IMG/VR virus record: IMGVR_UViG_3300020045_017536 | Coordinates: 1 to 33,300 of that record | Strand: one strand, 5' to 3' | Origin: a virus | Lineage: Duplodnaviria; Caudoviricetes | Length of the DNA stretch: 33,300 nucleotides | Part shown: positions 1 through 33,300 of the stretch, piece by piece | Layout: each line of letters begins with the position of its first letter | How positions within the stretch are numbered: the stretch's first letter is position 1 | The notes under the pieces: model-generated | Told to the model about the DNA's origin: nothing | Database searches by the model: none | The model's input: only the letters and a program-made list of their open reading frames with translations | Made by a program: the position numbers and the translations under genes

Positions 1-560
1 GCCCAGGGAATTTCAGGTTGGGAGGTCTTGCCGTGCGGCGCGGTGGGGAGGGTTTGAGTCAACCCTAACGAGCCATCAGAGAGCGCCCAGCGGTAGTAGG
101 TCAAAGGGTCGCGGTAGGCCAGCTTCTTGAGCACAAGTTTCCCTTCGTCATTAAAATCATAGACCTTTTCAAAGGCCATCACCCCGTAGTCCAGGAAGAG
201 GAGGATGTTCGAAAGCAGTTCATCAAATGTCTGATCCAACCCATGAAACAAGTTCTCTTCCACAAACTCTTTAATCTCTTCGTTCTGATCGTCCTGGTGG
301 GCTTCCAGATACCAGTTGGCTCTCAAAATAGGCAGTTTCACGGCGCGTAAAATCGCGGCAATCGTGCCATCGGTCTTGCGCATCTTATCCCACTTGCGTA
401 TCCCTTCAATGCCTTGCAGTTCCGAGTTGAGTTCCATGTTAATAAACCCGCCGAAAATCTGCGTCCCTGTATTCCCCAGCTCTTCACGAGCAGGAATAGG
501 CTTTGTCTTTGTCTCTTCTACCGGAGCTTTGTCGAGCGAGTATTCGGGAGTGTCTGACAT
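1..560 (-). CDS. Portal protein, Mu gp29/DUF935-like (N-terminal part; runs off window)
   Basis: Not in ORF track. Hand translation from ATG 560: MSDTPEYSLD...EELGNTGTQIFGGFINMELNSELQGIEGIRKWDKMRKTDGTIAAILRAVKLPILRANW...FLDYGVMAFEKVY...KKLAYRDP. Directly downstream of terL. Confidence 0.85.
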   Translation of the reverse strand, partial: MSDTPEYSLDKAPVEETKTKPIPAREELGNTGTQIFGGFINMELNSELQGIEGIRKWDKMRKTDGTIAAILRAVKLPILRANWYLEAHQDDQNEEIKEFVEENLFHGLDQTFDELLSNILLFLDYGVMAFEKVYDFNDEGKLVLKKLAYRDPLTYYRWALSDGSLGLTQTLPTAPHGKTSQPEIPW

Positions 561-611
561 CACGAAAAGATAAGCTACCTTTATCTTAGAGCGAAAAGAA
601 AAGAAAAACAA

Positions 612-1997
612 TTAGAAGTCTCTCGACATGATATTCCTGGGCACAATGGGCGCCACCGTCGGCCTGACCGTCGCCTGAGGCGTGAACAATCTCACTGAGT
701 GACGGTGGCGCATAGTGTTGGCAATACACAACGCATCCGCACGGTCAGGACTTTTGCCCAGTCGTTTCTTCATCTCATCTTTGCTTTCAATGTGGATGGT
801 GCGGTCTTTGATGAAGTACCGGAGGGCGGTGAGTTCCTGCACCAGATCAGAGACATTGGCCAGGGTCAAGACCTGATCCTCAATATCTTGTTTCAACATC
901 CAGTAACTTTCCGCGCGGAAGTTGGCAAAGGCATAATGCTGAGAGTGAATCAGATTCTGTGGGGCACTGCCGGCGTTGTAGGGAAACACTTTGAGGTTCT
1001 GGCTGTAACAGTAATCCACCGTCCCCGCCCCCAGTCCCCCCACATCCACCCCGATCCGTTCTGAGCCAATCCCCTTCTCGTCGGCGATAAAGCAGATATC
1101 CTGGCCGGTCTGGTCTGTGCGTTGTTTGGGCTTCTGAATCGCCGGATAGGCCCAGGTGTCTTGCAGGAATTGAAACATAATCGAATCCTTCCCATAGCGC
1201 GCCACATCCACCCCCAGGTACTCTTGGACGTGGGGATCAAAGACATAGGGGCGGTCGTCAAAGACTTGCCGGAGTTTCTCATAGGGGATCAATTGGTTTG
1301 GATCGTCCGAGAAGTTCCAGTTCCCCAACACGAAGCGTTGATACTCCGCCTCGGGCATATCCTTCAAGCCGTCCAGATACGCCTCAGGATTAAACGGGTT
1401 ATCGGAGGGGAGGGCTTGGACAAAGAAGTAGGGGGGCTCTAACTTGCCTTCGGTAAAGGGATCATAGAATCTCTTCTTCACCCAGTTCTGGGCCGGATTA
1501 AACGTACACAAAATAAAGGCAGGGACTTCCACATCACCGAACGTATTGCATCGCCCGATCCGTCCCATCAAATGATTAAAGGCCCCTTCGGCCATTTCAT
1601 CCGCCTCCTCCATGACACAGGCGGTCAGTTCCAATCTCAGTTTGTGCCAGTTGGGGTCTTTGCCTTCATCGGCCTCCAAGAAATAGACGGTGGAACCATT
1701 GGGAAAGGTAAAGCACAGTTCAGAGCCGTTCCATTCCGCCTCTTCCTGGAGTTCTTCGAGGACTTCGCGGAATTTTAAGAGGGAGGTTTTTCGGGAGGAG
1801 GTCAGGGTTTTGCGGACAATCCCATACCGCGTGCGTGGATAACGGAGCGCGGAGGCAATCAGGGTCAAACAGGCGAGATAGGACTTGCCGCCCGAAAAGC
1901 CCCCCCCATAGCCGAGGTAGCGATAGCGACCCGACTCAAGGGCTTGGAGGAGATGATCCTGTGTCTCCGAGAGTTCGTGGGTGTGGACGACGGACAA
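612..1997 (-). CDS. terL: Terminase large subunit
   Basis: Walker A GGGFSGGKS, Walker B VMEEADE, coupling motif TFNP, RNase H-like nuclease GVDVARYGKD and SPDRADA. The start is a TTG inside terS. Confidence 0.95.
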   Translation of the reverse strand: MSVVHTHELSETQDHLLQALESGRYRYLGYGGGFSGGKSYLACLTLIASALRYPRTRYGIVRKTLTSSRKTSLLKFREVLEELQEEAEWNGSELCFTFPNGSTVYFLEADEGKDPNWHKLRLELTACVMEEADEMAEGAFNHLMGRIGRCNTFGDVEVPAFILCTFNPAQNWVKKRFYDPFTEGKLEPPYFFVQALPSDNPFNPEAYLDGLKDMPEAEYQRFVLGNWNFSDDPNQLIPYEKLRQVFDDRPYVFDPHVQEYLGVDVARYGKDSIMFQFLQDTWAYPAIQKPKQRTDQTGQDICFIADEKGIGSERIGVDVGGLGAGTVDYCYSQNLKVFPYNAGSAPQNLIHSQHYAFANFRAESYWMLKQDIEDQVLTLANVSDLVQELTALRYFIKDRTIHIESKDEMKKRLGKSPDRADALCIANTMRHRHSVRLFTPQATVRPTVAPIVPRNIMSRDF

Positions 1998-2301
1998 TGA
2001 ATTCGTGGGTGATATGATGATCGACCGAGCCGGACTGCGTCAGATTCAAGGAGGGGGGGTAGATTTTATCAAAGACTTTTTTCATGGCCTCCAGATTGCC
2101 GAGGAGCATTTCCGCCAGCCAGATTTCATCGGCACTGGTCAGCAGTCCGGCTTTGTATTTCGCCAAGAGTTTCTCCTTATCATGTTTGTGGAACCACAAG
2201 CGTTCCAGTTGTTTAAACCGTTTGGCTTCCACCGCGAGGCTTTTCCTCCCTTGAATCCCTTTATAGCCGCGTCCGAGCTTATTGCCTTTTTCGAAGGGCA
2301 T
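1936..2301 (-). CDS. terS: Terminase small subunit
   Basis: N-terminal MPFEKGNKLGRG motif, C-terminal SGSVDHHITHEFIV, immediately upstream of terL. Confidence 0.75.
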   Translation of the reverse strand: MPFEKGNKLGRGYKGIQGRKSLAVEAKRFKQLERLWFHKHDKEKLLAKYKAGLLTSADEIWLAEMLLGNLEAMKKVFDKIYPPSLNLTQSGSVDHHITHEFIVRRPHPRTLGDTGSSPPSP

Positions 2302-2344
2302 GGTGTAACGTCATTAAAGACAAGATCATGGCTACTGTAAGCCA

Positions 2345-2750
2345 TTAAACGGATGGGGTGGCCACAGGTACATTGAGGTGAGCAAACTCACCAAAATACT
2401 GTTGTGCGGCGAGATTATAGGCGCGTGCCGCATCCTCTTTCGTTAAAAAATGTCCAAGGTGAAACCGCGATTGATGCACAGTAATATAGGAGGTTTTGTT
2501 GATGGGTACAGAGCCGCAAATTGCTTCGTTGATTATTCAAAGGATCGTGATCGCTATGATCGACTACCATCCCGTTTGGGGCCTGCATAATGATGCGATG
2601 CATACGAAGTATTGTTTGCTTCCCTTTTCCTTGTTGGGTATTTCTCATGGCATAGCCCTGACCCCAATACCATTTCCACTGATTGAGATAGTCATAGTCT
2701 GCGTCGTCCACCAATGCCACCTTGCCTTGAGTAAGTGGGATTTCTTTCAT
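2345..2750 (-). pseudogene. HNH-AP2 homing endonuclease, frameshifted by an internal deletion
   Basis: HNH part is MKEIPLTQGKVALVDD...MHRIIM...VDHSDHDPLNNQRSNLR. The AP2 C-terminus (YITVHQSRFHLGHFLTKEDAARAYNLAAQQYFGEFAHLN, stop 2345) continues in another frame from ~2490. Confidence 0.85.
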
Positions 2751-2911
2751 AATGAAGGAGTGATCTTACTGTATAGTAACGTTCTCAAATAGGTAGAGAG
2801 GTCGAGACCTGGATGTTTCTGTATTTCTGCATCCAGTTGCGCCTTTTCTTCCTGAGTAATCCGTAAGATGATTCTCACGGATTTCAATTGCTGAGGTTGT
2901 TTTCGTGGCAT
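2747..2911 (-). CDS. Ribbon-helix-helix DNA-binding protein (54 aa)
   Basis: MPRKQPQQLKSVRIILRITQEEKAQLDAEIQKHPGLDLSTYLRTLL has an RHH pattern. Start moved to ATG 2911, downstream of a promoter. Confidence 0.65.
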   Translation of the reverse strand: MPRKQPQQLKSVRIILRITQEEKAQLDAEIQKHPGLDLSTYLRTLLYSKITPSL

Positions 2912-2933
2912 AGGCAAAGGATAATCCTCATCA

Positions 2934-2962
2934 AGGATATGACATTGTCGTCTCAGCGTCAA
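2934..2962 (-). promoter_or_regulatory. Putative sigma70 promoter for RHH/HNH/terminase genes
   Basis: TTGACG-17bp-TATCCT. Confidence 0.45.
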
Positions 2963-3021
2963 GCCTCTTGTACGCCTCATTCAAGTGTCTTGCTCAGATT
3001 TGACGAGGGTGGGGTCTTTCT

Positions 3022-3324
3022 TCATGCGGTCAGCGCCAGATGATTAATCAGCAGATGGAGGGTGTTATCCAGGAGAATGATGAGCCACACAGGACGCGCC
3101 GCATCAGGGATCGCGAACCACTGCCCGAGAGAAAAACGATCGATGACCACATGGGTGAGGCCAATCATGACCAGGGCAGGCCAAGATGTGGTGATCAAAA
3201 GAAACGGGAGGGTATACAGGAGGCCATGTACTACGGCAGGCAACAGACGTGTCAGCTTCTGCGTGGCCATCCAGCGAGTCTGTAAGACATAATCCCCGAC
3301 AAGATGAGCCAGGAGTTCATTCAT
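3022..3324 (-). CDS. DUF3307-like membrane protein
   Basis: LLAHLVGDYVLQT...HGLLY...THVVID...DNTLH motifs with hydrophobic helices. Confidence 0.75.
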   Translation of the reverse strand: MNELLAHLVGDYVLQTRWMATQKLTRLLPAVVHGLLYTLPFLLITTSWPALVMIGLTHVVIDRFSLGQWFAIPDAARPVWLIILLDNTLHLLINHLALTA

Positions 3325-3467
3325 GGGAGTTTACTTCAGTTTATACAAAACTTTGTAGAAAACGGCCTAACGGGTCTCGTTTTAACCCTTTTTGTACTGT
3401 GTTAATCAGCTACCTTGGTCGGACAATCGGATGGACAGGTCTAGCGTAGCATTCGTCTGACAAAACT

Positions 3468-3644
3468 TCAACCGATGTGTTCCTGTCCATCGTCATAGGT
3501 CTCCTCCAGATAGCGGCGCATGAGGCGTCGAATCACGTCAGATTTTTTCTTACGTCTTTGGAACTTCAAGCGAGGGGTCACGGCTCTCTCCAAATGTTCC
3601 CACTCGGCTTTCGTGAGTTGAACTTCAAGTCTGTACGCGGGCAT
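3468..3644 (-). CDS. Ribbon-helix-helix protein (58 aa)
   Basis: MPAYRLEVQLTKAEWEHLE...KSDVIRRLMRRYL. ATG 3644 is preceded by TTAACCCCATTTTCC. Confidence 0.6.
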   Translation of the reverse strand: MPAYRLEVQLTKAEWEHLERAVTPRLKFQRRKKKSDVIRRLMRRYLEETYDDGQEHIG

Positions 3645-4026
3645 GGAAAATGGGGTTAAGTTCCTGGTGAGCATGCAGATGACGGTGATGATGAGCACAG
3701 AGCCATTGCAGGTCTAATTGGTGTGCGGGCGCATAGCCGAGGTAGTGGTGGCCATGAAGGCTCACGGCGTTCTGACACCACTCAAAGCTACACACTGAGG
3801 CGGGCGCGAGGCAACCACGTTTTTTCGCGGCACGGACAGCACGGTAGGCTTCTTGCCTCGCGTAGAGTTTCATCCGCATCACCCCACGCTCAATAAAGCG
3901 TTTCTTCCCTTCTGCTTTGGCCGCTGTCTGACAGGATTTGCAGACATACAGCGACTCATAGTCGATCGCTTTCGCGGGTTCAACGTGATAACGCGGGGCT
4001 CGACGGCAGACGAGGCAAGAATCCAT
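3625..4026 (-). CDS. Zinc-binding HNH-like endonuclease
   Basis: Two CxxC pairs and the C-terminal motif HGHHYLGY...LDLQWLCAHHHRHLH. Probable start ATG 4026. Confidence 0.6.
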   Translation of the reverse strand: MDSCLVCRRAPRYHVEPAKAIDYESLYVCKSCQTAAKAEGKKRFIERGVMRMKLYARQEAYRAVRAAKKRGCLAPASVCSFEWCQNAVSLHGHHYLGYAPAHQLDLQWLCAHHHRHLHAHQELNPIFHARVQT

Positions 4027-4164
4027 GCACGCAGTATAACACAAGTGGAAGATATCCGCTGGGGTTTTTGAGGGGTGAAACAGGGACACGGGCATTTTTC
4101 CATCACTTTTCTTTTATTTTCCCTAGACAATGAAAGCTCCTGTGTTCTTATAGTATGTCAGACG

Positions 4165-4515
4165 CTACAAATGATCTTCGTAGTCCTGGAGGAAGAGTTG
4201 AAATTCACCCAGTGCCTCGCGTTCTTTCATCACGACATGTTTGAGGGACTGGAGCAACGCAGCACGGGAGGGATAGGTCTTCTGGAACCACAGGTCAAAG
4301 GCCATCGGGGTGAGGTGGGCGGAGAAGTCGGAGCCCCCCGTATGGCAGTCCAGACAGAGGCTCAGGCCGTTCTCCACCCGCCAGCGCAGGCTATGTTTGC
4401 GCCGCCCTTCGACATGATGGGCGGCGACAGCTTGGACTCCACAATGCTGGCACTGCCTGTTGTCACGAGTCAGCACCATCGACGACCAGAGGGTATCGGC
4501 GGTCTGAGGGGTCAT
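4165..4515 (-). CDS. HNH/NinG-like endonuclease
   Basis: ADTLWS...RDNRQCQHCG...AHHVEGRRKHSLRWRVENGLSLCLDCH. Confidence 0.75.
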   Translation of the reverse strand: MTPQTADTLWSSMVLTRDNRQCQHCGVQAVAAHHVEGRRKHSLRWRVENGLSLCLDCHTGGSDFSAHLTPMAFDLWFQKTYPSRAALLQSLKHVVMKEREALGEFQLFLQDYEDHL

Positions 4516-4781
4516 GTCAAGGTACTAAAGAATCCAGAGAGATCAGCCGCCTGGAGCTGAATGAGACAGAACCTCCGAGGGCGTCCCCGTTTCATCTTCT
4601 GCTCCTGGGCTTCCAATTGCGCCAGGGCTTGCTCCGCCACCCGCAGTGAGGGGTGGGGCTTGCCGATGGGACTGAGGGCGTTCAATCGGTTCATGACCTC
4701 CAGCGGACGGGCATAATCAAACAGGTCGGGAGTGAAGCAATAGATCTGATAGACGGGATTCAGTGGTTGGGTGTCAGTCAT
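4512..4781 (-). CDS. Hypothetical protein
   Basis: ORF overlaps both neighbours, consistent with translational coupling. Confidence 0.6.
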   Translation of the reverse strand: MTDTQPLNPVYQIYCFTPDLFDYARPLEVMNRLNALSPIGKPHPSLRVAEQALAQLEAQEQKMKRGRPRRFCLIQLQAADLSGFFSTLT

Positions 4782-4989
4782 TGGTTTTTGGGGTTACGTA
4801 ATGTTCTTTGAGATAGGGCAAGAGCTCAAAGAGAAACATGGATGCAGTGAGGCAGATGGTCTGATCCCCGATCTTCATCACCAGAAAGTCATCCCATGAT
4901 CTCATATATTCCTCCAGCTCTTGGTGAGTTTTAAACTCCAGGTGTAACAGGGTCGCATGGGCGGGCGTTACTGGACTCAATTCAGGCAT
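4774..4989 (-). CDS. Hypothetical protein
   Basis: Fits operon packing. Confidence 0.6.
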   Translation of the reverse strand: MPELSPVTPAHATLLHLEFKTHQELEEYMRSWDDFLVMKIGDQTICLTASMFLFELLPYLKEHYVTPKTND

Positions 4990-4990
4990 A

Positions 4991-6226
4991 TTATATTTTG
5001 GTTATGGTAACAGGACCAGAAAGAAAGGCTTCATGAGGGAGTACCCCCCAATCGGCTTTGATACACGCACCTTGTTTCTCAATACAACCATACCTGAATC
5101 GTGGAGCCATTTCATCCATCACGAGGGCATCATGCGCAAAGTCCTTGCCCTCTACTCGCACACGATCCCACCACTTCACCCCCAGAATCTTGCGTTGATC
5201 CGAGGTGAGGGCAATAAAGTTGCGGCCTTGCTTCCGGAGTTCACACAAATCCACGCCCGACGCTCCGATGCAGGGAGTGGCATCGTTCTGAGCCACATCC
5301 CCGACGTTGTAGTGGGACATATAAACATTTATAGATTTCTGTGATATATCAGGCTTCACCTGTGCTTTTTCCAATAGGTTCCCGATAGGTGTGGCCTCCG
5401 CTACGGGTTTCATTTCATGTTGCACGCCCATATTCGGGGCTTCTGGGAGGCGAATCCTCACCCCGTCTTTCCATAATTCTACGTGCGAGTGGCATCCCGT
5501 GCTGATCCCCTCGCCATTTTTTAGGTTCTCTTCTTTTGTGCCACACCCGCCCACTTGACCGAGTCTATCTCCTGTCAGAACTTTTTGCCCGTCCGTCACG
5601 TAGGACTGATGGACATGGCCGATCAGATACCGATACCCTTGTCCTGAGTCTGAGCTTCCCGCTAATTGAATCGTGCGTCCAAGGGTTTCATGGGAAGAAA
5701 GGTTGGTCACGATAAACGATTCTGGAATCCCGTTGAGGTTGGGGGTGTAAAAATCAATCGGTTTCCCGTGTGTCCCGATATCGAGTGCCAACATCCCTTT
5801 ATGATGTTCTTGCGTCTGGGTGATATACACCTGTCCGTCACGACTCAAGACATCAGATGCCCACATTGATTTGGGATAAAGATAGAGCATGGCCTCGCCA
5901 GTTACTTGGCTGGTGTCCGCTTGCGCTTCTGGGACACCGATGTACTGGGCGTCGATTTGGGCTGATTCTTCTGAGAGTTTTTTTTGCTGCTCTTCGTAAA
6001 TGTCTTCTTGTTCATCATAGGCATTGAGGTTAGTTTGCGTCTCCGCCTTGAGTTTTCGAATGCGGAGGAGTTCAAGATTGATCCTGGTATATTCTTTCCC
6101 GATTTGTTCCTTGCGTTGTCTTACTTCCGCGGGGATGGGATTGGCGGGCGGGAGGAGGTAGAGGGTGGAGACAATGGCGAGGATCGAGGAGATAATAATG
6201 ATGTAGGTTTTTTTTGAGTATTTCAT
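4991..6226 (-). CDS. Membrane-anchored cell-wall hydrolase: TM + coiled coil + M23 peptidase-like + 3D/DPBB domain
   Basis: N-terminal TM helix and coiled coil. M23 motifs HKGMLALDIG, YLIGHV, STGCHSHVE. C-terminal SHYN...QNDATPCIGASG...IALTSD...VMDEMAPRF...ADW resembles a 3D domain. Confidence 0.7.
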   Translation of the reverse strand: MKYSKKTYIIIISSILAIVSTLYLLPPANPIPAEVRQRKEQIGKEYTRINLELLRIRKLKAETQTNLNAYDEQEDIYEEQQKKLSEESAQIDAQYIGVPEAQADTSQVTGEAMLYLYPKSMWASDVLSRDGQVYITQTQEHHKGMLALDIGTHGKPIDFYTPNLNGIPESFIVTNLSSHETLGRTIQLAGSSDSGQGYRYLIGHVHQSYVTDGQKVLTGDRLGQVGGCGTKEENLKNGEGISTGCHSHVELWKDGVRIRLPEAPNMGVQHEMKPVAEATPIGNLLEKAQVKPDISQKSINVYMSHYNVGDVAQNDATPCIGASGVDLCELRKQGRNFIALTSDQRKILGVKWWDRVRVEGKDFAHDALVMDEMAPRFRYGCIEKQGACIKADWGVLPHEAFLSGPVTITKI

Positions 6227-6374
6227 GTTGGCATTGGTTATGTGTTGAGTTGTGGATAAGGATGGATTTGAGAGACCGGTATGATGCTCCTGACTGACGG
6301 CCAGTCATCGCCAGTCTCGTACATTCTGAGCAGGAAGTTTGGTTCATGGGTTAAGGTTAAGACAGGGGGGAGGG

Positions 6375-6749
6375 TTAAGAGAATATAAGATACTTCTTTT
6401 GTTTCACACACCGTTTCAGTTGTTTCACCAACAGCTCGCCTGCGGTCTTGTCATAACTTGGTTCCCAATGTTCAAGAATTTTTTCAAGTTCAGGATAGAT
6501 TTGTTTACAGATGGCGGGCGAGAGGCGTCCATCACAATCTGAATGATTGAGGAGGTATTTAAGAGGACTTTGTACCCACTCCCATTGGTACGGAGGTTGC
6601 GTGCGTTCGGTATTCGTAAATCCTTGGTATTGATCGAGTGACAACCCAATGCTCGACGCCAACAATTCACGAAAATGATGGAACCCAGAATACGACCATG
6701 AGGCACCAGTATATTTTTTATCGAGGTACGGACGAAAGGATAAACCCAT
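6375..6749 (-). CDS. Conserved phage hypothetical protein
   Basis: WSYSGFHHFR...LLNHSDCDGRLSP motif pattern, recognised from phage hypothetical proteins. Confidence 0.7.
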   Translation of the reverse strand: MGLSFRPYLDKKYTGASWSYSGFHHFRELLASSIGLSLDQYQGFTNTERTQPPYQWEWVQSPLKYLLNHSDCDGRLSPAICKQIYPELEKILEHWEPSYDKTAGELLVKQLKRCVKQKKYLIFS

Positions 6750-6766
6750 ATTTATGTTGGTTAAGA

Positions 6767-6952
6767 CTAGGAGAGGGGGGAAAAGAGAATCAGCCAGCCG
6801 ATGGCGAGGAGATAGGCGGCGGTCAACACGACCATGATGGTAATGCCTAACAGGGAGCGTTCTTTAATGGCTTGGGCGAGGAGAATCCCATCAATAAGTA
6901 ATAGGCCGAAGAGCATGAGAGAGAAGAGGAATTGGGTGAAGTAGAGCGTCAT
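6767..6952 (-). CDS. Small 2-TM membrane protein
   Basis: Two hydrophobic segments. Leader TTAACCCCCCTCTCCC-ATG. Confidence 0.6.
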   Translation of the reverse strand: MTLYFTQFLFSLMLFGLLLIDGILLAQAIKERSLLGITIMVVLTAAYLLAIGWLILFSPLS

Positions 6953-6964
6953 GGGAGAGGGGGG

Positions 6965-7096
6965 TTAAAGAAGAAACTTTTTAACGATGAGGAACACGAT
7001 CCAGATACCTACTCCCCAAAGGGTTACCGTAAATAGGAGCTGAAGTATAAGGAGAAGAAGAATATGTTCTTGAAGCCAGTCAATGAGTTTTTCCAT
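6965..7096 (-). CDS. Small membrane protein (43 aa)
   Basis: MEKLIDWLQEHILLLLILQLLFTVTLWGVGIWIVFLIVKKFLL. Leader CTAACACACCT-ATG. Confidence 0.55.
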   Translation of the reverse strand: MEKLIDWLQEHILLLLILQLLFTVTLWGVGIWIVFLIVKKFLL

Positions 7097-7103
7097 AGGT
7101 GTG

Positions 7104-7229
7104 TTAGTGAGTGAGTCCTGGTATCGGAAGGGCAGGGGCACTGACCCCAATCTTGATAATCGTAAAGCAAATCGCGAGAAATACTAACGCGAACCAATCA
7201 GAAGCAGTAAAGAGATGTTTGGTTTTCAT
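7104..7229 (-). CDS. Small membrane peptide (41 aa)
   Basis: Hand translation MKTKHLFTASDWFALVFLAICFTIIKIGVSAPALPIPGLTH. ATGA overlap with the upstream gene. Confidence 0.5.
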   Translation of the reverse strand: MKTKHLFTASDWFALVFLAICFTIIKIGVSAPALPIPGLTH

Positions 7230-7405
7230 GTGGATGATATTAGGGATTTCGCAGATTCGAAGTACTCATCGAAGGAACACTGATTGAGGCTCTCGCTACA
7301 GGAGGTACAGAGTTTCAGGGCTGGTTCTTTCACATAGAGATCAAGCTCCCAGTCTTCAGCACGAAAGACGCGGGAACACTTGAGGCATTGGACGTGTAAG
7401 GTCAT
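7226..7405 (-). CDS. Small zinc-finger protein (59 aa)
   Basis: Hand translation MTLHVQCLKCSRVF...LCTSCSESL contains two CxxC pairs. Confidence 0.6.
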   Translation of the reverse strand: MTLHVQCLKCSRVFRAEDWELDLYVKEPALKLCTSCSESLNQCSFDEYFESAKSLISST

Positions 7406-7548
7406 AAAATTTTGGTTAAGTTATTTGTTTTGGTTTCCCAGGATCAGGTCCATGCGGTGGGGGTTAAATGATCGCCATGTCGAGAATCAAACCAGCCGCC
7501 AGACTTATTTGATCCCCGATATGAATACCAAAACTTATTGGCACTATT

Positions 7549-7578
7549 ACTATAGCATACTAATATCCTATTTGTCAA
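7549..7578 (-). promoter_or_regulatory. Sigma70 promoter
   Basis: TTGACA-18bp-TATAGT with extended TG, immediately after a terminator. Confidence 0.7.
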
Positions 7579-7583
7579 GAGGG

Positions 7584-7617
7584 AAAAGGGGGTGAAATGG
7601 CAGTACCACTCACCCCC
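7584..7617 (-). terminator. Intrinsic terminator closing the SD-led cassette
   Basis: GGGGGTGA...TCACCCCC stem followed by TTTT on the minus strand, just after the stop at 7625. Confidence 0.7.
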
Positions 7618-7624
7618 AGGAGGC

Positions 7625-7846
7625 TTACTGCTGGCATTCCAACGACATCACGGTTTCGTGCGGATAGAGCGGTTCCAGCAACTCATGCAGGGTGCAGGTG
7701 AAGTCGATGAAGACTTCGTTGGTGGGCGTATAGAGAATCCAGGTGTGGACTTCTTTCTGGACGCGGACGCCCGGCGCGAGCACCAACATGAGCTGGCCGG
7801 TGGTCTCGTTCAACACGAGGGAAAACAGGGGGTCAATCTGAATCAT
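7625..7846 (-). CDS. Hypothetical 73-aa protein, paralogue of 8024..8245
   Basis: MIQIDPLFSLVLNETTGQLMLVLAPGVRVQKEVHTW..., preceded by SD AAGGAG. Confidence 0.7.
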   Translation of the reverse strand: MIQIDPLFSLVLNETTGQLMLVLAPGVRVQKEVHTWILYTPTNEVFIDFTCTLHELLEPLYPHETVMSLECQQ

Positions 7847-7848
7847 AG

Positions 7849-8034
7849 TTACACTCCTTCTTGCCGGGCACGGCGCTGGTGGATGACGGTCATCAATTTC
7901 TGGTAGCAGGGGTGGCAGTAGCCATGCGAGGCCTTGATGAGGCGTGGCCAGGGGAACCAAAACCCCCAGCGTTTCGAGGATGGCCAGAGGGGCCACCACA
8001 GGGCGTGGCAGACACAACACTGTCTACCCCACAT
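7849..8034 (-). CDS. Trp-rich zinc-finger protein (61 aa)
   Basis: MWGRQCCVCH...ASHGYCHPCY has a CxxC plus an SHGxCxxC motif, preceded by AAAGG. Confidence 0.65.
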   Translation of the reverse strand: MWGRQCCVCHALWWPLWPSSKRWGFWFPWPRLIKASHGYCHPCYQKLMTVIHQRRARQEGV

Positions 8035-8245
8035 ACAAACCTTTCGACCAGGGCTTGAGGGCGACCTCAATCGACTGGAGTCGGGCGTGCATGGGGTCGT
8101 CGTGCGAGATGTTGTAGCGATGGCCGTGGGCGTCCGCTTCCCAGTGGTGTTTGACCTTGTGGCAGGTCACGCCTTCATCGAGTTCGATGATCACCTCCTT
8201 GGTGTCGTAGTTGATCAGAATCTGATGCACGAGTAGATGCAGCAT
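8024..8245 (-). CDS. Hypothetical 73-aa protein, paralogue of 7625..7846
   Basis: MLHLLVHQILINYDTKEVIIELDEGVTCHKVKHHW..., preceded by SD AAGGAGG. Confidence 0.75.
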   Translation of the reverse strand: MLHLLVHQILINYDTKEVIIELDEGVTCHKVKHHWEADAHGHRYNISHDDPMHARLQSIEVALKPWSKGLYVG

Positions 8246-8260
8246 GTAGCCTCCTTGAGT

Positions 8261-8435
8261 GTCTTACACTCAGTGAAGCGGGAACCATGATCGTATGATC
8301 ATGACAGGCTGTTTATTTATGTCGGCTTGCGCTTGGAGCGTGCCAGCTGTGACACGGCCAGCCTCCCCGACAATGGAGCCGGCTTATCCTGCTGTCGTCC
8401 ATGCCAACCAGTTCCCGCCTCGCTGAGAGCAAGAC
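8261..8435 (-). ncRNA. Candidate ~175-nt structured (rod-like) RNA
   Basis: 8261-8285 pairs with 8411-8435 (21 of 25 positions Watson-Crick, plus 2 G:U on the minus strand). Inner stems TGTCGG/CCGACA (8320/8367) and GACAG/CTGTC. Confidence 0.5.
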
Positions 8436-8588
8436 GTGGAGGCAACCCGTATAGGCGTGTCGACCGCAGGGAACTTGGTCGTGGGCTGAGACATCTCACC
8501 ACTCACCTCCATCCGAATTATTAAAGTTCACGAATTTCCACCTTGATCACACGAATGTGTGTCGCATACGTTTGGACAGGAAGGGCAT

Positions 8589-8978
8589 TCAATCTTTGAA
8601 TTCTCCGACATACCATTGTTTGCCTTCAAACCTTATTGTCGATCTCCATCTATCATGGGCTTTATTCCAATGCACACCTCGGTATCCAGATTTATTTCTA
8701 TTAGGTAATCGCCTATTGATAGCATTCTGTGAAATCGTACAAAGCCGTAAATTCGATCGTTGGTTGTTCAGTCCATCCCGATCAACATGATCTACCATAT
8801 TTTCACCTCTCTTTAATCCAAGAATTTCCCGATGCATAAAAACACTTTCACCCATTTTTCCCTTATGGCGTATGGCATAATTTCCAGAACTACAACACCA
8901 TTTATATTTTGAGAGTTCTGGATAATCTTCATCGTCCACGAGTGTTTCTTTACCGTTATTGAGTGGAATGGTCTTCAT
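8589..8978 (-). pseudogene. HNH-AP2 homing endonuclease, C-terminally truncated
   Basis: MKTIPLNNGKETLVDDED...MHREIL...VDHVDRDGLNNQRSNLR...SGYRGVHW...WRSTI...YVGEFKD*. The AP2 helix (AARAY...GEFA.LN type) is missing. The ORF-track extension to 9209 runs through a promoter and leader. Confidence 0.8.
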
Positions 8979-8982
8979 AAAT

Positions 8983-9110
8983 ACAAGTGCCCCTGGACAG
9001 GTCTGATACTGTTCAGGTAGGAGAGCCGTGGCTCCAGGGGCAGGCTTGTTATAGCAAATGGCTTCCGACCTGAACAGACTAAGAGTAGCAGATTGAGCCA
9101 TAAAAATCAA
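8983..9110 (-). promoter_or_regulatory. Promoter plus interleaved-inverted-repeat (pseudoknot) leader of the HNH gene
   Basis: TTGATT-17bp-TACTCT with extended TG. Perfect 10-bp pairs at 9068-9077/9009-9018 and 9033-9042/8988-8997. Confidence 0.6.
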
Positions 9111-9147
9111 GTGGTTAGGGTTAACGCGGCTTGAAGGAGGGCTTGGT

Positions 9148-9390
9148 CTAACATAGGGATTGTACATAATCTCTGGCATCTTGTAGGTCTTGCCGCATCG
9201 TGTTGGCATCGTTCAACTTATCGCTCTCAATGGAATGAAAAAGGTGAAACTGCCAGCCAGTGAAAACTTTCTTTTCCCCCCTGAGAAAATAGGTAGGCCG
9301 GACCAGGCAATGACCAAATTTTTTCTCAGGATATTTCGTGTTGAATTCACTGAGAGTGAGAGCAGGCAGGATGTGGGAATTCGTGATCAT
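9148..9390 (-). CDS. Hypothetical protein
   Basis: TAATG coupling to the upstream gene. Confidence 0.55.
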   Translation of the reverse strand: MITNSHILPALTLSEFNTKYPEKKFGHCLVRPTYFLRGEKKVFTGWQFHLFHSIESDKLNDANTMRQDLQDARDYVQSLC

Positions 9391-9917
9391 TAGAAAGGTT
9401 TATTACAGCCATTCGGACAGCGGCAGGTCTTAGGGTCGTGCTCCACCATTCCGTTGAGTGCGGTAATCAGTCCTTCATGGTAACAGTCACATTTCTGCTT
9501 GCCGTCATTCATCGCACAGTGATGGGACTCGTCTTTCTCTATTGAGCGGACATTGGGTAGATCGAGTTCAGGATACGAGGCATCGCAGGCAGAACAGTTA
9601 TTACAGAGCGCAGGATCGTGGCTTTCTTCCTTTATAGAATGTTTTCGCATGTGAAAGGAAAGGCACTGGTCACAAGTAAGAGCAAGCTCATTCTCAATTT
9701 TTTGTTCTTCAGTAAATATCTCCTCCTTCACGTCTTCCTTATAGGAATACACCAGCGCCGCTTGATAGGGATGCTCATGGATGGCGATGAAGAAGGAGAG
9801 TGATTCAATCTGAAAGCCTGGATGCTCCTGTTCTAGGCGATTCAGGGCGGCCTTCACTGCACGGAAGAGGTCGCCTGGGTGCGTATACAAAAACGAAGAG
9901 GTCTCAAAGGTTTTCAT
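9390..9917 (-). CDS. Hypothetical protein with Cys/His-rich C-terminal half
   Basis: CDQC, HDPALCNNCSAC, CDCYH and HDPKTCRCPNGC. Leader CTAACCCTCTTCC-ATG. Confidence 0.7.
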   Translation of the reverse strand: MKTFETSSFLYTHPGDLFRAVKAALNRLEQEHPGFQIESLSFFIAIHEHPYQAALVYSYKEDVKEEIFTEEQKIENELALTCDQCLSFHMRKHSIKEESHDPALCNNCSACDASYPELDLPNVRSIEKDESHHCAMNDGKQKCDCYHEGLITALNGMVEHDPKTCRCPNGCNKPF

Positions 9918-9930
9918 GGAAGAGGGTTAG

Positions 9931-10395
9931 TTACGCATACCATTTAATTAAATCATCAAAAGCCTGACAGGTTTTATGATAGCCCAGCCGTTGAAGCTCA
10001 TTGACGAGTAAGGCGTCGGCATTGCAATGAGCGGCTTCGTGGTCGGGCATACCAGAGACGAGAGGGACTTCGGCAATCTTTTTCGCCAGGGCTTCATCGA
10101 AGATGTCGACATCCTTTACGTCGCTCCCTTTCCACACCGCGTGATAAATGACACGAGCATCTGTCGGATTGAGTGGTTCGGCCAGCGCGTCCGTCCCCAC
10201 CGCGTAGGTTGGCGTCTCCTCCTTCACTTCCTCTATGATTTTTAATTCCAGCCAGGTGACGAGATCGTGGGGCTGAAGGGCATATTGAACATGTATACGA
10301 TCTGAAGCTTTATAATTTACTTCATGGAGTTCATCAGTTTCAAACACATGGCCGGTCTTGTAGTGTAGAAAATCTTTTAAGAGTCTGTATTTCAT
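9931..10395 (-). CDS. Hypothetical phage protein
   Basis: MKYRLLKD N-terminus and C-terminal DHEAAHCNADALL...KWYA pattern. ATGA coupling. Confidence 0.7.
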   Translation of the reverse strand: MKYRLLKDFLHYKTGHVFETDELHEVNYKASDRIHVQYALQPHDLVTWLELKIIEEVKEETPTYAVGTDALAEPLNPTDARVIYHAVWKGSDVKDVDIFDEALAKKIAEVPLVSGMPDHEAAHCNADALLVNELQRLGYHKTCQAFDDLIKWYA

Positions 10396-10877
10396 AAGTC
10401 GAGGGTTAAATTCGATTGTACTGTATTGTGTACCCGTGCCCAGCTCTCAGAGAACTGGAGACTCGGATCAATCTGATCGCTCAAAACTTTTGTCTCTGAG
10501 GCTCCCCAGGAATGGTTATCATAACGGTGCAGTTCATCAGAGATTAAAGCATTACCAAAATAGAAGGCGTAGCCTAGAGGGGTCAGACACCATTTCAACT
10601 TATCATCAGAATGTGCGATTAAGCCCCAGTACTTCAGCTTCGTGCCATTCGTGTACTGGCTTCGTGTGGGCGAAAGTTCGGAGGTTTTGAACCAGTTGAT
10701 GGTCGAACCTTGCACATGCTTCACAATGATTCCAAGGAAGTCTAAGAGAGCTTTGTTAAAGCAATACTTGTAGATGATGACTTTTTGGCAACACTCGCCA
10801 CATCGTGAGCCGTTCAGACTACTTATGCGCGAGATTTGTTCGGGGGAGTAGGTCATGTGAGTTGGAGTTGTGGACAT
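10392..10877 (-). CDS. Hypothetical protein, possible zinc + winged-helix DNA binder
   Basis: CGECCQ and KLKYWGLI...WCLTPLGYAF. Confidence 0.6.
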   Translation of the reverse strand: MSTTPTHMTYSPEQISRISSLNGSRCGECCQKVIIYKYCFNKALLDFLGIIVKHVQGSTINWFKTSELSPTRSQYTNGTKLKYWGLIAHSDDKLKWCLTPLGYAFYFGNALISDELHRYDNHSWGASETKVLSDQIDPSLQFSESWARVHNTVQSNLTLDL

Positions 10878-11713
10878 TTTTCAGAAAGCAAGCGCATCAT
10901 GGCACCACGGTCTGGCCATGAAAGATAATTAAATTTTCCTTGTGTCCCATCACTAAAATAGAGTGTAATCAGGCCATTATATTTTCTAATGATAGGCAAT
11001 CCAAAGCTCGTCAAGGCATGATTGATCGATCCAAATCGCCGATAGAGGACTTGTGCCAACGACGCCCCACGATTCGATTGTGAGGGAAATTCCTGATTCA
11101 CACGAAGAAATTCAAAGGTACGACTTTTGAGTTGTTCTGGACAGGTCTCATGTTCATTACGAAATTCCATCGACTTGGGGATGAAGGCTTTCACGGGAAT
11201 CTTTGTTCTCATGGCGGCCATCTGTTCAGGCGTTCTGAGGCGAGTGAGCTGTCCACTCTCAATAATCTTTTTTTGATGCCCATAGGCCAGTTCATCGCTG
11301 ACTAAGCCAGTCCTCCGAGATAAGCCATAGGTTTCTTTATAGATTTTGGGCGTCAGTCCCGAGCATTTTTGCAGGTGGGCAAAGGCCAAGCGTTTGAGCC
11401 ACTGTCCACAGGCATGACATTGGACAAATTGACGATTCTCATCTTGTAGCAACACCCCTTGAAACCCATGCCCCTGCTCAGCCGCCGGCATCAGGGGGGT
11501 TTTCGCAATCCCAATATAGGCACGTCCTGTCTCACTCTCGGGATACGGATAGAGCTTATCAAGATAATCTTCTTTGTGGTCTTGAAAAAATGTGGACGTG
11601 ATTTTACTAATTTTTCGTGCACGACATTCGTCTGAACAATACCGACGATTGTGATGGGAATACTGGGTGACTTCAAATGGTTTGAGACAATGCAGACAAG
11701 TTTTTGAGGCCAT
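10853..11713 (-). CDS. Zinc-finger protein with MucR/Ros-like domain
   Basis: N-terminal CLHC...YCSDEC. Central VQCHACGQWLKRLAFAHLQKCSGLTPKIYKETYGLSRRTGLVS resembles the ROS/MucR motif. Confidence 0.6.
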   Translation of the reverse strand: MASKTCLHCLKPFEVTQYSHHNRRYCSDECRARKISKITSTFFQDHKEDYLDKLYPYPESETGRAYIGIAKTPLMPAAEQGHGFQGVLLQDENRQFVQCHACGQWLKRLAFAHLQKCSGLTPKIYKETYGLSRRTGLVSDELAYGHQKKIIESGQLTRLRTPEQMAAMRTKIPVKAFIPKSMEFRNEHETCPEQLKSRTFEFLRVNQEFPSQSNRGASLAQVLYRRFGSINHALTSFGLPIIRKYNGLITLYFSDGTQGKFNYLSWPDRGAMMRLLSEKCPQLQLT

Positions 11714-11741
11714 AGATGCGGAGGTTAGTATTCTTTCCTTG

Positions 11742-11866
11742 GAGCAGGGGGCAAATGGTGTGTTGCGATTGGACTATCCTTGGTCGGTTTTGTGCCAATG
11801 CCCTGTAGCGGGTTTTGCCAGAGGTAGCTTCTCTGGGGCTGTCTGAGTCGGATCAACCCCCTGCTC
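11742..11866 (-). ncRNA. Candidate 125-nt structured RNA or inverted-repeat-bounded element
   Basis: Perfect 10-bp closing stem GAGCAGGGGG/CCCCCTGCTC and inner hairpin CCAGAG/CTCTGG, filling an intergenic gap. Confidence 0.4.
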
Positions 11867-11878
11867 GAAAGAGAGATG

Positions 11879-12163
11879 TTAAGAGATAGGGTGAAAGAGA
11901 TACGGAATCCCAGTGCTGTTATAATAAAACTGGATATCCCCGTCATCCCAGTAGGTGACAGCATAGGATTCTTTCTTGGGGATTTTCAGCTGGTGGATGT
12001 GGGGGAAATTACTCTCATCTCCTTCCGTGACGCGTTGGAGAGTCAGAAATTTTGCTGTATCGGAGACGACGATAAAGTCCCCTTCATCACAGAGATTCCC
12101 TTCAGTAGGCTCATAGGTACAGTTGTAGCGAGTGTAGTGTGTAGCCATTTGTCGGACGGTCAT
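11879..12163 (-). CDS. Hypothetical protein
   Basis: TGATG coupling with the upstream gene. Confidence 0.6.
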   Translation of the reverse strand: MTVRQMATHYTRYNCTYEPTEGNLCDEGDFIVVSDTAKFLTLQRVTEGDESNFPHIHQLKIPKKESYAVTYWDDGDIQFYYNSTGIPYLFHPIS

Positions 12164-12342
12164 CAGAAGGGGGCGTTAGGGGGATTGCGGAAGGCTGAGA
12201 GTTCGGTATTGAGTTTGGCGATTTGTTGGGCTTGATCCAGGATAACCACACTGGCTTCTTTTAAGGATTGAGAGGACGCGTGGGCGTCGCACACATGGTG
12301 CGTCGCGGGGGACTCGCAGTACGTGCAAGAGATATCGGTCAT
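12163..12342 (-). CDS. Small zinc-binding/coiled-coil protein (59 aa)
   Basis: Hand translation MTDISCTYCESPATHHVCDAH...AQQIAKLNTELSAF, coupled to neighbours at both ends. Confidence 0.6.
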   Translation of the reverse strand: MTDISCTYCESPATHHVCDAHASSQSLKEASVVILDQAQQIAKLNTELSAFRNPPNAPF

Positions 12343-12797
12343 TCTTTGGCGGTTAGGGTGTCTTTAGGAGGAATGTCGAGACGGGCGGCGAGTAAACGTT
12401 TCGCCTGGGCATCCATTTGAGTGGCGAGATAATTTCCCGTCGTGCTAATCCGTTTCACGGCGGCTTTGAATTCCTCTACGGTCAAGGGGGCGTGGATCTC
12501 ATGGAGCACGAGGGAGGCGGCCGTGGTGTAGGCATTCTCACACAGAATCTGATAGGTCTTCAGCGGGTCTTCTTTTTGAAAACTGCCTTTCGGTTTATTG
12601 GCCGACATATACTCCCATCCCCCCTGGCAGTACTTTTCTCTCGGTTCGGCAGAGTCGGGATTCGTGCCCGGTTCCCCACAGCTCCAGAGGACTTTGCCTT
12701 TGTTATCGAGTTTCGAGAGGACATGACCTGGATGCTTCGCACAGGTGGGCGGGGCTTTGAGTTCCTCAGGCGTAAGGGCAAGCGTAGGGAGTGCCAT
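12339..12797 (-). CDS. Hypothetical protein with zinc-ribbon-like N-terminus
   Basis: PTCAKH...LWSC...YCQ. Leader TAACCCCCTTCTGT-ATG. Confidence 0.7.
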   Translation of the reverse strand: MALPTLALTPEELKAPPTCAKHPGHVLSKLDNKGKVLWSCGEPGTNPDSAEPREKYCQGGWEYMSANKPKGSFQKEDPLKTYQILCENAYTTAASLVLHEIHAPLTVEEFKAAVKRISTTGNYLATQMDAQAKRLLAARLDIPPKDTLTAKE

Positions 12798-12808
12798 ACA
12801 GAAGGGGG

Positions 12809-13060
12809 TTATTGGGAAGGTAAGAGATAATTTTCGGCTTCATCCACTTGCACATTCAGCTCATCCAACTGAGCCGTGAGGAGCATTTCATGTCGTTCTG
12901 TCATGGCGAGCGACTTCTGATAATCCGCCAGGTGCAGGTCGAGCTGGTCCAACTGTTCACGACAAATCTGATAGTGAGGATTGGACTCGTCCAGTTTCTC
13001 GATGTCGTCCTTCAGGCTCCGATACGTGTCAGCAATCATCTCGTAGGTCTCATTCGTCAT
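12809..13060 (-). CDS. Coiled-coil hypothetical protein
   Basis: Heptad-rich. Leader CTAACCCACTCCT-ATG. Confidence 0.65.
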   Translation of the reverse strand: MTNETYEMIADTYRSLKDDIEKLDESNPHYQICREQLDQLDLHLADYQKSLAMTERHEMLLTAQLDELNVQVDEAENYLLPSQ

Positions 13061-13069
13061 AGGAGTGGG

Positions 13070-13294
13070 TTAGGAAATCTTCGTGCCGGTGGTCATCTCA
13101 TAGACGGAGGACGGATGCCCAAGGACGCGCTGATAATCACAGGCGTCTTGTGAGGTGAACGCCCACACCGTGTCATGGCTATCATCTCGGGCAATCGCAT
13201 ACAACACTTTGGGATTGACCATGGCTTCCACGGGATCAAAGATGAGCCGATCTTTGAGGCGGTCGATTTCTTGGGAGAGGGTGTGGGAGGACAT
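13070..13294 (-). CDS. Hypothetical protein
   Basis: Start moved to ATG 13294 (leader TTAACCATACATCT) because the ATG at 13339 lies inside a promoter. Confidence 0.6.
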   Translation of the reverse strand: MSSHTLSQEIDRLKDRLIFDPVEAMVNPKVLYAIARDDSHDTVWAFTSQDACDYQRVLGHPSSVYEMTTGTKIS

Positions 13295-13319
13295 AGATGT
13301 ATGGTTAATGACTACCTGA

Positions 13320-13349
13320 AGTATATCATACCTGCTCATAGATTGTCAA
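13320..13349 (-). promoter_or_regulatory. Sigma70 promoter
   Basis: TTGACA-18bp-TATACT with extended TG. Confidence 0.7.
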
Positions 13350-13582
13350 GGACTTAACATGGGTTTCTTTTGCATCTCCTCCAGGTAGGCCTTCCAGCGC
13401 ATATGTGCCATTTCAATCAGGGCTTCGTTCACTTCCCAGCGGCCTTGCTTCGTCCCTTGTCCGGTCAAGAGGGGCTTGAGAAAGCCGCGCTGATGCCACT
13501 GGCGAATCCGATAGTGCGTAATCTTGTTCGCCTGACAGTAGGGTAAGGTATGGGCGCGGTCGAGGGGGATCATATCGTGCAT
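13346..13582 (-). CDS. MerR/excisionase-like HTH protein
   Basis: ITHYRIRQWHQRGFLKP...GRWEV. Confidence 0.5.
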   Translation of the reverse strand: MHDMIPLDRAHTLPYCQANKITHYRIRQWHQRGFLKPLLTGQGTKQGRWEVNEALIEMAHMRWKAYLEEMQKKPMLSP

Positions 13583-13585
13583 AGA

Positions 13586-13819
13586 TTAAATCGCGTTAAT
13601 GAGTGATTCGATATTCCGATAGGCTCTGAGATAGTCCTTGCCGCGCTCTGTCCAACGAAGGACAAATTGTGTCGCTGAGGTTTGAATGATGTTCACGATA
13701 TACTGTTTCTCTATCAGGGATTCTGCAATCTCCCAGCAATAGTCCATATCTTGAAGTGGATAGTTATGCAGCACCGCGTGCAAAAATCCTGCCTCTTCGA
13801 TGGTGAGGTCGTCATACAT
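13586..13819 (-). CDS. Hypothetical protein, winged-helix-like
   Basis: SLIEKQYI...LRWTERGKDYL. Confidence 0.55.
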   Translation of the reverse strand: MYDDLTIEEAGFLHAVLHNYPLQDMDYCWEIAESLIEKQYIVNIIQTSATQFVLRWTERGKDYLRAYRNIESLINAI

Positions 13820-14165
13820 CCTTCAAAAGATGAGGGTGCTCGTAGATATTCCCGATCACTTCAATCTGTTCTGGATGAAATTCTTGGATTTCAAAGCCTG
13901 GAGATTGAAAATCGTCAACACACTCTTTCCATTCCACGGCTTGCACATAGCCCCCTTCAACTGTACGAAGAAGATCCCCTTCGAAAATCTCTTTCCCGTT
14001 TTTATCCTTCATGCCAGTGTATTGCATAAGGACGTAAGCACGGGAGAGAAACTGAATAAATTCATTGAGATGCGCAGGGTCGTGAGGATCATCGAGTCCC
14101 GCCCCCACATCCGAATGCATTGTCTTATTGTGGATACTCCAAAATCGAAATTTGAGGGGTCTCAT
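13812..14165 (-). CDS. YopX-family protein
   Basis: MRPLKFRFW...LMQYTGMKDKNGKEIFEGDLL...EVIGNIYEHPHLL. Confidence 0.9.
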   Translation of the reverse strand: MRPLKFRFWSIHNKTMHSDVGAGLDDPHDPAHLNEFIQFLSRAYVLMQYTGMKDKNGKEIFEGDLLRTVEGGYVQAVEWKECVDDFQSPGFEIQEFHPEQIEVIGNIYEHPHLLKDV

Positions 14166-14434
14166 ATATTAAAGCGGTCAAAGAACAGTTGGAGAATGTT
14201 TGACGAGAGGGGGCGCGGGGCCATCGCATGTACCACCGGCACACGGGAGGCATTCGGAAACGTGAGCTGAACCTCGGTCATCTTTTGCACGGCCAGCCAT
14301 TTCATAAACGCAGTAATTTCAAACTTCACCAGGTGATTCTTTTTCATATAACCAGCGACATCGAGGACAATCTTTTGCGGGTAGGGAGCTTTCTGTTCTT
14401 TGCTCCACGGAGGAATATAGGGAGAGCCTTGCAT
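14162..14434 (-). CDS. Hypothetical protein
   Basis: First gene after a promoter. ATGA coupling to the YopX gene. Confidence 0.6.
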   Translation of the reverse strand: MQGSPYIPPWSKEQKAPYPQKIVLDVAGYMKKNHLVKFEITAFMKWLAVQKMTEVQLTFPNASRVPVVHAMAPRPLSSNILQLFFDRFNI

Positions 14435-14459
14435 ATGGATGTTTGTTAGTGTTGCCCTG

Positions 14460-14488
14460 AGTGTATCAAACTAGAAGTCAGTTGTCAA
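14460..14488 (-). promoter_or_regulatory. Sigma70 promoter
   Basis: TTGACA-17bp-TACACT with extended TG. Confidence 0.7.
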
Positions 14489-14676
14489 GAGGGTTCCACT
14501 TGTTTAGTTTGCACTGCTTTTCCTTTCAGCCAGTACCCATGACAGGTATCACAGACGAGGCTATAGCGTTTCGTGGCTCCTGGAATTTTAATCATCCAAT
14601 GCAACGCTTCGTCCCAGGTGAAGTCGAGAAAGGCTTCACGGGCGCACAAGGGACAGAGGGTGTGAAATTTAGGCAT
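14485..14676 (-). CDS. Small zinc-finger protein
   Basis: CPLC...CDTC. Confidence 0.6.
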   Translation of the reverse strand: MPKFHTLCPLCAREAFLDFTWDEALHWMIKIPGATKRYSLVCDTCHGYWLKGKAVQTKQVEPS

Positions 14677-14698
14677 GGCGTTGAAGGCTATGAATGGG

Positions 14699-14923
14699 CT
14701 AAGGATAGGCGAGCTTCGTGCGTTGCGTTTTACTCATCGTGAGGAGACACAACGCCACAAGTTCACAATAGGGATGCTGCTTCTCTTTCGCCCACTGCAC
14801 GCAAAATTCCACATCAGCATCTTTCACATTCCCATCATCGAGAACCACATGGAGACAACACCCACACTGATCTTTGAGTGGCTGACAGAGTAACCGGAGT
14901 TGTGGAACCGTGAGACGCTTCAT
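14699..14923 (-). CDS. Conserved phage hypothetical protein
   Basis: GCCLHVVLDDGNV...FC...HPYC...MSKTQR pattern. Confidence 0.7.
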   Translation of the reverse strand: MKRLTVPQLRLLCQPLKDQCGCCLHVVLDDGNVKDADVEFCVQWAKEKQHPYCELVALCLLTMSKTQRTKLAYP

Positions 14924-15195
14924 GCTGGGGGATCAATTAAATAAATGTTATCCGTTTCCTCGACACCTGTTTTTGGAAAGATCCAGGGGATCCCAGGTTG
15001 AGCACCCTCAGCAGTCAGACCAAATTCGTCGAGGGTCTTATAGGCCACCCATCCACTCAAAGCATTCGACATGCCAATTTGAATGTATTGACCTGCGGTA
15101 ATGTCGTCCCAGTGGAGATGGCGCATAAAGAGTGGGGGTTTAAAGATAGAATAGATGTGTATTTCAGCGTTCATAGCGTCATCAGCGTTAGGCAT
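14920..15195 (-). CDS. Hypothetical protein
   Basis: First ORF after the long leader. ATGA coupling to the next gene. Confidence 0.55.
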   Translation of the reverse strand: MPNADDAMNAEIHIYSIFKPPLFMRHLHWDDITAGQYIQIGMSNALSGWVAYKTLDEFGLTAEGAQPGIPWIFPKTGVEETDNIYLIDPPA

Positions 15196-15645
15196 GGGCT
15201 TTATTGGTTAGGATGTAGGAGTTGAACCACACCCCTATATGCAAAGGCTAGATCGTTTAGCTGATGGCACTCCCCCCTCCCCCTCAAACTAAGAGAGAAG
15301 AGAGAGTATCAATATGCAAGAGGTGAGTCGTTCCCTTCAAGCACACTTGATCCCCGGACTGCGTGTCCCTTTCCCCAGGCCTTACTACAAGGATCGTAGG
15401 CTGGTTGCCACCTGTCATTTCAGGATTTTTAAATAAGAAAAAGCGTTTAGTGCTTCCCAGAGAGGTTCCAAAGAATCAGTGCTAGGGACTTGCGTCACCG
15501 TCTGAGTGTAGGCACTAAACAAAAGCCCAGGTACGAGATGTGTGGTGCTGATGAGGTGAGTTGTCTCCCTCTCCATACACCCCGTACCAGGGCTTCAGGT
15601 CTCATCAGCATATCCATCATACTCTTCCTAGATATAAAATGTCAA
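15196..15645 (-). promoter_or_regulatory. Promoter and ~420-nt structured non-coding leader/control region
   Basis: TTGACA-18bp-TATGAT (15645-15616). Interleaved inverted repeats at 15601-15610/15546-15555 and 15573-15595/15523-15545, a further 9-bp stem at 15445/15512, and purine/pyrimidine tracts. Confidence 0.65.
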
Positions 15646-15773
15646 GACCTAAATAGCCCGAAGCACCTAGTCTTGTTGCCAGGCCGCCTCAGGCTAATCT
15701 TAAAAAGGTTCTCAGGGACTATAGCTCAGAACCTGAAATACCCCTAGGACGCGCCACAGCCCCGTATATGCAG

Positions 15774-16136
15774 CTACAGGGCCGCATTGACCTTGATCTT
15801 CATCTTCTGGGTGGACGAAAAGGGGAAGTGGTGGGTTTTGGTATCCGAAAAGGTCACCGTCCACTGGCCGAGATAATCATCCGCCGTATCGAGATTGGCC
15901 GCGGTAAAGACATACGCCAATCGAAAATCCCACGTCCCGTCCAGATGATCCACCAATTCCGTGACCGACCCGGCTGACCCGTTCACTTTCGTGGTCACGG
16001 TGCCGCCTTCGAGTTCTTCGGTGACCATTTTAAACGTACAGGTCGCCGCGGCGGGGTCTTTGGGGAAGTCCAAGATATCCAGGCGGATTTCTCTGGCGGT
16101 GTCGCCGGTAGTGGTGTCGTGGAAGGCGTCAGCCAT
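15774..16136 (-). CDS. BppU-N-like Ig-fold virion protein
   Basis: GDT...ATCTFKM...LAYVFTAANLDTADDYLGQWTVTFSDTKTHHFP. Confidence 0.6.
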   Translation of the reverse strand: MADAFHDTTTGDTAREIRLDILDFPKDPAAATCTFKMVTEELEGGTVTTKVNGSAGSVTELVDHLDGTWDFRLAYVFTAANLDTADDYLGQWTVTFSDTKTHHFPFSSTQKMKIKVNAAL

Positions 16137-16340
16137 TTAGGTGGGGTTCGCCCAGCGGATCGAGGGGGCGGAGGGGGTGCGGAGTTGAGGGGTGGTCATG
16201 CGGAGGGAGGCCGGGGTGTCGGTGGCCATGCGGGTCGTGTCCGTCTCGATCCCCATGGAGGGACTGCGGGGACTCCGCATCGTAAACTGTGCGGAGGGGG
16301 TGGATTGAGCGGACGGCACCATGAGGACGGTGAGATGCAT
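16137..16340 (-). CDS. Small Pro/Thr/Ser-rich protein
   Basis: Exactly fills the gap between neighbours (ATG 16340). Confidence 0.45.
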   Translation of the reverse strand: MHLTVLMVPSAQSTPSAQFTMRSPRSPSMGIETDTTRMATDTPASLRMTTPQLRTPSAPSIRWANPT

Positions 16341-16341
16341 G

Positions 16342-16662
16342 TTACTTCTTTTTCTCTCCGGCAAAGGCGGAGGCGGAGCGTAGCATGGAGAGCAGAGGAT
16401 TACTAATATCCAAAATAAACTGACGGTTCAAGATCGCCTGTTCCATGAGGGCTTGCCATTGGTCTTCGAAGACGAGTTCCGTGGCATCCTCTGGGAGGCT
16501 TTTGAGGTAGGTCAAGAGTTGTCCGGCCGTGAGATTTTCCTCGACGGATTTATTAAACGGGGCGAGTCCCACCGCTTGTTGAAGTGCTTTGAGAGGGGTG
16601 AGGGGGAGGACGTTCCCAGTGGTGGGATCCAGAAACTCCTTGGGGAGGGTGCAGGTTTTCAT
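16342..16662 (-). CDS. Hypothetical protein downstream of tail fibre (possible fibre chaperone)
   Basis: Position, and leader TTAACCTCTACGCC-ATG. Confidence 0.6.
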   Translation of the reverse strand: MKTCTLPKEFLDPTTGNVLPLTPLKALQQAVGLAPFNKSVEENLTAGQLLTYLKSLPEDATELVFEDQWQALMEQAILNRQFILDISNPLLSMLRSASAFAGEKKK

Positions 16663-16716
16663 GGCGTAGAGGTTAATGGTATCTCTACTGTATCAGATCA
16701 AATTGTCCAGTCAAGA

Positions 16717-19700
16717 TTAGGCAATCTTATAGGCGATCAGAAAACTGTTGGCGTAGACGGTGGCGAGATAGGCAGCGTTGGTGACTTTAAAGCGGATTTG
16801 TACCGTGCCCGCATTGGTACTATTGACCACCGTCCCACTCATATGGATCGCCCCTTCGGAGGTGTAGCTCTGAGAGAGGTTCGTCGTGGCTCCATCATCG
16901 GTGGTGAGGACTTCCTGAATAAGCGCGGTCGGGCCTGTGGTAGCGGAGAGCACAATCACTTTTAAGGTGGCCGACGCCGGGACATTCACCGCCGTTTCCA
17001 TCGCCCCAGCGGTGTTATCCAGATCAGTAAAGAGCGTGGCGTTAAACACCCAGACTTCACTCGCGCCGATGCTAAAGCTCAAGCCGGTGATATCCGTTAA
17101 GTTCCCATCCCCTTCGGTCACATCCCCTGTGGTTCTCACGACGGTCGCGCCAGCGGCGGCGGTTTGGAAGGTGGGCAGCGCACTCGCCCCATTGGAGGTC
17201 AAGACCTGCCCCGACGATCCCAGTCCGGCCACCGATTGCACGTCCCCAGTGGTCGTCGTGCCGCCACACAGGACAGCATACGCCGTCAGCGACGCCACCC
17301 CCGTCCCGCCATGGGCCACATCCACCACGGTGCCTTCCCAGACGCCCGTGCTCACCGTGCCGAGGGTCGTGAGATTGGTGGAGCCCGCCCAGGTCGAGAG
17401 GGCGGTATTTTCTACATTGCTATAGGTTTGAATCTTATCGTACACCGCGTTTTTCGTGGGCACTTCTTGACTTCCGTTCCAGCCCACCCCATATACTTCA
17501 TCCAGCACCGTGAGATCGCCATATCCGGTACTCCCGTCCGTAATCTGCAGAGTCGAGATCCCTCCACGTTTCAGTCCCGCATCTTGGCCAGCTCCAATCG
17601 AGACCGCCGCCCAACTCAAGACGGTGTTGGGTTGGAAATCCACGACGGTGCCTGTGTAGTACCCCAGAGCGGCATTGCCCAGAAACGCCCCCCCAGCCGC
17701 GTAGATCCGAGGATTCCCTCCGGCGGCGGTTTGCAGATAGATCAATCCCGACCCGGCGGCCAGCCGCATTTCCGCCCCCGCGCCGCCAAAGTAGAACCAA
17801 TTCTTACAGGTCAAGTCCCCATTATCTTCCACCGACAAGACTTCGGTGCCGTTGTTTTTAAATGAGGCAATCTTCGCCGTGGTCGTCAGGGTGTTGAGGG
17901 TATCAAACGTATACGCCACGGCACTCCCGCCATTCGCCACGTCGGGATTAAAGGTATAATCCGAGCCCGTCCCCCCAATCAGTGAATCGATGACACGGAT
18001 GGAGCCTCGCGTCACATGGGCGGTACTTTGGAGAGTAAGAATTTCACTGGCCGCCGTCCCCCCAATCAGGGTTTGACCAGTCGCACGGCCAGCCAACAAC
18101 GCATACTGGGTGTGGTCATCATCGGTTAACCCGGCCAAACCTCCGTGATCGGTGACGCCGGTCGCACCGAAGTTTTGCATAAACGCTGAAACAATCTCTT
18201 CCGCGGTCGCGTCACTCTTTTGAAACGTGAGCCGGGCAATCAACCGGCCATGGCTCATAATCCGGTTCGGCACCGTGGCCGGCGGTGTGCCTTCTGAGGC
18301 TTGGGCGCTGGTGGTGTATTGATTCTGGCCATACAGGACGACCAAATCCCCATCGCTTTCGAGATACAACCACAGGTTCGCATACCGTGCGGCGGTCATT
18401 GTTGCCAGTGTCCCGGAGCCATCGTCATATTGGGTATTCGGCCATTGGGTTTGACTCGCCACTTTCGTCCAGCCCCCGACGCCATCCCGATAATACAAGT
18501 CAAACGTATCACTGACGGAGGTATCGACGGCACTCACTGTCAGCTTCGTGAGGCCATACCACATCGCGCCTTCCGTGACCGTCAGATTCCGTGTCCCGGT
18601 TTCCCCGACTATAAGGCCGGTACTGTCATGCCGTTCGAATTTCATCGTCCCGATCATCTCTTGAATCATCATCGAGGCGTGGTCTCCGACGGCATGGGGG
18701 GCATTGAGAATCTGGAGTGCCCCGCCTTCATTGACGACATTTCCTAACGGGAAGTCGGTAAAGTAATTCCAATTCTCCGTCGTCCGCACGACGACTTGTG
18801 GACTCCCGACGTTATACTCCACGCCGATATACCGGATCGTATCTGTCGTAATGGCGAGGCCATTCGAGGCGCTCCAATCAAACCACAGGTCCGCGGCAGT
18901 CGCACTCGCCGAGGTGCGGATTAAGCCTGTTCCAGCCGTGACATTGATCGTCCCCCCTCCGGCATCACTCATCACCCCACCGGATGCCCAGCCCGCCGAA
19001 TGAAAGATATTTTGCATATCTTGGACGGTCGAATAGGTGGACGCCCCAACCCGAAGCATCGGGAGATCCGAGGCATCAATTTGATTGGCCCCCGATCCCC
19101 AATCCAGATGGGTGTCGTTAATACTATCCACTCTGACATCCGCGGTGATGGACGGCGTGCCGTCCGTATACGTCAAATCAATCGTCGCGGAATCGACGAG
19201 CATCCCCCCCACCGCGTCTTGGGCTTGTTCATCGGTGTACCCGGCAGGCGGAGCTTGCCATGTCCCCTCTCCGTTGGCATCAGTGGTCAAGACATACCCC
19301 GTGGTCGCCGCGACGTTCATCGTGAAACCGCCGGTCACCAAATTATTCACAATTTTCACATTGCCATTATTGAAATACCCCGCCCAGTTCACCAGTCCTC
19401 CTTGGGCGTCCCCGCGCATGCCGATCACGACACCGGTCGTATTCGCGCCTGAATCTTCCGCGAGACAATCCATCCCGATCAAGGTCAGGGCTGCCCCGCC
19501 ATCAGAGGTGGTGGTTTGGTACAACGCGCCCACCATCTCCACCGTGGCGGTGTTGATATTCACCGTATGGTGGACGAGAAGTCCGGCCTGATAACTGTTC
19601 GTCGTGGAGATGCGATTGATTTCCACCTGCATCCGCGTGTCCGGGGTGGTGGTGCCGAAGCCCCAGATCCCCAGATCCTCCCGATAGACGGAATTATTCC

Positions 19701-20529
19701 CAAAATAGATCTTGCCTTTCGTGGCGTGGGCGGTACTCCCGACCGTCAGGTTCCCGCCTGATGCGGTATCCCCATAGAGGGTTTGTCCGCCCGCGCGTCC
19801 GGCTAAACGGGCATAGCCCACATGATCGTCATCGGTGAGTCCTGCGAGCCCCCCATGATCCAGGCTTCCCACCACGACATTCCCCGTCAGGGTGTTGGCG
19901 GTATCATCATACGTCCACGTCAAGGCGGTGCCGTTCTGAATCAAGGCCGCCACCCGATCATCCACCCGTTCATCGGTATAATAGAGGTTCGTCCCTTCTG
20001 AAAGATTCGTCGTGCTCTTCGCACTGAAGGCGGTATCAAAGCGGGTTTGCGTGTAATACAAATTCGTCCCTTCGGGGAGGTCGGTGGTACTGCGCGTCCC
20101 GAGCCAGGTCAGCGCTCGACTATCATTGTGATATTGCGTCAACCAATCCGTACTGTAATCAATGTATGACGTGACGCCTGCGCCATTAAACGCCGCGAGT
20201 CGGGAGGCCGTGCCCGTATGCCCCGAACTCGTCCAGGCGAGATTGGAGAGCAAGGTATGATCGCTCACCCCGAAGGAGAGCGTTTTAATCACGGGGACAT
20301 TGGTTTCCCATTTCGTCGTGGGCTCAGCCCCGCTATCCGTAATCCGGACATCATACATCCCTTGGGGGACGACGGGACTGACATCCCAGTCCACTTCTCC
20401 CAGGGTGTTGGTGGTCTTGGTATAGAGCGCCGCGCCAGGACTGGATTGATTCACCCCCGGGGTGAAGAGCTCAATCGTTTTCGTGACGCGGACATTGCCT
20501 GTTTGGTCAATGAGTCCGTAGAAAGACAT
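16717..20529 (-). CDS. Tail fibre / receptor-binding protein (1270 aa)
   Basis: G/T/A/S-rich, with internal repeats DHGGLAGLTDDDH x2, STTxLxEGTNLYYT x2 and YTDE-helix x2, plus VAHGGTG and GQVLTSNG fibre motifs. Confidence 0.85.
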   Translation of the reverse strand: MSFYGLIDQTGNVRVTKTIELFTPGVNQSSPGAALYTKTTNTLGEVDWDVSPVVPQGMYDVRITDSGAEPTTKWETNVPVIKTLSFGVSDHTLLSNLAWTSSGHTGTASRLAAFNGAGVTSYIDYSTDWLTQYHNDSRALTWLGTRSTTDLPEGTNLYYTQTRFDTAFSAKSTTNLSEGTNLYYTDERVDDRVAALIQNGTALTWTYDDTANTLTGNVVVGSLDHGGLAGLTDDDHVGYARLAGRAGGQTLYGDTASGGNLTVGSTAHATKGKIYFGNNSVYREDLGIWGFGTTTPDTRMQVEINRISTTNSYQAGLLVHHTVNINTATVEMVGALYQTTTSDGGAALTLIGMDCLAEDSGANTTGVVIGMRGDAQGGLVNWAGYFNNGNVKIVNNLVTGGFTMNVAATTGYVLTTDANGEGTWQAPPAGYTDEQAQDAVGGMLVDSATIDLTYTDGTPSITADVRVDSINDTHLDWGSGANQIDASDLPMLRVGASTYSTVQDMQNIFHSAGWASGGVMSDAGGGTINVTAGTGLIRTSASATAADLWFDWSASNGLAITTDTIRYIGVEYNVGSPQVVVRTTENWNYFTDFPLGNVVNEGGALQILNAPHAVGDHASMMIQEMIGTMKFERHDSTGLIVGETGTRNLTVTEGAMWYGLTKLTVSAVDTSVSDTFDLYYRDGVGGWTKVASQTQWPNTQYDDGSGTLATMTAARYANLWLYLESDGDLVVLYGQNQYTTSAQASEGTPPATVPNRIMSHGRLIARLTFQKSDATAEEIVSAFMQNFGATGVTDHGGLAGLTDDDHTQYALLAGRATGQTLIGGTAASEILTLQSTAHVTRGSIRVIDSLIGGTGSDYTFNPDVANGGSAVAYTFDTLNTLTTTAKIASFKNNGTEVLSVEDNGDLTCKNWFYFGGAGAEMRLAAGSGLIYLQTAAGGNPRIYAAGGAFLGNAALGYYTGTVVDFQPNTVLSWAAVSIGAGQDAGLKRGGISTLQITDGSTGYGDLTVLDEVYGVGWNGSQEVPTKNAVYDKIQTYSNVENTALSTWAGSTNLTTLGTVSTGVWEGTVVDVAHGGTGVASLTAYAVLCGGTTTTGDVQSVAGLGSSGQVLTSNGASALPTFQTAAAGATVVRTTGDVTEGDGNLTDITGLSFSIGASEVWVFNATLFTDLDNTAGAMETAVNVPASATLKVIVLSATTGPTALIQEVLTTDDGATTNLSQSYTSEGAIHMSGTVVNSTNAGTVQIRFKVTNAAYLATVYANSFLIAYKIA

Positions 20530-20530
20530 G

Positions 20531-20650
20531 TTAGTGGGTCATAAGGGCGAAGACCAGCCCAAGCAAAACTCCAACCAGGAAGAAACAGCATCCCCACTTA
20601 TTGGTGGGACGCACTATTTTCAGGGTCAGTGGCGGCGGGGTTGGTGACAT
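20531..20650 (-). CDS. Small single-TM peptide overlapping the holin 3' end
   Basis: Hand translation MSPTPPPLTLKIVRPTNKWGCCFFLVGVLLGLVFALMTH. Confidence 0.35.
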   Translation of the reverse strand: MSPTPPPLTLKIVRPTNKWGCCFFLVGVLLGLVFALMTH

Positions 20651-20897
20651 CCATCTTCGTCGAGGCAATGGATTGCGCCGAGGAATAGAGTAGGGTGGCA
20701 CTCAATCCTGCTAAGACGCCCATGCCGGCCCGTTGAGAGAGTGCTGGGAGTGTCCAGGCTTCAGTGCTCAGGATGGCCGCGACGACCGCCAGCGCAATGC
20801 AGGTGGCTTTGTAGAGGTTCGAGGGATAGGCGGGAAAGGTTTCACGGATCAGTTGGGTAAAGGCCACAGCCACGGCACCAATTTGAATCGAGTCCAT
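20598..20897 (-). CDS. Holin-like membrane protein
   Basis: 2-3 hydrophobic helices and GVLAGLSATLLYS motif, adjacent to the endolysin. Confidence 0.7.
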   Translation of the reverse strand: MDSIQIGAVAVAFTQLIRETFPAYPSNLYKATCIALAVVAAILSTEAWTLPALSQRAGMGVLAGLSATLLYSSAQSIASTKMDVTNPAATDPENSASHQ

Positions 20898-20908
20898 ATA
20901 AGAGGGGG

Positions 20909-21460
20909 TTAAAGGTGATGAAACTTACGGTATTCAAAGATCGCATAGGTATCTGTCGTCAGCGGGGTATTCCGTTGCGTAAACTCAGAGTACACTTGTT
21001 CATCTTTCATCCATTGAAAGGAAATATCTGCTTCTGAGGGCGGGGTGGGTTTCGGATCGAACAAGCGAAATGACACAATCGGATAGGGGTTCACTTTCTC
21101 TCTCCCGTCGAGGGGATCCAAGATCAGGTCATCGTGGCCTAGGTATACCGTGAAGTGCTGAGGGTAGTACGGCGCAAATTTGTTCGTCTCCATGATACAC
21201 GGGGTCGTGGGATACGGGAGGGCGGCATTCACTCTGCCATGAAAGTTCAGCCCCAGAATCTCACTCGCCTTTTGAGAGATCATCATATTCCCGTTCGCAT
21301 ACCCGCCGCCGTCGGTCAGAAGTTTGTTCGCGTCAGGCGGCAGCATGTTCGCCAGCATGCTCAGTGAGACGAGAAAACAACCATTTTGCCCTATCGTCGT
21401 ATTGGATGTACCGAGTTTGACGTTTGCCCATTTCGGATCTTTTTGAGAAAAGCGTTGCAT
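20909..21460 (-). CDS. Endolysin candidate, C39-like papain-fold peptidase
   Basis: FSQKDPKW...TIGQNGCFLVSLSM...QHFTV...ILDP gives a Cys-His-Asp triad. Confidence 0.75.
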   Translation of the reverse strand: MQRFSQKDPKWANVKLGTSNTTIGQNGCFLVSLSMLANMLPPDANKLLTDGGGYANGNMMISQKASEILGLNFHGRVNAALPYPTTPCIMETNKFAPYYPQHFTVYLGHDDLILDPLDGREKVNPYPIVSFRLFDPKPTPPSEADISFQWMKDEQVYSEFTQRNTPLTTDTYAIFEYRKFHHL

Positions 21461-21472
21461 AGGCGTAGGGGG

Positions 21473-22138
21473 TTACAAAATGCGTGAGGTTTTCATTCTT
21501 AATGTCCTGGGGATTTTGATGAGGTGCGTGGCCGCGGTCGCAGAGCGGATACCAAAGAAGAGATGGCCAATATCTGACACGTACGGCAGGTTCGTCGTAT
21601 GATCAAATTTTTCTACATGATTGACATAAAACTTCACGGATGAAATAGGGTTTCCTGACATGACAATCTTGAAGGTATTAAACGCCCCTAGGGTAATCCC
21701 GGTAATCGTATTCGTCGTTTGGGTCGTCCCACTCGCTGTGGAGGATTTGAGTGTCCCGTCCTCCACACAAAACGCGGCATGCGCGGTCGTCGCGGTGGAG
21801 TTGACTGGGACCGTCGAGGCAAAGGCTCCCGTTAAACTCGCGAGCCCCATCCAGGCATCTTGATTTGTCGTCCCATCAAAATAGGCGACGAATTCTAGTA
21901 CATTCGTGTAGGTGGGATAGAAGTAGGTTTCAGAGGAGACATTCGTTGTTTGGAGAATGGCGTCCTCATTAGTCGTAGAGGAAATGAGGTTCCGTTCAAA
22001 AATCGTGTTGGTGGCGGTCGAGCCCCCATCCAGGACGGTATCAAAATCCCCGATATCTAAAATAATATCCCAGATCGTATTGTTATATTGGACGGCGGTC
22101 GCTGTATCGCCTGCCGCGACTTCTCGTGAAACTGCCAT
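21473..22138 (-). CDS. Minor tail protein, lectin/jelly-roll-like
   Basis: Beta-rich with FNTFKIV...VKFYVN...HTTNLP pattern, within the tail module. Confidence 0.6.
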   Translation of the reverse strand: MAVSREVAAGDTATAVQYNNTIWDIILDIGDFDTVLDGGSTATNTIFERNLISSTTNEDAILQTTNVSSETYFYPTYTNVLEFVAYFDGTTNQDAWMGLASLTGAFASTVPVNSTATTAHAAFCVEDGTLKSSTASGTTQTTNTITGITLGAFNTFKIVMSGNPISSVKFYVNHVEKFDHTTNLPYVSDIGHLFFGIRSATAATHLIKIPRTLRMKTSRIL

Positions 22139-22142
22139 AGAA

Positions 22143-22622
22143 TTAGGTTATCGTAAATTGGACTTGCAAGGTCATTGTTTCTGACGAGGTCTTCGTTTCG
22201 GTAATCGCCACCAGGCTATAGAGTGTGCCGGTGTTGGATGAGGCCGTGGCCGTGGCCGCCGCCCCATTGCCAAAGGCTCCCATGTTGGTGAGCGTGCCAT
22301 TCCCTGTCGCGGAGTTAAAAAAGGCTTGAAGCGTGGCGACATTCGAGGACGCCGTATTCGAGGAGACGGCCACACGGGCCAGTTCAGTAGAAAGGGTCGT
22401 TGCCCCGACAGCAGGAGCTGTTGCGCCTGTGCCGACGGCGAGATAGGTCACAATGACTTGGGTGGAATTTGTTCCAGCGAGCTGTTGGGCGAGGGCATAT
22501 TTCCCTACACTTGGGGTCAGGTTTTCATAGACAGAGCGTCGCAGTTCCTTGCCATCAAGATCATGGAAGATCAGCGTATAGATGCCTTTCATGCTCAGTA
22601 CTTCTGATTGTTCTATTGGCAT
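22143..22622 (-). CDS. Tail tip/collar-type protein
   Basis: ENL...VGK...YLAVGTGATAP...TTLSTELAR...GTLTNMGAF...KTSSETMT. Start at ATG 22622. Confidence 0.7.
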   Translation of the reverse strand: MPIEQSEVLSMKGIYTLIFHDLDGKELRRSVYENLTPSVGKYALAQQLAGTNSTQVIVTYLAVGTGATAPAVGATTLSTELARVAVSSNTASSNVATLQAFFNSATGNGTLTNMGAFGNGAAATATASSNTGTLYSLVAITETKTSSETMTLQVQFTIT

Positions 22623-22636
22623 AAGTAGGAATTGTG

Positions 22637-24811
22637 TCAAGACCATTGCGAGAAGTTCCAGACGAGCGGGTGGGCATCGGCGCCCCATTTATAGACCAAG
22701 TTACTATCCGTGGTCAGACTACTACTTTCCGTCATGGTATAGGTCTCAGAATCGGTTTGGATAATCCCGACGGTCTGGCCTGCATCAATTTGAAGGTCTT
22801 TATCTAATAAGTAGTTTAGCAGGTCTTCCATCCCGTACAAACTGGAGGCACAGGTGACACGATATGTCCACGCTTCCCGTTCAAATAACGTCTTCTCAAT
22901 GCGCTGAATGAGAAATGACTCTGCCGTATACCCATAGAGTGAAGAGGTATAGGACAGGGTCTGCCCAATCTCTAAGCCCATGACGTTGGTCGTAAACTCC
23001 AGCGTGACAATCGCATTGGCATAGATATTTAAATACCCGTTGGCATACTCAAAGGCTTGGGAGGTCGAGCGGATTTTACTGTCAATAATGGCATGCTCAA
23101 AGACCCCATCCCCGCCAGTCAGTGCCGCCATGGCCGCGATACTTGGACCATTTTCGGCTTTCACGAGAATCGGTTTTTCGAAGGTATAGGTTTGCTTCAG
23201 AAGCGTCGTGGCCGAGGGGGTGCTATCCGTCCCTTTCTCAATGTACTTTTCTTTCGGGTTCATCATCCACTGAAAAGAGGCCGGATCATCCACCCCAATA
23301 ATCCCTACCGTGCGGCTTGTATACCCACCCCCGGTATTCACATCGAGGGTAAAATCATAAATGGCTTCATCATTGTCATTGACCCCAATCGTGCGGGGGC
23401 TTTCCTTAATCGTAAAAATCGTATCTGTCCCGTTCGCGAGATAAATATCGGTTTGGGTACTACTGGCTTCCGTCCCTCCACGGACATAGACCGTATTCAC
23501 GAGCTGACTCACATCAGGGGTGACCCGGACACTCCCAAAATTATAAGAGGTATCTGTGAGGGTAAACGGCGCAGGGGTATCATTCGACTCAAAAAAATGC
23601 AGGTCTTGGTCATAATCGAGATACCATTTCCAACTAATCGTACTCGCCAGCGCATCAATCACTGCCGTTGGAGGTTTAAAGGAGAACCGCACATCATCCA
23701 TCGTCGGGGTCGAAAGTGTAATGTGTTTAAACGTAAAGGAGTTATCAGCCATAATGCGGAGCCCGTCGATTAAGAGTGAAGATGTCCCTGTCTCGGCGAC
23801 GGTCACCCGTGCATAATCGAGCGCAGTCCAATCAGGCGTCCCCAAAAGCGTCATCGAGGTCAGTGGGATATAGAGCTGTTGCCACTCATTCGTGGCTTGC
23901 AGTTCATACGGATTAAAAGACAGGGCTAAAAAGATATTATGCGAGGACGCACTGCCAACCCGTAAGGTCACGGTCGTGATCGTGGTGTAGTCGCTGAATT
24001 TAATCCAGCAGGAAAGATAGCCTTTCGTGACTGCCCCGGAGGTCGCCCCGGTGAGCAAGCTGGCATCAACTGATGTCGTCGTGGCCGTAAAGGTGGCTGT
24101 CCCCGACCCCGTCCAGCCAAAGGAGGCCGCAATACTTCCTTCCTGATAATCTGCCGTAGAACGGGTCGGGTTCGTGCCTGTGCCTGTTTCAATCCAGACC
24201 GCCTGCAGCGCGGCGGCATCGGCATACTCAAAGCCATCGACTTCCGCGCTGACATTCACAAATTTTTGAATCCCATCAATCAAAATCCAGCGGACAGTTT
24301 TCTCGGTATAAGTATCATTCCAGAGCTTCCGGTTCATCTTTTTGGCATACTCGACACACTCAAGCGTCACGACCAAGTAACTTGTATTCTGCTCAGGATT
24401 TTCACAGGCCACTTTCGTAATCGTCCCGCCAAAGACCTTCCGGCCAACCAGGGTGCCCGCCGCGTGGGATTGGGTTTCGACTGCCGTGACGGAAGTACTC
24501 GTCACCGCCGTGAGGACGACGGGCTCTTCGACGCTTAACGTCGGTCCTAAGACTACCGTATCCCCGACCCGAAAGCGGCTAATAATCGATTGGTCATCGG
24601 CAAAGGTAAAGGTTTTCGAGCCTGCCCCGGTGGTGGCGGCGAGGGTAGAGACCCCATCATAAATTTCAATATCTTCTCCTTCGGTCGGGACAAAGTTTTC
24701 CAGGGACACGGTCGCGGTATTACTCTGTCCGCCGAGCTGTTCGAAAATCCGTATCCCATCCCAGGAAACTTTATTCGTCCGGTCGGTGCCATTGATAAAG
24801 ACTTGATACAT
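22637..24811 (-). CDS. Tail tip/hub protein with inserted carbohydrate-binding-like domain
   Basis: Directly after the tape measure gene. WYLDYDQDLHFF and NTVYVRGG hub-type motifs. Confidence 0.7.
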   Translation of the reverse strand: MYQVFINGTDRTNKVSWDGIRIFEQLGGQSNTATVSLENFVPTEGEDIEIYDGVSTLAATTGAGSKTFTFADDQSIISRFRVGDTVVLGPTLSVEEPVVLTAVTSTSVTAVETQSHAAGTLVGRKVFGGTITKVACENPEQNTSYLVVTLECVEYAKKMNRKLWNDTYTEKTVRWILIDGIQKFVNVSAEVDGFEYADAAALQAVWIETGTGTNPTRSTADYQEGSIAASFGWTGSGTATFTATTTSVDASLLTGATSGAVTKGYLSCWIKFSDYTTITTVTLRVGSASSHNIFLALSFNPYELQATNEWQQLYIPLTSMTLLGTPDWTALDYARVTVAETGTSSLLIDGLRIMADNSFTFKHITLSTPTMDDVRFSFKPPTAVIDALASTISWKWYLDYDQDLHFFESNDTPAPFTLTDTSYNFGSVRVTPDVSQLVNTVYVRGGTEASSTQTDIYLANGTDTIFTIKESPRTIGVNDNDEAIYDFTLDVNTGGGYTSRTVGIIGVDDPASFQWMMNPKEKYIEKGTDSTPSATTLLKQTYTFEKPILVKAENGPSIAAMAALTGGDGVFEHAIIDSKIRSTSQAFEYANGYLNIYANAIVTLEFTTNVMGLEIGQTLSYTSSLYGYTAESFLIQRIEKTLFEREAWTYRVTCASSLYGMEDLLNYLLDKDLQIDAGQTVGIIQTDSETYTMTESSSLTTDSNLVYKWGADAHPLVWNFSQWS

Positions 24812-27399
24812 TAGCGAGCAAATTGAGTGCGGAGTTTGAGCTTATTGGCAATCTCTTCCCCGATCTTGCGGGCAAAGGTCTTGTCATCGCCATAGAAGTT
24901 CGCGCCCTGGAGGTTTACCGTAATGCCTGCGGACTGTTTGGCCGGGGTCACCGTCTCCCCCGCGTGGGCGCGGATGAGCATCGATTCTCCTGGGTGTCCC
25001 GGAACAATCCCGCCCGTGGCCATGGACGGGGCGTAGGCGGCGGCCTGTGCACCGGCTTCTAATTGCTTCAGTTCGGCTTTCAGGGCTTGAATCTGTTGCA
25101 AGGCGGTATTCGCCAGACTGTCTTTCCCTTGGGCTTTCATCTGCTGATAGATGCCCGTCAAACGCGTAATCTTGGCTTGCTTGTCTGAGGTGGCTTGCGA
25201 GACATTCACCCCCGCGCCCATGAACGCCGACCCTGACAAGGCCGCGGTATTGCCTTGGAGTTTGGCATAATATGACTGGAGGGTTTGCAGATTCTCTATC
25301 GCAAACTTCGACTCGGTTTTGCGGTTCATCATAAACTGCGCGGAGAAACTCGTATCCGCTTTGGCAATGGCCTGATAATACGCATCATAGGCGGCTTGCG
25401 TCGTCGTGAGCTTGGTCGTTTCCTCGGACAGTTCCTGCTGGAGGAGGGTTTGCTTTTCTTGAAAGGCGGCCTGCAGTCTAGCACTGGCTTCTTGCTGTTC
25501 GAGGATCGCTTGGGCTTTCTTGAGGGCATACGCTTCCCCCGCCTGTGTCCGCTCTTCATTGGCGAGGAAGGCAATCCGCTGGAGTTCATTCATGCTCGCG
25601 AGTGCCCGCTCGCGGTTCAACTCTTGCGTGAGATTGATTTCAAAATTATTCCCCGTCTCGAGGAGGGCATTCAGCTCCTGCAGTTCCTCCTTCTTGGCTT
25701 GAATTTTCTCCTTCATACTTCTCAACTCATCCCGGCTCGCCTCCCCCCGTTTGGCTTTTTTATAGTCATGTTCGAGGTCGGCCAGCTCTTTCGAGACCTT
25801 GACCGTATTTTCTTCCGCATCTACAATCACGCCGGCGGCGGATTCCGCTTCGGTTTGCGTAATGTTCTTGAGCGACTTCTGGTAGTCCTCTTCCAGTTTC
25901 AAGAGCTCATTCCGATTCTTTTTCTTCGTCTCAAAGACCGTTTTCTCGTAGTCGATCTGGTTGTCCCGCATCGTTTGGTTGAGCGTATCGATCCGGGTTT
26001 GCGAGTCTTTGATCTGGCCTTCCGTCTCGGTGAGATAGGTGGTGACCACACTCGCAATTTTTTCATAGGTGGCTTGTGTCTCTTCCACCATCGCTTTCAA
26101 CTGTTCATCAGAAATTTTCGTCTTCATCGCTTCCTGTTCTTGCGCAAGTTGAATCTGTAGCTCCTGAACGGCCTGGGCTTTCGCGGCAATCGCGCTGTAC
26201 ACCGTCACCACCTTGTCCTTCATTTTATGATAGAAGTCGCCAATGAGAGACGTGGAGGACGCGGCTTGCACGTCGAGCGCTTGCAGTTCGACTCGTGCAT
26301 TCTCCGAGGCGTCGCGAAAATACTGCGCGAACATATCCGGGAGAAAGCTCAATTTCTCTAAGACAAAGGCAATGGCGGTCGCAAACGATTCTTTGAGGAA
26401 GAGCACAAAGCGCAGCCCGGCATTTTCAGAGCCCGAAAAGAAATCCACCAGCCGAGAGAGGCCAGTGACCAACGTCGTGAGGACGCCAATCGCAATGGTC
26501 AGGGCTCCACTCAACGCCCCCCCGATGGCTTCACTGAGTTTTGAACTACCCCCAAAGAGCTTTTGGAAGAGGTCAAAGGTCGCCACCAGAAATTTTTTCA
26601 AGGGCGGCCAAATCGTGGTCGCCAGCCAGGACAAGATTTGTCCCAGTTTCTGCAATCCGGCTTTAATAAAGTCCATAATCTTTCCACGGTTTTTCACGAC
26701 CCAATCCGCCAAATCTTTAAAGACCGGAATCAAGGTCAGCGCGAGGGTTTGGCTAATCCCTTTGAAGGCGGTCTTCATGGTATCTAAGGCTTCATCCATT
26801 GCTCCAGCTTGGTTCACGGCCAGGTCATCCATGGCGACCCCCATTTCTTCGGCTTTGCTCGTCCATTCATCAAAACTCATCGCCCCTTGCTCAAACATCG
26901 GGAGCAGATTCGTGCCCGCCTTGCCAAACAAATCCAAGGCCGCCGACGTCCGTTCGGTCGCGGTGGGAAGTTTGGCAATGGCTTGCCCGATGGTAAACAT
27001 CTGTTGTTCCGGGGCGAGTTTTTTTATCTCATCAAACGACAGGCCAACAGCGCGGAGTCCGCCTTGGGCTTCCTTGCCCTTCACCCCCATCTCTCCGAGG
27101 TTCTTTTGCATGAGTTTAATCCCTCCGACAATCGTCTCCATGCCCACCCCTGTTTCTTCGGCCGCGAGTTTGAGGGTGGAGAGCGCCCCGACACCGATCC
27201 CGGTACTGGCTTTGAGGTTCGAGAGTTCTTCGCCGAGGTCCGCAAACGCTGTGACGGACTTGACCGCAAACGCGCCAAAGGCTGTCGCATAGCCCGCCAG
27301 CGCGACCCCCGCCACTTTCATGGAGGACTGGAGACTGCTAAAGGCCGACTTCGTTTGGTCTTTCGCACCGATAATGAGTTCGAGAGAGGCGTCAGCCAT
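24811..27399 (-). CDS. Tail tape measure protein
   Basis: MADASLELIIGAKDQTKSAF N-terminus, LFGKAGTNLLPM, long helical/coiled-coil body, C-terminal MATGGIVPG...AHAGETVTP. Confidence 0.93.
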   Translation of the reverse strand: MADASLELIIGAKDQTKSAFSSLQSSMKVAGVALAGYATAFGAFAVKSVTAFADLGEELSNLKASTGIGVGALSTLKLAAEETGVGMETIVGGIKLMQKNLGEMGVKGKEAQGGLRAVGLSFDEIKKLAPEQQMFTIGQAIAKLPTATERTSAALDLFGKAGTNLLPMFEQGAMSFDEWTSKAEEMGVAMDDLAVNQAGAMDEALDTMKTAFKGISQTLALTLIPVFKDLADWVVKNRGKIMDFIKAGLQKLGQILSWLATTIWPPLKKFLVATFDLFQKLFGGSSKLSEAIGGALSGALTIAIGVLTTLVTGLSRLVDFFSGSENAGLRFVLFLKESFATAIAFVLEKLSFLPDMFAQYFRDASENARVELQALDVQAASSTSLIGDFYHKMKDKVVTVYSAIAAKAQAVQELQIQLAQEQEAMKTKISDEQLKAMVEETQATYEKIASVVTTYLTETEGQIKDSQTRIDTLNQTMRDNQIDYEKTVFETKKKNRNELLKLEEDYQKSLKNITQTEAESAAGVIVDAEENTVKVSKELADLEHDYKKAKRGEASRDELRSMKEKIQAKKEELQELNALLETGNNFEINLTQELNRERALASMNELQRIAFLANEERTQAGEAYALKKAQAILEQQEASARLQAAFQEKQTLLQQELSEETTKLTTTQAAYDAYYQAIAKADTSFSAQFMMNRKTESKFAIENLQTLQSYYAKLQGNTAALSGSAFMGAGVNVSQATSDKQAKITRLTGIYQQMKAQGKDSLANTALQQIQALKAELKQLEAGAQAAAYAPSMATGGIVPGHPGESMLIRAHAGETVTPAKQSAGITVNLQGANFYGDDKTFARKIGEEIANKLKLRTQFAR

Positions 27400-27605
27400 G
27401 GGAAGATTTGAGAGATTTCATGAGGGCATCGAGGGTATAGAGCAGGTGTGCGCTGGTATAATCGAGCTCATAGACGCCCAGGCCGTACGTTTTGACCAAC
27501 CACCATTCCTGTACCTCTAAATCTTCGACAGTGAGTCCGTCATAGGGTCCGCGTCGTTTGCCTTGGAGGGCTCGGGCGTACTCACGTCTTTTTTTTTATC
27601 CATGG
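27392..27605 (-). CDS. Tail assembly chaperone, C-terminal part with -1 programmed frameshift (G/GT type); N-terminus detached
   Basis: Slippery run GAT AAA AAA AAA GAC at 27589-27597. Frame 0 ends at 27517. The -1 frame reads RREYARALQGKRRGPYDGLTVEDLEVQEWWLVKTYG...SSHG* and overlaps the tape measure start. Confidence 0.75.
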
Positions 27606-27694
27606 CCGCTGAAATGATTGAAGCGGGTCTGATCCAGGATGAAGTCGTCACCTCAAATATCTCAGGATACCTCATTGAAGATGTGATAGCGTAG
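27602..27694 (+). CDS. C-terminal 30 codons of a probable major capsid protein (fragment)
   Basis: MAAEMIEAGLIQDEVVTSNISGYLIEDVIA* resembles the DExV...GYLIxDV ending of lambda-E/Mu-type capsid proteins and precedes the head-completion genes. Confidence 0.65.
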   Translation: MAAEMIEAGLIQDEVVTSNISGYLIEDVIA

Positions 27695-27699
27695 TCTAT

Positions 27700-27751
27700 T
27701 TGCACAATCTGATAGGGAGTGCTATGATCTAACCATCATTAACTCCCTATC
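27700..27751 (+). promoter_or_regulatory. Promoter of HNH gene overlapped by an inverted repeat
   Basis: TTGCAC-17bp-TATGAT with extended TG. Inverted repeat GATAGGGAGT (27711-20)/ACTCCCTATC (27742-51) with inner ATGAT/ATCAT. Confidence 0.6.
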
Positions 27752-27753
27752 CC

Positions 27754-28347
27754 ATGTTCCTTACCAAATCGTGTGCCCAGTGTGGAAAAACCTTTGAGAA
27801 AAAACAGTGTATCTCAATGAAGGAATGGCTTGAAAAAACCATGTATTGTTCGAAAGCCTGTTGGTATGCCTGGAAGAAAGCCCAGCACAAGCCAGCATGG
27901 AATCATGGACTGACCAAAGCTGATCATCCCTCACTCCAATCGATGGCTGAGAAGAAAACAGGGATTAACCCATTTACGAAAGAACAGATGGAAGCCCAAG
28001 CCGCTCGGATGCGCGGCACGCATCACTCTGAAAGTACAAAGCAGAAAATGAGTGAAGCGCATAAGGACGAGAAACATTGGAACTGGAAAGGCGGGATCAC
28101 GGATGAACTGCATCGCCTGCGAAATCAAATGAATTACCAACACTGGAAACAGGAGACACAAACGCGGGATCAGTTTACCTGCCAACACTGTGGTCTTCAG
28201 GGGGCGCCCACGTCGAATCTACTCGACACTCATCACCTCAAGGCGTTCAAAGACTATCCGAAGTTGCGCTACGCGGTGTCCAACGGTATTACCCTCTGCA
28301 AACCCTGTCACACGAAAGAACATCATCGACTCAAACTTACTCTCTAA
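27754..28347 (+). CDS. HNH homing endonuclease with zinc finger and NUMOD3 motifs
   Basis: CAQCGK...YCSKAC, HHSESTKQKMSEAH, HWNWKGG, RDQFTCQHCG...HHLK...NGITLCKPCH. Confidence 0.9.
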   Translation: MFLTKSCAQCGKTFEKKQCISMKEWLEKTMYCSKACWYAWKKAQHKPAWNHGLTKADHPSLQSMAEKKTGINPFTKEQMEAQAARMRGTHHSESTKQKMSEAHKDEKHWNWKGGITDELHRLRNQMNYQHWKQETQTRDQFTCQHCGLQGAPTSNLLDTHHLKAFKDYPKLRYAVSNGITLCKPCHTKEHHRLKLTL

Positions 28348-28359
28348 CTCTCAACTTCT

Positions 28360-29895
28360 ATGTCTGAAATTTACGACGACGGGGCGAAGGTGGTGAAGGA
28401 TACGCTCCAAGCGAATGTTTCCCTCCGCGTTCCGTCTTATGCCACGGGGTCACTCCCCACTCCTACGTCAGGCGTGTTTGAACTCGCGCGTGACACCACG
28501 ACCAATACCTATAAAGGCACGGATGGTGCCGCGAGCTGGGCGAACATCGGCGGCGAACTCGCCGCCCCTGCTGCACTGACTGATCTCTCTGATGTCACCA
28601 CCACCGCGCCGAGTAACGGCCATATGCTGGTCTACGATACAACGGTGTATAAGAACTATGCCGTGAGCGGCGATATCACCCTGTCCAACCTGGGTGTCGT
28701 CGCCATTGCCTCCGATGTGATTGTGAATGCGGATATCAAAACCGATGCCGCCATTGCCTACTCCAAACTCGCCGCGCTCACCTCTGGGAACATTCTCGTC
28801 GGCTCTGCGGGGAACGTGGCCACCTCGGTCGCCATGTCCGGCGATGCCACGATTGTCGCTGCTGGCACAGTCTCCGTCACTGACCTGACGATCTCCGGAG
28901 AATCCAATGGGGATGTGCTCCGCTTTAACGGCTCCATTTGGACAGCCGTGGATCCGGCTGAACTCCCGTCTGGGACGGCCTCCATCATCGCCCAAAGCGC
29001 CACGATTGAAGCGGGCGCCAATGATGTGACCCTCTCCACCACCACGCAAACGGTCGGCGTCACCACGTTGACGATTCCTGACTTTGCGGGCGTGGCTGAT
29101 ACGTTTGCCTTTCTCACGAAAGCGCAAACCCTCGTCTCAAAAACTCTCACGGCGCCGGATATCAATGCCGGAACGGCAGATAGCTTGACCAGTCTCTCCA
29201 TCCGTTCCACCGGGTCGGCCCATGATGTCACCTTCGCCTGTAGTACGGTGCTGACGGCAGGGCGCACCATCACCTTGACCATTCCTGATAGTGCCGTGGG
29301 GATTACACTCCCGGCCTCTGGTACGCTCGCGACCCTCACGGGTAGTGAAACCTTGTCTGGGAAAATCCTGACAGGCAACACGGTGGATAGTACGATTCAT
29401 TCCACCTCTGGGAATACGTTAACCTTCCCTGATGCGATTGATACACTGGTCGGGAAAGCCACAACGGATACCTTGACGAACAAGACCCTCGATGCCAACG
29501 GCACAGGGAATAGTCTCTCGAATGTGGGACCAGAAAACCTCCAAGCGGGAGCGACCGCGTCGGTGACAGAGTTTGCTACCTTCGTGATTCAAAAGGATGT
29601 GTCGAATAGTGCGGCCACCTCCATCTACACCGCGAATGCTCCGTATAAGTTCCGCATTCTCGATGCCTGGGTGGTGAACATTGCCGCGGGCAACAGTGGA
29701 ACCTGGAAGCTGGATGATGGCACCAATGATATTACAAGCGCCGTCAGTTACACCGCTTCAGATACCGCCCTCGTGCGCGCCAGTTCTATCGACAACGCCT
29801 ATCATGTCCTTGATGCGAATGCCACCCTTCGGTGTGTCAATTCCTCTGCGACAGATGATGCGGTGCTCTATGTACTCGCGATTCGGGTCACCTGA
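28360..29895 (+). CDS. Fibre-like virion protein (head fibre/decoration candidate)
   Basis: T/A/S-rich, with LTDLSDV, SGDxT repeats and TLxxKTL repeats. Lies between capsid end and connector. Confidence 0.65.
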   Translation: MSEIYDDGAKVVKDTLQANVSLRVPSYATGSLPTPTSGVFELARDTTTNTYKGTDGAASWANIGGELAAPAALTDLSDVTTTAPSNGHMLVYDTTVYKNYAVSGDITLSNLGVVAIASDVIVNADIKTDAAIAYSKLAALTSGNILVGSAGNVATSVAMSGDATIVAAGTVSVTDLTISGESNGDVLRFNGSIWTAVDPAELPSGTASIIAQSATIEAGANDVTLSTTTQTVGVTTLTIPDFAGVADTFAFLTKAQTLVSKTLTAPDINAGTADSLTSLSIRSTGSAHDVTFACSTVLTAGRTITLTIPDSAVGITLPASGTLATLTGSETLSGKILTGNTVDSTIHSTSGNTLTFPDAIDTLVGKATTDTLTNKTLDANGTGNSLSNVGPENLQAGATASVTEFATFVIQKDVSNSAATSIYTANAPYKFRILDAWVVNIAAGNSGTWKLDDGTNDITSAVSYTASDTALVRASSIDNAYHVLDANATLRCVNSSATDDAVLYVLAIRVT

Positions 29896-29899
29896 CCCT

Positions 29900-29921
29900 G
29901 AGAAGCCTTTAGGGGCTTCTC
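29900..29921 (+). terminator. Hairpin/terminator
   Basis: GAGAAGCC-TTTAGG-GGCTTCTC after the stop codon; weak U tail. Confidence 0.5.
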
Positions 29922-29966
29922 TGCGCCCTCTCTGTTGAGGGCGTGTACAAGCCCCTAAACTCTCCT

Positions 29967-30407
29967 ATGGCCTTGTCCTACTGTACCATTGCCGATATCC
30001 GCCGCGAGAGTGGGTTCACGAATAACACCAACCTCCTCGATGCGCGCCTGACCGAAACAGGGGAACGCGCCCAGAGTGAAGTGGATAGTTATCTGCGGGG
30101 GGTCTACACCCTCCCGCTGGCCTCCGTCCCTGATCTGGTCGAGTATGTCACCATGCTCCTGGCGTCGGGCTATCTGTTGATCCGAGAGTATGGCCCTGAG
30201 TCCCGCGATACGGATAAAGATGGGTATAAGAAATGTGCGGATGCCCGTGCCCTTCTCAAACAGATCGCCGCCAAAGAAATCTTGCTTGTCGATACGACGG
30301 GCGCAGTCTTGGCGACCTCCACCACTCATCGATTGAGTTTCTTTCCGACCACGACCACCGAACCTGGCCAACAGATTTCCATGGATCGTGCTACCCAACC
30401 CTTCTAA
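29967..30407 (+). CDS. Head-tail connector, Mu gp36/DUF1320-like
   Basis: YCTIADI...AQSEVDSYLRGVYTLPLASVP...ARALLKQIA. Confidence 0.8.
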   Translation: MALSYCTIADIRRESGFTNNTNLLDARLTETGERAQSEVDSYLRGVYTLPLASVPDLVEYVTMLLASGYLLIREYGPESRDTDKDGYKKCADARALLKQIAAKEILLVDTTGAVLATSTTHRLSFFPTTTTEPGQQISMDRATQPF

Positions 30408-30856
30408 TGGCCGACGGCTTTGCCCTCAGTTACACCTTAGATACTCGTGCTCTGGATCGCAAGATTCTGGGGATTACGACCAAGCTGAAAGACCTCTCAC
30501 GTCCCCTCATGCTGAGTAAGGATACGGTCTTACAGGAAACCGATCAGCAGTGGAGCTCTGAAGGCTCCCATCTCGGCACGGCCTGGAAGGCGAGAAAACC
30601 CCAACAGGGAAAGGATGGTCAGCGGGTCGATACCTGGCCGCTCCTCGAAAAGACTGGCAAGATGCGCAAGAGCTTTAGCTTTCAGTCCACCAAAGACTCG
30701 ATGAGGATTTTTAATACGGCCTCCTACTTTCCCTATCATCAGTCCTCAGCGTCCAGACGCAAACTCCCCCATCGTCCGATGCTCGTCCTCTCCCCAAAAC
30801 TCAAAGAGCAGATTGTCAAAATCTTCCAAGCAGAACTCCGTAACCTCACACGATGA
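30407..30856 (+). CDS. Virion morphogenesis/neck protein (Mu gpG-like)
   Basis: Start ATG 30407 (TAATG). W..RK...LLEKTGKMRKS...YFPYHQ...LPHRPML. Confidence 0.8.
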   Translation: MADGFALSYTLDTRALDRKILGITTKLKDLSRPLMLSKDTVLQETDQQWSSEGSHLGTAWKARKPQQGKDGQRVDTWPLLEKTGKMRKSFSFQSTKDSMRIFNTASYFPYHQSSASRRKLPHRPMLVLSPKLKEQIVKIFQAELRNLTR

Positions 30857-31014
30857 CCGACATGCTCCTCATTCATTTCTTCTATTCCCTGGGCGGGTTT
30901 GTGGTCGGCTTTGAAGTCCGGGCGGTCCTGACCCTCTACCACGCCACGCATTCGTGGTCGGCGACCTGGCATGGGCTCAAATTGTTTCACCTCGATTGTC
31001 TGTCCGCTTCCTAA
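30853..31014 (+). CDS. Small hydrophobic protein (53 aa)
   Basis: Hand translation MTDMLLIHFFYSLGGFVVGFEVRAVLTLY...; ATGA coupling. Confidence 0.5.
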   Translation: MTDMLLIHFFYSLGGFVVGFEVRAVLTLYHATHSWSATWHGLKLFHLDCLSAS

Positions 31015-31020
31015 TATGTT

Positions 31021-31248
31021 ATGCCGTCACGCGAGACACTCCGCTCGATTCTGTTTTTCCTTGGCCTGGGACTCTGGACGCTCCTGCTCCTGACGGAAGT
31101 CGCGGGGCGCGTGTATCACTTCGACTACACCATGCCCTGGCCAGTCCATATCATCGCCATCGGCATCTCCGGCGCCTACTACAAAGACATTCCCACCTAT
31201 CTGATTTCGAAAGTGAAGGACAAGTTGCACCAGGATAACACACGCTAA
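31021..31248 (+). CDS. Two-TM membrane protein
   Basis: Two hydrophobic segments and a charged C-tail. TAATG coupling to the next gene. Confidence 0.6.
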   Translation: MPSRETLRSILFFLGLGLWTLLLLTEVAGRVYHFDYTMPWPVHIIAIGISGAYYKDIPTYLISKVKDKLHQDNTR

Positions 31249-31724
31249 TGGATGAAATTTTCGACCGCATCAAGGAAATTCTCGAACGCTATGTGAAAGG
31301 TCAGCGGGGGTTTAAAGCCGTGTATTATGGCGATCCTGGGGCGATACCCTCAATGAGCCTCCCGGCCTTGTATGTCGCGCCCGTCAAAACCTCCCTCGTC
31401 GCCCTGAGTACGGGATCAGATCGCATCCTGTATACGATCAGTGTGGGGGCGGTCTATCAGCAAGTCACGACGTATGACACCCAGCCCTATGATGAACAGA
31501 GCCTGACCCGTGAACTGGTCAAAGCCTTTCTCGAAGCGGACGGGGATGGGGCACTCCGCACGGACACGATTGTCGGCGCGATGCGGTCCGAAATCCAAGC
31601 CGATGATGCGGTTTTGTTTACCGACCGATTTGAGATAGACTATGGGATGAGCGACCGTCGTGGCTTCTCCAGTATCGAAGGCTTGGTCACGTTTGAAGCC
31701 ACGATCCAGAAAACCCGTCCGTAA
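31248..31724 (+). CDS. Tail terminator/completion protein
   Basis: VYYGDP...LPALYVAP pattern, positioned before the tube gene. Confidence 0.65.
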   Translation: MDEIFDRIKEILERYVKGQRGFKAVYYGDPGAIPSMSLPALYVAPVKTSLVALSTGSDRILYTISVGAVYQQVTTYDTQPYDEQSLTRELVKAFLEADGDGALRTDTIVGAMRSEIQADDAVLFTDRFEIDYGMSDRRGFSSIEGLVTFEATIQKTRP

Positions 31725-31735
31725 CCCCCTCTCCT

Positions 31736-31912
31736 ATGAAGATCACCAATACCAGTCATTCCCTCGTTACCTTCGCTGACCTGCCGGCCTTTCAACCCGG
31801 CGAAACCCGTGAGGTGTCCGATGACCTGGGCGCGCAACTCCTGACCCGCGCCGAGTTTGCGGAGCCGAAGAAAGAGGCGAAGCATGAGCCTGAGAAAAAA
31901 TCCCATTCATAA
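31736..31912 (+). CDS. Small tail-module protein (58 aa)
   Basis: Hand translation MKITNTS...FQPGETREVSDDLGAQLL...; leader TAACCCCCTCTCCT-ATG. Confidence 0.65.
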   Translation: MKITNTSHSLVTFADLPAFQPGETREVSDDLGAQLLTRAEFAEPKKEAKHEPEKKSHS

Positions 31913-31930
31913 TTTTTTAACCCCACGTCT

Positions 31931-33127
31931 ATGGCCTACTCGAAACAAGGGTATCTCGCGCTGAAAAAAGAAACCACGGCAGGCACGGCTGTCTACCCGA
32001 ACGTGTTTCTCGAACTCATCTCCGAGAGTGTCACCTCCCCCAAACCGCTGGTCAGTTCCAGTCCGGTCTACGGGAGTACGGTAAAGAACCTCCGTCCGAT
32101 TCGTGGGGCGTTTGAGGCACCCACGGGCGAAATTAAAGTCCAAGTGGAACCCGATACCATTGGCTACATTTTGGCAGGCGTGATGGGACCCCCCTCGACC
32201 GCCTCGGTCTCGGATACCACGGCGTATGTCCATACGTTTACCCAACCCTACACCACGGCCGCGCATCCCACCTTTACGGTGGATATTGCGATGGGCTCGG
32301 ATGACTTTGTGCGTCGGTATGTGGGCTGTAAGTTCCATAACTTGAAACTGGAAATTGAAGATAACGTCTGGACGGCGACGTTCACCTTGACCGCGATGTA
32401 TGCCTTTGAAAACACGAGAGTCAAAACCACGGCCTCCAGTGGCACCGCGCTGGTCCTCTATCAAACCTCTGGCCTCGTCGCGGGTTCGGATACGATCATT
32501 GTCTCGCCACAAGGCGGCGCATCACGGGAAGAATTGACGGTCACCACGATCTCGAATGAAACCACACTTGTCGTGAGTACCATCGGGCAAACCCACACCG
32601 CAGATACCGATGAAGTCACGATTAAGAAACAAAGTCCCTCCTTTACCCAACTCCGGAAACTGACCTGGATCGGGGACTCGACCTACAAAGTCGGGGCGGC
32701 CATTGGTTCTGTCGCCCTGAGAGACGCGGAGACCTTTAGCTGTAGTATCAACCGGGAGATTGAAGTCCGGCAAGCCGCGAACGGGATCAACGAGATTGAC
32801 CGCTATCCCACTGCGATTCTCGACAAAGGCGTGGAAGCCTCCGCCACCGTCGGCTACTACTGGACGGATGAACAACAGATGGATCAACACACCTTCGGGA
32901 CGCAGCAGGCGATTGAAGTGGAAGCCATCGGGGAACTCGCCGGCGCGGCCACGGTCTATTCCAATCTCAAGATTCAAATGCCGGATGTGCGGAATATGAA
33001 GAGTCCGACCCCGAACCTCGAAGCCGACGCCCTGCTCCAAGAGGATTTGGAACTCACCGCGTTTTATGATAGTACCGCCACGTATCTCGTGAAGGTAATT
33101 TGTACCTCGAAAATTGCGACCTATTAA
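31931..33127 (+). CDS. Major tail tube protein
   Basis: YLALKKETTAGT...ISESV...YVHTFT...PTFTVD...YVGCK, typical of non-contractile tube proteins. Confidence 0.85.
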   Translation: MAYSKQGYLALKKETTAGTAVYPNVFLELISESVTSPKPLVSSSPVYGSTVKNLRPIRGAFEAPTGEIKVQVEPDTIGYILAGVMGPPSTASVSDTTAYVHTFTQPYTTAAHPTFTVDIAMGSDDFVRRYVGCKFHNLKLEIEDNVWTATFTLTAMYAFENTRVKTTASSGTALVLYQTSGLVAGSDTIIVSPQGGASREELTVTTISNETTLVVSTIGQTHTADTDEVTIKKQSPSFTQLRKLTWIGDSTYKVGAAIGSVALRDAETFSCSINREIEVRQAANGINEIDRYPTAILDKGVEASATVGYYWTDEQQMDQHTFGTQQAIEVEAIGELAGAATVYSNLKIQMPDVRNMKSPTPNLEADALLQEDLELTAFYDSTATYLVKVICTSKIATY

Positions 33128-33136
33128 GTAGCAGAC

Positions 33137-33165
33137 AGAGGGATGCGTGCGTAGCGTGTCCCTCT
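33137..33165 (+). terminator. Hairpin after tube gene
   Basis: AGAGGGATGCG...CGTGTCCCTCT followed by a pyrimidine run. Confidence 0.5.
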
Positions 33166-33197
33166 TCTCTACATTTCCTACGCCTCACCCCTACGCT

Positions 33198-33300
33198 ATG
33201 CCCAAGCTCAGAACCACCCCCTTCACCCTTCCCGAATCAGGGATCCATTGTGAACTCGGCTTTTCGTATTTTGAAGGCTTACTGATTCAAAAACGGTTTG
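33198..33300 (+). CDS. Tail assembly chaperone, N-terminus (runs off window)
   Basis: MPKLRTTPFTLPESGIHCELGFSYFEGLLIQKRF...; first gene after the tube, and the TLPxSG motif is typical. Confidence 0.6.
   Translation, partial: MPKLRTTPFTLPESGIHCELGFSYFEGLLIQKRF

Follow-up and report, generated by a model that had tools for sequence, protein, structure and literature searches.

Why should a phage that does almost entirely without Shine-Dalgarno (SD) sequences keep one kilobase in which they are strong? The window considered here (the whole stretch of DNA analysed, 33,300 nucleotides) is an entire 33.3-kb virus record, about 38% complete, of a tailed phage in which terminase, tape measure and tail tube genes are present (Pfam, PHROG), and the block at issue lies on its minus strand between positions 7584 and 8588. 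Nearly all leaders in the window, and in a related phage contig described below (L002), are G-poor and without an SD, often with a TAACC-like motif shortly before the ATG, which may be a non-SD initiation signal of the host. When the 52 leader rows of the window were scored against an assumed 16S rRNA 3' tail, the 48 rows outside the block (two of them guessed starts of an HNH gene) reached at most -4.9 kcal/mol, against -11.2 kcal/mol for the first gene of the block (gene A) and -9.8 kcal/mol for the last (gene B). Our guess at a CPR host comes from the G-poor leader style together with one weak terminase match, the best in genomes, to a Patescibacteria bin (33% over part of the protein, among 24 of mixed taxa). 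Passages of one study describe many Parcubacteria as lacking the anti-SD motif (PMC9297842). No tRNA or tmRNA was found in the window, and five HNH-like genes lie within its 33 kb (2415-2750, 4165-4515, 8589-8975, 10853-11713 and 27754-28347), of which that at 10853-11713 also has a ROS/MucR-type domain.

Genes of the block and their proteins

The three minus-strand genes that had been read from the block were found as described: gene A (P0003, 73 aa, 8245-8024, subfamily A), a zinc-finger gene (P0001, 61 aa, 8034-7849) that overlaps the end of A, and gene B (P0002, 73 aa, 7846-7625, subfamily B), whose own SD lies inside the zinc-finger gene. All three had been credited with SD-type leaders, which is borne out for A and B, whereas the AAAGG before the zinc-finger gene (-3.8 kcal/mol) is within the background range. 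A public gene call (P0005, 124 aa, 8020-7625, minus strand) stretches B upstream across the zinc-finger gene in a different frame, and the zinc finger is therefore missing from the protein collection. Upstream lies an HNH-AP2 endonuclease gene (8589-8975, minus strand; Pfam HNH_3, phrog_99) which does stop short, as had been noticed, since the last ~27 residues of the AP2 domain are missing and the alignment ends at residue 130 of 157 of the phage PE067 homologue; it is probably a neighbour outside the module. Downstream, a sigma-70-type promoter (11/12, 7549-7578, minus strand), kept in L002, serves the genes behind the cassette. No promoter is evident for the cassette itself except a 9/12 site inside the HNH gene, and none in L002, so the transcript ends are assumed. 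The block has no blastn match among 50,697 phage or 72,556 plasmid records.

That A and B are paralogues also stands, as a distant likeness: BLASTP finds no match between them, their Smith-Waterman score of 42 was reached by 6 of 5000 shuffles, and a single profile retrieves both. Searches of 5.8 billion and 1.84 billion proteins gave a family of seven members, split by a tree (support 99/98) into an A-type (P0003 and P0011, 40% identical) and a B-type (P0002, P0004, P0006, P0007 and P0008), with gene B 31-37% identical to its four relatives P0004, P0006, P0007 and P0008. Five of the 10 profile matches among the 1.84 billion proteins were dropped as repeat artefacts (244-2544 aa, with 4-18 matched stretches), a call that rests on inspection of two of them. 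P0011 and P0008, one of each type, are each on a Logan contig of 39,436 nt, and we infer that they share one contig on which the twin recurs. No family member was found in an exact-pattern scan of genome_contigs (185,579 genomes), and the family has no Pfam, NCBIfam or PADLOC match (0 of 7 proteins at E<=5 in PADLOC-DB 2.0), PHROG matches only at E>=0.095, no sequence match in the PDB and no Foldseek match there at E<=0.001.

The model of gene A is a five-strand beta-meander with a C-terminal helix (AlphaFold2 pLDDT 84.6), as is that of P0004 (pLDDT 74), for which the ESM Atlas gave no usable match. Structure comparison by VIA reached best Z scores of 3.1 and 5.8, which do not by themselves show a new fold; polo-box domains came top (Z 5.1-5.8, rmsd 2.6-4.3 over 64-69 residues), where the typical chance best is 7-8. 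The best structural neighbour in BFVD was A7XXA6 of Thermus phage P23-45 (TM 0.71, E 0.015), ranked second for the other model. This entry is most likely gp75 (P0015), the only 77-aa gene in the P23-45 stretch examined, and gp75 scores 11.2 bits against the family profile, a value equalled by 2 of 2000 shuffles. The gene beside it encodes gp76, an early inhibitor of host RNA polymerase according to passages of a paper in which gp75 goes unmentioned (PMC5758890). In some records gp75 (L089 11017-11250) and its homologues are labelled 'holin', yet gp75 has no hydrophobic helix, and the label is probably a mistake.

The protein of the middle gene (CxxC...SHGYCxxC, Trp-rich, net charge +8) has no sequence homologue that we could find, and 30 matches in the ESM Atlas, the best three at 0.91-0.93, being unnamed bacterial clusters of ~60-70 aa. 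Because it resembles many such separate clusters, we consider it probably a real but optional passenger.

A related phage and the predicted RNA lock

Among the 80 loci kept from a terminase scan, L002 is the one close relative (87%), and it has the same locus, downstream genes and gene order as the window, together with the leader and the hairpin at the end of the block. Upstream of that hairpin it carries a single 77-aa B-type gene, without gene A, zinc finger or 173-nt rod, and the gene further upstream is complete, where the window has the shortened HNH-AP2 gene. The leader is written in almost the same letters as that of gene A (window, CTCAAGGAGGCTAC, 8246-8259, minus strand; L002, CTCAAAGGAGGCTACA) before a protein only 21% identical to A, and its SD reaches -11.8 against at most -5.2 for 13 other L002 leaders. 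The 5' hairpin of L002 (22-bp stem, z -4.2) is unrelated to the rod of the window. Leader, long 5' stem, B gene and end hairpin are thus the constants across both phages. The initial annotation had proposed a fixed system of one RNA and three proteins; as L002 lacks both the zinc-finger gene and the rod, the RNA and the proteins do not form a fixed unit, and the parts are to some extent found apart, the content of L002 being different and the zinc-finger look-alikes lying in separate bacterial clusters. In IMG/VR, an alignment of the family retrieved only L002, as did one of the M23 lysin described next, and scans with A, B and the zinc finger singly found nothing. That lysin is a coiled-coil and M23 peptidase protein (window 6226-4991, minus strand; L002 1709-2920) whose N-terminus is near-identical between the phages while overall identity is only 54%, so that it is likely a lysin with a variable catalytic part.

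The end hairpin (7584-7617, minus strand; stem-loop 7617-7588) had been taken for the block's own terminator. The hairpin is there, with 37 of 38 nt identical in L002, but its T-tract is weak (four T behind it, three in L002) and a terminator scan calls neither copy. It is far better kept (97%; L002 639-676) than its flanks, and may be a protein-binding, stability or recombination site besides any terminator role; pattern scans for it returned L002 and four chance matches in unrelated coding DNA, and nothing else.

In both phages the bases between the last stop codon and this hairpin complement the SD leader. The element in the window, which we call the 3' anti-SD (7618-7628, minus strand), spans the stop codon of B and a 7-nt spacer and is the best partner of the A leader (-22.3, the next -18.2) when 20-nt windows over 27.5 kb of minus strand are compared. 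Over 7.4 kb of L002, too, its equivalent (633-640) ranks first as leader partner (-19.6), ahead of an unrelated site (-18.7) and of the 5' arm of the hairpin (-17.9). Leader and spacer differ in step between the phages, with two A / one T in the window and three A / three T in L002. In full-length folds seven pairs at p 0.94-1.0 join the 3' anti-SD to the SD of gene A, ~630 nt away, and across both phages seven to eight pairs join leader and 3' element at p 0.9-1.0. Between leader and 3' end 9.5 and 7.4 pairs are expected, whereas 32 other window genes have a median of 0.005 and reach 1.7 at most; these genes are a lenient control, their leaders being G-poor, and any CCUCC is a good partner for a GGAGG leader. 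The folds of the whole unit are more stable than shuffles in both phages (z -5.1 each; 0 of 100 in L002, 0 of 12 in the window). One study reports in vivo repression by anti-SD-like sequences far from the SD, and a depletion of such sequences from ordinary genes (PMC12697547).

A second partner lies at the other end. In predicted transcripts of the window that stop at 8200 or 8000, a 5' anti-SD (8437-8444, minus strand) pairs with the SD of gene A at p 0.96-0.99, and this element holds the SD at all 8 lengths that precede synthesis of the 3' element; the SD partner is 8440 at 8 of 9 lengths and then 7621. In L002 it is 297 at 8 of 11 lengths and then 634, so that the hand-over is alike in both phages although their 5' parts have no sequence in common. 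The freed 5' anti-SD is predicted to re-pair with a decoy, which in L002 is the 3' arm of the hairpin and in the window an upstream SD-like element (8503-8511, minus strand), whose core is joined to 8438-8443 at p 0.94-1.0 when the full-length RNA is folded. In the window the 3' element does not pair with the SD of gene B, which stands outside the lock. When the 5' hairpin of L002 is held shut and the 3' end removed, the unpaired fraction of the SD climbs to 0.40 (0.04 before), a change that costs 3 kcal/mol; at equilibrium the 3'-trimmed RNA is still locked by the 5' arm (0.04 unpaired), and release therefore needs a kinetic trap or a cut.

Both anti-SD elements (8444-8437 and 7628-7618) had been overlooked in the initial annotation, together with a fourth SD (8510-8503) before a 36-codon open reading frame. 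Its broader proposal of an RNA-regulated module gains support, in the specific form of a predicted cis-acting sequestration of the SD like that of toxin mRNAs. DNA context is available for two loci only, with nearly identical leaders, so the two tests of the lock are not independent and covariation is not scorable. We consider the lock likely to be real on the strength of these models, and it is this lock, rather than an RNA with three partners, that is predicted to be common to both phages.

The highly base-paired region of ~250 nt claimed for the 5' part narrows to a 173-nt rod-like hairpin (8262-8434, minus strand), closed by a stem of ~23 bp that is a candidate processing site; none of 100 shuffles was as stable (z -5.9; another run gave -5.0), whereas the preceding 86 nt (8520-8435) are no more stably folded than shuffled sequence (z -0.2, 82 of 200). 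We rejected an obelisk-like rod of the whole kilobase, the fold being branched, a retron, there being no reverse transcriptase among the 32 window proteins scanned, and an SD sponge (4 GGAGG per kb against 1 elsewhere), all copies being predicted paired or used. Further features were noted in passing. By eye, the site at 8529-8518 resembles the boxA consensus and is a candidate boxA. Inside gene A, AAGGAGGTGATC (8200-8189, minus strand) fits the assumed 16S 3' tail over 12 nt and may be a pause site or a further decoy, with no usable start codon following. The window holds exactly two copies of GGTGAGTGGT, one at each end of the block (8507-8498 and 7614-7605, minus strand); that at the upstream end is able to pair with the end hairpin's 3' arm (-16.5), and the two could be a recombination scar or an additional 5'-3' pairing. 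In L002, a small hairpin followed by seven T (317-347) lies inside the loop of the long 5' stem and is a possible attenuator.

A proposed mechanism and its rivals

The account to which we give an even chance is that of an accessory operon of one phage lineage, whose strong SD would always be paired, and whose small host-modulating proteins would be made only after RNA processing. In the growing transcript the 5' anti-SD would hold the SD of gene A; once made, the 3' spacer would take over the SD and the 5' anti-SD would pass to its decoy. Release would follow if the 3' spacer is trimmed or displaced once the 5' part has folded, and/or if an RNase III-type enzyme cuts the long stem; we put processing-triggered release at slightly below an even chance. 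A, zinc finger and B would then be made as a coupled burst, coupling to A being suggested by the way in which the zinc-finger gene and B overlap or abut the genes upstream of them. In the least supported step, the beta-meander proteins would bind a host protein and be harmful if mistimed; that the product is harmful or host-modulating we hold only tentatively. On this account the strong SD would be retained as the handle of the lock, and because a structured leader needs one, rather than as a mere mark of foreign origin.

Type I toxins that do not act at the membrane exist, SymE and RalR among them. The cassette may be imagined as a genuine type I toxin-antitoxin system whose toxins form a new soluble family, in which 3' trimming activates the mRNA and a cis-antisense RNA silences it, serving phage maintenance or the exclusion of competing phages. 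The architecture of the mRNA fits the hallmarks given in passages of the T1TAdb paper (PMC8594479), and folding at two loci predicts that cis anti-SD elements mask the SD both while the transcript grows and afterwards. A 9/12 antisense promoter-like site lies just beyond the end hairpin in both phages (window 7538-7566, plus strand; L002 707-679, minus strand). Such antisense sites are, however, no commoner than chance would give (2.1 and 1.2 expected per region); they overlap the AT-rich forward promoter, and none overlaps the 5' leader. The small hydrophobic toxin with a membrane helix that marks the membrane-peptide families is missing: none of the 8 cassette-family proteins has a hydrophobic helix (highest 19-residue hydropathy 1.39), the models are beta-meanders, and neither PADLOC nor NCBIfam gives a match. 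As no antitoxin RNA or membrane peptide was found, we do not class the cassette as a type I system, and consider this explanation rather unlikely.

We regard as rather unlikely, too, a moron received from an SD-using phage or host, in which the SDs, the GC3 and the folds would be leftovers of the donor and the pairings incidental. The GC3 of the three genes (0.80, 0.76 and 0.81, the 0.76 belonging to the zinc-finger gene in its called frame) is the highest of the 52 rows and fits a foreign donor, the two phages carry different genes at the site, the HNH gene upstream is shortened, and the look-alikes of the zinc finger are bacterial. Yet leader, spacer complementarity and end hairpin persist though the proteins have diverged, and the atypical composition is not shared by L002, whose gene has an ordinary GC3 of 0.64 behind a complete upstream gene. 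That sole close relative found carries no empty site but a shorter version of the cassette, while the 7 family members in 5.8 billion proteins give no hint of a donor lineage and the exact-pattern scan of 185,579 genomes gave no match. The near letter-for-letter keeping of the SD leader in L002 speaks against the recent foreign origin first suggested, and the pattern seems to fit selection for the SD better than recent import.

Unlikely, in our judgement, is the more ambitious idea that the SD would be a private on/off channel of an SD-free phage, because its mRNAs and those of its host would otherwise start without SD pairing. A doubly locked mRNA would store a new family of paired beta-meander effectors (A, B and optionally the zinc finger), to be made only on cutting of the lock or in the presence of ribosomes whose anti-SD is free. 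If true, CPR phages would possibly have here a new system, timed by RNA, for poisoning the host or taking it over.

The rod could instead be a free small RNA, a 6S-like polymerase decoy or another, acting with the three proteins. It is strong, and its 23-bp closing stem would allow it to be excised. It has, however, no promoter or terminator of its own, the L002 hairpin is different and shorter, and no Rfam family was found, a search at E<=10 of 8150-8650 giving one chance-level match. The 6S covariance model had no match at E<=10 in 8150-8650 or at E<=1 in the whole window, and the stem pattern had 0 matches in IMG/VR. The polymerase decoy that had been suggested thus finds no support, and we consider a free small RNA of any kind very unlikely.

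Control by a leader peptide is found in mok/hok and in plasmid rep leaders. Here, ribosomes on the 36-codon open reading frame (8384-8494, minus strand) would melt the 5' anti-SD and the rod, licensing A. The upstream element before this frame is the strongest SD of the window (-15.2 kcal/mol), and the frame takes in the 5' anti-SD as well as the rod's 5' arm. Its coding status is doubtful, in that it has no codon periodicity, no family match and no counterpart in L002; moreover the 3' lock would stay shut, and we find this explanation highly improbable. Last, an assembly chimera of host DNA would account for a composition and leader style unlike the rest of the contig, but has next to no probability, because L002, an independent phage contig, shares the site, the gene family and the order of the genes downstream.

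Significance and relation to known systems

The block is a real, conserved and rare module, an mRNA with a predicted SD lock that encodes members of an unknown protein family, in a phage otherwise without SDs. If the lock is true, it would be a double SD lock of the toxin-mRNA type on a new soluble family, in a phage lineage that does not use SDs elsewhere, and would explain the survival of a lone strong SD. The biology of phages of SD-less hosts is poorly known, and a search rule would follow for them: a strong SD with a complementary spacer before a terminator would point to tightly controlled genes. A search of the largely open-access literature joining Patescibacteria, phage and Shine-Dalgarno found no paper, and one for phage anti-SD locks returned known systems only.

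Several of these bear comparison. In Flavobacterium johnsoniae, rpsU (bS21) stands out by a single strong SD, with a regulatory role, among genes that lack one (PMC13000453); there the ribosome's own anti-SD is masked, whereas here the mRNA masks its SD, and a Bacteroidota host is not indicated. P23-45 gp75, an early-region phage gene, and its P74-26 and G20c homologues are like the cassette proteins in size and predicted fold, with a weak likeness around the last strand and helix, but they are only candidate homologues and gp75 stands alone, without SD leader, twin or zinc finger. Translation of T7 genes 1.1/1.2 is reportedly under RNase III control, a finding attributed to Saito and Richardson in 1981. 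These too are early phage genes with translation tied to processing at a long stem, as we propose here; their proteins are unrelated, and for the cassette the RNase III cut is a proposal.

Closer in mechanism is the icaR mRNA of Staphylococcus aureus, in which, as passages of PMC3868564 describe, an anti-SD in the 3' UTR pairs with the mRNA's own SD. Unlike in icaR, the element of the cassette is a spacer of 7-8 nt that directly adjoins the stop codon, and a second anti-SD, on the 5' side, has a decoy to pair with. The closest likeness is to aapA3/IsoA3 of Helicobacter pylori and to hok/Sok, where the SD is hidden during transcription and then by 5'-3' pairing near the terminator, as is predicted here; passages on aapA3 describe successive anti-SD elements and a long-distance 5'-3' interaction (PMC6733600). 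Unlike in aapA3 and hok, no antisense antitoxin was found here, the proteins are soluble beta-meanders of 73-80 aa rather than short membrane peptides, and the locked unit holds up to three genes, in a phage whose other leaders are SD-less.
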